Source: a virus (taxonomy: Duplodnaviria; Heunggongvirae; Uroviricota; Caudoviricetes). Taken from it: a stretch of DNA of 45,439 nucleotides. The stretch is taken from the IMG/VR virus record IMGVR_UViG_2872678658_000002; one strand, 5' to 3'. Shown here piece by piece: positions 1 through 45,439 of this stretch. The notes under the pieces were generated by a model. That model was not told the origin of the DNA, did no database searches, and was given only the letters and a program-made list of their open reading frames with translations. Made by a program: the position numbers and the translations under genes. How positions within the stretch are numbered: the first letter of the stretch is position 1; the number at the start of each line of letters is the position of its first letter.

Positions 1-780
1 ATGAATTTTACGTTTACTGACTCTGGATACACTGAAACAAATAAAAACAATCCCCCAATCATATTCGTTCATGGATTTTTCATGAATAATGAAATGTTCA
101 AATACCAGTTTGACGAACTAAAAGAAAAACATAGAGTTGTTTGCATTAATGTTCGGGGATTCGATGCTCTCTCCGAAAAAATTGAGCCATTCTCGCTCTA
201 TGACATCGTTGATGACATTTTAAACGTCGCAGACTCACTACAACTGGATAAGTTTATTTTAGGTGGAATGTCGATGGGCGGATATATATCATTACGATTT
301 GCCCTGTCACATTCAGAACGTTTGTCAGGGCTAATCCTTATGGCAACTCAGGCAGAGCAGGATCCGCCAGAAATCGCGTCCAGTTACATGGAGTTATGTA
401 ATGGATGGCAAGACCCAATCATAAAGGAAAATATAATCAACTCATTATTACCCGTTTTTTTCGGAAATGATATCTCTGAAGCAGAGACATGGAGACAGGT
501 ATGGCTAGGCCATAAACCTGAAAATATCATAAAGGCCATGAATGCAATGCTGGAGCGCGACGACATTTCAGAAAGAATCCAGATAATCACAATCCCCACG
601 CTGATTATTCATGGTGCCAACGATATGGGGATACCATTAGAGAAAGCAATTCAAATGCACAAAATGATTGCGCATTCTAAGCTTGAAGTCATTCCCGACG
701 CAAATCATGCTCTAAATATCACTCATGCAAAGGAAGTAAATACAGCGATAAAAAACTGGCTGCAAAACAATCATATATAA
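1..780 (+). CDS. alpha/beta-hydrolase fold protein (putative esterase/lipase), AT-rich cargo gene
   Basis: 259-aa ORF with HGFF oxyanion-like motif, GxSxG-type nucleophile motif (GMSMGG), downstream Asp (HGANDMG) and His (DANHAL); low-GC codon usage unlike neighbouring phage genes. Confidence 0.6.
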   Translation: MNFTFTDSGYTETNKNNPPIIFVHGFFMNNEMFKYQFDELKEKHRVVCINVRGFDALSEKIEPFSLYDIVDDILNVADSLQLDKFILGGMSMGGYISLRFALSHSERLSGLILMATQAEQDPPEIASSYMELCNGWQDPIIKENIINSLLPVFFGNDISEAETWRQVWLGHKPENIIKAMNAMLERDDISERIQIITIPTLIIHGANDMGIPLEKAIQMHKMIAHSKLEVIPDANHALNITHAKEVNTAIKNWLQNNHI

Positions 781-818
781 AATTAATTATAACACATATT
801 AATTTCTTAATTATATTA

Positions 819-841
819 CGCCCGTAAAACTGTAGCGGGCG
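819..841. terminator. hairpin between convergent genes (cgcccg-11 nt loop-cgggcg)
   Basis: 6-bp inverted repeat seen directly between hydrolase stop (780) and minus-strand gene stop (982); no clean U-tract. Confidence 0.3.
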
Positions 842-981
842 TATGTTGTCACTCTGGTAGTGCCAGCCTCTCAATATCAGGTGCAGTTGATGTATCAACA
901 CGGTTCAGCAACACCCGATACTTTTTCCAGGCTTCCAGCAACGGGGTTTCTTCCTCCGTTGCATATACAGCTCACCTTTTT

Positions 982-1275
982 TCACCCACGATTAACCAAC
1001 AGCCAGACCAGCAGACACGCCACCACCGGCACAGCAAAATCCATCAGGCTTGCCACATCCCAAGCACGCGGATCAAAACCGCCCCACCACGGCATATTCA
1101 TTCGCTTGCCATGCCCGAACATTTCAATCCAGCGATATTCTGCCTGGGTATGTTCACGCGCAATGAAGAACGTACAACCGGCTATCGCTCCGTAAGCCCA
1201 GTTTCCGGTAAAAAGACCAACCAGTATCTGCGCAGCCACAGCACAAAGTGCATGAAGTAAGGGGCTTATATCCAT
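982..1275 (-). CDS. hypothetical small membrane protein (tail-fiber-distal cargo)
   Basis: 97-aa ORF with two hydrophobic segments, start 12 nt after upstream gene stop, same strand as tail genes. Confidence 0.45.
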   Translation of the reverse strand: MDISPLLHALCAVAAQILVGLFTGNWAYGAIAGCTFFIAREHTQAEYRWIEMFGHGKRMNMPWWGGFDPRAWDVASLMDFAVPVVACLLVWLLVNRG

Positions 1276-1287
1276 TATTTCCTCCTT

Positions 1288-1566
1288 TCAGCTCCATTCC
1301 CGAAGCGGTGTTTCCAGCTCCACGACATAATCAGAGAATACAGAAACATCAAACAAGTCATCAAGAATGCGAATGTTGACAAAATAACCATCATTCCGGA
1401 TACAGACAGGTTCTCCCTCTTCTGTTACCCCTGTTTCTGTGTAGGTGAAACCAATTTCATCAACTAACAGTTTATTCTGGAGGTCTTCATCTTCCGCCCA
1501 GCCAAGAGATGACAGGAAGGCCTTAAACTGCAGTTTGTCATGAAACTTCAAAGTTAAATCTTTCAT
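1288..1566 (-). CDS. small acidic protein translationally coupled to side tail fiber (possible fiber chaperone/accessory)
   Basis: 92-aa ORF; ATGA start/stop overlap with the stf stop codon at 1563-1566; D/E-rich. Confidence 0.45.
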   Translation of the reverse strand: MKDLTLKFHDKLQFKAFLSSLGWAEDEDLQNKLLVDEIGFTYTETGVTEEGEPVCIRNDGYFVNIRILDDLFDVSVFSDYVVELETPLREWS

Positions 1567-3632
1567 ACGACCTCTTTTAATTGCCTGTCATTTAATTCTT
1601 TATGCCATATGCGGAAATTGCGAATATGGCCAAACAGATGTCGTTCTCCAGTATTCGTCTGCCCTCCAAATCGGATATTTTTATCAGCGGTCACGCCATT
1701 ATATTCACAATAAACTTCATTAACCGCTTTACCATTTGTCACCACATGAAAGTGACCATCAGCTTTTGCAATACATCCAAATGTGGTTTTCTCTGCAAAT
1801 ACATCTGTCGCTGCGCTATTAACATACGAGCCTGAAGGGTTTGACAGACTCATATATAACTTACCACTACCTCTGTTGACTGCTGCAATTGCTGATTGCC
1901 CGGTATTGGCTGCTGCTATATCCCACACGCGGGGTGCGGCGTTTGGTGCAATATCCCAGTTTTTATGAATCTCAAGTAAAAAAGTAAATGGTAACTTATA
2001 AAGATTATTTCTGGTGGGGATACTAACCAAATCACTGGCTCTTGTCGTTGCGCTGCCTCCTGAAATAATAAATGATGATACACACGGCCCATTCTCTACT
2101 TGTGGGGTGGCAAGATAAATATAGTCACCAGATACTGTTGCCCCACCCTTCTCAGGAGAATACTGTATCTGAGAGCCTATTTTTAACTCACCATCAATTG
2201 CCTGAATCGTTGCCTCTGCAAAAATCCAGCCCGTGGTCTTATCCTTCCTGACTCGTGCCGTAATTCTGCCGGCAGCACCACCTGTCATATTAATTTCAAG
2301 CGTTTGCGTATCAATGTACGCATCGCCAAGAAAAGTTGTTGCACTTCCGTCATATTTATCAAACCGGATTCGCAACCTTACCTGCAGTTCTGTTTTAAAG
2401 CGACATGAGGTTGTCACGTATTTATTATCGCCTGAGACATCAACTGACTTTGTTGCAGCAATTGATGCCATATTAATAGCCGAAGTTTGCCCAACCAGAG
2501 AATCGTTGCAGACAAACTTTCCATAAGTAAAACCAAAACTATCCGTCCCGGTTTCGGGCACATCCATGTTTGATGACTTCCCCCAGCTGGCTGGACTTTC
2601 CGAATTGAGCATGTAGTTCGTTCTTTGTCCCTCAATAAGCAGGCCATCACACTCAAATCGCGGCTCATTAATTTCCGCCGTTTTCAGTTCGCCAGATTTG
2701 TTGATATATGTTGCCGTTGATGCGCGACTGAAATTAACCTGTTTATCACTGGCGACCTGAACCACATCGTCACCAATAGCTATTTTTTTATAGCCCGGAG
2801 AAAAACCCGCAATCATATCCAGTGAATCGTTAAACGGTATCCACACATCAGGCAGCGGCGGCACTATATTCGCATAGGGCTCTGCAGTCACTTCCGCTGC
2901 GGCTTCTGCGCGGTCTGCCGCCTTTTCAGCTCGTGTCGCTGCCGACAGAGCCTCATCCTTTTTCTGCCCGGCCTTTGTTGCGTCTGCTGCAGCCTCCCGC
3001 GCTTTTGTGGTGGCGACTCCGGCATTTTCAGCGGCTGACTCTGCATTACGGCGGGAAGCCTCTTCACTGTCTGCGGAGGCTTCTTCTGACGCACGGGCAT
3101 TTGTCTCTGAACGTTCTGCCGCTGTTGCTGCGTTTTGTGCGGCTGTTTTTGAAGAAGCTGCCGCTTTCGCGCTGTTACCTGCATTCGTCTCTGATGTTTT
3201 CGCCGCGTTCCTGGACGATGCCGCTGCTGTTTCTGATTTCTTTGCTGCCGCTGCGCTCTGAGAGGCGGCTTCAGCGTTGCGTGCCACATCCTCCACCATT
3301 TCCTGAAAACGGCGCAATGCCTCCGGCATGACATCATCTTCCGTCATGGCACCGAGAAAATCATTCAGCGTCCCCGGACTGGAACCTTCATAGACGGTAA
3401 TGGTCCCAACATGTGATGGCTGAGAACCCTCAATCCACAGGATGACGCTGTACTGACCATACTCAACGTCCATACTGTAACGCCCGGCTTCATCAGGATT
3501 TTCAGAGGCCACCGTGTTCACCAGTACCGTGGTGCTGTTACGCTTTGCCTTCAGTTGAATAGTGCAGTTCTGTATTGGTTTTCCCGCACCATCTTTCAGC
3601 ACACCTGAGATTTTTACTGCTGCCATATCCAC
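1563..3632 (-). CDS. stf: side tail fiber protein (lambda Stf-like N-terminus, divergent C-terminal receptor-binding region)
   Basis: 689 aa; N-terminus MAAVKISGVLKDGAGKPIQNCTIQLKAKRNSTT... matches remembered lambda Stf; Ala/Ser-rich repetitive stalk. Confidence 0.85.
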   Translation of the reverse strand: MDMAAVKISGVLKDGAGKPIQNCTIQLKAKRNSTTVLVNTVASENPDEAGRYSMDVEYGQYSVILWIEGSQPSHVGTITVYEGSSPGTLNDFLGAMTEDDVMPEALRRFQEMVEDVARNAEAASQSAAAAKKSETAAASSRNAAKTSETNAGNSAKAAASSKTAAQNAATAAERSETNARASEEASADSEEASRRNAESAAENAGVATTKAREAAADATKAGQKKDEALSAATRAEKAADRAEAAAEVTAEPYANIVPPLPDVWIPFNDSLDMIAGFSPGYKKIAIGDDVVQVASDKQVNFSRASTATYINKSGELKTAEINEPRFECDGLLIEGQRTNYMLNSESPASWGKSSNMDVPETGTDSFGFTYGKFVCNDSLVGQTSAINMASIAATKSVDVSGDNKYVTTSCRFKTELQVRLRIRFDKYDGSATTFLGDAYIDTQTLEINMTGGAAGRITARVRKDKTTGWIFAEATIQAIDGELKIGSQIQYSPEKGGATVSGDYIYLATPQVENGPCVSSFIISGGSATTRASDLVSIPTRNNLYKLPFTFLLEIHKNWDIAPNAAPRVWDIAAANTGQSAIAAVNRGSGKLYMSLSNPSGSYVNSAATDVFAEKTTFGCIAKADGHFHVVTNGKAVNEVYCEYNGVTADKNIRFGGQTNTGERHLFGHIRNFRIWHKELNDRQLKEVV

Positions 3633-3690
3633 TCCACAAAAAAGCCCGCCTGAACCGGCGGGCTGTCATAACACTGTGTTGCCTGGTTAA

Positions 3691-4290
3691 TCAGAATTTA
3701 TAACCGACACCAACGATGAAACCGTCAGTGCGCCAGTCGCCACTGCCGGAACCTTCATAAGCAATATCAATGGCCACGGATTCGGTCGGGTTAAACTGCA
3801 CGCCAGCCCCCCACGCCAGAGACGTGTCGCTGTAGCGACCGTCATCACTTCCGGTCAGCACATCGTCCGTTTTCCCCTTGTTATCAGTTACGCGGAGATA
3901 ATCCCCGGAGAAAGTCGACACACGGCTGTAAGCCACGCCCGCCATCGCATACGTGCTGAACCATTCATTCACGCGTACAGACGGCCCCGCCATCATGCTG
4001 AACCAGCGGTTACGCACGGAATCTTCATGCCAGCGGGTATCGCTGTAGTGCGTTTTTTGCTCATCCTCAGCATTGGCATAACTGAAGGACGTAATCAGCC
4101 CCAGCGCGTCCGTAAACTCATAACGGTATTTCACGTTAATCCCGTTCAGATTATCGCTGCCGGGAGCGTTCGTACGGGCATGAAGATACCCCGCGCTCAG
4201 TGTGGACTGATGTTCAGACGCCCATGCAGGCGCACCGGATACGGACAGACAGATGGCTGCGGACAAAATGGCTGCACATAATTTACGCAT
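3691..4290 (-). CDS. lom: Lom outer-membrane protein (Ail/Lom family)
   Basis: 199 aa, signal peptide, C-terminal ...GVGYKF beta-barrel terminus; position between J and stf as in lambda. Confidence 0.85.
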   Translation of the reverse strand: MRKLCAAILSAAICLSVSGAPAWASEHQSTLSAGYLHARTNAPGSDNLNGINVKYRYEFTDALGLITSFSYANAEDEQKTHYSDTRWHEDSVRNRWFSMMAGPSVRVNEWFSTYAMAGVAYSRVSTFSGDYLRVTDNKGKTDDVLTGSDDGRYSDTSLAWGAGVQFNPTESVAIDIAYEGSGSGDWRTDGFIVGVGYKF

Positions 4291-4357
4291 AATTACCTCT
4301 CGCTTTTCTGCAATAAAAAAGGCGCCATTTCTGGCGCCCGTATTGGGGTTATAAAAT

Positions 4358-7300
4358 TCAGCTAATCGTGATGCCTGCAGTGGCTTTCTTCATCACAACA
4401 ACCAGCAAATCGCTGATACTTGCTGTGGGATACCAGCCATTTACCCACCATGCTGATACAGAAAACTCCAGCGTCATGTCGCCGCGACCAGCAGGCATAT
4501 CAATAACACCACTGTAAACCAGCGTATTATCCATCGCGGTACGGTTATAAATTTCAGCACCGTTTTTCTTCACTATCAGGCGGCATGACGAATAAGTATC
4601 GCTGTTCTCCCGCTCATGTCTGGCACCGCTGAAAGCCACCGCCGGAATAACAATCTGCCGGTTAAACGGCTGATCGTCATAAACCCTGACGGTAATGGTT
4701 CCTGATGGCCAACGCTTCGGTGCACGGGAGTCACGAGGGAAAGCCTTACCCACTGTTTTAACGAGATCGCCTTCAATCTGGTTTGCAGACAGTTTCCCTC
4801 TGATGACACAGTTCTCGTTAATGGTGACATTATTGAGCGTGCCGGTATTCGCCGTGATGGCTCCACTGATATCCGCATTGCGGGCTGTCAGCCTGCCATC
4901 CGGCGTCAGGGAAAACGTCGGAGGATTGCCGGATGACGTGATGCTCACCGCAAACAGTCGCTTCAGGAACACGTCGTTCATGAACAGCTGATTCCCCTGC
5001 GCCACAAACAGCGGCGTGGTGTTGCCGTTCTCCGGGGTAATCATCGCAATGCGATCGGCCTGCAGCAGAATGTTACTCAGGGTCTGACCATCAACATCCT
5101 CAATCCCCGCACCAATCCCGGCCACATAGGGAATACCGTTTTTTGTTTTCTGCACCTTCAGCATATACATGGCATTCAGCTCATTGCGCGTGTCTGACTG
5201 AACCCGCTGGATTTGCTGTATGGTCACGGCCTGGTCACCCAGCTTTTTATCCGTGGTCGAGGTAATTTCACTCCCTTTTTTATCCACGTACTGGCGGACC
5301 TGTGCTATCTGTCGGGCGTTTTCTGACTGCCCCTGGCTGACAGTCTGTGAGATTTCACTGCTCACCCGGTCCACTTTCTGGCTCACCTGCGCGATGGCCA
5401 GTGTCTGATCCTCATTCTTTTTCGCAACCAGCTGCGTGAGGCTGTTTTCCGCCTTCCCGATTTTCCGGGTCACTTCTGCGATATCCGTGTCCATCCGCTG
5501 ACGGATATCTTCTTCCAGTTGCGTGACCTCCGTACGCAGCGCTGAAGCATCAATGCGCTCTTTCAGTGCCTGACCCAGAAGCGTCTCATCTATCAGCCCC
5601 CGGAAAATTTCCAGATACCCTTCACCATCATTGCTGGGCTGCCCGCTGGCTTCCACAAAAGCAGATTTTCCCACCAGGTTGACGCTTCGCACGTAAAACC
5701 AGAAATCCGTTCCCGGCTTAATCCGGCTCCCCTGGACAGTCCACTGACTGCCGGTCCCCAGATAACGGGCAGATTTTTCCACCTGTGCTGTGTTCGTGAT
5801 GCGTTTTTCTGAGAACCAGAATTCAAACTGTACCGTCGGGTCATACACCGCAAGACGCGGGACCGCCGTTATCTGAAAATACCCCGGCGTCAGCTCAATG
5901 GTGGCGGGTTTTGCAGGTGCGTTAATCCGGAACGATACCGACGCCGGATCGCCCTGCTGTCCCCGGGCATTTACCGCCCGGACCGTCAGCGTGTAACGCC
6001 CCAGCGCCAGCTGCCTGAAGCGGTAAGTGGTTTCCGCCGTCCGGGCCGTGCTGACCAGCCGCTCACTGCCGTCATCCGCTGTTACGGTCAGACGGAGCAG
6101 GAAGCTCACGCCCTTCACCACCTTCGGCGTGTCCCAGCGCGCCAGCACCTGATATTCCCCGCTGTCTGCGGTGACTTCGGCGGTCAGGTGCTGCACCGCT
6201 GGCGGCGTGACACCATTCACCGTGCCGCTCTGGTCGCCGTCAAAGTGCGCTCCGTTATCCACGATGGCCTCTTTTTCCGGTACATGCTGCACGGCGGTGA
6301 TGGCATACGTGCCGTCATCGTTCTCACGGATACTCACGCAGCGGAACAGGCGCTGGCGCAACGTCGGCAGCTTCAGTCCCCATACGCTGTATTCTGCAAC
6401 GCCGTCAGGAACACGGCTCACTTTTACCTTCACGCCGTCGGTGACGGACTGGACCTCCACGCTGACCGGATTCCCCTGTCCGTCAGCCAGGCTTATCAGC
6501 GTGGTGCCGGAGGATGGCAGCGTGATTTCACGGTCGAGCGTCAGTGTCCGCGTCTGGTTGTTCACCGCCAGCACGCGCCCGCCGATGCTGATCCCCGCAT
6601 AGTCATCATCACAGATTTCAATGACATCGCCCGGTACATGGCGAAGCCCTTCTGCACCCACGCTGAAGTCCACGGTCTGCGTTTCCAGCAGCTCCGTTTT
6701 AATCAGCCACAGCCCGGCGCGGTGTGCCTGCCCCCGGCTGGTACAGCCAAAGGCATCCATCTTCGTGACGTTACGACCGTAACGGGCAATGGCCTGCGTG
6801 TCCTCCACAAGCTCTGTCGCCGTCTCCCAGCCGTTATCCGGGTCAATCCAGTTCACCTCAACGGCATTATGGCGGTCTTTCAGGGCGCTGAAGCTGTAGC
6901 GGAACGGCGCGCCATCATCCGGCATCACCACATTACTGCGGTTATAGGTCCACACCTTATCCGACGGTCGGTCCTGCACGAATGTCAGCGTCTGCCCGTT
7001 CCATACCGGCATACAGCGCATCGCCGAGCAAAAATCACTGAGCACATCCCACGCCTTGCGCTGTGTGGTCAGGTACGCATTACAGGTGATGCGCGGCTCC
7101 GTGCCGCCAAAGCCGTCCGGCACTGACTGGTCGCAATTCTGGCCGATGACATACAGCGCCCATTTATCCACATCTGCCGCACCAAGACGTTTCCCCATGC
7201 CGTAGCGCGGATGGGTCAGCATATCCCACAGACACCAGGCCATGTTGTTGCTGTATGCTGGCTTAAACGTTCCGTCCCAGATACCGCTGTATTGCCGCGT

Positions 7301-8056
7301 CTGCGGGTTATAGTTCGACGGCACCTGCAGAATGCGCCCGCGAAGATGATAATTACGGCTCACCTGCTGGCTGCCGAACTGCTCCGAGTCCACCTGTACG
7401 CCGACCAGTGCCGTGTTCGGGTAGCACTGTTTCACATCGATGATTTCGGTGTATGACGACCAGAGCGTTTTGTTCTGCAACTGGTCTGTGGTGCTGTCCG
7501 GCGTCATCCTGCGCATCCGGATATTAAACGGGCGCGGCGGCAGGTTATCCACCACCACCGAGGCCAGATACTGCGACGTGGTTTTGCCCTTAATGGTGAT
7601 GTCTTTTTCCGTCACCCAGCCACCGTTACGTTGAATCTGAACCAGCAGGCGGACTTCCGATGGATTCCTGTCCCCCTTTGAGGTGGTTTCCACCAGTGCC
7701 TGCACGCCGAAAGTAAAACGCAGACGGTCAATGTTTGCCGACGTGATGGTCCGGGTGATCGGCGTGTCATATTTCACTTCTGTACCGAGCACCGTCTCGG
7801 AGCCGGAGGATTCAAATCCCTCCGGCGGTGTCTGCTCCTGCTCACCGGCCCGGAACACCACCGTGACGCCGAATATATTGGTATTCCCCTCACTGTCCAG
7901 CACCGGCGTACTGTTCAGCAGCACGCTTTTTAATCCATCCACCGGACCTTCAACCGGCCCTTCGCTGATGGCGTCTATCACGCTCAGCATCTGGGATGAT
8001 TTCAGGTTGTCCTTCGCTTCGCGCGGGGTATGCCCCTTACTGCTGCCTTTACCCAT
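4358..8056 (-). CDS. J: tail tip/host specificity protein J
   Basis: 1232 aa beginning [20 protein letters not shown], long identity to remembered lambda J over most of the length, divergent extreme C-terminus. Confidence 0.95.
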
Positions 8057-8116
8057 TCCTCATGCTCCATAAACGATAAAACCGCCCGGAGGCGGTTTCA
8101 CATAAAACATTTTGCA

Positions 8117-8788
8117 TCAGCGACCAATCACCACAACCTGACCACCATCCCCTTCGTCTGCCGTGCTGATCTCCTGAGAAACCACGCGTGACCCCACGCG
8201 CATTTCACCGTACAGAACCGGCAGAACATTGCCCTGGGCAACCATGTTATCCAGTGAGGAGAAATAGGTGTTCTGTTTGCCGTTATCCGTTGTCTGTGTA
8301 CGGGGAGTTCTGGCTTTCGGTGCCAGCATCTGCGCCACACCACCGAGCACCATACTGGCACCGAGAGAAAACAGGATGCCGGTCATACCACCGGCCCCAA
8401 TGGCTGCCCCCCATGCTGCAAGGGTGGCTCCGGCGGTAAAGAATGATCCGGCAATGGCGGCAGCCCCCAGGACAATCTGGAATACGCCACCTGACTTGGC
8501 CCCGGCGACTCTGGGAACAATATGAATCACAGCGCCATCAGGCAGAGTCTCATGTAACTGCGCCGTTAACCCGGACGTGCTGACGTCCCGCCCGGCAATC
8601 CGTACCTGATACCAGCCGTCGCTCAGTTTCTGACGAAACGCCGGGAGCTGTGTGGCCAGCGCCCGAATGGCTTCAGCCCCCGTTTTCACACGAAGGTCGA
8701 TGCGGCGGCCAAATCGTTGTAAATCCCCGTAAAGGCAGATGCGCGCCATGCCCGGTGACGCCAGAGGGAGTGTGTGCGTCGCTGCCAT
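8117..8788 (-). CDS. I: tail assembly protein I
   Basis: 223 aa, lambda I-like sequence, overlaps K 3-prime end as in lambda. Confidence 0.9.
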   Translation of the reverse strand: MAATHTLPLASPGMARICLYGDLQRFGRRIDLRVKTGAEAIRALATQLPAFRQKLSDGWYQVRIAGRDVSTSGLTAQLHETLPDGAVIHIVPRVAGAKSGGVFQIVLGAAAIAGSFFTAGATLAAWGAAIGAGGMTGILFSLGASMVLGGVAQMLAPKARTPRTQTTDNGKQNTYFSSLDNMVAQGNVLPVLYGEMRVGSRVVSQEISTADEGDGGQVVVIGR

Positions 8789-9429
8789 TTGTCGGTATAC
8801 CTCTCTCGTTTGCTCAGTTGTTCAGGAATATGGTGCAGCAGCTCGCCATCACCACAGTAAATGGCGGCATGATTCGGCACCGATGAACCAAAACAGCACA
8901 GCAGCACATCGCCCGGTTGTGCTGATGACAACGGCACCTGATACAGCCCTGTGGCCTCCAGATTATCCAGATAGAGATTCTGATCGTGACGCCACCAGTC
9001 ATCCTCGCGATGAAAATCCGGCATCTCAATCCCCGCCAGATGATAAGCATCCCGGAACAGCGTGTAACAGTCCGTCACCCCGTGCTCAAAGCGCCGCCCG
9101 GTGAGATGCGGCACACAGCGGAACTTATGAATCGCCCCCCGGCAGACCAGCAACCACGGCAAATCACTCTGCACCTGCAGCCGCCGGTCAGCCTCACTCA
9201 GCCAGGGCAGACCACCGGGGTGGCTGTGGACCAGCGCCACAATCTCACCCTGCATTTCTGCCTGCAGCCAGTCCTCCGGAGCCATCCGGAAATACGCCTC
9301 CGGCTCACCGGAGATATTCACGCAGGGAAAATATCTTTCCCCCTCCGGCGCTCTCACCACGAAGCCGCACGACTCCGCTGGCGCACATCGCCGGGCGTGC
9401 GCCAGAATCGCTGATTCTGTCTCTGTCAT
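8686..9429 (-). CDS. K: tail assembly protein K (NlpC/P60 + JAB-like)
   Basis: ORF 8686-9471; lambda K-like sequence begins at internal Met (MTETESAILAHARR), so start placed at 9429. Confidence 0.85.
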   Translation of the reverse strand: MTETESAILAHARRCAPAESCGFVVRAPEGERYFPCVNISGEPEAYFRMAPEDWLQAEMQGEIVALVHSHPGGLPWLSEADRRLQVQSDLPWLLVCRGAIHKFRCVPHLTGRRFEHGVTDCYTLFRDAYHLAGIEMPDFHREDDWWRHDQNLYLDNLEATGLYQVPLSSAQPGDVLLCCFGSSVPNHAAIYCGDGELLHHIPEQLSKRERYTDKWQRRTHSLWRHRAWRASAFTGIYNDLAAASTFV

Positions 9430-9433
9430 GGGA

Positions 9434-10132
9434 TTACTGCGAAAGTTTGTTAATGGAAAGGAAGCCGCCAAAGTTGCCGACGTTATTGCGGAACTTACAA
9501 CCGCTCAGGCATTTGCTGCATTTATCCTTCGTGATATCGGACGTTGGCTGGTCATATTCATCCGCGACCGCCGGACCGTGATAACCGCACTCATCGCCGC
9601 GATAGGTCCAGGTGCAGGTGTTGGCCAGCATGATACGTCCCGGAAAAACAGCGCCGTCCGTTTCCGTCGGCGTGGACAGTACAAAGGAGGCACTGACCGC
9701 GCTCAGTTCGCTGCACTGCTCAATGCGCCAGCGGCTGATCACCTCCTGCTCCGGATCGGCGTCTCTGTTTCCGTTGACGAAGTTCACCGCATCCAGAAAA
9801 CGGGCGTAAACCTTACGCCTGACCACCGTTCCGCCGACCAGACTCTGCAGATCTTCCGCCATCCCGGTGACCATGCCGTACAGGTTAGAAACCGTCAGCG
9901 TGGGGCGCGTACTGGTGCCTTTGCCATTCAGTTCAAAACCACTCCCCTGAATGGGATACGCCTGATACTGCCGCCCCTGCCAGGTGACCGGCTCACCTTT
10001 TTCGTTCTGCTCATTACAGAAAAAATAACGTTCTCCACCGACCTCTGTCAGATCGATTTCCCAGAGCACCACGCTGGCCGACTGCTCCGCACGGGTGCAT
10101 TCATTCAATGTTTCCTGCCGGATATCCTGCAT
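9434..10132 (-). CDS. L: minor tail protein L
   Basis: 232 aa, MQDIRQETLNECTRAEQSASVVLWEIDL... lambda L-like. Confidence 0.9.
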   Translation of the reverse strand: MQDIRQETLNECTRAEQSASVVLWEIDLTEVGGERYFFCNEQNEKGEPVTWQGRQYQAYPIQGSGFELNGKGTSTRPTLTVSNLYGMVTGMAEDLQSLVGGTVVRRKVYARFLDAVNFVNGNRDADPEQEVISRWRIEQCSELSAVSASFVLSTPTETDGAVFPGRIMLANTCTWTYRGDECGYHGPAVADEYDQPTSDITKDKCSKCLSGCKFRNNVGNFGGFLSINKLSQ

Positions 10133-10461
10133 CAGTTCACCACCTGTTCAAACTCTGCGCTGAACTCAACACGCAGCATACTGACCCGCGACGACCATTT
10201 TGCGCAGGTCACCTTTATCTGCCTGTAACCATAAGGCGGCGTCCACAGAAAGGCCTTCCAGCCCCCGTGCTCAGCCAGAAACGACTCCAGCGCCGTGGCC
10301 TCCTCACGGGAGACAGACAGCGTCACGCTGTACGTTTTCAGGTCAGCGTTCAGCCCGGCAGGCGCACGCTGGGAATAGCCATCACCAAAGCGCACCTCCC
10401 TGACGGAAGGAGCCGATGTCACATCCATCCCGGGTTTCACTTTCCAGCGGAAGGTTTTCAT
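10132..10461 (-). CDS. M: minor tail protein M
   Basis: 109 aa, lambda M-like, 1-nt overlap with L. Confidence 0.9.
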   Translation of the reverse strand: MKTFRWKVKPGMDVTSAPSVREVRFGDGYSQRAPAGLNADLKTYSVTLSVSREEATALESFLAEHGGWKAFLWTPPYGYRQIKVTCAKWSSRVSMLRVEFSAEFEQVVN

Positions 10462-13019
10462 CGTCCACCTCCGGAGAACAGACCACCATCGCGCATCTGT
10501 GCCTGGATTTCATCACGGGCACCCTTGCGGGCCATGTCATACACCGCCTTCATCATCTGTGGACCTGGCAGACCATTCGTACCGTCGTTCTGAATCACCA
10601 CGTTGTTGTTCTGCTCAAACCTGATACCCTCTGAACGCCGCATTTGCGCCGGACTTCCGGTGCCACCGACATAACCGCCGGTGGCATAGCCGCGCATCAG
10701 CCGGTAGAGATTTCCCACGCCAATCCGGCTGGTTGCCTCCTTCGTGAAGACAAATTCACCACGGTGAACAATCCCCGCTGGCTCATATTTGCCGCCGGTT
10801 CCCGTAAATCCTCCGGTTGCAAAATGGAATTTCGCCGCAGCGGCCTGAATGGCTGTACCGCCTGACGCGGATGCGCCGCCACCAACAGCCCCGCCAATGG
10901 CGCTGCCGATACTCCCGACAATCCCCACCATTGCCTGCTTAAGCAGAATTTCTGTCATCATGGACAGCACGGAACGGGTGAAGCTGCGCCAGTTCTGCTC
11001 ACTGCCGGTCAGCATCGCCGCCATATTCTGTGCAATACCATCAAAGGTCTGCGTGGCTGCACTTTTTACCTGCGACATACTGTCCGTGGCGCTCTCTTCC
11101 CACTCACTCCAGCCGGACTTCAGGCCTGCCATCCAGTTCCCGCGAAGCTGGTCTTCAGCCGCCCAGGTCTTTTTCTGCTCTGACATGACGTTATTCAGCG
11201 CCAGCGGATTATCGCCATACTGTTCCTTCAGGCGCTGTTCCGTGGCTTCCCGTTCTGCCTGCCGGTCAGTCAGCCCCCGGCTTTTCGCATCAATGGCGGC
11301 CCGTTTTGCCCGTTGCTGCTGTGCGAATTTATCCGCCTGCTGCGCCAGCGCGTTCAGGCGCTCCTGATACGTAACCTTGTCGCCAAGTGCAGCCAGCTGG
11401 CGTTTGTACTCCAGCGTCTCATCTTTATGCGCCAGCAGGGATTTCTCCTGTGCAGACAGCTGGCGACGTTGCGCCGCCTCCTCCAGTACCGCGAACTGAC
11501 TCTCCGCCTTCCACAAATCCCGGCGCTGCTGGCTGATTTTCTCATTTGCTCCGGCATGCTTCTCCAGCGTCCGGAGTTCAGCCTGAAGCGTCAGCAGGGC
11601 AGCATGAGCACTGTCTTCCTGACGATCGCCCGCAGACACCTTCACGCCGGACTGTTTCGGCTTTTTCAGCGTCGCTTCATAATCCTTTTTCGCCGCCGCC
11701 ATCAGCGTGTTGTAATCTGCCTGCAGGATTTTCCCGTCTTTCAGTGCCTTGTTCAGTTCTTCCTGACGGGCGGTATATTTCTCCAGCGGTGTCTGCAGCC
11801 GTTCGTAAGCCTTCTGCGCCTCTTCGGTATATTTCAGCCGTGATGCTTCGGTATCGCTCTGCTGCTGCGCATTTTTGTCCTGTTGACTCTGCTGTTCAGC
11901 CTTCTTTCGGGCGGCTTCAAGCGCAAGACGGGCCTTTTCACGATCATCCCAGTAACGCGCCCGCGCTTCATCGTTAACAAAATAATCATCCTTGCGCAGA
12001 TTCCAGATGTCGTCCGCTTTCTTAAACGCAGCCTCTGCCTTAATCAGCATCTCCTGAGCGGTATCAGGACGACCAATATCCAGCACCGCATCCCACATGG
12101 ATTTGAATGCCCGTGCTGTCCTGTCTGCCCAGGTTTCCAGCGTGCCCATGTTCTCTTTCAGGCGTCGGGTCTGGTCATCAAACCCTTTCGTTGCGGCCTC
12201 GTTCGCCGCCTGCAATGCCCCGGATTCATCGCCGGAACGCTGCAACTGAGCAACATACGCAATCTGCTCCGCCGTTACGTTATGGAACTGGCGCGCCATC
12301 GCCGTCAGCCCCGACGTCGGGTCAGTGGTCAGCTTCCCGAAGGCTTCAGCGACCTTGTCCACCTCCACGCCGGATGCAGAGGAGAAACGCGCCACACTCT
12401 GGCTGATGGATGCAATCTGAGCCTCACCGCTTACTCCCGCCTTAACCAGTGCGCTGAGTGACTCGCTGGTCTGGTTAAACGTCAGCCCTGCCGCCTGCCC
12501 GGCTCTGGACAGGACCAGCATACGATCTGCCGTCAGACCCGACTGATTGCCGGAAAGGACCAGCGTTTTGTTGAAATCGGACAGGGTTGAGTTACCCTGA
12601 TACCAGGCATACGCCAGCGCACCGGTCGCCACCGCCAGCGAGGTGGCCCCGACCATCGGCAGGGTGATCGCACCGGCAAGCCCCCGGAACATGGGGATCA
12701 TCCCGCCGAAGGAGTCCTTAACCTGACCACCCTGTTGCAGCAGGATCAGCCACGGGCTTTGCCCGCCTGCAAGCTGCGTGGCCACGTCGGTGAACTGTGC
12801 AGGCAGCATACGCATGGCGGCTTTATACTGCCCGACGGAAATCCCCGCTTTCTGTGCAGCCAGCGCCTGTCGGCTCAGCGACTGTTCAACGACTGCCGCT
12901 GTTTTTTTCGCATCACTTTCCGTACCGGAAAAATGACGCCTGACTCTGGCCATCTGCTCGTCAAATCTGGCCGCATCCAGACTTAAATCAACGACCAGAT
13001 CGCCTACCGGTTCAGCCAT
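10458..13019 (-). CDS. H: tail tape measure protein H
   Basis: 853 aa, coiled-coil-rich, lambda H-like; position between T and M. Confidence 0.9.
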   Translation of the reverse strand: MAEPVGDLVVDLSLDAARFDEQMARVRRHFSGTESDAKKTAAVVEQSLSRQALAAQKAGISVGQYKAAMRMLPAQFTDVATQLAGGQSPWLILLQQGGQVKDSFGGMIPMFRGLAGAITLPMVGATSLAVATGALAYAWYQGNSTLSDFNKTLVLSGNQSGLTADRMLVLSRAGQAAGLTFNQTSESLSALVKAGVSGEAQIASISQSVARFSSASGVEVDKVAEAFGKLTTDPTSGLTAMARQFHNVTAEQIAYVAQLQRSGDESGALQAANEAATKGFDDQTRRLKENMGTLETWADRTARAFKSMWDAVLDIGRPDTAQEMLIKAEAAFKKADDIWNLRKDDYFVNDEARARYWDDREKARLALEAARKKAEQQSQQDKNAQQQSDTEASRLKYTEEAQKAYERLQTPLEKYTARQEELNKALKDGKILQADYNTLMAAAKKDYEATLKKPKQSGVKVSAGDRQEDSAHAALLTLQAELRTLEKHAGANEKISQQRRDLWKAESQFAVLEEAAQRRQLSAQEKSLLAHKDETLEYKRQLAALGDKVTYQERLNALAQQADKFAQQQRAKRAAIDAKSRGLTDRQAEREATEQRLKEQYGDNPLALNNVMSEQKKTWAAEDQLRGNWMAGLKSGWSEWEESATDSMSQVKSAATQTFDGIAQNMAAMLTGSEQNWRSFTRSVLSMMTEILLKQAMVGIVGSIGSAIGGAVGGGASASGGTAIQAAAAKFHFATGGFTGTGGKYEPAGIVHRGEFVFTKEATSRIGVGNLYRLMRGYATGGYVGGTGSPAQMRRSEGIRFEQNNNVVIQNDGTNGLPGPQMMKAVYDMARKGARDEIQAQMRDGGLFSGGGR

Positions 13020-13446
13020 ACCGGACTCCTCCTGCGATCCCTTCTGATACTGTCATCAGCATTACGTCATCCTCCGTCATGCCCGCCATATCCGGGGAAG
13101 CGGGGATAACTTCATTTCCGTCCGGGTCAAAGCGGACGCCTCCGGTAAGCCCTGCCGCTTTCTGCATCAGCACATCATCTTCAGGCTCTTCGTCATCCTC
13201 ACGCCGGTTCAGCAAACTGAAATCCAGCGGATGCATATCCGGATCGCTGAAAAACAGGCTGAGCACAGTGTACGTCAGCCCGGAAAAGTGCATATCCAGC
13301 AGAACATCATGAAAATAATGGGTACTGTAAAAGCGGTGCCAGTCGGCATACTCCGTGGATGACATCCCGGCAAGCATGGCGCGCCAGTCAGGTCGCCCCA
13401 TCTCTCGCGCCAGTTTCAGGGCAAAACTCAGCTCACCGTCGAACAC
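13012..13446 (-). CDS. T: tail assembly chaperone T region, expressed as G-T fusion by -1 frameshift
   Basis: 144-aa -1 frame ORF overlapping the end of G; slippery heptamer present. Confidence 0.85.
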   Translation of the reverse strand: MFDGELSFALKLAREMGRPDWRAMLAGMSSTEYADWHRFYSTHYFHDVLLDMHFSGLTYTVLSLFFSDPDMHPLDFSLLNRREDDEEPEDDVLMQKAAGLTGGVRFDPDGNEVIPASPDMAGMTEDDVMLMTVSEGIAGGVRYG

Positions 13447-13850
13447 TTTCCCGCAGAAACAGGCTCTGCAGGCCCGGAGTCCTCTGCCTGGTCAGGGGCA
13501 TCATTCACCACAAACCCATACATACCGGACAGCCGGTACACCACGTTTTCAGCATGAGAAATTGCCTCCGCGGGCCAGGTGGTAAGCACTTCCTGCTCAA
13601 TCTGTTTAACGGCTTCATTCATGGAAGGCTGCTTTGTCTTCTGCGGATGGTTATGCCACAGGGACATCGCCACCACAAAAGCACCGGTTCTGATGGCGTC
13701 TTCCACAGTAACCTGCCGGTTGCTGTCTGACTCCGCCTGTTCTGCCTGCTGTTTCATCAGGGCGAGATGCTCAATACGCTGCAGGGCTGACAGTTCAGAA
13801 AGCGTGACGGTCACGCCGTTATGTTCAAATGATTCGGTTTTCAGGAACAT
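13428..13850 (-). CDS. G: tail assembly chaperone G
   Basis: 140 aa, lambda G-like. Confidence 0.9.
   Translation of the reverse strand: MFLKTESFEHNGVTVTLSELSALQRIEHLALMKQQAEQAESDSNRQVTVEDAIRTGAFVVAMSLWHNHPQKTKQPSMNEAVKQIEQEVLTTWPAEAISHAENVVYRLSGMYGFVVNDAPDQAEDSGPAEPVSAGKCSTVS
13446..13452 (-). other. G-T programmed -1 ribosomal frameshift slippery site GGGAAAG
   Basis: plus strand reads ctttccc (reverse complement GGGAAAG) 8 codons before the G stop. Confidence 0.85.
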
Positions 13851-13865
13851 CGCTGACTCTCCGGA

Positions 13866-14606
13866 TTAACTGTCGGTGACAGTGATTTCTGCAACCGCAG
13901 CAAGTTCACCATTACCGGATACAACCGGAATGTTGACCTTGCCTGCAGCAACGCCGTTCACTGTGATGGTCATACCACTGACCGACACGGTGGCTTTTGT
14001 TTTATCCGCTGACACCGCACGGAAGCTCTTGTCAGTTGCGCCCTCCGGCTGGAAGGCCACGGTCAGCGTGGTGCTCTGCCCTTTCACCACCGAGGAGCTG
14101 GCAGGCGTCACGGTCATACCGGTTGCCGCCGTCACCGTACTGCGATCTTCTGCCATTGACGGACGGCCCACATTGGTGACCTTCACCGTACGGGTGATCA
14201 CTTCCTTCGCCGTCACCGCCTTACCGATACTGCTGACCCAGCCACGGAACACATCGACCGTGCCGTTCGGGAAGCGGATTTTATAGGCACGGGTATCACC
14301 TTCATTAAACCACGCCAGCAGCGCCTGCTGCCCCTGCTCTCCGGGCATCCACGCCAGCGTGAAGCTGGTATCTCCGGCGGATTTCTGCCCCTGCCCGGTC
14401 GCGGTCCAGTCCGCATCTTCATCATCGAGATAGCTGTCATCATAGGACTCAGCGGTCAGTTCGCCGGGCGTCAGGTCTTTAACTTTTGCCAGACGCGACC
14501 AGTCAACGTCTGAAAGCGGGTTCGCATAAGGGTCGCCGCTCCCGTTATAAACCCACAGGGTGGTTCCGGCACCTTTCACCGGTATTGCTGGATTTGGTAC
14601 AGGCAT
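13866..14606 (-). CDS. V: major tail protein V (with C-terminal Ig-like domain)
   Basis: ORF extends to 14636, but lambda V-like sequence starts [16 protein letters not shown] at the internal Met. Confidence 0.9.
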
Positions 14607-14613
14607 ATCGTCC

Positions 14614-15009
14614 TCACATTTCATAGGTAATGACATACGTCAGATCGGCAGAACTCCACAGGCCCGCATCATCGTCGCGCCGGTAGTCATAGCCGCTGGC
14701 CACCATACTGGTGATCAAATCTGACAGTGCCGGGATATCGCTCATCACCGGATAAATCCGGGACTCCATCCACGAATCCAGCTCTGAATCCGGCACCTGA
14801 GCAGGCAGGAAAACTTCAATATGCAGCTCCGCCTGCCAGGTATCGCTGTCCAGCTCTTCGCCCGTGTATTCAGCGCCGGTGAGATAAACGGCAATTGCCG
14901 GAAAATCTTCCTCATCAAAAACAGCGGGGCGACCATCAAAAAGCGTCGCCCCGGTGTCATGCTTCTCCAGTGCATCCAGTACGGCTGCACGGAGTTCAGT
15001 ATGTTTCAT
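14614..15009 (-). CDS. U: tail terminator protein U
   Basis: 131 aa, [37 protein letters not shown] lambda U-like. Confidence 0.9.
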
Positions 15010-15584
15010 CGCTTTATTACCATTCTCAGTTGATGCTGCAGCGCATAGCCCAGCTCTTTCGGAAGACGCTCACGCCGTATCCGCTCAATATTCTGTTTAA
15101 ACGCCGTGGTCAGCGGCACCGCCATCGGGATTTTCACCACATCAATGGGGTAACGGTTTTTCCCGGCCACACGCTGCATGACATGCCACCGGCCATTTTT
15201 CAGTTGCTGAATAAACGCGCCGGGAATACGACGGTTTCCCACCACAAGCACGCTGCCGCCACCTTTCAGGGATGAACGCTGCCCCTTTTTACGACGCCTG
15301 CGGCGGGACAGGACAACCCGCGCATTACCCAGCTTGATTACGGGCAAATCCCCCCGGTTAACCCTGATTCTGGCCTGCGGATTTTTGACCGTGGCCCTTT
15401 TCAGCCTGGCCCTTTCCTTTACCAGTTTCCGGCGTACCTTTGTCTCACGGGCAACCTGTGACGCAGACTGCGATATCGCGGATGAAGCAACGCGGTTAAT
15501 GGCCATTGCGGCGGCACCGGGCACCGCCGTTTTGCTGATACGGCTGAGGTTTTCAACGGCCTGCTCAAGACCTTTTATGGCCAT
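15006..15584 (-). CDS. Z: tail completion protein Z
   Basis: 192 aa lambda Z-like, 4-nt overlap with U. Confidence 0.9.
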   Translation of the reverse strand: MAIKGLEQAVENLSRISKTAVPGAAAMAINRVASSAISQSASQVARETKVRRKLVKERARLKRATVKNPQARIRVNRGDLPVIKLGNARVVLSRRRRRKKGQRSSLKGGGSVLVVGNRRIPGAFIQQLKNGRWHVMQRVAGKNRYPIDVVKIPMAVPLTTAFKQNIERIRRERLPKELGYALQHQLRMVIKR

Positions 15585-15595
15585 ACATCCCCCTT

Positions 15596-15949
15596 TCAGC
15601 GGCGACGGTTAACGGCAGGCGGTACGCCCCGCCCAAGCCAGAGATGACAGCTTCCGCCATCATCCGGCGAAATCCGGTCTATCCAGAAGTTTTCCTCACC
15701 GATGGTCAGCGTGTCGCCGCGCCGCAGCTGCCGCACATCATCAGTCCGGACAAACAGGGACGGGCTGGAGCCTTCAACGCGTACGCCCTGTCCGGCATAG
15801 CTGATATTTTCAGGGTCATCAAAAACACCACGTATTACTGCGCCGGACTGCTCACCGGATGTCATGGTGGCTGACGTTCCCATGTACCCGCGTATCGTTT
15901 CATCGGCGCGGGCAATGGCAGCATCGAACAGGTTATCGAAATCAGCCAC
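15596..15949 (-). CDS. FII: head-tail connector protein FII
   Basis: 117 aa lambda FII-like. Confidence 0.9.
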   Translation of the reverse strand: MADFDNLFDAAIARADETIRGYMGTSATMTSGEQSGAVIRGVFDDPENISYAGQGVRVEGSSPSLFVRTDDVRQLRRGDTLTIGEENFWIDRISPDDGGSCHLWLGRGVPPAVNRRR

Positions 15950-15960
15950 AGCGCCTCCCG

Positions 15961-16356
15961 TTATTGCATTCTGGCCAGGCCACGTTCTGTCATTTCGGCT
16001 GCCACACCGGCAGAGACACGAAACGCCGTTCCCGGCAGCACAAATGCCACAGGTTCATCCCGCGTGGCGTGAAGTGCATCGGTATGCAGCGTCACCAGTG
16101 CCACAACCGTGACCAGAGCAGCCGTATCAGTCACGGTATCCGTCTGTGCTGATACCACCTCATTTTCATGTCCGGTCAGCGCATTTTCCGGGCTGACAGA
16201 CGAGTCCTGACCGGCTCCGTCATCCGTGTCATCAAGCTCCTCTTCCAGCTCTGCCACACGGAGCGCCAGTTCTTCTTTCGTCCCCGTCAGGCTGACATCA
16301 CGGTTCAGTTGCTCACCCAGCTCCTGAAGACGGGCAATCAGTTCATCTTTCGTCAT
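15961..16356 (-). CDS. FI: DNA packaging protein FI
   Basis: lambda FI-like sequence begins MTKDELIARLQELGEQLNRD at internal Met of ORF 15961-16395. Confidence 0.85.
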   Translation of the reverse strand: MTKDELIARLQELGEQLNRDVSLTGTKEELALRVAELEEELDDTDDGAGQDSSVSPENALTGHENEVVSAQTDTVTDTAALVTVVALVTLHTDALHATRDEPVAFVLPGTAFRVSAGVAAEMTERGLARMQ

Positions 16357-16397
16357 GGACTCCTCCACAGAGAGAAAATGGCCCCTAAGGGCCATGA

Positions 16398-17423
16398 TTA
16401 CGCCAGTTGAACGGACACGAACTCATCAGGGTCAGCCAGCAGCATCAGCGGTGCTGACTGAATCATGGTGAACTCACGCGCCGGATCGCCGGTGGTCACC
16501 CAGTTTTTCGGGTAACGGGCAGAGGCGTTAATGCCTTCGCGCTGTGCGTCCGCATCCTGAATGCAGCCATAGGTGCGCAGACCGCGAGCCTGAGTGTTCC
16601 CCAGCACCATCGTGTTGTCCGGCAGGAAGTTCTTTTTGACGCCGTTTTCCACGTACTGTCCGGAATACACGACGATGGCCACATCGCCATACATTCCCTT
16701 ATAGGACACCGCTTTGCCCAGGTCTTTTACCGCTGTCTCCAGCTCGGAATGAGAGCCGCGACGGGTATCCAGCTTCTCCTTGACGGCTTTGAAGGAACGG
16801 AACAGCGCCCAGCCTTTCGGATCAAACACGATGATATTCACCACACCGCTGGCGTTCAGCGCGTAGGCTTCGATATCGTCGGTCGGGTCATACGTGGACT
16901 TGTCACGCTTGCTCCACTCCGTGCCGCCGGACTGCGTGATGTTATTCGCCTCACTGCGGCCCATATCCACCTCAACCGGATCGAAGGCTTCACCGGTCAT
17001 GGTATATTTGCCCTTAAGCACGGCAGAAACTGCCTGCATCTCTTCGACCTGGGCAATCGCCAGATTTTCATCCAGCATATTCTGCCGAATAATACGGCGA
17101 CGACGGTAAGCCGGGTCAGCCAGGTTCTGCGGATCTTCATCCGGCAGGCGACGCAGGGTCATCTGCGGATTCACCTCATGCTTGGGTTTGACATAACCCG
17201 GCGTAAATTCAGAGGTGGAGCCGCCACGGGATCGGATAACCTCACCGGAAACAATCGGCGAAACGTACAGCGCCATGTTTACCAGTCCCGGAATTTGTGA
17301 GAGATAGACTTTTTCCGTGGTGAAAGGATAGGTTTCACGGAAAAACAGGCGCAGAAACAGCGGATCGAACTTAAAGTGATGCTGGGTCGATGCCAGTAAT
17401 TCTGCAGTTGTATATACAGACAT
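16398..17423 (-). CDS. E: major capsid protein E
   Basis: 341 aa, MSVYTTAELLAS...FKFDPLFLRLFFRE lambda E-like. Confidence 0.95.
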   Translation of the reverse strand: MSVYTTAELLASTQHHFKFDPLFLRLFFRETYPFTTEKVYLSQIPGLVNMALYVSPIVSGEVIRSRGGSTSEFTPGYVKPKHEVNPQMTLRRLPDEDPQNLADPAYRRRRIIRQNMLDENLAIAQVEEMQAVSAVLKGKYTMTGEAFDPVEVDMGRSEANNITQSGGTEWSKRDKSTYDPTDDIEAYALNASGVVNIIVFDPKGWALFRSFKAVKEKLDTRRGSHSELETAVKDLGKAVSYKGMYGDVAIVVYSGQYVENGVKKNFLPDNTMVLGNTQARGLRTYGCIQDADAQREGINASARYPKNWVTTGDPAREFTMIQSAPLMLLADPDEFVSVQLA

Positions 17424-17478
17424 AAATTATTTCCATAAAAAAAGCCGCACAGGCGGCCTTTGTTGATGAAGGGGAAGA

Positions 17479-17811
17479 TTAAACGATGCTGATTGCCGTT
17501 CCGGCAAACGCGGTCCGTTTTTTCGTCTCGTCGCTGGCAGCCTCCGGCCAGAGCACATCCTCATAACGAAACGAGCCGGACTTGTAGAACGTCAGTGTGG
17601 TGCTGGTCTGGTCAGCAGCAACCGCCAGAATGCCAACGGCTGCACCGTCGGTGGTGCCATCCCACACAACCAGCTTACGGGTAGTGCCATCCAGCATCAG
17701 CGGGGTCATTGCAGGCGTTTTCGCACTCAATCCGCCAGGCGCAATTGCTGTATGAGCCGGATCACTGTTACCCAGCGGCTGGTAATGGTTAAACTCTTCT
17801 TTTGTCGCCAT
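17479..17811 (-). CDS. D: head decoration protein D
   Basis: 110 aa lambda D-like. Confidence 0.9.
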
Positions 17812-17820
17812 AACTGCCTC

Positions 17821-19132
17821 TTATACCGGTAAAGCTTCAGGTGTATTAAGTAATTCTTTATTGGTATCAGATGCCAGGTTACCTGCAGCCAGCGGTGCCG
17901 GTGTACCCTGCATCAGACGATCCAGCGCAGTGTCACTGCGCGCCTGTGCACTCTGTGGTGCTGCAGCCAGAATGCGGCGGGCCGTTTCCACGGTCATTCC
18001 GGGGGTTTCTGCCAGAACGCGCGCCTGTTCTTCGCGTCCGTGAGCCTCCTCACAGTTGAGGATCCCCATAATGCGGCTGTTTTCTGCCGCAACCGCAGCG
18101 GTGATCTGCGCGTTCACGTCCGGCTGCGCCGCGCTGGCGTTTTCGCCCTCCGTCGCTGGCACCACGTCAGTAACGTCAGCCTGCGAAGCAGTGGCTGAAA
18201 CAGTTGTTGATTGAGTCTCTTTGGTCATTCGCCCTCCTGAGAGACGGGATTTACGTGCATCCAGTGCATCACGCATAACGGTGATCGCATCGGTGCTGTT
18301 GACAAGTTCATCAGCCAGTCCGGCATCAATGGCCTCCTGACCGCTGTACACTGCAGCCTCGGTATCCAGCACAGCCTGCACGGACAGGCCGGTATATGCC
18401 GACACCTTCTGCGCAAACATCTGGCGGGTTGCATCCATCCGGGACTGCAGTGTCTCCCGGACGTCATCCGGAAGATGGCTGTAGGGGTTGCCATCCACCT
18501 TATGGCTGCCGCTGTAAATCAGCGTGATTTCCACGCCCTGTTTCTCCAGTGCAGCGCCGTAATTACTGTGAGCCATCATGACGCCGATGGAGCCTGTCCG
18601 GGCGGTCTGCGTGACCAGACGCCGGGAGGCGGCACTGGCAAGCAGCTGACCTGCGCTGCAGTTCATGTCATTGGCTAGCGCCCATACCGGCTTTATGTCA
18701 CGCACACGGGCGATGATGTCAGCGCAGTCAAATGCTCCCGCCACCATTCCGCCCGGTGTGTCCATATCGAGCAGAATGCCGTCCACCATCGGGTCGCTGG
18801 CAGCCTGTTGCAGACGGGCGATAATGCCGTTGTAACCGGTCATCCCCGAATACGGCTGCAGCGCCCGCGTCCGGCTGACCAGCGTGCCGGAAACCGGCAG
18901 CACGGCGATGCCGTTCATGACCTGATAACTGCGGGCCTGTCGTGGTCCGTCATCATCACCGGATAACGCCAGCGTCGCGGGTGCCTCCGGGGCAGTCAGG
19001 CTGTCACCGGACACCGCATCTGTCAGGCGGCTGATCCCAAGCTGGCCTGCAAGCGCACAAAAGAAAACCCGCGCATAGGCGGGTTCAAGCATCAGCGGCT
19101 CATTAAAGGCCATGCTGGCAATATGCGGGAGA

Positions 19133-19152
<20 letters not shown>
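17821..19152 (-). CDS. C: capsid assembly protease C, with in-frame nested scaffold Nu3 in its 3-prime third
   Basis: lambda C-like sequence starts at GTG (VTAELRNLPHIASMAFNEP) preceded by AGGAGGAG Shine-Dalgarno; ORF track extends further upstream into B. Confidence 0.85.
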
Positions 19153-22833
<3,681 letters not shown>

Positions 22834-22859
<26 letters not shown>

Positions 22860-23379
22860 TCAGCAACCCCGGTATCAGTTCATCCAGCGCGGCTGCTTTG
22901 TTCATGGCTTTGATGATATCCCGTTTCAGGAAATCAACATGTCGGTTTTCCAGTTCCGGAAAACGCCGCTGCACCGACAGGGGGATCCCGTCGAGAATAC
23001 TGGCAATTTCACCTGCGATCCGCGACAGCACGAAAGTACAGAATGCGGTTTCCACCACTTCAGCGGAGTCTCTGGCATTTTTCAGCTCCTGTGCGTCGGC
23101 CTGCGCACGCGTAAGTCGATGGCGTTCGTACTCAATAGTCCCTGGCTGGAGATCTGTCTCGCTGGCCTGGCGCAGTTCTTCAACCTCCCGGCGCAGCTTT
23201 TCGTTCTCAATTTCAGCATCCCTTTCGGCATACCATTTTATAACGGCGGCAGAGTCATAAAGCACCTCATTACCCTTGCCACCGCCTCGCAGAACGGGCA
23301 TTCCCTGTTCCTGCCAGTTCTGAATGGTACGGATACTCGCACCGAAAATGTCAGCCAGCTGCTTTTTGTTGACTTCCAT
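22834..23379 (-). CDS. Nu1: terminase small subunit Nu1
   Basis: 181 aa MEVNKKQLADIFGASIRTIQNWQEQGMPVL lambda Nu1-like. Confidence 0.95.
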
Positions 23380-23556
23380 TGTTCATTCCACGGCCAAAAA
23401 CAGAGAAAGGAAACGACAAAGGCCCAAAAGTTCGTTTTCAGCACCTGTCGTTTCCTTTCTTTTCAGGGGGTATTTTAAATAAAAACATTAAGTTACGACG
23501 AAGAAGAACGGAAACGCCTTAAACCGGAAAATTTTCATAAATAGCGAAAACCCGCG
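23380..23556 (-). promoter_or_regulatory. cosB-like terminase binding region between cosN and Nu1
   Basis: reverse complement matches remembered lambda left-end sequence (GGGCGGCGACCTCGCGGGTTTTCGCTATTTATGAAAATTTTCCGG...). Confidence 0.7.
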
Positions 23557-23568
23557 AGGTCGCCGCCC
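23557..23568. other. cosN cohesive-end site (12-nt, reverse complement GGGCGGCGACCT)
   Basis: aggtcgccgccc seen at 23557-23568 directly upstream of Nu1 on the phage strand. Confidence 0.85.
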
Positions 23569-23767
23569 CGTAACCTGTCGGATCGCCGGAAAGGACCCGC
23601 AAAATGATAATAATTATCATCTGCATGTCACAACGTGCATCTACGCCATCAAACCACGTCAAATAATCAATTATGACGCAGGTATCGTATTAATTGATCT
23701 GCATCAACTTAACGTAAAAACAACTTCAGACAATACAAATCATCGACACTGAATACAGGGCAACCTC

Positions 23768-24001
23768 ATGTCAACGAAGAACAGAACCCGCAGAACAACA
23801 ACCCGCAACATCCGCTTTCCTAACCAAATGATTGAACAAATTAACATCGCTCTTGTTCAAAAAGGGTCCGGGAATTTCTCAGCCTGGGTCATTGAAGCCT
23901 GCCGCCGGAGACTGTGCTCAGAAAAAAGAGTTTCGCCTGAAGCAAACAAAGAAAAGAGTGACATTACTGAATTGCTCAGAAAACAGGTCAGACCAGATTG
24001 A
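23768..24001 (+). CDS. small ribbon-helix-helix-like protein
   Basis: 77-aa ORF; N-terminal beta-strand/helix pattern (RNIRFPNQMIEQINIALVQKGSGNFSAWVIEACRRRL) resembles CopG/Arc-type RHH fold. Confidence 0.5.
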   Translation: MSTKNRTRRTTTRNIRFPNQMIEQINIALVQKGSGNFSAWVIEACRRRLCSEKRVSPEANKEKSDITELLRKQVRPD

Positions 24002-24058
24002 AGCAATTTAGATAATCGTGCAGACTACGCCCCCTCATATCACATGGAAGGTACTACA

Positions 24059-24469
24059 ATGGCTCAGGTTGCCATTTTTAAACAAATATTCGATAAAGTG
24101 CGAAATAATTTAAACTATCACTGGTTTTATTCTGAACTAAAACGTCACAATGTCTCACATTACATTTACTATTTAGCCACAGAGAATATTCATCTTGTTC
24201 TTGAAAACGATAATACGGTTTTAATAAAAGGACAGGGTAAGGTTGTAAATGTAAGATTTTCAAAAAATAAATGCCTTATAGAAGCCACCTTAAAAGGATT
24301 CAAATCAGGAGAGTTATCATTTTACGAATACAGGAAAAATCTTGCTACAGCAGGGGTTTTCAGATGGATTACAAATATCCACGAAAACAAAAGGTATTAC
24401 TATACCTTTGATAATTCATTACTCTTTACTGAGAACATTCAGAACACTACACAAATATTTCCGCACTAA
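24059..24469 (+). CDS. DUF1398-family protein (YbcV-like)
   Basis: start set at ATG 24059 preceded by GGAAGG; AT-rich; sequence recalled as resembling DLP12 YbcV/lambda right-arm ORF. Confidence 0.5.
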
Positions 24470-25057
24470 ATCATAACGTCCGGTTTCTTCCGTGCCAGAA
24501 CCGGACTCGCTGGCATGATGAAATATGTGTACCCGGTAACCCCGGTGTGCATCGTTTTTGATTATTCCCGCACACTCGCGCAGAAGGAGTTCCCCGTCGG
24601 GCTACGGTCTCTGTTAATACGGGAATACGGCGACGATACAGCGCATGATGTGTCAGGCTTGAATACCTTTATCCTTTAAAAGGGATATCAGTTAAGTTAT
24701 CCCGTGTAGGGTATAAGCCATTATCAAAGCCACTCTGTAGGGAATGGCTTTTGTGATGGCATCACTTACTCTTTACGCTGCTATCCCACTCATCCCGGAA
24801 TTTTGATGGGTTATTGAAACCTTCTGCTGACATAACAACTCCTTCAATGTTTGGCTGAAATTAGGATGTCTTTCCATCAGTCCGCCACCACAAAGAATCT
24901 TTTTTGCCATAAGGCAGGAGGTTCATCTTTCAGTGGCTGCCGGTGTTATTTCCCCACTTACTGGCTTGGGTTGTTTCGTGGTACTGCCGTTAACTGGTGG
25001 CCCAGAATAAATTCCGGTTTCATTATCAAGCCCACCCGTAAATGGGCTTTGTAATGG

Positions 25058-25333
25058 CTACTTCACTTTTGCTTTTGCTTTTGCTTTTGCTTCCGCTCGC
25101 TTACGCCGGCGCTCTTCTTTCCTCTCGGCTTTTGCCATGTCCATGAATGCCTGCATGATCGAGTTCCGCATCATGTAGCTAACAAAGTGATGATTGACAC
25201 AGCCGTTGAGGCGCAGCTGCTCGCCAAACTCATCCACCGAGGCCAATGCTTCCATCATGCCCTTCTCGCCTTTCATGAACTCTGAGAAGTCGCGCCCCGC
25301 TCTGGAGGCGCATTCAATAACACGATCACTCAT
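25058..25333 (-). CDS. hypothetical protein with C-terminal (AK)n repeat, coupled to KilA-N protein
   Basis: 91-aa ORF overlapping upstream gene by 4 nt; C-terminus encoded by tandem CTTTTG hexamers. Confidence 0.5.
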   Translation of the reverse strand: MSDRVIECASRAGRDFSEFMKGEKGMMEALASVDEFGEQLRLNGCVNHHFVSYMMRNSIMQAFMDMAKAERKEERRRKRAEAKAKAKAKVK

Positions 25334-25827
25334 CCCGGAAGCCCGGGGATCGTAATCTGCAGCTGGTTAGCCAGGGAGTTAATCTCAGCGACCAACACTG
25401 GCTTCGTATAGCGCCATGCTGCCAGCCCTTGTCCGCAGAAGCTCGCCATGTCTTTCTTCTGGTCAAACTCATGACATTTCATGTTGAGCTGCGCACTTAA
25501 GCTGTTGCGATGCTGAAGTTCTCCGGTGAAGTAGTCATCGAGGACTTTATAGGCCGCGTACTTGAACCCGGGGTTTAACCAAGCCGCATAATCGTAAGCA
25601 ACAAACTTCCCGCCATATGTTCCACCGTGTACACCGCGCTCAGTAAAAACCACAGATTCGTGGTTTTTCTCCAGCTCGGCTAAGAACTCTTTGGTCTGCT
25701 TGTTTCGCAGGTAGTGGTAAGGCGATTCAGATTCACTTTTACCACTGGCTTTCCACATATCAGTGAGGCAGATCATGCCATCTTCACCGATACGAATTGG
25801 TTGATTGAAGAGGGTTAATGATTTCAT
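25330..25827 (-). CDS. KilA-N domain protein
   Basis: 165 aa; N-terminal region (IRIGEDGMICLTDMWKASGKS...YLRNKQTKEFLAEL) fits the KilA-N pattern. Confidence 0.55.
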   Translation of the reverse strand: MKSLTLFNQPIRIGEDGMICLTDMWKASGKSESESPYHYLRNKQTKEFLAELEKNHESVVFTERGVHGGTYGGKFVAYDYAAWLNPGFKYAAYKVLDDYFTGELQHRNSLSAQLNMKCHEFDQKKDMASFCGQGLAAWRYTKPVLVAEINSLANQLQITIPGLPG

Positions 25828-25942
25828 AGCGTGTACCTACTCTTTGAAATGAACCTTTGCCGCACAGGAAACCAGCCCACCGAGGCTCGCCAGCACTAAC
25901 TGGTATCCTCAAAGGCCCATTCCAAAGGGGCAGGTTCGGTGT

Positions 25943-25967
25943 AAAAAACATGCGTTGCGGTACGCAT
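25943..25967 (-). terminator. candidate rho-independent terminator downstream of Rz/Rz1
   Basis: minus strand stem atgcgt-loop-acgcat followed by U-run (plus-strand A6 at 25943-25948). Confidence 0.4.
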
Positions 25968-26028
25968 TTATTGCAAAAAGCCCCGCATCGCGAGGCTCAT
26001 TAAATGGACTTTGTGATTTGCAAAAAAA

Positions 26029-26502
26029 TTATTTCAGGCATTGCGTCCTGATGTATTCCTGCAGGTAGTTAACCTGCGCGGTTATCTTGTCGATTCCACT
26101 TCGGAGACGGTAATAATTGAGTTCAGCATCTGCTGTAAGTCTTGGGCTTTCTCCATCGCCCATGCTGCTGGCTCCGGTCGTTGACTTTGCACAGGTGGCG
26201 GCGACTTGCAGGCGCTTACGACCAGCAGAAACATCAGCACGGAGACTTTCGATAGTCGCATTAGCATCAGCAAGCTCCTTTGTGTATCTGGCGTCGAGTT
26301 CTGCTACATCACGTTGACGCTTCCGCATGTCAGCGATGGTGGCGTTCGCCTTCTCCAGTTCACTGGCCTTGTTATCGCGCTGCTCTTTGTAGGCGATTGC
26401 GTTATCACGGTAATGATTAACAGCCCATGACAGGCAGACGATGATGCAGATAACCAGAGCATAAATAATCGCGGCGACTCTGCTCACTGATCTATCCCCC
26501 AA
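26029..26502 (-). CDS. Rz: spanin inner-membrane subunit Rz
   Basis: 157 aa, N-terminal TM then coiled coil, lambda/21 Rz-like. Confidence 0.85.
26082..26273 (-). CDS. Rz1: spanin outer-membrane lipoprotein Rz1 (embedded in Rz, +1 frame)
   Basis: 63-aa ORF wholly inside Rz; lipobox (VVSAC) and Pro-rich stretch. Confidence 0.75.
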
Positions 26503-27017
26503 CAGGCTAATGCGCTTTCCTGGTCACGACGAATAACCTGTCCATAGCAGTTATTTGAACGTATGCGGCAATCGCGCCCACCATCTTTTATCCACCAGCG
26601 AATCGCCTCGCATGCACCTTTACGATCACCGGCATTCAGCCGCTTATAAAACGTCGACGGGAAACACTTACCGGGGCCAATGTTATAGGGACAAAATGAC
26701 GCGATACCCGCTTTCTGTGGTTCGGTCAGTGGCACTTTAATATTGCGCTCCACCCATGCCAGCGCCTTATCCCGTTCAATGGCGTTAACCTGGTCGCATT
26801 TTTCCTTCGACAGTTTCATACCGGGAAAAACGGGTTTTCCATCCACCACCGTGGCACCCCGACAGATGGTCCAGATGCCGGAACCATCGCGGTATGCCGT
26901 TGTGTGGTTACCTTCTTTTTCATCCAGAAACTGGTCGAGAATATCAGGCGCAGGCGCACCGACGGCAATCAGTGCCAGAACGGCAGCCGACAGGCCGTAT
27001 CTGATTTTTGCGTTCAT
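26484..27017 (-). CDS. R: lysozyme (T4/P22-type, probable signal-anchor-release endolysin)
   Basis: 177 aa; N-terminal hydrophobic segment; E...D...T catalytic spacing in [16 protein letters not shown]. Confidence 0.8.
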
Positions 27018-27122
27018 GGATATTTATCAGGATTTATCGGTTTCTGAACCCTGGATATGTTTATCTGTCCCGGCCTGTTGAATCAGGCAAGGAATAGTTA
27101 AATACAATAGAGAGGATTGTTT

Positions 27123-27395
27123 ATGGACAATAGCACCATTTCTCTACAGGAGTTGCTCGACTGCATTTCCAGGCTTCGGGATGATGTAAATGCCCTTACT
27201 GTCGCATTTTCATATCTGGCATTCTCAATTCCCAAGGAACAAATGCAACCAACACTGGCATCGCTCCAGCTTGAATCACTCAACCCCAAATGGTCCCAGC
27301 AACAACAAAATTCTTTCAAGTGGCTGGCGGTATTACTGGAAGAAAAATATGCTGGTGAAATTACCATTTCGGCGGAGTCTTCAGAGAACCAGTAA
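27123..27395 (+). CDS. hypothetical protein encoded opposite to the lysis genes
   Basis: ATG at 27123 with GAGAGGA 6 nt upstream; TTGAAT...TACAAT promoter-like elements at 27078-27108; 35-nt convergent overlap with next gene. Confidence 0.4.
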   Translation: MDNSTISLQELLDCISRLRDDVNALTVAFSYLAFSIPKEQMQPTLASLQLESLNPKWSQQQQNSFKWLAVLLEEKYAGEITISAESSENQ

Positions 27396-27705
27396 TTCTT
27401 CCCGGTAGCTTTCCTTTGTAGGTTATCCACACATTCTGCGCCTCTAAAATTATGGGGCGCTTTTCCGGCGACAGCTCATCCCCTTCACATAACCCGGCAG
27501 CAACATCCAGGAAGACCTGTCTGATGCTCCTTCTGGCTGCTGCCTCATAAAACTCCAGCGCGGCACCTTCAACACGGTCCAGCGAGATGTCCAGGTCAAA
27601 AATTTCACCGTCAAAGCGTTTTTTGTCCCGTAACGCTAAAGTTACCGTAACTTTATTCTCAAAATTGCGGATCCCTTTCACAATCAGTTCATAGTTTTGA
27701 GTCAT
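27361..27705 (-). CDS. DUF1327-family protein (YdfR-like) between holin and lysozyme
   Basis: 114-aa ORF; sequence resembles remembered Qin YdfR, which occupies the same position. Confidence 0.55.
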   Translation of the reverse strand: MTQNYELIVKGIRNFENKVTVTLALRDKKRFDGEIFDLDISLDRVEGAALEFYEAAARRSIRQVFLDVAAGLCEGDELSPEKRPIILEAQNVWITYKGKLPGRITGSLKTPPKW

Positions 27706-27709
27706 TGAA

Positions 27710-27925
27710 TTACTCTCCCCGTGCAGCCTTACGCTTGTCTTCTCTGATTTTGAAGTACAGATTTGTCAGATAAGTCAGGAAGCCCAGAACCAGACTCCCA
27801 AGTACACCAATCGCAGCCCACTGTGACGGACTGACCTGATCAAGCCACTGTAAAAACCAGTAGCCAGCACTGCCTGCGGAGGTGCCGTAGGCAATGCCCG
27901 TTGAAATTTTGTCCATGGATTTCAT
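27710..27925 (-). CDS. S: phage-21-type pinholin S with dual-start motif (Met1/Met4)
   Basis: 71 aa [30 protein letters not shown]... matches remembered S21/EssD. Confidence 0.85.
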
Positions 27926-28047
27926 AGCCTCACCTCCGCAAATAACGGATGGCGTAGTTTTACACTGAGAAATGAAAGGGATTTGAAAAGAAAAGTAACC
28001 GGCTCATTTAAACCGTCTGGTCTGTTTCCTCCGGCTCTACAAAAATA

Positions 28048-28725
28048 ATGTCCATCATTTTTAATGGACACTATCGTATGAAACACCGGACCTGGATCAC
28101 TGAAGCTTTACGTCTTCACTTTGAAGAACATTTACCCCGGGTTGTGGCCGGGCGTCGCCTGGGTGTACCAAAATCAACAGTTTGTAGTATGTTCGTGCGC
28201 TTTCGGAGAGCTGGCCTTTCGTGGCCTTTGCCCGCAGGCATGTCGGAGCAGGAACTTGATGCCTGCCTTTACGGACAATTTTCCACGGTACCAGTCGTAC
28301 GTCCTGAAAGCACCGTTATATCCGAAGCCCCCGTGGTAAAAAAACGTCCCCGGCGGCCCAACTTCCCTTATGAGTTTAAAATCGCCTTAGTGGAGCAGTC
28401 ACTGCAGCCCGGAGCCTGTGTGGCGCAGATCGCCCGGGAAAACGGAATCAACGATAACCTGCTCTTCAACTGGCGCCATCAATACCGGAAAGGTGGCCTG
28501 CTGCCTTCCGGAAAAAATATGCCGGCACTGCTTCCCGTGACGTTAACGCCGGAGCCGGATAATAAAATCCCGGCCCCCGCACAGGAACCAGAGCAGATAA
28601 ATACACCGTCCGACAGTCTGTGTTGTGAGCTGGTTCTGCCGGCCGGAACTCTCAGGCTTAAAGGTAAACTGACGCCGGCGTTATTACAGACACTTATCCG
28701 CGAAATAAAAGGGAGCAGCCACTGA
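28048..28725 (+). CDS. tnpA: IS66-family accessory protein TnpA (HTH)
   Basis: 225-aa ORF, HTH-like segments; first of three IS66-type ORFs. Confidence 0.7.
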   Translation: MSIIFNGHYRMKHRTWITEALRLHFEEHLPRVVAGRRLGVPKSTVCSMFVRFRRAGLSWPLPAGMSEQELDACLYGQFSTVPVVRPESTVISEAPVVKKRPRRPNFPYEFKIALVEQSLQPGACVAQIARENGINDNLLFNWRHQYRKGGLLPSGKNMPALLPVTLTPEPDNKIPAPAQEPEQINTPSDSLCCELVLPAGTLRLKGKLTPALLQTLIREIKGSSH

Positions 28726-29072
28726 TGATATCTCTCCCTGCAGGTTCGCGTATCTGGCTGGTTGCAGGTATCACCGATATGCGAAATGGCTTTAACGGCC
28801 TGGCATCAAAAGTTCAGAACGTCCTGAAGGATGACCCGTTCTCCGGACACCTGTTCATCTTCCGCGGACGCCGGGGTGACCAGATAAAAGTGTTGTGGGC
28901 TGACAGTGACGGACTGTGCCTCTTCACCAAACGCCTGGAGCGGGGCCGCTTCGTCTGGCCAGTCACCCGTGACGGCAAGGTGCACCTTACTCCGGCTCAG
29001 TTATCCATGCTTCTTGAAGGTATCAACTGGAAGCACCCGAAACGAACGGAACGCGCTGGAATCCGCATATAA
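28725..29072 (+). CDS. tnpB: IS66-family protein TnpB (orfB)
   Basis: 115 aa, typical IS66 orfB size and sequence, start overlapping tnpA stop. Confidence 0.85.
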   Translation: MISLPAGSRIWLVAGITDMRNGFNGLASKVQNVLKDDPFSGHLFIFRGRRGDQIKVLWADSDGLCLFTKRLERGRFVWPVTRDGKVHLTPAQLSMLLEGINWKHPKRTERAGIRI

Positions 29073-29091
29073 CCCGTTGTAAAGTGAGGAT

Positions 29092-30663
29092 ATGGACACC
29101 TCACTTGCTCATGAGAACGCCCGCCTGCGGGCACTGTTGCAGACGCAACAGGACACCATCCGCCAGATGGCTGAATACAACCGCCTGCTCTCACAGCGGG
29201 TGGCGGCTTATGCTTCCGAAATCAACCGGCTGAAGGCGCTGGTTGCGAAACTGCAACGTATGCAGTTCGGTAAAAGCTCAGAAAAACTTCGTGCAAAAAC
29301 CGAACGGCAGATACAGGAAGCACAGGAGCGAATCAGCGCACTTCAGGAAGAAATGGCGGAAACGCTGGGTGAGCAATATGACCCGGTACTGCCATCCGCC
29401 CTGCGCCAGTCTTCAGCCCGTAAACCGTTACCGGCCTCACTTCCCCGTGAAACCCGGGTTATCCGGCCGGAAGAGGAATGCTGTCCTGCCTGTGGTGGTG
29501 AACTCAGTTCTCTGGGATGTGATGTGTCAGAGCAACTGGAGCTTATCAGCAGCGCCTTTAAGGTTATCGAAACACAACGTCCGAAACAGGCCTGTTGCCG
29601 GTGCGACCATATCGTGCAGGCACCAGTACCTTCAAAACCCATTGCACGCAGTTATGCCGGAGCGGGGCTTCTGGCCCATGTTGTCACCGGGAAATATGCA
29701 GACCATCTGCCGTTATACCGCCAGTCAGAAATATACCGTCGTCAGGGAGTGGAGATGAGCCGCGCCACGCTGGGGCGCTGGACCAGTGCTGTTGCTGAAC
29801 TGCTGGAGCCGCTGTATGACGTCCTGCGCCAGTATGTGCTGATGCCCGGTAAAGTCCATGCTGATGATATCCCCGTCCCGGTCCAGGAGCCGGGCAGCGG
29901 TAAAACCCGGACAGCCCGGCTGTGGGTCTACGTCCGTGATGACCGTAACGCCGGTTCACAGATGCCCCCGGCGGTCTGGTTCGCGTACAGTCCGGACCGG
30001 AAGGGTATCCATCCTCAAAATCACCTGGCCGGTTACAGCGGTGTGCTTCAGGCCGATGCTTACGGTGGTTACCGGGCGTTATACGAATCCGGCAGAATAA
30101 CGGAAGCCGCGTGTATGGCTCATGCCCGGAGAAAAATCCACGATGTGCATGCAAGAGCGCCCACCTACATCACCACGGAAGCCCTGCAGCGTATCGGTGA
30201 ACTGTATGCCATCGAGGCAGAGGTCCGGGGCTGTTCAGCAGAACAGCGTCTGGCGGCAAGAAAAGCCAGAGCCGCGCCACTGATGCAGTCACTGTATGAC
30301 TGGATACAGCAACAGATGAAAACACTGTCGCGTCACTCAGATACGGCAAAAGCGTTCGCATACCTGCTGAAACAGTGGGATGCACTGAACGTGTACTGCA
30401 GTAATGGCTGGGTGGAAATCGACAACAACATCGCAGAGAACGCCTTACGGGGAGTGGCCGTAGGCCGGAAAAACTGGATGTTCGCGGGTTCCGACAGCGG
30501 TGGTGAACATGCGGCGGTGTTGTACTCGCTGATCGGCACATGCCGTCTGAACAATGTGGAGCCAGAAAAGTGGCTGCGTTACGTCATTGAACATATCCAG
30601 GACTGGCCGGCAAACCGGGTACGCGATCTGTTGCCCTGGAAAGTTGATCTGAGCTCTCAGTAA
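29092..30663 (+). CDS. tnpC: IS66-family transposase TnpC
   Basis: 523 aa, N-terminal coiled coil/leucine zipper, Cys-rich zinc ribbon, DDE-like core. Confidence 0.85.
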
Positions 30664-30693
30664 ATATCAATACGGTTCTGACGAGTCGCTTAC

Positions 30694-30716
30694 AAAGAAA
30701 AACCCGCAAAAGCGGG
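30694..30716 (-). terminator. rho-independent terminator downstream of tRNA cluster, U-tract interrupted by IS66
   Basis: minus strand GCCCGC-TTTT-GCGGG stem followed by TTTTTCTTT; the TSD lies within the U-tract. Confidence 0.6.
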
Positions 30717-30924
30717 CGAAACGATATATACAGAAAGGAAAGCACTCTATCCAACAAACCACCCACAGTTAATCGGAATAAAAGCAGAGTGCTTATGAAT
30801 GATCGCCTGCTCGAAGGTTAGTATTTCTGCACAGCAATTTTGCAAAAAAAGGCGATCATTCATAACTTAAACGTCTTTCAGTCACTCCGGGATTTCCCAT
30901 CATCGCAGACTGAAAGACTCTAAC

Positions 30925-30999
<75 letters not shown>

Positions 31000-31002
31000 A
31001 TA

Positions 31003-31078
<76 letters not shown>

Positions 31079-31080
31079 AC

Positions 31081-31157
31081 TGGACCGCCACCGGGGACTC
31101 GAACCTCGCACACTCAACTTAAAGGGTTGACGCTCTTTCCTGATGAGCTAGTGGCGG
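31081..31157 (-). tRNA. tRNA-like gene with atypical anticodon loop CCUUUAA (anticodon UUU if canonical; C at position 33)
   Basis: foldable cloverleaf with 7-bp acceptor stem, D and T arms (T-loop UUCGAGU), abuts next tRNA with 1-nt spacer. Confidence 0.5.
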
Positions 31158-31158
31158 C

Positions 31159-31234
31159 TGGTGGCCCTTGCTGGATTTGAACCAGCGACCTGGCGATTAT
31201 GAGTCGCTCGCTCTCACCACTGAGCTAAAGGGCC
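31159..31234 (-). tRNA. tRNA-Ile2-like (anticodon CAU, ileX/ileZ type)
   Basis: 76 nt, anticodon loop ACUCAUAA; body far closer to remembered ileX than to elongator tRNA-Met. Confidence 0.75.
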
Positions 31235-31334
31235 GGGCGCAGGATAATAACGTTACGAAATCAATGTTGCAAGCATTCAAAAATCACCCTTATCTCCTCC
31301 ACTAGCGCATTCACCATGTCTATCCGAGATAAGT

Positions 31335-31364
31335 GGCACAAAAAACCCGCTTGTGGGCGGGTTT
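31335..31364 (-). terminator. tR-prime-like hairpin downstream of Q (bidirectional terminator structure)
   Basis: A6-cccgc-ttgtgg-gcggg-TTTTGTTT; reads as terminator on both strands; lies between Q stop and tRNAs. Confidence 0.55.
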
Positions 31365-31370
31365 TGTTTG

Positions 31371-31428
31371 CTTTTGCCATCACGTACAAAATCGGCAAAA
31401 TATCAGATTTGCATGAAATATATGCCTT
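31371..31428 (-). promoter_or_regulatory. expected late promoter pR-prime/qut region (position-based)
   Basis: 58-nt AT-rich interval between Q stop and terminator hairpin; no confident -10/-35 assigned. Confidence 0.3.
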
Positions 31429-32124
31429 TCAATCTACTTTTGCAACACTTTGCTTTGAAAATGCCGCCTTTTGTTTTGAACGTGTTCTCATTACAAACAA
31501 TAAAGCCTCACTATCAAGTCGGTGAAAAATGTGTTTCATTGCAACCCAGTGACGAGTAAATGTTTTGGACCAGTTTTTAGTTGTCACTCCCGCCAGTAAT
31601 GCCAGCTCCTGGTATTCATAACCTTCCCCACCAAAAAGTTCTGCTTTTACTGCCTGCGCCGCCAGCCAGATTAATTTTTTCAGGCGTTCCTGCGTTTTCC
31701 CTGCAATTTTTCTGGTACCGGATTGAGTATTAAATTCATTCCACGCCCACTGTGTTATCGCGATCTGATATTCCCAACAAATACTCCCGCTGTAACACCA
31801 CAACAACCAGGCTTTATGATGTTCTTCAAGAGACAGAACAGCCCGCCGCCACGATGATGTCGAAAACTCAACCGGACTGACCAGAGGTATTGACGTCCCC
31901 TTCGCCAGCGATTGCTTTCCCGGGATTGGTGGATTATCCCGCGTTATCATTTTTCCAGTCACTTCATCGCGGTACCGGATTTTTTTTCGCCTGTAACGCC
32001 CTGTATCGAACATGGCATTCTCTTGCCAGGCTTCAAGCTGACCTTTTGTTGCCCCACTCAAATCAGCGGTGGCGATAATGAGCTGCTCACGCACAAACTG
32101 TAAATACTGGTTATTCATGCGCAC
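31429..32124 (-). CDS. putative late-gene antiterminator Q (QuuQ-like)
   Basis: 231 aa; position immediately upstream of terminator hairpin, tRNAs and lysis genes; resembles remembered E. coli prophage Quu proteins. Confidence 0.5.
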   Translation of the reverse strand: MRMNNQYLQFVREQLIIATADLSGATKGQLEAWQENAMFDTGRYRRKKIRYRDEVTGKMITRDNPPIPGKQSLAKGTSIPLVSPVEFSTSSWRRAVLSLEEHHKAWLLWCYSGSICWEYQIAITQWAWNEFNTQSGTRKIAGKTQERLKKLIWLAAQAVKAELFGGEGYEYQELALLAGVTTKNWSKTFTRHWVAMKHIFHRLDSEALLFVMRTRSKQKAAFSKQSVAKVD

Positions 32125-32480
32125 TCCAGTTCTGTGATTTTTATCCCCAGCCGCCCACCAGGAACGAGCTGACCGCGCACAATATTGATTTCATCAAACT
32201 GCTCGTCGTCTATAAGTAGTCCGGCATGCGTCAGCGCATCCAGTGGTGCCTTCAGGATATTGTCCAAGTCACGACGGCGCTTATCCGGTGGCTCTGCAAT
32301 AATCTTTATCGCCAGCCTTCCGGACAGGTTTAATTTCAGCCGCTGCTGGCGAACAATTAGCGCCACATCACGGCGATAACGCTTTCCGGCCTCCGAGATG
32401 AAATACGTATTGCCATGACGTCGCCAGTAGGTATTCACCGTCGGCGGGTAAGGCAAAACAAATTCTATGCGTTCAGTCAT
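32115..32480 (-). CDS. rusA: Holliday junction resolvase RusA
   Basis: 121 aa MTERIEFVLPYPPTVNTYWRRHG... typical RusA N-terminus and acidic catalytic residues. Confidence 0.85.
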   Translation of the reverse strand: MTERIEFVLPYPPTVNTYWRRHGNTYFISEAGKRYRRDVALIVRQQRLKLNLSGRLAIKIIAEPPDKRRRDLDNILKAPLDALTHAGLLIDDEQFDEINIVRGQLVPGGRLGIKITELECA

Positions 32481-33464
32481 TCATGCTTTCCACTTCAGGA
32501 CACCCGAATTTCTCGCGTGCATTAAAAAACGAATCAGCAACAACAGCTGGCTGCCGTGTTTTTCTTCAAAATCTTTTACCCCGGCGTGCAGTTCGTTATG
32601 ACATTTACGGCACAGCGGAATAACAAACAAATCATCAGCCTTTGTTCCCATCCCTCCCAGTCCATGACCAATGATGTGATGCGGATCATCTGCCTGATTA
32701 CCGCACGTCATGCATTTCTGCGTTTTTACCCAGCGCGTGTATACAGGCATCTCTTCCCGTTGTGGTTTCTGGCGCTGGAGATACTGAGCCGGTGACTCCG
32801 GATCAACAGCAATGCTGACCACCGTCTTTTCCTGTGGCGGGTTTTGCTGGTGGGCGTGAGGCAGCGGCGCAAGATTTTTTGTGCGCTGCTTCAGTATGCT
32901 GGTGGCGGTCTGCTCTCCCGGTACGATGTCGCTTTCACGGTACATTGAACGGATTTTTTCCGCACGCAACCCCAGCGAACGACGTAATACCGCTTCCGGT
33001 AGCGCGTCCGCCACCTGATTGCGGACCGCCCACCAGGATAATTCAGCCAGAGATAATTCACGCTCCTGCGTACCGCTTATTGCGTGACCGATGACGTCAA
33101 TCATCCATGCTGACAGGTTTTGATGAGCAAGCTGCCCGAGTGATTCGGATGTCTGGTCACGCAACTGGTTGTCGCAGTGCCAGCACAACACCATCGCGCC
33201 GGTACCGTAACGATGTATGACGATTTCACTGTGATGATAGTCACCATGAGGCCACTGGCAGGATTTGACATGACGCAACAGCCAGTCAGACAGTGCCCCA
33301 GCGCCGCCAGCAGCACGAATCACCCGCTCATCGCTGAAAAATGGCAGTAATGATTTATCCTCCGCCAGCGGCTGGCGAACGGCAGGGACGACTCCGGACG
33401 GCAGACCGCGCATGCTTTTCGGTTCAGGCTCCACCAGCACTCGAGGGTTATGAAATACTTGCAT
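32481..33464 (-). CDS. DUF968-family protein with C-terminal HNH-like Cys/His motif (YdfU-like)
   Basis: ORF runs to 33608, but start placed at Met49 (33464) to avoid low-complexity extension overlapping upstream gene; C-terminal CMTCG...HHIIGHG...CRKCH. Confidence 0.6.
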   Translation of the reverse strand: MQVFHNPRVLVEPEPKSMRGLPSGVVPAVRQPLAEDKSLLPFFSDERVIRAAGGAGALSDWLLRHVKSCQWPHGDYHHSEIVIHRYGTGAMVLCWHCDNQLRDQTSESLGQLAHQNLSAWMIDVIGHAISGTQERELSLAELSWWAVRNQVADALPEAVLRRSLGLRAEKIRSMYRESDIVPGEQTATSILKQRTKNLAPLPHAHQQNPPQEKTVVSIAVDPESPAQYLQRQKPQREEMPVYTRWVKTQKCMTCGNQADDPHHIIGHGLGGMGTKADDLFVIPLCRKCHNELHAGVKDFEEKHGSQLLLLIRFLMHARNSGVLKWKA

Positions 33465-33537
33465 GGATTCACGGCCCGGCCTAAGGACCACCAGCCCAAG
33501 TTCCGGTACCAGAACAGGTCGAAGTAATATCCGCACG

Positions 33538-33816
33538 TTACCTCCAGATCCGTTGCTGGTATGTGCGGGATGGGCGCGGTGGGCGTTCGGAATAAGGGAG
33601 CCTGACATAGATTATCCAGTGACGATAATCGAGGCTGAGGGCTTTCTTAATCTCGTATCCGCGTCTGCGATAGTTATGAATTAGCCATTCGGCCTGTTCT
33701 TCAGTACATGGGTCATGCTGGAACCAGTCAGATTTGAAAGTGCGGGAACGCCGCCCGTGCCTGCTGGCAAAGACGGCAGAATCATCAGAATTGTGTAATT
33801 TGGTATCGTGCGCCAT
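33538..33816 (-). CDS. hypothetical small basic protein (Rem position)
   Basis: 93 aa from internal Met of ORF 33538-33897. Confidence 0.35.
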   Translation of the reverse strand: MAHDTKLHNSDDSAVFASRHGRRSRTFKSDWFQHDPCTEEQAEWLIHNYRRRGYEIKKALSLDYRHWIIYVRLPYSERPPRPSRTYQQRIWR

Positions 33817-34112
33817 CGGTTGTCTCTGCTGGCGCAGCAGGTGCCAGTTGTTCAGGCTGGCGTGCGAATTGTAAACCAGAATGCCAGGAAAAAACAAAAC
33901 CCGCCGAAGCGGGTATGCTAAAACAAACTGAAAGTAATATACCGGACTTGTAAAGGAACGATAGAATAATTATTGGATTAAACCCTGACTCAATCCAGAT
34001 TTCATAGGCAACAACTACGGACTAATCATCACAGTCATGTTTGATAGGCTTAGTCCACATTGGGTGAGGGTTTACGGCGTTTTCACTAATAATTTATCGT
34101 CCAAGCTATACA

Positions 34113-34505
34113 CTACTGCCCTGTTTTAACGAAGTTTTTAAAGGAAACAACTGCCTGATAGGGGTTTGGTTGACAGCCAAACATATTATCGCAAAAAGGC
34201 TTGATGAAAATTCTTGAGGATCCATCTTCATTTGGCATTTTACTCACTTGATAAGCGAGGAATGGACTATTTGGAGAGGGATTATAAGTGGAAATTAGCG
34301 TGTCTGTCGCCGTTTGAATTTTCCATGAGGAATTATTAGCCAACCAGAATTGCGCTCGTTTCCAATAAAAGTCACATTGCTTTTCATCATTACATGTTAG
34401 TGGCTTCATTGCTTCTGCTTTCAACGCTGGATCGATCTTTGCTGCACACCCTCCCAACATTACTGTTGCAATCATTACACCTGCGACTAAAACAAGTTTC
34501 TTCAT
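34113..34505 (-). CDS. predicted lipoprotein (moron)
   Basis: 130 aa, signal peptide with lipobox LGGC, six further Cys; AT-rich codon usage. Confidence 0.6.
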   Translation of the reverse strand: MKKLVLVAGVMIATVMLGGCAAKIDPALKAEAMKPLTCNDEKQCDFYWKRAQFWLANNSSWKIQTATDTLISTYNPSPNSPFLAYQVSKMPNEDGSSRIFIKPFCDNMFGCQPNPYQAVVSFKNFVKTGQ

Positions 34506-34648
34506 CTCCCTGCCCCATCAATAAAAGTTCGGTTCTCTAATAACTAGAGTTAATCAACGGAAAAAACGCCGAAGCGGGTTAAGTGCGGGTGCGTTGAGGA
34601 TGCCTGACACATCAGAGGTGGCGAGGGATTTCTCCCCCGCCAGGTCTC

Positions 34649-34804
34649 TTACTCCTCAGGTTCGTAAGCTGTGAAGACAGCGACCTCCGTCTGGCCGGTT
34701 CGGATTCGTACCTCGCAGAGGTCTTTCCTCGTTACCAGTGCCGTCACAATGACGGTTAAACAGATGACGATCAGGGCGATTAACATCGCCTTTTGCTGCT
34801 TCAT
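34649..34804 (-). CDS. hok: Hok/Gef-family membrane toxin (HokD-like)
   Basis: 51 aa MKQQKAMLIALIVICLTVIVTALVTRKDLCEVRIRTGQTEVAVFTAYEPEE; ORF has in-frame upstream extension to 34861. Confidence 0.85.
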   Translation of the reverse strand: MKQQKAMLIALIVICLTVIVTALVTRKDLCEVRIRTGQTEVAVFTAYEPEE

Positions 34805-35040
34805 AGCCTGCTTCTCCTTGCCTTTCGGCACGTAAGAGGCTAACCTAGATTTGCCGTTCATAGATTGAGCCTCAGATTAATGTTAAGCGTCTTGCAGGAC
34901 GCGTAATGTTAACTGGGGCTTTTCTCTATCTGCCTTTGGTGTTCATGCCTGAGACAGATAGCCTCAAGCACCCGCAGCCATTCTACTTAACTCCCGTTAC
35001 CTCGCCAATATAAAATCAATCAGAAAGGTGATCCATAAAA

Positions 35041-35727
35041 TCACTCCTTCTCTTCTTTTCCGTAGTGGAGTTGGCCAATTTTGATAAGAGGGCGTCCCTG
35101 AGATTTGCGGTGTAGATTGGTATCGCGCAGAGAATACACACAGCCACAATATTCCTGCTGATAGAATTTTTCGCGCTTGCTGATTTCAATCATACGGGAC
35201 GAGCCGCCCTGCTTGCGCCAGTTATAATCCCAGTACACCATACCCGGATAATGCGCAACAGCTCGCCGCCCACACTCGTTAACCTGCTGCATATTTTTCC
35301 AGCGTGAAATGCCCAGTGAACTGCTGATCACACTGAAACCATTTTCAGCAGCGTACAACGCTGTCCGCTCAAAACGCATGTCAAAACACATGGTACAACG
35401 GATCCCCCTCTCAGGCTCCCATTCCATTCCTTTGGCACGTTCAAACCAGTTGTCGGTGTCGTAATCAGCATCGATAAACGGCACGCCGTGTTGTTCAGCA
35501 AAGCGAATATTTTCATCCTTACGAATTAAATACTCTTTCTGAGGATGAATGTTCGGGTTGTAGAAAAAGATGGTGTAGTCGATTCCCGAGGCCTGAAGCG
35601 CCTCCATCACTTCACCGGAACATGGAGCACAGCAAGAGTGCAGTAGTAGTTTGTTTGCCCCGTTTGGGAGCTCCAATTTAGGCCGTTTGAAATCAGCAAT
35701 AGTCATAAATATTTTTATTGGGGTCAT
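35041..35727 (-). CDS. DUF208/QueH-like protein (putative epoxyqueuosine reductase, Fe-S)
   Basis: 228 aa with [11 protein letters not shown] motif plus CTMCF and YCGC cysteines characteristic of QueH family. Confidence 0.65.
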
Positions 35728-35880
35728 GAAAATAGCACAGAGTGTAGCATCAGAGCAGGGCTATCGGGAATATATGTCTAAATCTGGTAATATCTGGTTT
35801 TGACGCAAAGCGGACAACCACGCTGGCTCTACCCTGCGCCATGAAAATGTCAATTCACATCTGAACTAATGCTCTTTAAT

Positions 35881-36306
35881 CTAGTAACGTCTAAAATACC
35901 TAACATTTCCTTGATAAAATGCCAGTACACGCTGCATAGCTTCGCTCTTCCGGCACTCGCGACAGATTATGTTCTGACGCCTGTCGTAGCGACGTATTTC
36001 TCCGTCAGGTAATGACCAGATAAGGTCCGGATCAACCGCAGATGGTTTCTTCAGCTTTGCCCTTGAGAGCTTTTTACGGGCATTTTGCCAGTCCTTACGC
36101 GCCTGTTCAGACGGGAATAACCCGTAACCAGAGTTGTATACATCGCCGCTGGCAACCAGCTCTCTTGCGAGAACGCTCATCAGATATCTTGTCGCACCTG
36201 TCTTGACTTCCAGTTGCCGTAACGTCTCACGCCCACTCTGGCGTACGAGTTCAAAAACCTGTCCTTTAATTTTTTCCCGCTCTTCTTGTGTAAAAACTTT
36301 TGCCAC
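35881..36306 (-). CDS. hypothetical protein downstream of replication initiator
   Basis: 141-aa ORF, basic C-terminal half with CxxC. Confidence 0.4.
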   Translation of the reverse strand: MAKVFTQEEREKIKGQVFELVRQSGRETLRQLEVKTGATRYLMSVLARELVASGDVYNSGYGLFPSEQARKDWQNARKKLSRAKLKKPSAVDPDLIWSLPDGEIRRYDRRQNIICRECRKSEAMQRVLAFYQGNVRYFRRY

Positions 36307-36346
36307 AAGCCCTCCTGAAAATTACCTCATGACCAGAAATTAACAC

Positions 36347-37423
36347 TTACCCCCTGAAGCCCGGCGGAATTTCGTTATCCGGTTCAGAAATATGATTCAC
36401 ACAACGCTGGTTGTTCGTGCCGCTTACCGGGAGCAACCAGGGGTTCTCAAAATTCCGGTCTGGTCCAAAAAACGTCGTCGCTCGCTGAACAAATTCCGTT
36501 CCCGTTTTCCCGGTAGCCGCCAAGTATCTTGCGTAACGCCTCACGCCATCCAGCATGGCCTCTGGTGGCACCCCCTCGCGTAATCTGGCCTTCCAGGCAC
36601 TGAAAGCGGATTTCTTCGGGTTTGCCCCAGCACGCAACGGGTACTCCCGCCAGACCTGTTCGAACACATCCGGATAATCCACTCGTCCCACAGACTGCCC
36701 GGTGTTTTCCGGGACTACCCGATCGGCTTCCCGCTGAATGGCGGAATCGGCTTCGGGCTGCTGCAGTTGGTGTGATTGCTCCGGCCTTGCGGTCATCACC
36801 TGCTGCACAGCGCCCGAATCGGCTTTCAGCGCATACGCTGAATCGGCTTCCGGTGTCGTGCCTGCTGGCTGACCAAGATTGACGGTCTGAACATCCCCTG
36901 CCTGGTTCGTGGCGTTTTTTACGCCATGGACCATAGTGTTTTGATCTTCTTGATCTGTATCTTTATCTGTATCTTTATCTGTCGTGACTCGTCGTGACAT
37001 GTGCGTGACATTTCGTGACGCGCCGTGACAATCGCCATTTTGTTCCCGCTTTCTTTCCCTCTCTCGCTGCGCCCTCTTGCGCTCTGCAGGAGATTTTGCG
37101 GTTTGCGAAATATTGCCGTTGTCCTCTTTAAGCACCTGGCGTTTTTCCCATCCAGTGATTAAATCACCATCAAGTACCCGCCCCTGCATCGTCTGCAAAA
37201 TTGAATCAATTACCTCTTCTGTCACGTCGAGCGCACTTGCCAAATCTTCTGTCGTGACATCAATGTGACCTCGCGTGACATTTCGTGACGCGCTCACCAA
37301 GAGGTGGATATACACTGCCATCACTGTTGCAATTGGCTGCCCTGACACCCTGGCAATTGTTCGCCACTTAGGGTCATTTGGCATGTCATGCCATAATCTG
37401 AGCCAGGCGTTAGCCATACTCAC
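36347..37423 (-). CDS. replication initiator (lambda O-like role) containing its own iteron origin
   Basis: 358 aa; N-terminal winged-helix-like region; two iteron arrays and an AT-rich tandem repeat lie inside the coding sequence. Confidence 0.6.
   Translation of the reverse strand: MSMANAWLRLWHDMPNDPKWRTIARVSGQPIATVMAVYIHLLVSASRNVTRGHIDVTTEDLASALDVTEEVIDSILQTMQGRVLDGDLITGWEKRQVLKEDNGNISQTAKSPAERKRAQRERERKREQNGDCHGASRNVTHMSRRVTTDKDTDKDTDQEDQNTMVHGVKNATNQAGDVQTVNLGQPAGTTPEADSAYALKADSGAVQQVMTARPEQSHQLQQPEADSAIQREADRVVPENTGQSVGRVDYPDVFEQVWREYPLRAGANPKKSAFSAWKARLREGVPPEAMLDGVRRYARYLAATGKTGTEFVQRATTFFGPDRNFENPWLLPVSGTNNQRCVNHISEPDNEIPPGFRG
36983..37029. repeat. iteron array 1: five CGTGAC repeats at 10-11 bp phasing
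   Basis: repeat starts at 36983, 36993, 37004, 37014, 37024; preceded by (TCTGTATCTTTA)x2 and two GATC sites. Confidence 0.7.
37253..37289. repeat. iteron array 2: four (C/T)GTGAC repeats at about 10-bp phasing plus one inverted copy at 37221
   Basis: catttcgtgacgcgc is shared verbatim with array 1. Confidence 0.65.
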
Positions 37424-37488
37424 CTCTTTTGATACCGAATCTTTTTACTCACAAATTGCCGGAAGTGATCCGGTATGAATATTGCGAG

Positions 37489-37914
37489 TCAATGCACAGC
37501 CACAATATTTCCTGCAGGGCCACCACGATTCATCTGGTTGAAACCAGCGATCGCCACTGCGACAAAATCATCAGCGTCTCTCACCAGTCGTTCCCGCGTC
37601 TCCACTAGTTCCCGAAAATAGGCTGAGCTATGACTGCGCATTCGGGCCACCAGCAGAGGTGGCATTGCTTTTTCGATAGCTGGTAACAACGCCTGAATTT
37701 TTTTAACCGCATCAGGGGTGTCTTTCTCCACCCAGCGGAAAATTTTCTGAGTATTGCGAGCCAGGGCTTCCGGATGGCTGTCGTCATACAGTTCCGGGAA
37801 CGTCATTCCCAGCTCGAAATACGCTTTGGTAATTTTCGCAGCCGGTACTTTTTCGCCGTCCGGATGCGCCCAGGCATTCATCGCCATGCGGATGTGTTCA
37901 TGCTTGATTTTCAT
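37489..37914 (-). CDS. YdaT-like protein (DUF1019; cII-position protein)
   Basis: 141 aa starting MKIKHEHI as remembered for Rac YdaT; follows Cro-like gene. Confidence 0.55.
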   Translation of the reverse strand: MKIKHEHIRMAMNAWAHPDGEKVPAAKITKAYFELGMTFPELYDDSHPEALARNTQKIFRWVEKDTPDAVKKIQALLPAIEKAMPPLLVARMRSHSSAYFRELVETRERLVRDADDFVAVAIAGFNQMNRGGPAGNIVAVH

Positions 37915-38165
37915 GAATCAACTCCCATCAGCTTTTTCGTAGTAGTTTTATTCCTGCCAATAGTTAAAATTGCATCGGCAGAAAATAATCCGTTTGATGC
38001 AAGAGCGATTTTTTCAGCGTAATTTGTTTCGCCGGTATATTCTGTGCGAGGCAATTTTCCGTTATCCATCCATTTATAGATTGCTCTTTGGCTGACACCA
38101 CAAACGTCGGCCACAACAGCAACGCGAACAGTTTTGATTACATCTTCAAGTGTTTTCTGGTTCAT
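37911..38165 (-). CDS. Cro-like HTH regulator
   Basis: start placed at Met25 (ATG at 38165) with GAGGGTG Shine-Dalgarno; HTH segment VVADVCGVSQRAIYKWM; divergent from repressor. Confidence 0.65.
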   Translation of the reverse strand: MNQKTLEDVIKTVRVAVVADVCGVSQRAIYKWMDNGKLPRTEYTGETNYAEKIALASNGLFSADAILTIGRNKTTTKKLMGVDS

Positions 38166-38244
38166 ATCACCCTCACAATGTGAACTTTGAGTACATGCTA
38201 TAACAGAACTGACAGTACATTCAAGAGCGAATATCATTGAACTT
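38166..38244. promoter_or_regulatory. OR-like divergent promoter/operator region
   Basis: palindrome TCACAATGTGA (38173-38183) and direct repeats AGTACAT at 38190 and 38214. Confidence 0.5.
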
Positions 38245-38664
38245 ATGGTTCATGAAGATAAAGCGCGTAAAGAGTTCGCCAGTAGGCTTGCGCTAGCCTG
38301 TGAAAACGCTGGTTATGAACAACATGGAAGGCAGGCAGAAATTGCCCGTCGAATGAAATTAACACCAAAAGCGGTTAGCAAATGGTTTAATGGCGAAACA
38401 ATTCCTCGCCGGGAGAAATTAAGGGAATTAGCAACACTAATAGGAACAACACCAACCTATCTTTTGGGAGAGGATACAGAAGAAAGTGGACAGGTACGTT
38501 TCTATCAGGAGTTAAATCCAAGACAAAAAATCATCATTGACCTTCTGGACGAGCTCCCTGACAGTGAGACAGATGAACTTTTAAAAACTCTTGAAGAGAA
38601 AAAACAGAAGTACAATGCAATTTACGAAGAGTTAGCACGAAAGAAAAAACAAAAAGCCTCTTAA
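38245..38664 (+). CDS. CI-like prophage repressor (HTH_XRE)
   Basis: 139 aa; HTH (GRQAEIARRMKLTPKAVSKWFNG); divergently oriented to Cro-like gene. Confidence 0.7.
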   Translation: MVHEDKARKEFASRLALACENAGYEQHGRQAEIARRMKLTPKAVSKWFNGETIPRREKLRELATLIGTTPTYLLGEDTEESGQVRFYQELNPRQKIIIDLLDELPDSETDELLKTLEEKKQKYNAIYEELARKKKQKAS

Positions 38665-38734
38665 ACCAGCATAAATCCGGTAGCGCCTTCCTCCGGGTTT
38701 GTGCTTCACTTTATCCCATCTCATTTTTTTACAC

Positions 38735-38785
38735 ACAAAATGTACTAAAAGTACTTTACAACAATGAACGCAAAGTACATTATAT
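38735..38785 (+). promoter_or_regulatory. OL/pL-like operator-promoter candidate downstream of repressor
   Basis: ATGTACT (38740), palindromic AAGTACTT (38749) and AGTACAT (38774) share the heptamer seen in the OR-like region. Confidence 0.4.
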
Positions 38786-38965
38786 ACCTGCCACCCACCC
38801 CACCCCACAGAATGCAGGGCAATACTTCGAGTTACCAGGCAGTGGTCAGGGGTTAAGTAGCCAGCCCGAGGCGTAAGAACATGACGGCAGGGTTCAACTT
38901 TAATAACTATGCAGCAGGTTTTTGTTCCGCTACCCCGGCGTTAAGGGGAAACAGAGGATTTCTCA

Positions 38966-39322
38966 GTGGGCGAAGTCAAACATCAGAATGGAAGGCGTCC
39001 AGGGATCAGCAAAGAAACAGCGATGGCGCTTTATATTGATATCAGCGCCATTGCCGGACAGGTAAGAATTATCAGAGCGGTAACTAAGCGGTATGCGCCT
39101 TTACTTCAGAAAGTCTCTGGTGAGTGCACCGAAGATATTGTCAACGATTTCGTCATCAAACTGCGAGGACTCATCTTCAGTTACAAGGTGACCACAATTT
39201 TTGCAGATGGCTCCCGCGAAACTGTCAGAGCCCTGCGGTTTAAAGGATGTGTCAAAGACTTCGCCACCACATTCTGGGCAAGAAAACTTGATTGTATTCA
39301 TAACCAATTTCCTCTCGAGTAA
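38966..39322 (+). CDS. hypothetical protein (first ORF of early-left operon), antisense-overlapping a zinc-ribbon ORF
   Basis: GTG start with AGAGGA 7 nt upstream; same strand as repressor and dicB operon. Confidence 0.35.
   Translation: MGEVKHQNGRRPGISKETAMALYIDISAIAGQVRIIRAVTKRYAPLLQKVSGECTEDIVNDFVIKLRGLIFSYKVTTIFADGSRETVRALRFKGCVKDFATTFWARKLDCIHNQFPLE
39101..39301 (-). CDS. small zinc-ribbon protein (CPECG...CKNCG)
   Basis: 66 aa from ATG 39301 with GAGAGGA Shine-Dalgarno; two CxxC pairs 24 residues apart; acidic C-terminus. Confidence 0.45.
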   Translation of the reverse strand: MNTIKFSCPECGGEVFDTSFKPQGSDSFAGAICKNCGHLVTEDESSQFDDEIVDNIFGALTRDFLK

Positions 39323-39393
39323 CAGACCCCTCAGAGGATACCACCTCGCCTGACGTGGTTAAAAGCAGGCAACGCTAACCACAAGGAGCCGAC

Positions 39394-39612
39394 ATGCAGA
39401 AACGAGAACCCGTCATCATCGCGCCAGACTATACCGATGATGAACTTTATGAGTGGATGCGCCAGAAAATTAATGCAGCGCAGGATCTGAAATGGGCCAA
39501 TGAAGCCAGGGCTAAGCAGGCTGAAAATCTGTCCGCTCTGGAGCAGGATATCACCAATCTGGAAAAAGCAGCGGCATTAAGCATTGCCAGAATGATTACA
39601 TACCCGCGTTAA
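39394..39612 (+). CDS. YdfC-like small protein
   Basis: 72 aa with strong AAGGAG RBS; same size and position as Qin ydfC upstream of dicF. Confidence 0.6.
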   Translation: MQKREPVIIAPDYTDDELYEWMRQKINAAQDLKWANEARAKQAENLSALEQDITNLEKAAALSIARMITYPR

Positions 39613-39952
39613 TAGCTAACCAACGAAGCTAAGGTTGGTAATTAAGGAGTTCTCCACGGGTGAGGTGGAGTGCGTGCGCCGGACACGGGTGAACATCCAG
39701 CACAGACAGTTTACTGAAAGGATATTTCCCTGAAAAGTCAGACCATAACGCGAAAGCGCACGGCGAGGTAGCTGGTTCATAGATAGCCTGTCGTTAAATT
39801 TTCGTCGACCGTGCGCTTCCGGTTGTGGCACTCCGCGAAATGGCGCGGCGGTAAGTATGGCGGGGTTATTCCTTCCCCGTTGAGGACACCGGGTTGTCAG
39901 GTTGACCATACGCTTAAGTGACAACCCCGCTGCAACGCCCTCTGTTATCAAT

Positions 39953-40010
39953 TTTCTGGTGACGTTTGGCGGTATCAGTTTTACTCCGTGACTGCTCTGC
40001 CGCCCTTTTT
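39953..40010 (+). ncRNA. dicF: DicF small RNA
   Basis: TTTCTGGTGACGTTTGGCGGTATCAGTTTTACTCCGTGACTGCTCTGCCGCCCTTTTT matches remembered DicF; lies in long ORF-free structured leader upstream of dicB. Confidence 0.85.
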
Positions 40011-40179
40011 AAAGTGAATTTTGTGATGTGGTGAATGCGGCTGAGCGCACGCGGAACAGTTAAAACCAAAAACAGTGTTATGGGTGGATTCTCTGTATCC
40101 GGCGTTAATTGTTAACTGGTTAACGTCACCTGGAGGCACCAGGCACCGCATCACAAAATTCATTGTTGAGGACGCGATA

Positions 40180-40368
40180 ATGGAAACGTTATTACCAAAC
40201 GTTAATACGTCTGAAGGTTGTTTTGAAATTGGTGTCACTATCAGTAACCCTGAATTTACTGAAGATGCCATTAACAAGAGAAAACACGAACGGGAGTTAT
40301 TAAATAAAATATGCATTGTTTCAATGCTGGCCCGTTTACGCCTGATGCAAAAAGGACGCTGGCAATGA
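40180..40368 (+). CDS. dicB: cell-division inhibitor DicB
   Basis: 62 aa METLLPNVNTSEGCFEIGVTISNPEFTEDAINKRKHERELLNKICIVSMLARLRLMQKGRWQ, near-identical to remembered DicB; GAGGA RBS. Confidence 0.85.
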   Translation: METLLPNVNTSEGCFEIGVTISNPEFTEDAINKRKHERELLNKICIVSMLARLRLMQKGRWQ

Positions 40369-40568
40369 ATACTGCTGTTGCCCTCACTCTGACTGTTTTT
40401 CTTAATACTGGCGAACCTGTTGATGTGGTTACTGGTATATATGGTTCAATGAAAGAATGTATGGCTGCCGCAGCAGAACAGAAAATTCCTGGTAACTGTT
40501 ATCCGGTCGAGAAAGTTATTCGCATGGATAATAACGAAATCCCGGCAGGATTAAAAACAGCGCCGTAA
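40365..40568 (+). CDS. YdfD-like small membrane protein
   Basis: 67 aa with N-terminal hydrophobic segment; immediately follows dicB as ydfD does in Qin. Confidence 0.55.
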   Translation: MNTAVALTLTVFLNTGEPVDVVTGIYGSMKECMAAAAEQKIPGNCYPVEKVIRMDNNEIPAGLKTAP

Positions 40569-40647
40569 TTAATATCCAGTTTCATTTTTATATGCCAGCA
40601 ATGGCAGGGATTTGTTCACCCTTAAATCTGTAATGAGGTAAAACAAA

Positions 40648-43119
40648 ATGAGTAAAGTCTTTATTTGCGCCGCCATTCCGGACGAACAGGCAATAAAGGA
40701 AGAAGGTGCAGTTGCTGTAGCCACTGCCATTGAAGCCGGTGACAAACGCCGCGCCCGTGCCAAATTTACCTGGCAATTCCTGGAGCAATATCCGGCTGCT
40801 CAGGACTGCGCTTATAAATTTCTTGTCTGCGAGGATAAAACCGGCATGCCCCGCCCTGCTATAGACTCCTGGGATACCGAATATATGCAGGAAAACCGCT
40901 GGGATGAGGAATCCGCTTCCTTTATTCCGGTCGAACCAGAATCCGATCCGATGAACGTCAATTTTGACAAGCTGTCCCTTGAAGTACAGAACGCGGTTCT
41001 GGTTAAGTTCGGTACATGTGAAAACATCACCGTTGATATGGTGATTAGTGCTCAGGAATTACTGCAGGAGGACATGGCAACATTCGACGGGCATATCGTT
41101 GAGGCATTGATGAAAATGCCTGAAGTTAATGTCATGTATTCAGAGCTTAAGCTGCTCGCCATCGGGTGGGTTAAACATAAATGTAAGCCGGGTGCAAAAT
41201 GGCCTGAGATCCAGACAGAATTACGCACCTGGAAAAAACGTCGCGAAGCCGAACGCAAAGAAACCGGGAAATACACGTCTGTTGTTGATCTTGCCCGCGC
41301 CAGAGTCAACCGGCAGCACACTGAAAACTCAGCAGGAAAAATCAACCCCGCCACTGCCGCCATTCGTCGCGAATACAAGCAGACATGGAAAACGCTGGAT
41401 GAAGAACTGGCCTACGCTCTGTGGCCTGGTGATATTAATGCCGGAAACATTGACGGCAGCATCCATCGCTGGGCAAAAAATGAAGTTATCGACAAAGATC
41501 GCGAAGACTGGAAGCGTATCTCGGCATCAATGCGCAAACAGCCTGATGCCCTTCGCTACGACCGCCAGACTATTTTTGGCCTTGTCCGTGAACGTCCGAT
41601 CGACATTCACAAAGACCCTGTGGCACTGAACAAATACATTACTGAATACCTGACTACAAAGGGCGTGTTTGAAGATGAAGGAAGAAATCAGAGCACAACT
41701 GATACTCTCTCGTCGCCAGTACCAGAAACTGATGCAGTGGAAACGGCAATTCCGGACAACGAAAAAACCGAATGCCAAGTGGAAGTCGAACCATCTGTAG
41801 AGCGTGAGGGGCCGTTCTACTTCCTCTTCACCGACAAGGATGGCGAAAAATACGGTCGCGCAAACAAACTTTCTGGTCTGGATAAGGCACTGGCTGCCGG
41901 GGCTACTGAAATCACGAAAGAAGAATATTTCGCCCGCAAAAACGGTACATACTCAGGTTCACAACAAAATACTGGTACATCTGACACGACCGCACAACCA
42001 GGGCCGGTAAAAGTTACCGCTGACGAAGTAAACAAAATTATGCAGGCAGCCAATATCAGCCAGCCTGACGCCGATGAACTGCTTGCAGTATCACGTGGTG
42101 AATTTGTTGCAGGGATTAGCGATCCGAATGATCCGAAATGGGTGAAGGGGATTGAAACCCGCGATTCTGTGAACCAGAACCAGCAAAAAACGGAACAGAA
42201 CGACCAGAAAGCGGAACAAAACAGCCCAAATACGCAACAAAACGAGCCAGAAACGAAACAACCTGAACCAGTAGTGCAACAGGAACCGGAAAAGATCTGC
42301 ACCGCCTGCGGTCAGAGCGGTTGCGGCAACTGCCCTGATTGTGGCGCGGTGATGGGCGACGCAACATACCAGGAAACATTCGATGAAGAGAATCAGGTTG
42401 AAGTTCAGGAAAATGATCCGGAGGAAATGGAAGGCGCTGAACATCCACACAAGGAGAACACTGGCGGCAATCAGCATCACGATAGCGATAATGAAACTGG
42501 CGAGGCGGCAGATCACTCAATTAAGGTGAACGGTCATCACGAAATCACATCCACCAGCAGAACGTGTGACCATCTAATGATCGACCTCGAAACCATGGGA
42601 AAAAATCCTGATGCCCCGATTATCTCAATAGGTGCAATATTTTTCGATCCGCAAACCGGAGATATGGGACCGGAATTTAGTAAGACTATCGATCTGGAAA
42701 CTGCTGGCGGAGTCATTGATCGGGACACCATTAAATGGTGGCTGAAGCAATCACGCGAAGCGCAATCTGCCATTATGACCGATGAAATCCCGTTAGATGA
42801 TGCACTGTTACAATTGCGAGAATTTATCGACGAAAACTCCGGTGAATTTTTTGTTCAGGTCTGGGGAAATGGAGCCAACTTCGACAACACGATTTTGCGC
42901 CGTTCATACGAACGGCAGGGGATCCCCTGCCCGTGGCGTTACTACAACGATCGCGATGTACGCACAATCGTTGAGCTGGGGAAAGCCATAGACTTCGATG
43001 CCAGAACGGCTATTCCATTCGAAGGTGAGCGCCATAATGCACTTGATGACGCCCGTTACCAAGCAAAATACGTTTCAGCTATCTGGCAAAAACTGATCCC
43101 GAGTCAGGCTGATTTTTAA
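40648..43119 (+). CDS. multidomain exonuclease (YdfE-like; C-terminal DnaQ-like DEDDh 3-prime-5-prime exonuclease)
   Basis: 823 aa; Q/N-rich linker, CTACGQSGCGNCPDCG zinc ribbon, C-terminal DLETMG...NGANFD...HNALDD exonuclease motifs. Confidence 0.7.
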   Translation: MSKVFICAAIPDEQAIKEEGAVAVATAIEAGDKRRARAKFTWQFLEQYPAAQDCAYKFLVCEDKTGMPRPAIDSWDTEYMQENRWDEESASFIPVEPESDPMNVNFDKLSLEVQNAVLVKFGTCENITVDMVISAQELLQEDMATFDGHIVEALMKMPEVNVMYSELKLLAIGWVKHKCKPGAKWPEIQTELRTWKKRREAERKETGKYTSVVDLARARVNRQHTENSAGKINPATAAIRREYKQTWKTLDEELAYALWPGDINAGNIDGSIHRWAKNEVIDKDREDWKRISASMRKQPDALRYDRQTIFGLVRERPIDIHKDPVALNKYITEYLTTKGVFEDEGRNQSTTDTLSSPVPETDAVETAIPDNEKTECQVEVEPSVEREGPFYFLFTDKDGEKYGRANKLSGLDKALAAGATEITKEEYFARKNGTYSGSQQNTGTSDTTAQPGPVKVTADEVNKIMQAANISQPDADELLAVSRGEFVAGISDPNDPKWVKGIETRDSVNQNQQKTEQNDQKAEQNSPNTQQNEPETKQPEPVVQQEPEKICTACGQSGCGNCPDCGAVMGDATYQETFDEENQVEVQENDPEEMEGAEHPHKENTGGNQHHDSDNETGEAADHSIKVNGHHEITSTSRTCDHLMIDLETMGKNPDAPIISIGAIFFDPQTGDMGPEFSKTIDLETAGGVIDRDTIKWWLKQSREAQSAIMTDEIPLDDALLQLREFIDENSGEFFVQVWGNGANFDNTILRRSYERQGIPCPWRYYNDRDVRTIVELGKAIDFDARTAIPFEGERHNALDDARYQAKYVSAIWQKLIPSQADF

Positions 43120-43177
43120 TGTTCAACCCTGATCGCCGCTAACCGCATATAGTTAGCGGCGGTTATGAGATATAGCT

Positions 43178-43381
43178 ATGAGCAGCTTATTTTTAACCGA
43201 AGATGAATTGCTAATATTAACGGGCTGCAAATATGCAAGCCACCAGCGAAAATGGTTAATGGAAAACGGGCTTCCGTTCTATACCAATCGTAGTGGCAAA
43301 CCGATTGTCAGCCGGGATCTATTTACCTGCAATAAAACTTTACCACCACGCGAGGTAGAGCCGAATTTTGGTGCGATCTGA
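43178..43381 (+). CDS. xis: putative excisionase
   Basis: 67-aa ORF whose stop overlaps the integrase start (TGATG). Confidence 0.5.
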   Translation: MSSLFLTEDELLILTGCKYASHQRKWLMENGLPFYTNRSGKPIVSRDLFTCNKTLPPREVEPNFGAI

Positions 43382-44406
43382 TGGGAAGACGAAGGAAAAA
43401 TCCTGAACACGAAAAATTACCTCCAAATGTATACCCAAATAAATATAGTTATGTATGGAAACCAACATCCAGAGAATCTGTAACACTAACCGCCATCAAG
43501 GATGGTTTAGCTGCTTTATGGAAAAAGTATGAGGAAACTGTAAATAATCGCGATCGTGCAATGACATTCGGTCGCTTGTGGGAAAAATTCCTCGCCAGCG
43601 CCTATTACAGTGACCTCAGTCCAAGAACACAAAAAGATTATCTGCAACATCAAAAAAAGTTGCTTGCCGTATTCGGTAAGGTGCCGGCAGATTCCATAAA
43701 ACCAGAACACATCCGTCGATACATGGACAAGAGAGGGGAACAGAGTAAAACGCAAGCCAACCATGAAAAAAGCAGTATGTCCCGCGTTTACAGTTGGGGG
43801 TATGAGCGAGGGTACGTGAAAGCTAACCCATGTGCAGGTGTAAGTAAATTCAAGGCCAAAAACCGCGAACGATATGTAACCGACAAAGAATACCAGGCAG
43901 TATTAAGCGTTGCACCTCTTCCTGTTTTTATCGCAATGGAAATTGCCTATCTGTGTGCAGCGAGGGTTTCCGATGTGTTATCGCTGAAATGGGAGCAGAT
44001 TGGAAACGACGGGATCTTTATCCAGCAAGGGAAAACAGGAAAAAAACAGATAAAAGCATGGAGTCCACGATTACAGGCGGCGATCGAAAAAGCAAAACAG
44101 TTACCAACATCCGCCTATGTAATCAGCAATCAATACGGCAACCGATATATGTACAAAGGCTTTAACGAAATGTGGGTAGATGCAAGAAATCGTGCTGGAA
44201 AAATTTCAGGTATTTTAACCGACTTCACCTTTCATGATCTGAAGGCGAAAGGAATTTCAGACTATGAAGGAAGCAGCCGGGATAAGCAACTTTTCTCTGG
44301 TCACAAAACCGAAGGGCAAGTGCTAATCTATGACAGGAAGGTTAAAGTTTCACCAACACTTGATGTCCCGTTACCTGAAAATATTCCAAGAAAATATTCC
44401 AAGTAA
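43381..44406 (+). CDS. int: tyrosine integrase
   Basis: 341 aa; C-terminal catalytic region (R...HDLK...VLIYDRK with Tyr); adjacent to tRNA 3-prime end. Confidence 0.85.
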   Translation: MGRRRKNPEHEKLPPNVYPNKYSYVWKPTSRESVTLTAIKDGLAALWKKYEETVNNRDRAMTFGRLWEKFLASAYYSDLSPRTQKDYLQHQKKLLAVFGKVPADSIKPEHIRRYMDKRGEQSKTQANHEKSSMSRVYSWGYERGYVKANPCAGVSKFKAKNRERYVTDKEYQAVLSVAPLPVFIAMEIAYLCAARVSDVLSLKWEQIGNDGIFIQQGKTGKKQIKAWSPRLQAAIEKAKQLPTSAYVISNQYGNRYMYKGFNEMWVDARNRAGKISGILTDFTFHDLKAKGISDYEGSSRDKQLFSGHKTEGQVLIYDRKVKVSPTLDVPLPENIPRKYSK

Positions 44407-44458
44407 TTCCAAGTGTGATTTTTGTCACTGACTTAATGATGTGTAAGTGATTGAATTT

Positions 44459-44548
44459 TGGCGGAGAGAGGGGGATTTGAACCCCCGGTGGAGTTGCCCC
44501 CACTCCGGTTTTCGAGACCGGTCCGTTCAGCCGCTCCGGCATCTCTCC
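44459..44548 (-). tRNA. serU: tRNA-Ser (anticodon CGA), integration target
   Basis: 90-nt cloverleaf with long variable arm, anticodon loop CUCGAAA; 3-prime end faces integrase. Confidence 0.85.
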
Positions 44549-44641
44549 GTTCAGATGGTTGCCATGATGCCAGGAAATTTGGCATTTTAACAGTCCCTGT
44601 CCGTGCAATTTTGTTCAAGTGACGAGTTTGCGAGCAAAACG

Positions 44642-45439
44642 ATGATTAAGTGGCCCTGGAAAGTACAAGAATCAGCACATCAAACTGCCCTTCCCTGGCA
44701 GGAAGCACTATCGATCCCCCTTTTAACGTGTCTGACGGAACAGGAACAAAGCAAATTAGTCACTCTTGCCGAACGTTTTTTACAGCAAAAACGGCTTGTT
44801 CCTTTACAGGGCTTTGAGCTGAATTCATTAAGAAGCTGCCGGATAGCACTTCTATTTTGCCTGCCCGTTCTGGAGTTAGGACTGGAATGGCTGGATGGTT
44901 TTCATGAAGTCTTAATTTATCCTGCGCCATTTGTGGTCGATGATGAATGGGAAGACGATATCGGTCTGGTGCATAACCAACGTATTGTTCAGTCAGGTCA
45001 GAGCTGGCAGCAAGGGCCTATCGTTTTGAACTGGTTGGATATACAAGATTCTTTTGATGCTTCTGGTTTTAACCTGATTATTCATGAAGTCGCTCATAAG
45101 CTGGACACCCGTAACGGCGATCGCGCCAGCGGAGTTCCCTTTATTCCGTTGCGTGAGGTTGCTGGCTGGGAACACGATCTTCATGCTGCAATGAACAACA
45201 TTCAGGAAGAAATCGAGTTGGTTGGCGAGAATGCGGCGAGCATCGATGCTTATGCTGCCAGTGATCCTGCTGAATGTTTTGCCGTACTTTCTGAATATTT
45301 CTTTAGCGCCCCAGAACTTTTTGCTCCTCGTTTCCCTTCATTGTGGCAACGTTTCTGCCAATTTTATCAACAAGATCCTTTGCAGAGACTGCATCACGCT
45401 AATGATACAGACTCGTTTTCGGCGACGAATGTTCATTAA
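44642..45439 (+). CDS. mtfA: Mlc titration factor MtfA (host gene)
   Basis: 265 aa from [23 protein letters not shown]..., matches remembered MtfA/YeeI incl. zinc-peptidase-like HEVAH motif. Confidence 0.85.

Follow-up and report, generated by a model that had tools for sequence, protein, structure and literature searches.

A predicted genetic switch of HK022-type immunity specificity upstream of the dicBF operon in an Escherichia coli lambdoid prophage

The immunity region described here lies in a window of 45,439 nucleotides, the whole stretch of DNA that was analysed. A 139-aa immunity repressor is encoded on the plus strand, and cro and a YdaT-family gene are encoded on the minus strand (Table 1). 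A sequence-only reading of this DNA had placed the CI-like and Cro-like genes divergently around a 79-bp region, and exactly 79 bp (38166-38244) were found between the Cro-like ATG at 38165 and the repressor ATG. Its two direct AGTACAT copies are present there on the plus strand (38190-38196 and 38214-38220), as are, past the repressor stop at 38664, the three elements reported ahead of the dicB-containing operon, namely ATGTACT (the reverse complement of AGTACAT, 38740-38746), AAGTACTT (38749-38756) and AGTACAT (38774-38780), a cluster that starts 76 bp and ends 116 bp beyond the stop. A single further AGTACAT occurs in the 45 kb outside these two stretches. The heptamer, which had been taken as the operator unit, was found instead to be made up of the right half-site of a 15-bp imperfect palindrome, with the consensus TGWACT-N3-AGTWCA, and one base flanking it. 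Five such sites are present in the window, and ATGTACT and AAGTACTT are the two halves of a single site, OL2. The OR region comprises three of these inverted-repeat sites rather than two, OR3 having been overlooked. The distance between centres is 24 bp for OR1-OR2, 33 bp for OR2-OR3 and 24 bp for OL2-OL1.

Table 1. Features of the immunity region, with positions in the window
Feature	Position	Strand	Sequence	Description
YdaT-family gene	37489-37914	-		Pfam YdaT_toxin, E 1.1e-9; ATGA overlap with the cro stop codon
YdaT operator match	37904-37921		TTGATTTTCATGAATCAA	Perfect TTGATT-N6-AATCAA at the cro/ydaT junction
cro, 84 aa	37911-38165	-		HK022 Cro family
OR1	38181-38195		TGAACTTTGAGTACA	Immediately downstream of the pR -10, where the cro transcript is expected to start
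pR-like promoter (cro-ydaT)	38197-38224	-		-35 TTGAAT (38224-38219), -10 TATAGC (38202-38197); OR2 fills the spacer
OR2	38205-38219		AGAACTGACAGTACA	24 bp from OR1; homologous to HK022 oR2 GGAACTGATAGTACA
pRM-like promoter (repressor)	38209-38237	+		-35 CTGACA, 17-bp spacer, -10 TATCAT; promoter scan, 10/12 matches
OR3	38238-38252		TGAACTTATGGTTCA	33 bp from OR2; its centre falls on the repressor start codon
Immunity repressor, 139 aa	38245-38664	+		HK022-CI-type HTH (residues ~1-78) and DicA-type C-terminal module (~88-139)
Hairpin directly 3' of the repressor stop	38668-38705	+		-19.2 kcal/mol, z -4.9
OL2	38741-38755		TGTACTAAAAGTACT	Abuts or overlaps the pL -35; matrix rank 2
pL-like promoter (dicBF operon; dicBp equivalent)	38755-38783	+		-35 TTTACA, 17-bp spacer, -10 CATTAT; promoter scan
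OL1	38765-38779		TGAACGCAAAGTACA	24 bp from OL2; covers the pL spacer and -10; matrix rank 6
C-rich pL transcript leader	38790-38900	+		Common to the Rac prophage

With regard to the operators, six HK022 and HK75 operators were the sole training set of a matrix that was scored over the 45,425 positions of the window, and the five sites took ranks 1, 2, 3, 5 and 6. OR3, which is identical to both oR3 and oR1 of HK022, is the highest-scoring 15-mer of the window (20.35), followed among the OR sites by OR1 (17.7, rank 3), located at the same position as HK022 oR1, and OR2 (14.6, rank 5). OL2 is homologous to the HK022 oL site TGTACTATTGGTACT and is located at the same position relative to the pL -35 TTTACA; OL1 is homologous to the oL site TGAACTTTAAGTACA. 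OR2 and OL1 (13.3) scored below their HK022 counterparts, which reach 17.6 and 21.1 with the same matrix. The HK022 reference was the annotation of GenBank X16093, together with Carlson and Little 1993 as cited in PMC8053113. HK022 and the relatives from Klebsiella, Citrobacter and Raoultella have a further site, OL3, 53 bp upstream of OL2. It is absent here: the DNA upstream of OL2 has no relation to HK022 and contains no matrix match of at least 9 bits at that place. A distal operator downstream of cro is absent by the same threshold. The palindrome TCACAATGTGA, which had been pointed out in the intergenic region, is indeed present at 38173-38183, yet it is missing from the relatives and does not belong to the switch. 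As a candidate operator for Cro or another protein it was rejected as a chance palindrome, being one of 61 palindromes of the 5+1+5 type in the window, where about 44 are expected, and being partly a product of the left half of OR1.

The promoters are interleaved with these sites. The hexamers of the pR-like promoter, which was identified by eye and was not listed by the strict rule of the promoter scan, agree in position, base for base relative to oR1 and oR2, with the -35 and -10 of the annotated HK022 pR (X16093). The pRM-like -10 ends 7 nt before the repressor ATG, a distance also observed in the relatives sharing the ATTGAAC motif, including HK022 (TATAGT); the repressor mRNA is therefore probably leaderless, as has been shown for CP-933P paaR2 and lambda cI (PMC8630535). 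The centre of OR2 is located at about -33 of the predicted repressor promoter, a position at odds with lambda-style activation of pRM; autoregulation may thus not be the same as in lambda or as reported for DicA (PMC3441716). The hairpin that follows the repressor gene is retained in the variants L020 and L023, where the stem is kept, the loop is different and one G-U pair is replaced by A-U. It has a weak U-tail and was not picked up by the terminator scan; it is probably a terminator that would insulate pL from repressor transcription.

The hexamers of the pL-like promoter are found at the same positions as those of the annotated HK022 pL, TTTACA and CATCAT. In Rac and in about 3,700 E. coli genomes, homology sets in at 38790, the predicted pL transcript start, and includes the C-rich leader, which is not part of the immunity specificity. 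A put-like antiterminator RNA, as in HK022 and HK75, was rejected for the leader, which showed no significant fold (z +1.2) and, by eye, only a short partial resemblance to putL and putR. No Rfam family reached the gathering threshold in the leader or the operator regions, and an E-value search returned one chance-level match. On the minus strand, a terminator-like call at 38778-38751 was discarded: it has only three G-C pairs and arises from the half-site repeats in OL2 and OL1.

Both regulatory proteins had been described as unlike lambda cI/cro or DicA/DicC, and homology to known proteins was found for each. The repressor is 47% identical to HK022 CI over 99 aa (E 6e-32), and its N-terminal part is assigned to Pfam HTH_3: residues 1-78 share 44 of 77 positions (57%) with HK022 CI and 57 of 78 with an S24-type CI from Raoultella, and the recognition helix is near-identical (TPKAVSKWFNGE, versus TPKAISKWFNGE in HK022 CI), with TPKA(V/I)SKWFNGE in common. 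The whole protein is 29% identical to K-12 DicA (E 5e-15, BLASTP, residues 30-137), and the DNA-binding domain is only 23% identical to it. Residues 88-139 contain the DicA-type module LSPRxKxLLELFxELPxSE...EEL. An exhaustive HMMER search located this module in about 40 cluster representatives, always C-terminal and on many unrelated N-terminal domains; a word-indexed search with the C-terminal 64 aa returned fragments of the same protein only. Judging from these alignments, the repressor is a natural hybrid of an HK022-specificity DNA-binding domain and a DicA-type C-terminal module. No Pfam match to Peptidase_S24 was found in its 139 aa. Because the S24 peptidase domain is replaced by the short, helical DicA-type module, RecA-stimulated self-cleavage is not expected. 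Two perfect matches to the LexA box CTGT-N8-ACAG occur in the window, at 10952 and 30231, and none was seen upstream of the KilA-N gene (25330-25827), whose product is the one candidate antirepressor.

Identity of Cro to HK022 Cro is 60% across 73 aa (E 1e-33), and to the Cro proteins of five related loci 48-58%. As the HK022 Cro alignment begins at M1, the 84-aa start was favoured over a 108-aa ORF. The YdaT-family gene also matches PHROG 163, 'CII-like transcriptional activator' (E 3.5e-45), and the assignment agrees with the RefSeq annotation of identical genomes. The footprinted YdaT operator, with the consensus TTGATT-N6-AATCAA, lies where the cro-like gene ends (PMC9986795), and TTGATTTTCATGAATCAA is the only zero-mismatch match to this consensus in the 45 kb. 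It is presumably the control site of a PRE-like promoter, and YdaT is the analogue of CII in prophages of this type.

The layout recurs in 16 related loci spanning seven genera, which were gathered through homologue searches and from a phage collection. The OR1-OR2 and OR2-OR3 spacings of 24 and 33 bp were found in all 17 loci scanned. In the 14 loci that extend past OL, which come from E. coli, Shigella, Salmonella, Raoultella, Klebsiella, Citrobacter and Providencia, an HK022-type N-terminal domain always occurs together with OR1-24-OR2-33-OR3 and the OL2-24-OL1 pair; three metagenomic contigs end before OL and were left outside this count. The arrangement is kept even where a HigBA module or the gene for a 480-aa ATPase is inserted between the repressor and OL. 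Among eight variants of this immunity type, no outer half-site position varies (0/50), versus 55 of 178 other non-coding positions (Fisher p 2.7e-7). OR2 and OR3 are invariant in these variants, OR1 varies only at the central base 38189, and OL1 only at the central positions 38770, 38771 and 38773. The final T of the OR1 copy of the heptamer (38196) varies among close relatives. Across nine sequences spanning genera, GAACTGA-AGT-C of OR2 is invariant.

Phage Tritos carries the region with 99.8% identity and has its genes annotated as CI and Cro; the immunity module was found in 1,047 of 5,426 complete E. coli genomes (about 19%), where the genes are annotated only as generic helix-turn-helix proteins. 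A scan of one genome per species with the repressor protein returned a single locus, from Shigella, which is too close to be informative. A 99.9% identical genome has an integrase annotated as frameshifted, and its late region contains an IS66 element; because of these two features, the prophage copy may be cryptic.

Given these results, we consider it very likely that a lambdoid prophage of E. coli has its genetic switch here, with HK022-type immunity specificity. It would be an ordinary lambdoid switch, since the AGTACAT heptamers are halves of the well-studied 15-bp HK022 operators. The lambda-style OR/OL arrangement under one repressor, as suggested by the sequence-only reading, is thus supported by sites that are orthologous to annotated HK022 operators. 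In the proposed mechanism, a dimer of the repressor would bind the five imperfect palindromes, and occupancy of OR1 and OR2 would turn off the replication genes as well as cro and ydaT. The -35 of the predicted repressor promoter falls within OR2, and its transcript start and ATG within OR3, an arrangement that could provide negative autoregulation. OL2 and OL1 overlap the -35 and -10 of pL, the predicted promoter of the ydfC, DicF and dicB operon, and the same repressor would therefore silence the cell-division inhibitors, like DicA in Qin. Cro, a member of the HK022 family, presumably competes for these operators, and YdaT would fill the CII role through the site at the cro/ydaT junction. 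Induction is more likely to proceed via an antirepressor or by stochastic switching.

Two other readings concern the repeats themselves. The heptamers could be direct repeats bound head-to-tail rather than halves of palindromic operators. Lambda CII reads such a direct repeat, TTGC-N6-TTGC, and the two perfect AGTACAT copies at OR have the same orientation and are 24 bp apart, with left half-sites (GAACT) that match less well than the right ones. However, each heptamer is paired with a second half-site across a constant gap of 3 bp, left halves (TGAAC) and right halves are equally invariant in the relatives, and the last T of the heptamer varies. In addition, OL2 forms a perfect GTACT-N3-AGTAC palindrome and OR3, where no AGTACAT occurs, a full TGAAC/GTTCA one, and the HK022 operators are annotated as 15-bp sites. 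Head-to-tail binding is therefore very improbable. The repeats could also be a chance or compositional feature of AT-rich promoter DNA with no operator role, as promoters are present in both regions and the AGTACAT count of the whole window, 5 versus 2.8 expected, is not significant alone. It is the clustering that is significant: four of the five copies fall within 215 bp of non-coding DNA, none of 20,000 dinucleotide shuffles of both non-coding stretches gave at least three copies, and any 7-mer reached four copies in 19 of 5,000 shuffles. TGWAC-N5-GTWCA was found four times versus 0.14 expected, a number reached in none of 100 shuffles. As the spacing is exactly kept in 17 loci and the half-sites are invariant amid varying flanks, chance is effectively refuted by conservation, and we assign it a negligible probability.

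A further reading accepts the operators but regards them as relics that the hybrid repressor no longer uses in the way HK022 CI does. The repressor could, for example, act on OR only or on single sites without cooperativity, with pL and dicBF silenced mainly by other factors such as H-NS or Rho acting on the C-rich leader. The different C-terminal domain, the loss of OL3, the weaker match of OL1, the C-rich and unstructured pL leader and the possibly cryptic state of the prophage copy (frameshifted integrase and IS66 in the 99.9% identical genome) are all consistent with it. Against this, the outer half-sites of OL1 and OL2 are invariant while the DNA around them varies at 25-40% of columns among the variants, and the same module is carried by the isolated phages Tritos and vB_EcoS-666R9. 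Moreover, HK022-like DNA at OL extends over only about 50 bp in the window, with unrelated flanks on both sides, so that this island was retained despite recombination on either side. We consider the relic reading improbable and retain a functional HK022-type switch as the preferred explanation.

The region carries little weight as a discovery, since the HK022 operator code, layout and logic have been known for decades and the region is a mosaic relative. What it provides is a precise operator and promoter map for the immunity module of 1,047 of 5,426 complete E. coli genomes, and a case of modular evolution in which the DNA-binding domain, OR and the 50-bp OL/pL island stayed together as the repressor C-terminal domain, the CII function, the pL leader and the downstream operon were exchanged. 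Predictions are SOS-independent induction and possible cross-immunity with HK022-type phages. In HK022 CI and lambda, cooperativity and OL-OR looping depend on the C-terminal domain, and because that of the present repressor differs from that of HK022 CI, neither property can be assumed. It is possible, though less likely than not, that the DicA-type module alone gives dimer-dimer cooperativity and OL-OR looping, as the S24 domain does in HK022 CI, and that hosts would be immune to HK022-type phages in a manner not reversible by SOS. This would fit the preserved 24-bp and 33-bp operator geometry. If true, the DicA-type module would be a compact, portable oligomerisation module, and the prophage, in about 19% of complete E. 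coli genomes, would keep dicB and DicF silent meanwhile.

Compared with HK022, the operators belong to the same family, with OR3 identical and the other sites differing mainly in their central bases. The spacings at OR (24 and 33 bp) and at OL (24 bp), the location of OR3 over the repressor ATG and the interleaving of the operators with the pR and pL hexamers are also the same. In contrast, HK022 CI has an S24 peptidase domain where a 50-aa DicA-type module is found here, cII is replaced by ydaT, and pL drives the dicBF operon through a Rac-type leader; OL3, the distal operator downstream of cro, the put sites and nun are not found in the window. Cooperative binding of HK022 CI to adjacent operators at OR and OL, with looping between OL and OR, is reported in PMC8053113.

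Qin of K-12 shares the order of divergent cro-like gene, repressor, promoter and ydfC-DicF-dicB, and in this equivalent arrangement DicA represses dicBp (PMC10448788). DicA is of the same size class as the present repressor, with HTH_3, the same C-terminal module and no cleavage domain. However, the DicA operator Oc, TTGTTAGTCATAACTAACAA (TTGTTAG-N6-CTAACAA; PMC3441716), whose comparison had been suggested as a check, has no match within two mismatches in the window, and the Cro-like protein, as had been stated, shows no similarity to DicC. CP-933P (PaaR2/YdaS/YdaT) and Rac (RacR/YdaS/YdaT) likewise have the YdaT CII analogue after the cro-like gene, with the perfect TTGATT-N6-AATCAA at the junction; a leaderless repressor mRNA is probably shared with CP-933P, and the pL leader is shared with Rac. 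Their repressors and Cro proteins belong to other families, and their operators are different: in CP-933P there are four 18-bp palindromes with the half-site GTTTAGTAA (PMC8630535). Similarity to RacR is only a weak local HTH match (36% over 33 aa, E 1e-4), and none was found for YdaS.

Lambda differs in that its operators and proteins have no specific sequence similarity to those described here. In the prophage, OR3 sits on the start codon, 33 bp from OR2, instead of covering the pRM -10 and -35, OL has just two sites, and the repressor is without the cleavable C-terminal domain. Nevertheless, the divergent repressor and cro promoters overlapped by shared operators, the second set of operators at pL, the 24-bp centre-to-centre distance of the main pair and the leaderless repressor mRNA, predicted here, are all common to both. 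Cooperative binding, OL-OR looping and bistability have been shown for HK022 CI (PMC8053113), CP-933P (PMC8630535) and Qin (PMC10448788).

This analysis revealed that the immunity region of the window carries a lambda-style OR/OL arrangement, as had been proposed from AGTACAT heptamers, with HK022-type operators at both OR and OL that overlap the predicted promoters pR and pL. All of the sequence elements listed by the sequence-only reading were located where it had placed them. Its operator-like sites were confirmed, but each heptamer makes up only the right-hand half of the unit, a 15-bp imperfect palindrome, and a fifth site, OR3, had been overlooked. The TCACAATGTGA palindrome, which had been included in the system, is one among 61 perfect 5+1+5 palindromes in the window and has no counterpart in relatives.

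By count alone, AGTACAT is unremarkable, with five copies in 45 kb against 2.8 expected. Four of these fall in the 79-bp divergent region or in the 136 bp that follow the repressor stop, and none of 20,000 dinucleotide shuffles of these stretches reached even three copies. Only four 17-mers in the window match ATGTACT-N3-AGTACAT at 11 or more of 14 positions, forming two pairs spaced exactly 24 bp each, and a repeat finder independently recovered the same site families. The pattern TGWAC-N5-GTWCA has four matches in the window against 0.14 expected. With a position weight matrix trained on six HK022 and HK75 operators only, the five operators rank 1, 2, 3, 5 and 6 among 45,425 positions; rank 4 is an isolated site at 20274-20288 (TGAACGAACAGTTCA), a perfect match to the operator pattern that lies far from the immunity region, probably a chance occurrence within a structural gene.

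Operators, genes and predicted promoters of the immunity region and the adjoining dicB operon
Feature	Position	Strand	Sequence or remark
OR1	38181-38195		TGAACTTTGAGTACA
OR2	38205-38219		AGAACTGACAGTACA
OR3	38238-38252		TGAACTTATGGTTCA; 33 bp from OR2; centre on repressor ATG
OL2	38741-38755		TGTACTAAAAGTACT
OL1	38765-38779		TGAACGCAAAGTACA
YdaT-family gene	37489-37914	-	
Cro-like gene	37911-38165	-	84 aa
HTH_3 repressor gene	38245-38664	+	139 aa
ydfC	39394-39612		
DicF	39954-40005		Rfam 76.7 bits
dicB, exonuclease gene	downstream of DicF		
Predicted pR	38224-38219 (-35), 38202-38197 (-10)		TTGAAT, TATAGC
Predicted pL	38755-38783		TTTACA-17-CATTAT
Predicted repressor promoter	38209-38237		CTGACA-17-TATCAT; 10/12 matches

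Conservation in related immunity regions, a point fixed beforehand, was observed in every locus reaching far enough. The matrix found OR1-24-OR2-33-OR3 and the OL2-24-OL1 pair in all 14 loci extending far enough downstream (from E. coli, Shigella, Salmonella, Raoultella, Klebsiella, Citrobacter and Providencia), with almost no other hit of at least 9 bits. The OL pair is kept where a HigBA module (in Salmonella) or a 480-aa ATPase gene (in Raoultella) lies between it and the repressor gene. Eight variants of the window immunity type (repressor identity 88-100%) show no variation at the 50 outer half-site positions, compared with variation at 55 of 178 other non-coding positions (p 2.7e-7); the few operator changes fall in central positions. 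HK022-like DNA at the window OL forms an island of ~50 bp (38735-38786) between the DicA-type 3' end with the hairpin and a Rac-type leader. Three metagenomic contigs, two of them matrix-scanned, show the OR triplet only, their sequence ending before OL. These contigs (L010-L012) encode an HK022-type S24 repressor with full OR1-OR2-OR3 and, in the divergent direction, an antiterminator Q gene and lysis genes; cro, cII and replication genes were not called in them, which makes the arrangement unusual or a deleted one. The cargo genes between the repressor gene and OL/pL are a HigB/HigA pair (2553-3220 of the Salmonella locus L005) and an AAA_15/AAA_21 ATPase, a type typical of defence genes (2808-4250 of the Raoultella locus L008); rexAB occupies the same position in lambda.

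With regard to HK022, its cro-OR-cI segment aligned with window 38070-38405 at about 71% DNA identity in a sensitive blastn search of a phage collection. In the annotation of X16093, the oR sites are TGAACTTATGGTTCA, GGAACTGATAGTACA and TGAACTTATGGTTCA, spaced by 24 and 33 bp with the third over the cI start; the pR -10 lies between oR1 and oR2, and the -35 abuts oR2. The oL sites TGTACTATTGGTACT and TGAACTTTAAGTACA lie 24 bp apart around a pL with -35 TTTACA and -10 CATCAT. The window layout agrees base for base, and OR3 is identical.

HK022 Cro shares 60% identity with the window Cro (E 1e-33), the alignment starting at M1 of the 84-aa form. Annotated Cro starts differ: RefSeq gives 84 aa (ATG 38165), whereas phage Tritos (L015) has a 108-aa ORF across OR (3512-3838; window 37911-38237, minus strand). 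Over residues 1-78, the repressor shares 57% identity with HK022 CI and 73% with a Raoultella S24-type CI; the recognition helices compared are TPKAVSKWFNGE (window repressor) and TPKAISKWFNGE. From about residue 88 onwards, the alignment is to the DicA C-terminus rather than to the HK022 CI S24 peptidase domain. Judged by these likenesses, the repressor is a hybrid, its DNA-binding domain being of HK022 specificity and its tail of the DicA type. The two proteins had been described as unlike DicA and DicC, which is true of DicC, to which the Cro-like protein shows no similarity, but not of DicA, to which the whole repressor is 29% identical (E 5e-15). Similarity to YdaS is negligible, and RacR gives a weak local match to the repressor confined to the helix-turn-helix (36% over 33 aa, E 1e-4). 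Searched exhaustively with HMMER, residues 79-139 (window 38479-38661) retrieved 40 cluster representatives, including DicA, the module being C-terminal in all. A Pfam scan of ten module-bearing representatives identified an HTH domain in five, and the N-terminal sequences are otherwise unrelated. The module, with the pattern LxPRQKxLLELFxELPDSExDxLLKTLEEKKxxY..EL, looks portable, with a putative role in dimerisation or as an antirepressor target.

The mode of action that we propose is inferred from HK022 homology and site positions. Repressor dimers would block pR from OR2, inside its spacer, and from OR1, immediately downstream of its -10, and dimers at OL2 and OL1 would block pL, silencing ydfC, DicF and dicB. 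DicA silences dicBp likewise in Qin (PMC10448788). As the predicted repressor promoter ends 7 nt before the ATG, the repressor mRNA would be leaderless, like those of lambda cI and CP-933P paaR2 (PMC8630535). Since OR2 covers the -35 of this promoter and OR3 the start site, the repressor would negatively autoregulate through both. HK022 CI is reported to bind adjacent operators cooperatively, with OL-OR looping (PMC8053113). Lacking an S24 domain, the window repressor is predicted to resist RecA-dependent cleavage. The antirepressor Rem counteracts DicA, which also switches stochastically (PMC10448788). A KilA-N domain gene (25330-25827, minus strand; PHROG 129) is located between lysis genes and packaging genes and gives weak matches of the Rha-like and anti-repressor types; its product is a candidate antirepressor for a non-cleavable repressor. 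The DNA upstream of this gene shows no LexA box.

A stable hairpin directly after the repressor stop (38668-38705; -19.2 kcal/mol, z -4.9) keeps its stem among the variants while its loop changes; its U-tail is weak, and it is probably a terminator that keeps repressor transcripts out of the pL operon. The pL transcript leader (38790-38900; CCACCCACCCCACCCCACAG...) is C-rich, shows no significant fold (z +1.2) and is a possible Rho-utilisation site. Homologous sequence lies downstream of racR in Rac and occurs in about 3,700 of 5,426 E. coli genomes, but is missing from Qin; the homology begins exactly at the predicted pL start. At 37904-37921, TTGATTTTCATGAATCAA is the sole zero-mismatch match in 45 kb to TTGATT-N6-AATCAA, the footprinted YdaT operator consensus (PMC9986795). 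It straddles the cro stop and ydaT start, where CP-933P has OM, which points to a possible PRE-like promoter controlled by YdaT.

The window represents a lambdoid prophage of E. coli that matches the avian-pathogenic strains DE17 and IMT5155 at 99.9% identity over 25 kb, and its integration site adjoins a tRNA-Ser gene and mtfA. The immunity segment (37900-38900, at least 80% of length covered) occurs in 1,047 of 5,426 complete E. coli genomes; Escherichia phage Tritos carries it at 99.8% identity, with its genes annotated as CI and Cro. In DE17, the annotation marks a frameshift in the prophage integrase (window equivalent about 43381-44431) and an IS66-family element (ISCro1) adjoins the holin gene (about 28050-30660); given both, the window copy may be defective. 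In the dicBF leader, an opposite-strand gene (39101-39307, minus) for a 68-aa zinc-ribbon protein of the ECs_2282 family stands in place of ydfA and ydfB, which 14EC020 and Tritos, other carriers of the same immunity region, have there.

By the sequence of its DNA-binding domain, Cro and operators, the window switch belongs to the HK022 immunity family. Two HK022 features are missing, namely OL3 together with the distal operator, and the S24 C-terminal domain of the repressor. The window also has no putL, which HK022 and HK75 carry at the pL leader position. Qin dicA/dicB shares the repressor architecture and downstream operon but differs in operator specificity: comparison with the DicA operator Oc (PMC3441716), a check proposed earlier, found no Oc-like site in the window. 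The window has YdaT and its operator in common with CP-933P and Rac, and the switch would work as that of lambda does. With these two HK022 features missing and parts shared with Qin, CP-933P and Rac, the window switch represents no new mechanism and is a mosaic of a well-understood kind.

Follow-up and report, generated by a model that had tools for sequence, protein, structure and literature searches.

A zinc-ribbon gene antisense to the first reading frame of a lambdoid early operon: comparative evidence for an overlapping gene pair

Both strands of positions 39101-39301 in the window, by which we mean the whole 45,439-nucleotide stretch of viral DNA that was analyzed (IMG/VR record IMGVR_UViG_2872678658_000002), probably encode proteins. 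The plus-strand product would be an early-operon protein and the minus-strand product a zinc-ribbon protein (the Zn protein, encoded by the Zn gene), and the expression of the two would be mutually antagonistic. The initial annotation had left two alternatives, that one of the two ORFs is spurious or that the pair is genuine, and had named codon-level conservation as a way of deciding between them. That comparison, made on 54 module sequences and four distant phage relatives, favors the genuine pair, as do reading frames that remain open at ~14-33% identity: intact ORFs are co-conserved in diverged relatives, and purifying selection can be attributed to each frame separately. As judged from codon-level patterns, both frames are under purifying selection, the Zn frame strongly and the plus frame moderately and variably.

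Long antisense overlaps of protein-coding genes are widely held to be rare and are often contested, and for bacteria the case has mostly been made from expression data. The present pair is supported from the other side, by independent selection signatures in both frames and by their retention across phages of E. coli, Klebsiella, Citrobacter, Enterobacter, and Edwardsiella, and by the measure of sequence comparison it is a new and unusually well-supported member of that rare class.

The locus and its two reading frames

Over the segment queried (38660-39400), the window is 100% identical to the prophage of E. coli strain APEC IMT5155, and the 'leftward' early operon is oriented along its plus strand. 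The pair had been placed downstream of a repressor, and this is indeed where it lies: a DicA-like HTH repressor is encoded on the plus strand at 38245..38664 (PF01381, E = 2e-9; the match to NF007257, DicA, is 57 bits and below the cut-off), immediately upstream of PL and the pair. It is followed, also on the plus strand, by a predicted PL-type promoter and operators at 38738..38790 (TTTACA-17-CATTAT at 38755-38783), in which the oL/pL operators and hexamers are ~80% identical to HK022, and by a leader of ~160 nt (38793-38951) that separates PL from the pair. The plus ORF is the first ORF of the early operon; downstream on the same strand are ydfC (39394-39612), DicF (39954-40005, 76.7 bits in Rfam) 3' of ydfC, and then dicB, a DUF1482 gene, and an exonuclease gene. 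Rfam gave nothing in or beside the pair but DicF and a sub-threshold STnc100-like match further downstream. A put-like antiterminator in the leader (38793-38951) was considered and rejected, as this segment gave no alignment to HK022 or HK639 putL, no stable fold, and no Rfam match.

Both ORFs were present as the initial annotation had described them (GTG 38966, 118 codons; ATG 39301, 66 aa, CPECGG...CKNCGH). The long form of the plus ORF occupies 38966..39322, from the GTG to the TAA stop at 39320-39322, and specifies 118 aa. A 99-aa form (39023..39322) begins at ATG 39023, which is residue 20 of the 118-aa form and the start common to all clades; the first ~26 codons of the 99-aa form lie outside the overlap, and the remainder reads through the antisense gene. 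The Zn gene (39101..39301, minus strand) runs from ATG 39301 to the stop at 39103-39101 and specifies 66 aa, MNTIKFSCPECGG...CKNCGH; the program-made ORF list shows a 68-aa form of it that starts at TTG 39307. The minus ORF (39301-39101) thus lies wholly inside the plus ORF (38966-39322), and the two are antisense codon for codon, in a register that sets plus position 1 opposite minus position 3, and position 2 opposite position 2.

Each ORF had also been credited with a strong Shine-Dalgarno (SD) sequence, which stands for the Zn gene but only in part for the plus ORF. The Zn SD, GAGAGGAAA (39308..39316, minus strand), overlaps the final plus codons TTT CCT CTC GAG TAA and, as had been claimed of it, is the reverse complement of the last plus sense codons, the plus-strand letters being TTTCCTCTC. 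Its position is kept in every clade, as AGGAGG, AGAAGG, or GAGAGG, including clades whose plus ORF ends before reaching it. For the plus ORF, AGAGGA at 38953-38958 lies 7 nt upstream of GTG 38966, but a GTG or ATG start with AGAGGA is restricted to the E. coli clade, and the conserved ATG 39023 has only a weak SD in this window; an SD-like motif precedes the plus start in most clades. The 19-codon N-terminal extension that the GTG start adds (38966..39022) is likewise found in the E. coli clade only. It is open in all sequences of that clade and yet neutral (9 synonymous versus 27 non-synonymous variants), and in EDL933 a 1-nt deletion has put it out of frame.

The exact-antisense register is the stop-poor 'shadow' frame, in which antisense stops arise solely from TTA, CTA, and TCA codons. 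Because this register is naturally poor in stops, finding such a pair of ORFs in one sequence is not above chance, and many nested antisense ORFs are listed in the same window. Comparison with relatives was therefore needed, and it is the comparative evidence that exceeds chance.

In RefSeq, the minus ORF is annotated in some genomes and the plus ORF in others, but never both. PGAP calls only the minus ORF at the locus in IMT5155 and Sakai (ECs_2282), and only the plus ORF (99 aa, WP_001240336) in EDL933 (EDL933_RS09595), another O157:H7 strain, and an O121 strain. Because different strands are called in different genomes, neither protein is visible throughout the database. The module itself is not uncommon, occurring in 937 of 5426 complete E. 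coli genomes (~17%), among them Sakai, EDL933, and APEC strains. A search of the literature on the locus found no paper discussing the pair and no trace of it in ribosome-profiling or proteomic records, the single mention being a BLAST row in Table S12 of the Zehentner preprint, an overlapping-ORF genome survey.

Conservation of the pair among relatives

Protein searches traced both ORFs to ~40-60% identity. Loci from E. coli, Klebsiella, Citrobacter, Enterobacter, and metagenomes were compared together with 80 IMG/VR contigs, giving 54 distinct module sequences. The Zn ORF has 66 codons in 50 of the 54, the exceptions being L083 (an internal stop), L090 and L095 (frameshifts), and L046 (an ambiguous base); in all 12 of 12 divergent loci the frame is 66 codons long with no indels. 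The plus frame is open across the overlap in all 54 module sequences apart from L090 and L095, in which the frameshifts break both frames, and its start lies ~25-35 codons upstream of the Zn stop. One rule of placement holds across the loci compared: the larger ORF points the same way as an early operon in every case. The module lies after cI/PL in E. coli, Citrobacter, Enterobacter, HK639, and Edno5; in two Klebsiella/Citrobacter prophages it lies after cro.

More distant relatives were found by tblastn with the Zn protein, at 29-34% identity, in HK639, the Klebsiella phages ST974-OXA48phi18.2, 5 LV-2017, and KP12, and Enterobacter phages. In the five phages examined (HK639, ST974-OXA48phi18.2, KP12, 5 LV-2017, and ENT1), the Zn-like ORF is intact, specifies 63-73 aa with the pattern CPxCGS...CAxCGREI, and is fully embedded antisense in an ORF of 95-115 aa; the register is the same in HK639, where it was checked. 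The embedding ORF of HK639 is HK639_45, with which the genes downstream of pL and the putL-like antiterminator RNA begin. With HK639_45 as the query, Edwardsiella phage Edno5 gp50 was recovered, and its antisense strand specifies an intact 70-aa CPNCGS...CASCGR protein. Comparison of profiles by hhalign connected the plus families at 97% probability (E = 5e-11, 14% identity, the non-overlapping N-terminus included) and the Zn families at 98% probability (E = 8e-14). The plus motifs L-x-V/I-D-x-S, TTV-x-ADG, and F-x-x-A-F/L-R-A persist to HK639, KP12, and Edno5. A profile search of genome contigs with the Zn alignment gave two irrelevant matches only.

Both ORFs thus occur together in distant relatives at about 14-33% protein identity. 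Because the nucleotide sequence is so diverged, chance retention in each lineage of an antisense ORF of 95-120 codons with its start signal is not credible, and by this distribution lambdoid phages have long carried the pair as a mobile module.

Selection on each frame

The substitution pattern indicates that the Zn gene is real. Counted by plus codon position, parsimony (Fitch) changes in the overlap number [120,29,81], the largest share of them thus falling at Zn wobble positions. In the E. coli clade, the overlap has 53 segregating variants, of which 29 are Zn-synonymous, against a neutral expectation of 0.24 (P = 1.3e-6), and the dN/dS of the Zn frame is 0.08-0.19 within that clade and ~0.2-0.28 between clades. 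A model in which only the plus frame is selected predicts a Zn dN/dS of ~1.3, and simulation under it gave a Zn pN/pS of 1.29, whereas 0.39 was observed.

The Zn protein has the layout C8-x2-C11...C33-x2-C36 with an acidic C-terminal tail, and the initial description of it as a zinc ribbon was borne out by a match to NCBIfam NF047912 (ECs_2282 family putative zinc-binding protein; ECs_2282_CxxC) of 57.3 bits against a cut-off of 37 (E = 1e-15, profile positions 1-56 of 60); PGAP gives this name to the identical IMT5155 sequence. The four cysteines C8, C11, C33, and C36 do not vary in any intact homologue, those of HK639, KP12, and Edno5 included, and metal binding is predicted; the plus codons opposite them have a third-position A in all clades. 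Searches of Pfam gave only sub-threshold generic zinc-ribbon matches and PADLOC only weak ones for this protein, and sequence searches of the PDB with both proteins gave nothing significant.

That only the plus ORF is real, the zinc-ribbon ORF being a fortuitous antisense frame, is extremely improbable. It would agree with the practice of many gene callers, and of PGAP in STEC genomes, of calling the plus ORF alone; with a poor and uninformative AlphaFold model of the Zn protein (pLDDT 58.6, from only 7 sequences); and with two natural Zn nonsense alleles. One of these, E14-stop (39262 C>A), is fixed in STEC PPompW-type copies including EDL933 and changes F to L in the plus frame; the other, E44-stop (39172 C>A, GAG to TAG), occurs in one IMG/VR contig (L083) and leaves the plus codon synonymous (CTC to CTA). 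The Zn gene is thus dispensable in the STEC lineages, which keep the plus ORF. Nonetheless, the reading is contradicted by the wobble pattern and the conservation of the cysteines, and also by the low Zn dN/dS, by a CxxC...CxxC arrangement, ATG, SD, and length that are unchanged across genera, and by an NF047912 score above the cut-off.

The plus frame can be judged most directly on the 24 codons that do not overlap the Zn gene. Fitch changes there number [28,31,66] by codon position (P = 2e-5), and [14,22,49] when the E. coli clade is left out (P = 7e-6); their summed pN/pS, 0.41, is the lowest of the six frames. Among variants of the Klebsiella clade in these codons, 12 are synonymous and 4 non-synonymous (P = 1.7e-4). 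The periodicity starts at the conserved ATG: upstream of it, where the Klebsiella-clade equivalent of the N-terminal extension has stops, the counts are flat (22:21:20), giving an internal control. Outside the E. coli clade, pairwise pN of the plus frame is 0.04-0.14 and pS is 0.41-0.76. For the overlap itself, plus pN/pS between clades is 0.72, whereas 1.06-1.20 is expected if selection acts on the Zn frame only; none of 200 simulations gave a value as low. As the simulated tree was a star and the mutation model a simple one, the P values are approximate. The overlap data were reproduced once a plus-frame omega of ~0.5 was added to the simulation. Codons that would put a stop in the plus frame are absent as well: the Zn frame has no TTA or CTA for leucine and no TCA for serine, apart from codon 2 in the Klebsiella clade, whose TCA is itself the stop of the plus ORF. 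Under a codon model, the chance of the plus frame staying open in this way in six lineages is 0.006-0.03.

The converse explanation, that only the Zn gene is real and that the plus ORF is a shadow ORF in a stop-poor frame with a chance upstream extension, picked up by gene callers, has to be weighed against these figures. The register is that of the classic shadow frame, and PGAP has a curated family solely for the Zn protein. The plus protein matches no Pfam or NCBIfam family, has no PADLOC match, has no recognizable fold relative in searches of BFVD and the PDB, and has 9 representatives among 1.84 billion; its only full-length match, phrog_21318 (E = 8.8e-67, residues 20-118 against profile positions 1-99 of 99), carries no assigned function. 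In the E. coli clade, moreover, the plus frame is almost neutral. Despite these points, we consider a shadow ORF very unlikely, the reading being contradicted by the periodicity and conservation outside the overlap: for ~25 codons past the Zn stop, the plus frame is conserved and periodic and begins at a conserved ATG, with an SD-like motif before it in most clades. No fewer than 10 lineages that diverged separately have also kept the plus ORF open, four subfamilies at 14-33% identity among them; the pN/pS of the overlap is below that of every Zn-only simulation; and AlphaFold2, using a 23-sequence alignment, gave a confident model of the plus protein (pLDDT 85.1, pTM 0.70), predicted to be a compact helix-helix-hairpin-helix (alpha-alpha-beta-beta-alpha) structure.

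The E. coli clade, to which the window belongs, differs in that the sequence of the plus protein looks nearly neutral there: plus-synonymous variants are 13 of 53 in the overlap and 12 of 35 outside it, which suggests that the protein is weakly constrained. Plus nonsense variants, in contrast, number 0 where 4.6 are expected (P = 0.01). Such a combination would arise if translation itself were selected, an open first cistron shielding the early-operon transcript (ydfC-dicF-dicB...) from Rho-dependent polarity while its product, in the E. coli clade at any rate, does little or nothing. The variable and dispensable N-terminal extension and the position of the plus ORF, always the first cistron of an early operon or inside one, agree with this idea. 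From the variant counts it fits the E. coli clade, but not the other clades, where the plus amino acids are constrained, as seen in the 12:4 ratio in Klebsiella and in the low pairwise pN relative to pS; the survival of plus motifs to HK639, KP12, and Edno5 and the compact predicted fold also speak against it. As an account of the pair as a whole, we regard it as unlikely.

A further explanation is that one gene is used per lineage, the Zn gene in E. coli-type and the larger ORF in Klebsiella-type prophages, with the other frame a decaying remnant. Constraint does depend on the lineage: in E. coli the Zn frame is far more constrained than the plus frame, whereas in the Klebsiella clade the plus frame (11:9 synonymous to non-synonymous) is at least as constrained as the Zn frame (8:12), and the STEC copies have lost the Zn gene and retain the plus ORF. 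The explanation fits these observations but is contradicted by the joint retention of both ORFs. The disruptions among the 54 module sequences amount to one Zn nonsense mutation (L083) and the two frameshifts that break both frames (L090 and L095), and both ORFs are intact in all of the distant relatives. Furthermore, comparisons between clades show constraint in both frames at once. Between HK639 and the ST974 phage, overlap changes are [25,7,11], and a Zn pN/pS of 0.27 stands alongside a plus non-overlap pN/pS of 0.47. There is, in our judgment, only a small chance that this explanation is correct.

Expression of the pair and comparison with known systems

Upstream of the Zn gene is a block at 39335..39371 (minus strand) with TTAACC (39362-39357), a 16-nt spacer, and TATCCT (39340-39335) preceded by TGG; an inverted repeat, ACCAC-N10-GTGGT, lies within the spacer. 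All clades, and Klebsiella phage ST974-OXA48phi18.2 as well, have a related block ahead of the Zn ATG, and the sequence beyond it is unrelated. Because it is conserved where all sequence further upstream differs, we read this block as a candidate promoter/operator for the Zn gene. The same 37 nt are 100% identical in other E. coli genomes that lack the pair, and the block sits at a mosaic junction in the one copy examined (L109). The candidate promoter matches 8 of 12 consensus positions and is below the scan threshold; scans for sigma-70 promoters and terminators yielded nothing above threshold for the Zn gene. The idea of a structured 5' leader hiding the Zn SD was considered as well, and was dropped because RNAalifold found just 4 weak pairs.

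Transcription in the plus direction has been mapped by Cappable-seq in EDL933, where a transcription start site (TSS) 129 nt upstream of the plus ATG (EDL933_RS09595), at position 1848930, was detected in 9 of 9 conditions (PMC10469882, supplement). This plus-sense TSS is thus active under all conditions in a lysogen, which is at odds with a strictly 'lytic only' role. None of the EDL933 Cappable-seq entries listed is a Zn-strand TSS; EDL933 carries the Zn nonsense allele.

How the two genes would work together can be proposed from this arrangement. The plus strand would be the first cistron of a repressor-controlled early (PL/dicB-type) operon, specifying the 99-aa protein, or 118 aa from the clade-specific GTG, and the minus strand would be a self-contained 66-aa zinc-ribbon gene, with its own SD and promoter-like block, transcribed towards PL. 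The facing promoters would be ~550 bp apart, and transcriptional interference and RNA duplex formation might then follow. We infer that expression is antagonistic because the promoters converge and the transcripts, if both promoters fire, would be complementary over 200 nt or more. If lambda sieB is a guide, the Zn protein may be made mainly while PL is repressed, and firing of the early operon would yield the larger protein. Since the pair follows the repressor and PL (in HK639, putL), the arrangement may couple two small proteins to the lysis-lysogeny state.

More tentatively, and with doubt outweighing belief, the pair might be an ancient module of two proteins on one duplex, in which both proteins are functional, the plus protein has a novel fold, and the convergent promoters form an either/or switch between lysogenic and early lytic states that is tied to the repressor. 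If so, it would be among the best-conserved antisense overlapping pairs in bacteria or phages and a tractable model of the co-evolution of two proteins on one DNA. The natural Zn stops are silent or conservative in the other frame, and the system is therefore directly testable.

The closest parallels in kind are the antisense overlapping genes of EHEC. As far as these are described in the parts of the literature consulted, they resemble the present pair in having coding frames on opposite strands, one embedded in the other, of which annotation pipelines keep one; they are novel short ORFs supported mainly by expression, and at least one has been ascribed to overprinting. Relative to those same descriptions, this pair differs in its evolutionary support, which extends over several genera and phage types to 14-33% identity, and in that each frame is found in RefSeq, in different genomes.

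The plus ORF occupies the genomic position of lambda N and HK022 Nun, which are first cistrons of PL operons, but the plus protein resembles neither of them in sequence or profile, its predicted fold is compact and not disordered, and at two of the loci the module follows cro. The Zn protein resembles the Lar/Ral-type restriction-alleviation zinc proteins of Rac-like prophages, which are ~60-aa CxxC...CxxC proteins that defective lambdoid prophages encode among their early genes; membership in the Lar family was rejected, however, as the score for TIGR03655 was 15.7 bits against a cut-off of 39.6 and phrog_6422 gave E = 0.01. N/Nun-like, Lar-like, and toxin-antitoxin readings had no sequence support.

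The Zn gene can also be set beside lambda sieB, a small accessory gene just downstream of PL/N that is transcribed against the early-left operon; the Zn gene is likewise antisense to PL. Unlike the Zn gene, sieB lies beside N and not within another gene, and the Zn protein has no similarity to SieB, so that a superinfection-exclusion role for the Zn protein is only an analogy. At one of the loci (L009), a SieB-family gene adjoins the Zn gene in the same orientation.

Nonsense alleles and variant reading frames

In the PPompW-type copies of STEC strains (L113, from EDL933, and the loci L110 and L111), the antisense zinc-ribbon gene (Zn gene; 39301-39101, minus strand) carries a stop codon at E14, and the mutation responsible, at the equivalent of window position 39262, replaces F with L in the plus ORF (38966-39322). 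A 1-nt deletion further puts the GTG start of the plus ORF at 38966 out of frame in EDL933 and in O157:H7 Anguil (L110). It is because the STEC copies harbor the E14 stop, together with the deletion in EDL933 and L110, that the strand annotated by PGAP switches between genomes. The IMG/VR locus L083 has a different stop, at E44 (GAG to TAG, at the equivalent of window position 39172), which is synonymous in the plus frame; this allele arose independently of the STEC E14 stop and is a natural frame-separating mutation.

Plus ORFs of the Enterobacter type (loci L010/L009; proteins P0040 and P0041) have an N-terminal extension of ~30 amino acids, within which lies a conserved CxxCG knuckle (CKSCG or CPHCG), and in the Citrobacter loci L006-L008 the plus ORF is open over 174 amino acids.

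Sequences flanking the ORF pair

Immediately 3' of the PL-like promoter is an unannotated leader of ~160 nt (38793-38951), for which no stable fold was predicted and no match was found in Rfam. It is 87-100% conserved and present in 4062 of the 5426 complete E. coli genomes, those of K-12 strains among them, frequently in the absence of the ORF pair. The leader was also considered as a putL, a candidacy rejected for want of homology to putL of either HK022 or HK639.

A 37-nt element upstream of the Zn gene, GGATACCACCTCGCCTGACGTGGTTAAAAGCAGGC (39335-39371), contains the inverted repeat ACCAC-N10-GTGGT. Copies that are 100% identical occur in other E. coli genomes lacking the ORF pair, roughly a thousand as estimated from genome counts; in the one copy examined, that of L109, the element is found at a mosaic junction located 5' of the dicF region. 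In all clades, a block related to this element precedes the Zn gene.

Operators, repressor and neighboring genes

The window operators and promoter (38738-38790) are ~80% identical to HK022 oL/pL, whereas the adjacent repressor (38245-38664), unlike HK022 cI, is a 139-amino-acid DicA-like HTH protein devoid of an S24 peptidase domain.

Directly upstream of the Zn gene in L009, and in the same orientation, is a SieB-family (PF14163) gene (L009 1823-2323); both genes run against the early operon on the cI side, on the antisense strand, just as sieB does in lambda. A match to the Rfam sRNA family STnc100 (window 40003-40212) occurs right after DicF and overlaps the dicB start, although its 38.7 bits are below the gathering score of 47. 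Several E. coli prophages, e.g., Sakai Sp12 (L112 24052-24523; also L016/L017 and L014/L015), carry an inserted PaaA2/ParE toxin-antitoxin pair that separates the repressor from the ORF-pair module.

Follow-up and report, generated by a model that had tools for sequence, protein, structure and literature searches.

The cassette and its genes

The window analysed here is a stretch of 45,439 nucleotides from a tailed virus (Caudoviricetes; IMG/VR record IMGVR_UViG_2872678658_000002), and on its + strand it carries a ydfC-dicF-dicB-ydfD cassette. A sequence-only reading had named this cassette, and all four parts were indeed found between positions 39394 and 40568. The first gene, ydfC (39394-39612), encodes 72 residues, all of which are identical to K-12 YdfC. 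The product (WP_001171942.1) is annotated as ydfC in DE17, 13P477T and K-12, and the Pfam scan matched no family to it. Next comes a non-coding leader of 340 nt (39613-39952), and then the 53-nt DicF sRNA together with its intrinsic terminator and U-tract (39953-40010). DicF is placed between ydfC and dicB with the U-tract directly after it. The Rfam model RF00039 matches at 39954-40005 (+ strand) with 76.7 bits against a gathering threshold of 48, covering model positions 1-52 of 52, and 52 of 52 nucleotides are identical to K-12. The AU-rich linker and the hairpin upstream of DicF are conserved with K-12 as well.

The spacer between DicF and dicB, which forms the dicB 5' UTR (40006-40179, + strand), is 99.4% identical to K-12 and resembles STnc100 (RF02076), which matches over its full length but with 38.7 bits stays below the gathering score of 47. 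Such sub-threshold STnc100 matches after a DicF-type terminator were also found in pPE4, mEp460, Tritos, and two Stx phages. The cell-division inhibitor gene dicB (40180-40368, + strand) encodes 62 residues, of which 57 (92%) are identical to K-12 DicB, and PF05358 covers positions 1-62 of 62 with 132.6 bits (cut-off 27). The start of the following ydfD-type gene (40365-40568, + strand) overlaps the dicB stop codon in the sequence ATGA. Its product of 67 residues belongs to DUF1482 (PF07358, 70.2 bits, cut-off 25). Because only 42 of 63 residues (67%) are identical to K-12 YdfD, with four additional residues at the C-terminus, the lysis activity cannot be taken for granted in this variant.

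From ydfC to the exonuclease gene the window is colinear with the K-12 Qin prophage at 93.4% identity and without any indels. DicF and DicB had been taken for nearly verbatim copies, and the alignment to Qin, proposed at the time as a check, bears out the homology of both. Identity and anatomy of the cassette are almost certainly as named.

Operon surroundings and host prophage

The cassette is followed by an exonuclease gene, a DUF4224 gene, which occupies the position of the Tritos excisionase, and int. The exonuclease (40648-43119, + strand; 823 residues) is the next gene of the operon and contains an Rv2179c-like 3'-5' exoribonuclease domain (Pfam, 227 bits). It is full length here, whereas the K-12 Qin copy is annotated as incomplete and abuts IS2. 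On the other side of the cassette, the promoter scan found a putative PL-type early-left promoter (TTTACA-17-CATTAT; 38755-38783, + strand) with flanking operators, and just upstream of it lies a DicA/CI-type repressor gene (HTH_3; 38245-38664). The 61 nt at 38723-38784 can be aligned to the PL/operator region of HK022 at roughly 50 of 61 positions, as counted by eye. The PL-type promoter is likely the start of the transcript that carries the cassette. We regard the region as an ordinary and apparently functional copy of a segment from the early-left (PL-type) operon of lambdoid prophages of the Qin/Tritos type.

The prophage had also been described as apparently intact and as a complete lambdoid genome. 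This holds for its modules: immunity, replication, Q, lysis, packaging, head, and tail are all present according to the annotation of the 99.9%-identical DE17 copy, and the virion half shows 95-96% identity over 81-85% of its length to isolated phages. It has to be qualified in three respects. An ISCro1 element of the IS66 family (28048-30663) separates the Q/tRNA region from the holin. The integrase carries a frameshift flag in the annotation of the 99.9%-identical DE17 genome; it still has its catalytic domain and, on reading the sequence, likely the catalytic Tyr, too. Finally, the first 4 kb and the tRNA-Ser end (44381-44620) share no exact direct repeat of at least 12 nt, in a search that a shorter att core would escape.

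Among the 5426 complete E. coli genomes, 4764 have the cassette (median two copies), and 61 phage records contain it as well. In phage Tritos (OV696610.1), CI and Cro are followed by ydfABC, an annotated DicF, dicB, ydfD, exo, xis, and int, and mEp460 is another phage with the cassette. In 2016, dicBF was reported to have no phage matches among about 2000 phage genomes (PMC5069750). The phage records update this remark that dicBF occurs in no phage, and the cassette in a phage context, which would have been news in 2016, is by now already known. The suggestion that the window reveals the likely ancestral context is not borne out as worded: the same context is already public in the 61 phage records, Tritos and mEp460 included. 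There is nothing new in the cassette as such: DicF, DicB, and YdfD have been characterised before, and the operon has already been deposited from viable phages. The under-explored part is the leader, whose covariation-supported RNA is shared by the majority of E. coli genomes and by P1-type phage-plasmids.

Two modules in the leader

The leader, which has the same length in K-12, had been called ORF-free, GC-rich, and structured. The first term is approximately right: the + strand contains only ORFs of 32 and 36 residues, neither of which starts with ATG, and the 111-residue ORF on the - strand starts with TTG and is not conserved. The second is weak, the leader having a GC content of 53.1% compared to 51.8% in the window, and only its 3' 133 nt are raised (57.9%). 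Structured the leader is, by covariation rather than by folding energy, whose z-scores of -2.0, -1.0, and -0.75 are not exceptional (-1.0 for the four-way-junction element described below). The leader was also correctly assigned to the processed dicBF transcript, from which RNase III yields a DicF species of 190 nt and RNase E one of 53 nt (PMC10448788).

The leader contains two modules, a long hairpin and then a separate RNA of about 115 nt. The hairpin in the 5' half of the leader (39754-39818, + strand; AAGCGCACGGCGA ... UCGACCGUGCGCUU, 13 bp with one bulge) appears in both the MFE and the centroid folds. Between the window, mEp460, and phiSTEC1589-Stx1c, the loop differs but neither strand of the stem does. 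Its 3' end is about 190 nt upstream of the 3' end of DicF, as in the published RNase III product (PMC10448788). Judged by this length only, the hairpin is probably the RNase III substrate that makes the 5' end of the 190-nt DicF. A search of Rfam with E-values up to 10 found nothing within 39613-39952, and only DicF and the sub-threshold STnc100 downstream.

A conserved four-way junction with a pseudoknot

The second module (39822-39936, + strand) is a conserved four-way-junction RNA with a pseudoknot and is identical with the 5' domain of "long DicF", the known species of 190 nt. The junction is built, on the + strand, from helices P1 (39822-29/39929-36), P2 (39833-37/39844-48), P3a (39850-52/39888-90), which is extended by a variable hairpin P3b (39862-65/39875-78), and P4 (39891-99/39919-27). 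The pseudoknot pairs GUAUGG with CCAUAC (39855-60 with 39906-11). In a MAFFT alignment (A2), 94.4% of the cells are paired and changes on both sides occur in 8 pairs compared to 2.0 in shuffled alignments (0/500); RNAalifold recovers P1-P4 independently. A broader alignment (A3), which adds six genera including Citrobacter, Trabulsiella, Serratia, Erwinia, and Izhakiella, has 95.3% of its cells paired and both-side changes in 14 pairs compared to 4.8 after shuffling. The single-sequence MFE reproduces the same four-way junction.

The Izhakiella element has three compensatory changes in P4, a U-A pair of the pseudoknot is replaced by C-G in phage P1, and P3b has been rebuilt from differing sequences in many variants. 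The unpaired nucleotides of the junction and the loops are nearly invariant across genera. Because many of the G-U pairs would be A-C mismatches on the other strand, the fold is assigned to the + strand. A covariance model (R1) scores the element of the window with 156 bits; its effective sequence number is 1.54, and the sequences were gathered by patterns that need two exact conserved stretches, so that the sample is shallow. Four 14-nt strings of the element gave no match in a full-text literature search; an earlier description of the conserved block is possible.

Two resemblances were considered and dropped. A tRNA-like reading is not borne out, the RNA scans having found no tRNA-like match in the element and the pseudoknot connecting the P3 internal loop to the P4 loop instead of a D-loop to a T-loop. 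The loop of P4 (CGCUUAA) looks boxA-like, but its positions vary without pattern.

Distribution of the element and the terminators that follow it

The element is found in about 81% of the E. coli genomes with up to eight copies per genome, and it is absent from Rfam and unannotated in E. coli genomes. Conservation of the element reaches far outside the Qin-type phages, and it also occurs in the ban leader of P1 and P7. In all 22 of the 22 distinct variants, a hairpin with a U-run is found about 12-60 nt downstream of the element, while spacer and loop sequences vary. The sequence GGCGGUA is common to the element and most terminators, but shows no covariation (GGUGG/CCACC in variant L032, and unrelated in phage P1). 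In phage P1, the element begins about 43 nt after the -10 box of the C1-controlled promoter Pban and precedes both a terminator and the tRNA/ban genes. In cdtI, the cI terminator is followed by a strong PL and, after about 285 nt, by the element, a terminator, and the first gene, so that every PL gene of cdtI is located beyond the terminator after the element. In the Qin-type phages the element is about 1 kb away from PL and thus not promoter-adjacent.

Among the element-bearing phages (P1, cdtI, Tritos, mEp460, Qin, and the window among them), no N gene was found between the repressor gene and the element. Two N-encoding relatives lack the element, yet retain its flanks and the DicF-type terminator, and one of them also the hairpin. 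This association with the absence of N is based on about eight versus two phages, which are phylogenetically non-independent. A second copy of the element on the PR side was found neither in the window nor in any of 97 loci (97/97).

Expression of the cassette and a possible role of the element

The following mechanism is drawn from published work on identical K-12 sequences. Loss of the DicA/CI-type repressor would lead to transcription from PL. RNase III would cleave the leader to generate the 190-nt RNA, from which RNase E would then release the 53-nt DicF. The DicF hairpin would double as an intrinsic terminator, and therefore only read-through transcripts would reach dicB and ydfD; the exonuclease and int genes might likewise be reached only by read-through. 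The inner-membrane protein ManYZ is a phage receptor that is inhibited by DicB. The functions that had been claimed for DicF and DicB are backed by two sources. DicF of K-12 represses ftsZ, xylR, and pykA by Hfq-dependent base pairing, and DicB blocks division in a MinC/ZipA-dependent manner (PMC5069750); DicB also reportedly inhibits inner-membrane phage-receptor proteins (PMC6832061). Given the identity with the K-12 RNA, DicF would be expected to have the same targets here. The overall explanation seems probable to us, though less certain than the identity of the cassette, as it includes the proposed mechanism.

Counted for read-through were the universal downstream terminators, the layouts of phage P1 and cdtI, the absence of N, and the loss of the element in N-encoding relatives. 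Counted against it were the missing likeness to put, the single copy, the distance of about 1 kb from PL, and the working terminator in K-12.

The terminator directly behind the element controls access to early genes that are toxic (dicB, ydfD) or essential (exo, xis, int, ban). Our tentative proposal is that the element promotes read-through of the DicF terminator by PL transcripts, acting in cis on the polymerase or via a host factor. It would then play the part that N/nut or the HK022 put sites play in other lambdoid phages. The DicF terminator of K-12 does work, and terminated transcripts and DicF accumulate (PMC10448788). Any antitermination would therefore have to be partial. A wider claim, to be held with still more reserve, is that the element represents an undescribed class of phage cis-regulatory RNAs, an RNA-only or host-factor-dependent antiterminator that acts in N-less lambdoid phages and in the ban operon of P1 and P7, with DicF as a terminator by-product later recruited as sRNA. 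If the read-through were true, it would explain how the early-left operon is expressed in N-less lambdoid phages, and it would offer a handle on the timing of DicF and DicB production.

A rather doubtful alternative is that the element is a domain for the biogenesis and stability of DicF-type sRNAs, which would set the RNase III and RNase E sites and shield the 190-nt precursor or the 3' end of the upstream mRNA from exonucleases without affecting transcription. The element does correspond to the 5' portion of the stable 190-nt RNA, with the inferred RNase III site on one side and the RNase E site on the other, it is always accompanied by a DicF-like terminator hairpin, and the stability of the upstream mRNA is altered in rnc and rne mutants (PMC10448788). 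However, N-encoding Stx phages have DicF-type hairpins without the element, which is thus not needed for such an RNA, and little or no DicF seed sequence follows the element in phage P1 and cdtI. In addition, the near-invariant unpaired nucleotides exceed what a generic protective fold would need. Even if the element were merely a processing scaffold, it would still explain the stable 190-nt "long DicF" and merit an Rfam entry.

It is unlikely that the element serves as a sensor in a conditional attenuator, in which it would decide, as a riboswitch or by binding a host or phage factor, whether the downstream terminator forms. Its size, the pseudoknotted four-way junction with invariant junction nucleotides, the variable peripheral hairpin, and the nearby terminator are the usual anatomy of a transcriptional riboswitch, and cdtI makes no PL protein before the terminator has been passed. 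However, a conserved or above-chance pairing between the element and the 5' strand of the terminator was not found in 20 variants with shuffled controls (RNAduplex z-scores scattering about 0, with differing best sites), and the spacer length ranges from 12 to about 60 nt. The downstream genes (kil/dicB, recombination, tRNAs, ban) point to no metabolite, and none of the described aptamer classes was matched in Rfam at E-values up to 10.

It is also hard to imagine that the cassette is an inert, unexpressed or non-functional relic of a decaying cryptic prophage. The ISCro1 insertion, the frameshift-flagged integrase, and the failure to find an att repeat of at least 12 nt in the first 4 kb would fit a decaying prophage, but the four cassette genes are intact with DicF and YdfC identical to the functional K-12 copies, the exonuclease that is truncated in K-12 is complete, and the prophage has both a PL-type promoter and a repressor gene. 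A protein-coding leader can practically be dismissed: the - strand does have an open frame of 111 codons over the full length of the leader (39616-39951), and PGAP annotates part of this frame as a hypothetical protein of 54 residues in 13P477T (WP_021522780.1), but it starts with TTG and is unannotated in DE17 and K-12, the frame of the window is stop-free in only 38 of 65 distinct homologues, in which the segment is 131, 133, 134, 135, 136, 137, or 138 nt long (16 at +1), and the substitutions are compensatory for RNA helices of the + strand.

Comparison with known systems

Among the closest known systems are the dicBF operon of K-12 Qin and phage Tritos. Qin (ydfABC-dicF-dicB-ydfDE) has the same leader length, the hairpin fitting RNase III, and the RNase E linker. 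It differs from the window, in which a non-coding stretch and an antisense zinc-ribbon gene of the ECs_2282 family replace ydfA and ydfB, the repressor is a different HTH protein, and PL has HK022-like operators. The window also keeps the exonuclease, the DUF4224 gene at the position of xis, and int, which have been destroyed by IS2 in Qin. Tritos shares with the window CI and Cro genes of equal lengths and order and the same exo-xis-int continuation; it covers 62% of the early region of the window at 93.8% identity. Phages 689R5 and 606R7 cover 74% at 96-97.6% identity. Isolated or induced relatives of the Tritos type are mEp460, vB_EcoS-689R5, PhiR42_1, and PPompW. Unlike the window, Tritos retains ydfA and ydfB, and unlike Tritos, the window has a lambda-like virion module (PhiR49_1 and Perceval at 96%) plus ISCro1.

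In phage P1, the annotated "dicF-like region" (NC_005856, 68791-68892) is composed of the 3' half of the element and a terminator that is not DicF, the Rfam DicF model having no match there. Phage P1 and Qin therefore share the structured element and not the sRNA. Model R1 gives 94 bits for the element of P1 and P7, in which helices P1-P4 and the pseudoknot have been kept with compensatory changes.

A possible analogy is the EAR (eps-associated RNA) of the Bacillales, reportedly described by Irnov and Winkler in 2010 as a processive antiterminator RNA within an operon. It has a similar size (about 120 nt), contains a pseudoknot, and is located between genes within an operon. Sequence, host, and operon of our element are unrelated to it.

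The put sites of HK022 and HK639 are cis-acting RNA antiterminators that bind RNA polymerase (zinc-binding domain of β'). Like put, the element is found in an early operon after a repressor-controlled promoter, in phages without N, and with terminators downstream. Both are structured RNAs that measure roughly 70-125 nt and have conserved unpaired bases, and the PL of the window is homologous to that of HK022. In addition, RNase III is said to cleave adjacent to putL (reportedly Sloan et al., 2007). A shared string, UCAGG(A/U)UGA, was noticed by eye but is backed by no model, and model R1 had no match in the put-containing regions of HK022 or HK639, the putL of the latter being annotated. Unlike put, which consists of two stem-loops with conserved bulges, the element forms a pseudoknotted four-way junction, it is present as a single copy without a PR-side site, and its role in antitermination is putative. 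If the element does control read-through, it would be the second family of phage RNA antiterminators after put.

The cassette and its host prophage

On the evidence of their sequences, the four genes of the ydfC-DicF-dicB-ydfD cassette named in the sequence-only reading are correctly identified, as confirmed by the Rfam DicF model, the Pfam DicB and DUF1482 families, and the identities to K-12. The ydfC product (39394-39612) is identical to K-12 YdfC (72/72), and the DicF sRNA (39954-40005, + strand) matches the Rfam model over its full length (76.7 bits, gathering score 48) and K-12 DicF at 52/52 positions. DicB (40180-40368) has an end-to-end Pfam match (132.6 bits) and shares 57 of 62 residues with its K-12 counterpart, while the overlapping ydfD-type gene (DUF1482, 40365-40568, Pfam match of 70 bits) encodes a protein with 42/63 residues identical to YdfD. 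The proposed alignment to the cryptic K-12 prophage Qin is colinear from ydfC onward, with 93.4% identity and no indels. The spacer between DicF and dicB (40003-40212, + strand), 99.4% identical to K-12, matches the full Rfam STnc100 model (RF02076) with a sub-threshold score (38.7 bits; gathering score 47). In pPE4, mEp460, Tritos, and two Stx phages, a sub-threshold STnc100 match likewise comes after the DicF-type terminator, and STnc100 may simply be the dicB/kil 5' UTR of such prophages.

The suggestion that the window provides the ancestral context of the cassette was once open because no phage matches for dicBF had been found in 2016 (PMC5069750), but it is no longer new. The cassette is present in 61 phage records. 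Of the 5426 complete E. coli genomes, 4764 contain it, the median copy number being two. In phage Tritos, CI and Cro genes that match those of the window in length and order are followed by ydfABC, an annotated DicF, dicB, ydfD, exo, xis, and int, and phage mEp460 is arranged similarly. As originally written, the cassette finding is already known.

The prophage to which the window corresponds (99.9% identity) occurs in the avian-pathogenic strains DE17 and IMT5155, where its integration site adjoins tRNA-Ser and mtfA. To call it intact is overstated. The module set is full (DicA/CI-type repressor, Cro, YdaT, replisome organiser, hokD/sok, DUF968, RusA, Q, four tRNAs, lysis genes, terminase, head and tail genes, J, Lom, and tail fibre), but ISCro1, an IS66-family element with tnpA, tnpB, and a transposase, lies at 28048-30663 between the Q/tRNA cluster and the holin, the integrase carries a frameshift flag in the DE17 annotation, and a search for an exact att repeat of at least 12 nt between the tRNA-Ser end and the first 4 kb found none. 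The 341-aa integrase ORF of the window retains the catalytic domain and, as we read it, likely also the catalytic Tyr. The virion half is 95-96% identical to the isolated phages PhiR49_1, Perceval, and 2G7b over 81-85% of its length, and the early half is covered to 74% by the induced phages 689R5 and 606R7 and to 62% by Tritos. ISCro1 lies in opposite orientation within the late-operon leader. The four tRNA genes (30928-31234, - strand; Ile, Lys, Thr, and Gly by the DE17 annotation) and a gene annotated as the tRNA-modification enzyme epoxyqueuosine reductase QueH (35041-35727, - strand) are an unusual pair in a lambdoid early region. The sok antitoxin RNA (RF01794, 34799-34973, - strand, 110 bits) adjoins hokD, as in Qin.

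The leader between ydfC and DicF

The 340-nt gap between ydfC and DicF (39613-39952) is real, and its + strand contains only two tiny ORFs with non-ATG starts. Its description as GC-rich was too strong, with 53.1% GC compared to 51.8% for the window; only the last 133 nt are raised (57.9%). A search using the leader alone revealed a mosaic. In the 5' half, folding and comparison identify a 13-bp hairpin (39754-39818); the window, mEp460, and the Stx1c phage have identical stem strands there but differ in the loop. RNase III is known to generate a 190-nt DicF species (PMC10448788), and because some 190 nt separate the 3' foot of the hairpin from the 3' end of DicF downstream, we infer that the hairpin is probably the RNase III cleavage site.

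Between the early-left promoter PL and ydfC the window encodes a 68-aa zinc-ribbon protein of the ECs_2282 family (39101-39307, - strand), in the place where Qin and Tritos have ydfA and ydfB. The gene is antisense within the presumed PL transcript, and mEp460 and pPE4 have a small reverse ORF annotated at a similar place.

A structured RNA element in the leader

Just 5' of DicF is a structured RNA element (39822-39936) that is conserved far more widely than the 5' half of the leader. By eye, RNAalifold, and single-sequence folding, it forms a four-way junction of P1 (8 bp), P2 (5 bp, CCGCG/CGCGG), a P3 arm (GGU/ACC plus a variable hairpin), and P4 (9 bp with an invariant 19-nt loop), with a six-base pseudoknot between GUAUGG in the P3 internal loop and CCAUAC in the P4 loop. 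When 19 representatives are aligned by MAFFT without regard to structure, 94.4% of the cells are paired and 8 pairs are changed on both sides, compared to 2.0 in shuffles (0/500); in slid registers the paired share drops to 34-56%. A broader alignment with extra genera, which is model-fitted and leans toward the structure, has 95.3% paired cells and 14 such pairs versus 4.8. The P4 of Izhakiella is rebuilt with three compensatory changes, a pseudoknot pair changes from U-A to C-G in phage P1, and many variants build P3b from unrelated sequences. G-U pairs are frequent, and the fold is therefore on the + strand, in operon sense. The folding energy is unremarkable (z = -1.0). A conserved minus-strand gene (111-aa ORF) was rejected, as lengths vary by 1 to 7 nt and the frame is open in only 38/65 variants. 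The sampled diversity of the element is limited because all sequences were gathered by patterns demanding two exact conserved stretches, and the effective sequence number of the covariance model (R1) is 1.54.

The element is found in cdtI and Stx2c phages, phage 2H10, Salmonella phage F1055, pPE4 (labelled Actinobacillus), phages P1 and P7, where part of it was named "dicF-like region" in Lobocka's annotation, about 500 P1-like plasmids, and genomes of Citrobacter, Trabulsiella, Serratia symbiotica, Erwinia, and Izhakiella. In E. coli, 4417 of 5426 genomes contain it, with a median of 2 and a maximum of 8 copies that are never annotated. An Rfam search of the leader gave no match to the element, and none of the papers searched in full text contained its sequence. 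It is an unannotated, very common structured RNA, and the only part of the cassette finding worth an experiment. Copies in MAGs labelled Bacillota, Veillonella, and Collinsella have R1 scores equal to those of E. coli or phage P1 copies, and a 247-nt stretch of Aeromonas phage AP1 (MT713136.1, a 254-kb record) shares 98% identity with the DicF region of E. coli; both probably reflect contamination or mis-binning and not the true host range. The 9-mer GUUGAGGAC at the P3/P4 junction (39879-39887, + strand) recurs as the dicB ribosome-binding region (40165-40173, + strand), and most variants have a pyrimidine-rich (UCCUU-like) P3b loop, which may be coincidental or may point to cross-talk with dicB translation.

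Position in early operons and possible function

In all 22 distinct variants the element is followed by a strong hairpin and U-run, after a variable spacer of 12 to about 60 nt, and the operons that hold it are early ones under the control of the phage repressor. In phage P1 it starts about 43 nt past the Pban -10, followed by the terminator, tRNAs, and ban. In cdtI the cI terminator is followed by a strong PL and, after 285 nt, by the element; its terminator comes next, ahead of the first gene, so that every PL gene lies beyond that terminator. The genes beyond it in the window and Tritos are dicB, ydfD, exo, and int; Tritos also has xis there, and the window has a DUF4224 gene in the xis position. 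The first 590 nt or so of the PL transcript of the cdtI/Stx2c type (cdtI locus L005, 1657-2310) are non-coding leader, and the long inverted repeat ACAAAACAGAGAAGAGCAUC ... UUCUUCUCUGUUUUGU between terminator and first gene in cdtI looks like another RNase III-type hairpin.

No N gene was seen between the repressor gene and the element in element-bearing phages. Two N-encoding Stx phages, phiSTEC1589-Stx1c and 75/02 Stx, have kept the flanks and the DicF-type terminator and are devoid of the element. In the former (L147, about 1690-1710) the gap left by the absent core lies precisely between the 5' strand of P1 and the 3' strand of P4, with the RNase III hairpin and the DicF-like terminator retained. 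In the latter the R1 search found no element, and an unannotated N-like ORF (L150 1992-2336) has the arginine-rich motif SRRRAHRAELQ.

Taken together, the universal terminator, the repressor-controlled operons, the lack of an N gene between repressor gene and element, and the failure to find a conserved alternative pairing of element and terminator lead us to favour, tentatively, the reading that the element might be a cis-acting RNA promoting read-through of the terminator. The terminator hairpin is DicF itself in Qin-type phages and has other loops, without the DicF seed, elsewhere. A slightly less likely alternative is that the element serves in the processing or stability of DicF-type RNAs. 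Another role, for example as trans-acting domain of the 190-nt RNA, is a further alternative, and a conditional attenuator or riboswitch is improbable.

If it promotes read-through, the element would be a functional analogue of put, the antiterminator RNA of HK022 and HK639, or of EAR, that of the Bacillales. It was rejected as a member of the put family, having no homology, another architecture, and a single copy per phage. The PL/operator region of the window (38723-39100, + strand) matches HK022 PL at about 50/61 nt by our own count, and the likeness stops at the -10/start site. In HK022, PL is followed by putL; in its place the prophage of the window has unrelated, non-coding sequence of about 310 nt.

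What the first reader, a model, noticed from the sequence alone, without database searches (positions are those of the whole stretch)
40648..43119. 823-aa multidomain exonuclease in the recombination position without an annealase partner
The protein combines a long N-terminal region of unknown function, a Q/N/E-rich low-complexity linker, a Cys4 zinc ribbon and a C-terminal DEDDh exonuclease. No Bet/RecT/Erf-like gene is evident between the repressor and int. In K-12 the homologous ydfE is disrupted, so this is a chance to define the intact protein.
Basis: partly seen in the sequence, partly recalled or inferred. Interest (0 to 1): 0.45.

Follow-up and report, generated by a model that had tools for sequence, protein, structure and literature searches.

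The report
RecE-like prophage protein with swapped exonuclease
This is an intact copy of a very common but uncharacterised E. coli prophage gene: it has the carrier region of the recombination nuclease RecE, but its cutting domain is replaced by a T4 DexA-type 3'-to-5' exonuclease and it has no strand-annealing partner, so it is probably not a classical phage recombinase.

Summary
The ORF at 40648-43119(+) encodes 823 aa. The C-terminal domain (aa 642-813) is a Pfam Rv2179c-like DEDDh exonuclease with all five catalytic residues. A Q/N/E-rich linker and a CxxC...CxxC cluster lie upstream of it. No annealase gene lies between the repressor and int.

- aa 279-625, including the Cys cluster, are homologous to Rac RecE residues 294-591. 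The gene sits where recE-recT sit in Rac.
- The N-terminal domain (aa 1-205) recurs on relatives that carry four different C-terminal heads: DEDDh, RecE-type PD-(D/E)XK, a possible Rad52-like module, and an unknown one. The one PD-(D/E)XK-headed example checked is followed by recT. The DEDDh-headed form was not in 80 of 80 related loci.
- The only solved-structure relative by sequence is T4 DexA, a DNA exonuclease.

The gene is present at 80% coverage or more in 3531 of 5426 complete E. coli genomes. Its folded domains are under purifying selection.

Best reading: a stand-alone 3'-to-5' DNA-end exonuclease on a RecE-type carrier, made from the early-left operon. Its biological role is unproven; the candidates are 3'-end trimming in phage DNA transactions or exclusion of other phages. 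I rate it a new variant of a known kind, of moderate interest.

The parts
40635..40638 (+). GAGG ribosome-binding site, 9 nt before the ATG
   Evidence: Read directly from the sequence.
40648..43119 (+). Whole gene, 823 codons plus stop; the intact homologue of K-12 ydfE.
   Evidence: ORF list. 100% identical to the RefSeq CDS WP_021522781.1 'exonuclease' of E. coli APEC IMT5155. Full-length match to PHROG 2082.
40648..41262 (+). N-terminal domain, aa 1-205 (YdfE-type): an alpha/beta subdomain followed by a helical subdomain. Fold unassigned.
41263..41364 (+). Basic linker, aa 206-239
   Evidence: pLDDT 45-74. dN/dS 0.81.
41365..41667 (+). Helical middle domain, aa 240-340, homologous to RecE residues of about 294-350.
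   Evidence: pLDDT 94-98. BLASTP match to RecE. dN/dS 0.20.
41668..41802 (+). Acidic disordered linker, aa 341-385
   Evidence: pLDDT 35-58. dN/dS 0.62.
41803..41943 (+). Small beta-hairpin/helix domain, aa 386-432
   Evidence: pLDDT of about 95. dN/dS 0.085, the lowest in the protein. Shared with relatives P0184, P0194 and P0125.
42013..42162 (+). Conserved RecE-like segment, aa 456-505 (SRGEFVxGISDPNDPKWVKGI)
   Evidence: Near-identical to RecE 433-490. Matches PHROG 412 'exonuclease VIII'. pLDDT 57-85. dN/dS 0.13.
42163..42291 (+). Q/N/E-rich low-complexity linker, aa 506-548
   Evidence: Composition. pLDDT 30-38.
42292..42372 (+). Putative Cys4 zinc ribbon, aa 549-575 (C551, C554, C562, C565), shared with RecE.
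   Evidence: Alignment to RecE CNACGQTGGDNCPDCG. The four Cys are conserved in 71-72 of 72 alleles. dN/dS 0.14. This stretch of DNA is 84.6% identical to recE (H24). The fold itself is not confidently modelled.
42373..42567 (+). Acidic/His-rich disordered linker, aa 576-640. Homology to RecE ends at about aa 625, which is the nuclease-swap junction.
   Evidence: BLASTP to RecE stops at aa 625 of this protein and 591 of RecE. pLDDT 30-35. dN/dS 0.81.
42568..43116 (+). DEDDh 3'-5' exonuclease domain, aa 641-823, of the DexA / Rv2179c-like family. Catalytic residues are D646, E648, D746, H796 and D801.
   Evidence: Pfam PF16473, E 1.4e-67. PDB T4 DexA 8KEL, E 6e-8, is the only significant solved relative by sequence. 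Alignment with DexA. Catalytic residues invariant and dN/dS 0.16.
39954..40568 (+). Upstream genes on the same strand, probably the same early-left transcription unit: DicF sRNA (39954-40005), dicB (40180-40368) and a ydfD-like DUF1482 gene (40365-40568).
   Evidence: Rfam DicF 76.7 bits. Pfam DicB and DUF1482. RefSeq annotation. No convincing promoter or terminator between them and the exonuclease gene.
43178..44406 (+). Downstream genes: excisionase-like DUF4224 (43178-43381) and a tyrosine integrase (43381-44406, annotated as frameshifted). The prophage ends at tRNA-Ser.
   Evidence: Pfam and PHROG matches. RefSeq annotation. tRNA.

Best explanation
The gene encodes a functional, modular DNA-end-processing enzyme of a lambdoid prophage.

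A RecE-type 'carrier' occupies the N-terminal 640 aa. It consists of an N-terminal domain, a helical middle domain, a small beta/alpha domain, a conserved RecE-like segment and a Cys4 zinc ribbon, strung on disordered linkers. This carrier presents a C-terminal DexA-type DEDDh nuclease.

The nuclease removes nucleotides from 3' ends by two-metal-ion hydrolysis. This polarity is opposite to that of RecE and lambda Exo. The protein is made with DicF, DicB and YdfD from the early-left operon when the prophage is derepressed or the phage infects.

It has the wrong polarity to make 3' tails and has no annealase. It is therefore not a two-component (SynExo) recombinase. It acts alone on linear DNA ends or 3' tails.

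The most likely role is trimming or removing 3' ends during phage DNA replication, repair or recombination with host functions, as T4 DexA does in double-strand-break repair (intron homing).

Shown here: the architecture, the homologies, the catalytic residues, selection on each domain, the genomic position, and the absence of a partner. Inferred: DNA as substrate, the polarity, the time of expression, and the biological role.
For: **Domain identity and catalytic residues.** Pfam PF16473 matches with E 1.4e-67. D646, E648, D746, H796 and D801 align to the DexA catalytic residues (with residue roles from PMC12153337). They are invariant in 72 alleles.

**DNA rather than RNA.** T4 DexA (PDB 8KEL, 'Exodeoxyribonuclease') is the only significant solved relative by sequence, E 6e-8. 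The family's eponymous RNase is not detected even at E <= 10.

**RecE relationship.**
- aa 279-625 match RecE 294-591, E 2e-62.
- The DNA at nt 1572-1867 of the gene is 84.6% identical to recE.
- The flanks are collinear with the Rac prophage, including identical ydaS-like and racR-like regulator proteins.

**Clean head swap.** The 813-aa protein of phage vB_EcoS-813R8 matches RecE 50-591 at 58% identity and carries the DEDDh head. It is followed by xis-int with no recT.

**The partner tracks the head, not the carrier.**
- PD-(D/E)XK heads are followed by RecT in Rac and in L094, which has the YdfE-type N-domain (RecT E 9.4e-30).
- DEDDh heads are followed only by xis-int in the window, in mEp460_ev081 and in 80 of 80 IMG/VR loci. 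No RecT or Rad52-like hit was found by phmmer. The large same-strand ORFs are repressors, Rha, an integrase fragment, NleG or unassigned.

**The gene is functional.**
- 77 of the 80 IMG/VR loci keep an intact 823-codon ORF.
- dN/dS is 0.085-0.20 in every predicted folded domain and 0.6-0.8 in the predicted disordered linkers.
- 3531 of 5426 complete E. coli genomes hold a copy with 80% coverage or more.
- A sequenced phage genome, mEp460_ev081, carries it at 92% identity.

**Precedent for a recombination-related role.** DexA's 3'-5' activity contributes to intron homing (PMC12153337 Introduction).
Against: - No biochemical or genetic test of this protein was found in the literature searched.
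- The Pfam family is named after an exoribonuclease, and NCBI annotates many copies as '3'-5' exoribonuclease'. An RNA substrate is therefore not excluded.
- A 3'-5' exonuclease makes 5' overhangs, which are not normal substrates for RecA or annealases. A positive role in recombination is thus not obvious.
- An E. coli stand-alone DexA homologue (EcD) has been reported to act in anti-phage defence instead (PMC12153337).
- Co-transcription with dicB is inferred from gene order and the lack of predicted signals. It was not measured.
Confidence: 0.5

Rival explanations
1. Inter-phage exclusion or defence. The DEDDh head degrades the DNA of superinfecting phages, possibly modified DNA as in the reported EcD/'HREX' mechanism, or their recombinogenic 3' tails. 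The carrier would bring the head to incoming DNA ends. The gene would then benefit the lysogen, like its neighbour dicB.
For: - A stand-alone E. coli DexA homologue, EcD, digested T4 DNA in vitro and protected cells from T4 when plasmid-borne (PMC12153337).
- That paper finds DexA homologues most prevalent in Escherichia and absent from K-12. This fits the distribution of this gene and the truncation of ydfE.
- The gene lies next to dicB. One paper title and abstract listed report that DicB protects against phage infection.
- Early-left regions of lambdoid prophages often carry exclusion genes, for example sieB in the Rac-like locus.
- The gene is kept intact and under purifying selection in many prophages.
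- W152 of DexA, one of two residues implicated in 5hmC recognition, is an aromatic Tyr here, Y766.
Against: - EcD is a different gene. Its primers encode MIDTET... and a different 3' end, and I could not retrieve it.
- DexA D169, the second 5hmC residue, aligns to Ala. DexA D90, which is lost in EcD, is retained here as D718. The EcD signature is therefore not met.
- PADLOC gives only a generic, weak DEDDh hit, E 1.6e-5.
- The gene sits in an operon that is expected to be repressed in lysogens, by analogy with dicBp in Qin (abstract of 10.1101/2023.04.14.536235, listed).
- The carrier is shared with bona fide recombination proteins.
Confidence: 0.25
2. RNA exonuclease. The head is an Rv2179c-type 3'-5' exoribonuclease that trims or degrades host or phage RNA, for example products of the heavily processed dicBF transcript.
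For: - The Pfam family name and the NCBI product names say exoribonuclease.
- The DicF sRNA is encoded about 650 nt upstream, probably in the same transcription unit.
Against: - The only solved relative detectable by sequence is the DNA exonuclease DexA, and no RNase is found at E <= 10.
- The head is interchangeable with a DNA exonuclease, and probably an annealase, on the same carrier.
- The carrier is RecE-like.
Confidence: 0.1
3. Hidden recombinase. The protein does work in single-strand-annealing recombination. Either the N-terminal region itself provides annealing, or an annealase is supplied in trans by one of the other prophages that E. coli usually carries.
For: - It occupies the position of recE-recT.
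- E. coli genomes often hold several lambdoid prophages; this gene alone has a median of 2 and up to 10 matching places per genome.
- Relatives fuse the same N-terminal module to a possible Rad52-like domain.
Against: - The N-terminal 640 aa have no match to any annealase family in Pfam, PHROGs, PDB or BFVD.
- The same N-terminal module occurs together with a separate RecT in L094, so it is not itself the annealase.
- DEDD nucleases have the wrong polarity to generate the 3' tails that annealases load on. This rests on established knowledge of the family.
- IMT5155 has a single copy of the gene (H1) and no annealase is annotated in this prophage.
Confidence: 0.07
4. Decaying mosaic relic. The protein is a non-functional by-product of illegitimate recombination between recE and a small phage DEDDh gene, carried passively by cryptic prophages.
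For: - The gene is mosaic.
- K-12 carries only a fragment.
- The int and Q genes of this prophage are annotated as frameshifted.
Against: - dN/dS is 0.09-0.20 in all folded domains, against 0.6-0.8 in the linkers.
- The catalytic residues and the zinc-binding Cys are invariant or nearly so in 72 alleles.
- 77 of 80 loci keep an intact ORF.
- The gene is present in a sequenced phage genome.
Confidence: 0.03

Closest known systems
RecE (exodeoxyribonuclease VIII) of the Rac prophage
   Same: - Same position in a collinear early-left operon, upstream of xis-int.
- Similar size: 823 aa against 866 aa.
- Homologous central region, with this protein's aa 279-625 matching RecE 294-591, about 85% identical from aa 466. 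It includes the Cys4 ribbon and the acidic linker.
- The N-terminal two thirds have no known function in either protein (PMC11611040).
   Different: - The catalytic head is DEDDh (3'-5') instead of PD-(D/E)XK (5'-3'); PF12684 is absent.
- The N-terminal domain is of the YdfE type, not PF06630.
- There is no recT downstream.
- The score on the NCBIfam RecE equivalog model is 275 bits against a cutoff of 1269.
T4 DexA (exonuclease A; PDB 8KEL/8KEN) and its reported E. coli homologue EcD ('HREX')
   Same: - The head domain is homologous: 27% identity, E 6e-8.
- All five catalytic residues align.
- DexA W152 is replaced by an aromatic Tyr.
   Different: - DexA and EcD are stand-alone proteins; DexA has 227 aa. 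Here the domain is the C-terminal quarter of an 823-aa protein.
- Two DexA surface insertions are absent.
- DexA D169 aligns to Ala, and DexA D90 (Ala in EcD) is retained as Asp.
- EcD is a different gene.
Stand-alone ~190-aa PF16473 proteins in the early regions of P22-like and lambdoid phages (e.g. Escherichia phage 1720a-02, AGR48394.1)
   Same: About 60% identical to aa 641-821 and in the same Pfam family. This is a plausible donor of the head domain.
   Different: No carrier region. In 1720a-02 the gene lies among ea-type accessory genes.
The 813-aa 'exodeoxyribonuclease VIII' of phage vB_EcoS-813R8 (URE76718.1)
   Same: Same DEDDh head, same linker and zinc ribbon, and same dicB-ydfD-exo-xis-int context. 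69% identical over aa 245-823.
   Different: Its N-terminal domain is the RecE type (PF06630, E 1.5e-35), and it matches RecE 50-591 at 58% identity.
K-12 YdfE (Qin prophage)
   Same: Homologous to the first 767 nt (about 256 codons), at 87% DNA identity, in the same dicB-ydfD context.
   Different: Truncated by an IS2 remnant. It lacks the middle domain, the zinc ribbon and the nuclease, and is annotated as a pseudogene.
PHROG 2489 'exonuclease' proteins (e.g. Pectobacterium phage ZF40 gp07)
   Same: They share the YdfE-type N-domain, the middle domain and the small domain (window aa ~3-450), and the same position between repressor and xis-int.
   Different: - The C-terminal head is PHROG 7838. 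It gives weak but repeated Pfam Rad52_Rad22 hits (6 of 9 members, best E 6.6e-4). It is probably an annealase and not an exonuclease.
- These genes are followed by a Sipho_Gp157 gene.
- They have no zinc ribbon.

Membership tests
DEDDh (DnaQ-like) 3'-5' exonucleases / Pfam PF16473 Rv2179c-like | Profile match above the curated threshold | tested here: met
   227.2 bits against a cutoff of 27, covering aa 642-813 and profile positions 2-177 of 177.
DEDDh (DnaQ-like) 3'-5' exonucleases / Pfam PF16473 Rv2179c-like | Exo I motif D-x-E, Exo II Asp, and Exo III H-x4-D | tested here: met
   D646/E648, D746 and H796/D801 align to DexA D7/E9, D119 and H186/D191. They are invariant in 72 alleles.
DEDDh (DnaQ-like) 3'-5' exonucleases / Pfam PF16473 Rv2179c-like | Metal-dependent 3'-5' exonuclease activity, and the substrate (DNA or RNA) | not testable with these tools
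   Needs an enzyme assay. Sequence proximity favours DNA, since DexA is the only PDB hit.
T4 DexA / EcD 'HREX' 5hmC-recognising exonucleases (PMC12153337) | Homology to DexA with a conserved active site | tested here: met
   E 6.3e-8 to 8KEL; alignment.
T4 DexA / EcD 'HREX' 5hmC-recognising exonucleases (PMC12153337) | 5hmC-recognition residues W152 and D169 | tested here: inconclusive
   W152 aligns to Y766, which is Tyr in 69 of 72 alleles. D169 aligns to Ala, in a gapped and poorly conserved stretch with Asp residues nearby.
T4 DexA / EcD 'HREX' 5hmC-recognising exonucleases (PMC12153337) | EcD-type loss of the tetramer residue (DexA D90 replaced by Ala) | tested here: not met
   The aligned residue is Asp, D718.
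T4 DexA / EcD 'HREX' 5hmC-recognising exonucleases (PMC12153337) | Protection against T-even phage | not testable with these tools
   Needs plaque or growth assays.
RecE / exodeoxyribonuclease VIII (NCBIfam NF007259 equivalog) | Full-length match above the curated cutoff | tested here: not met
   274.9 bits against a cutoff of 1269. Only aa 219-625 match.
RecE / exodeoxyribonuclease VIII (NCBIfam NF007259 equivalog) | C-terminal PD-(D/E)XK nuclease domain (PF12684) | tested here: not met
   Absent from this protein. Present in RecE at aa 615-850.
RecE / exodeoxyribonuclease VIII (NCBIfam NF007259 equivalog) | N-terminal PF06630 domain | tested here: not met
   No Pfam hit in aa 1-642. hhalign of the N-domain family against RecE aa 1-250 gives a probability of 0.4%.
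RecE / exodeoxyribonuclease VIII (NCBIfam NF007259 equivalog) | Central region and Cys4 ribbon | tested here: met
   aa 279-625 match RecE 294-591, E 2e-62.
Two-component phage recombinases (SynExo: exonuclease plus annealase) | Adjacent single-strand annealing protein gene | tested here: not met
   None in the window, in mEp460_ev081 or 813R8, or in 80 IMG/VR loci. The positive control L094 does have RecT.
Two-component phage recombinases (SynExo: exonuclease plus annealase) | 5'-3' dsDNA exonuclease that generates 3' tails | not testable with these tools
   By family knowledge DEDD nucleases are 3'-5'. The polarity was not measured.

The most novel reading that the evidence does not exclude
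The N-terminal ~500 aa shared by RecE, by this protein and by their relatives could be a portable targeting module. It would dock interchangeable DNA-processing heads (5'-3' exonuclease, 3'-5' exonuclease, Rad52-like annealase, and one unknown head) onto a single cellular or DNA target, such as a double-strand end, the replisome, SSB or RecBCD. The DEDDh-headed version would then be a specialised weapon or guard. It would erase 3' tails at that site, either to block recombination-dependent replication of competing phages or to shield phage ends. That would give the long-unexplained RecE N-terminus a function.
Probability: 0.15. Interest if true: 0.7.

Novelty: new variant of a known kind. Interest (0 to 1): 0.42.

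Why it matters
A near-full-length copy of this gene is present in about two thirds of complete E. coli genomes, often several times, yet it has no assigned function. K-12, where most phage genetics was done, carries only a stump. That probably explains the neglect.

Natural head-swapped chimeras exist on one carrier: RecE carrier with DEDDh, and YdfE-type carrier with PD-(D/E)XK plus RecT. They offer a ready-made experiment for two open questions:
- What does the large N-terminal part of RecE do? It matters for linear-linear recombineering.
- What is a 3'-5' exonuclease doing in the recombination slot of a temperate phage?

If the defence reading is right, the gene would also be among the most widespread anti-phage functions in E. 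coli.

Full report
**1. Where we are**

The window is 100% identical to E. coli APEC IMT5155 (NZ_CP005930.1) and spans the record's origin. It covers a lambdoid prophage. sitABCD abuts the tail-fibre end, and the int end lies at a tRNA-Ser next to mtfA.

The finding's ORF, 40648-43119(+), is real. It has an ATG start, a GAGG 9 nt upstream and 823 codons. RefSeq annotates it simply as 'exonuclease'.

**2. The observation**

- **C-terminal domain.** The C-terminal quarter is an unambiguous DEDDh nuclease. Pfam PF16473 (Rv2179c-like) matches with E 1.4e-67 over aa 642-813.
- **Catalytic residues.** D646, E648, D746, H796 and D801 align with T4 DexA D7, E9, D119, H186 and D191. The roles of those DexA residues come from PMC12153337.
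- **Linker and cysteines.** aa 506-548 is Q/N/E-rich. The cysteine cluster is CxxC-x7-CxxC. A fifth Cys, C559, is peculiar to this allele, being Gly in 68 of 72 alleles.
- **No annealase.** Between the HTH regulator at 38245 and int at 43381, every other ORF is under 140 aa. They are an ECs_2282-type zinc protein, YdfC, DicB, a DUF1482/YdfD-like protein and a DUF4224 excisionase, and the DicF sRNA lies among them. None is an annealase, and none is annotated elsewhere in the prophage.
- **K-12 ydfE.** It is the first 767 nt of this gene fused to an IS2 remnant.

**3. What the N-terminal three quarters are**

BLASTP against Rac RecE, taken from a Rac-like prophage in strain 1919D3, aligns aa 279-625 with RecE 294-591 at E 2e-62. 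Identity is about 85% from aa 466 onward, through the Cys cluster and the acidic linker. At the DNA level, nt 1572-1867 of the gene are 84.6% identical to recE (H24).

Homology stops at aa ~625 of this protein and ~591 of RecE. That is just upstream of the RecE nuclease domain (Pfam DUF3799 at aa 615-850; the review PMC11611040 gives residues 564-866). The RecE equivalog model scores only 275 bits against a cutoff of 1269, so the protein is not a RecE.

The flanks are collinear with the Rac prophage. Both loci have the same YdaT-family toxin gene and identical ydaS-like (WP_001072337.1) and racR-like (WP_000233320.1) regulator proteins. Where Rac has kilR-ydaE-racC-recE-recT-ralR-rcbA-xisR-intR, this prophage has dicF-dicB-ydfD-exo-xis-int.

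**4. Anatomy**

An AlphaFold2 model of aa 1-640, built with 49 sequences, gives beads on a string. The confident domains are:

- aa 1-205: an alpha/beta subdomain followed by a helical one;
- aa 240-340: helical;
- aa 386-432: two hairpins plus helices;
- aa 456-500: a weaker helical segment.

Everything else in aa 1-640 has low confidence, including the zinc ribbon.

An independent check agrees with the model. In 72 distinct 823-codon alleles from 77 loci plus the window, dN/dS is 0.085-0.20 in each modelled domain, in the ribbon and in the DEDDh head. It is 0.6-0.8 in the three linkers. The protein is therefore a maintained, functional, multidomain product, not a relic.

**5. A combinatorial family**

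The N-terminal 280 aa have only 115 relatives among 1.84 billion representative proteins. Of the 46 long relatives (450 aa or more), all share the N-domain and most also share the middle domain. They carry different C-terminal heads:

| Head type | Number of the 46 |
|---|---|
| PHROG 7838 type (possible Rad52-like) | 22 |
| Unknown head (P0125 type, PHROG 26058) | 12 |
| RecE-type PD-(D/E)XK (PF12684) | 5 |
| DEDDh | 4 |
| None detected | 3 |

The PHROG 7838 head is labelled 'exonuclease'. Yet it gives weak, repeated Pfam Rad52_Rad22 hits (6 of 9 members, best E 6.6e-4, 20.1 bits against a cutoff of 20.3). It also has a KKSLTDAxKKALSxLGF helix that, from my memory of the Rad52 family, resembles that family's signature. 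Structure-based confirmation failed, so this stays tentative.

Conversely, the 813-aa protein of phage vB_EcoS-813R8 matches RecE 50-591 at 58% identity, including the PF06630 N-domain, and carries the DEDDh head.

All four combinations of {YdfE-type or RecE-type N-domain} and {PD-(D/E)XK or DEDDh head} therefore exist. The DEDDh head also occurs alone as ~190-aa proteins in other temperate phages, about 60% identical. That is a plausible donor.

**6. The partner follows the head**

- **PD-(D/E)XK heads** are followed by RecT. This holds for both architectures checked: Rac and L094, which has the YdfE-type N-domain (953 aa, RecT E 9.4e-30).
- **PHROG 7838 heads** are followed by a Sipho_Gp157 gene, in ZF40 and in L095.
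- **DEDDh heads** are followed directly by xis-int. This holds in the window, in mEp460_ev081, in 813R8 and in 80 of 80 IMG/VR loci.
  - In those 80 loci, phmmer with RecT and the Rad52-like heads finds nothing.
  - The largest same-strand ORFs are CI-type repressors, Rha/Ash, an integrase fragment, NleG or unassigned.
  - I did not search with Bet or Erf sequences directly. Ten of the larger same-strand ORFs (190 aa or more) around the gene were scanned with Pfam and none was an annealase.

**7. Mechanism**

*Shown:*
- a DexA-type DEDDh active site;
- a RecE-type carrier;
- a position in the early-left gene string, with no convincing internal promoter or terminator;
- no partner gene.

*From established knowledge:* DEDD nucleases hydrolyse from the 3' end with two metal ions. 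RecE and lambda Exo make 3' tails for their annealases.

*Inferred:* the protein digests 3' ends of linear DNA on its own and cannot be a SynExo recombinase.

DNA is the more likely substrate. DexA is the only solved relative detectable by sequence (E 6e-8), and no RNase appears even at E <= 10. The head is also interchangeable with DNA-processing heads.

For the biological role I favour 3'-end trimming or removal during phage DNA transactions in lytic growth. The precedent is DexA's contribution to intron homing (PMC12153337).

The main rival is exclusion of other phages. Plasmid-borne EcD, a stand-alone E. coli DexA homologue, protected cells from T4, and the authors attributed this to selective digestion of hmC-DNA. 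However, the EcD signature is not reproduced here: DexA D90 is retained, and D169 aligns to Ala. EcD is also a different gene.

The RNase, hidden-recombinase and relic readings are weaker, for the reasons given under the rival explanations.

**8. Known or new**

The gene family is abundant. It matches in 4799 of 5426 complete E. coli genomes, and 3531 have a copy at 80% coverage or more, with up to 10 matching places per genome. It is catalogued as PHROG 2082 and under the NCBI product name 'exonuclease'. Precomputed annotations also list two Pfam entries, PF27430 and PF27432, on the N-terminal part. I could not look these up.

I found no experimental work on it. In the papers I could search, I also found no description of the swap of a DEDDh head onto a RecE carrier, or of the rule that the partner follows the head.

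I therefore rate it a new variant of a known kind, of moderate interest. The anatomy is clear, the function is open, and nature has supplied the chimeras needed to test it.

Noticed in passing
window 39954-40005 (+): DicF sRNA gene (Rfam RF00039, 76.7 bits, full length). It lies about 650 nt upstream of the exonuclease gene, on the same strand, with dicB and a ydfD-like gene in between. The exonuclease is therefore the distal gene of a dicBF-type operon.
   Followed up: partly
relatives P0128, P0130, P0131, P0139, P0161, P0175, P0191, P0217, P0221; L010:4001-6166 (Pectobacterium phage ZF40 gp07): PHROG 2489/7838 proteins are annotated 'exonuclease'. Their C-terminal ~250 aa nevertheless give repeated weak Pfam Rad52_Rad22 hits (6 of 9 members, best E 6.6e-4) and a predicted helix / three-strand / helix core. 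They may be annealases mislabelled as exonucleases. Foldseek and a PDB profile search did not confirm this.
   Followed up: partly
L010:6163-6678 and L095:6484-6930: A Sipho_Gp157-family gene (annotated 'Mu Gam-like end protection' in ZF40) directly follows the putative annealase-headed relatives. This suggests a conserved two-gene module.
   Followed up: no
relatives P0125, P0194, P0203, P0206, P0212, P0216, P0218, P0227 (C-terminal ~200-250 aa): A fourth C-terminal head type (PHROG 26058, unknown function, no Pfam hit) sits on the same N-terminal carrier. It occurs in 12 of the 46 long representative proteins.
   Followed up: no
window 43381-44406 (+) and about 31430-32118 (-): RefSeq annotates both the integrase and the Q antiterminator of this prophage as frameshifted. 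The prophage may therefore be unable to excise or to express late genes, even though the exonuclease gene is intact.
   Followed up: no
window about 28049-30664 and 30926-31235: An IS66 element (tnpA/tnpB/tnpC) is inserted next to the holin gene. A cluster of four tRNA genes (Gly, Thr, Lys, Ile) lies between it and Q.
   Followed up: no
window about 34649-35706 (-): The prophage carries hokD and a QueH (epoxyqueuosine reductase) gene in its nin-like region.
   Followed up: no
window 1-1778 (+): sitB (partial), sitC and sitD, iron/manganese transporter genes, directly abut the tail-fibre end of the prophage. I did not determine whether they are phage cargo or flanking chromosome.
   Followed up: no
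window 39101-39301 (-): A small ECs_2282-family protein with two CxxC pairs is encoded on the opposite strand inside the early-left region. Its function is unknown.
   Followed up: no
proteins P0001-P0120: Precomputed annotations list Pfam PF27430.1 and PF27432.1 on the N-terminal part of this protein family. These accessions are newer than the local Pfam copy and could not be looked up, so curators may already have defined these domains.
   Followed up: no
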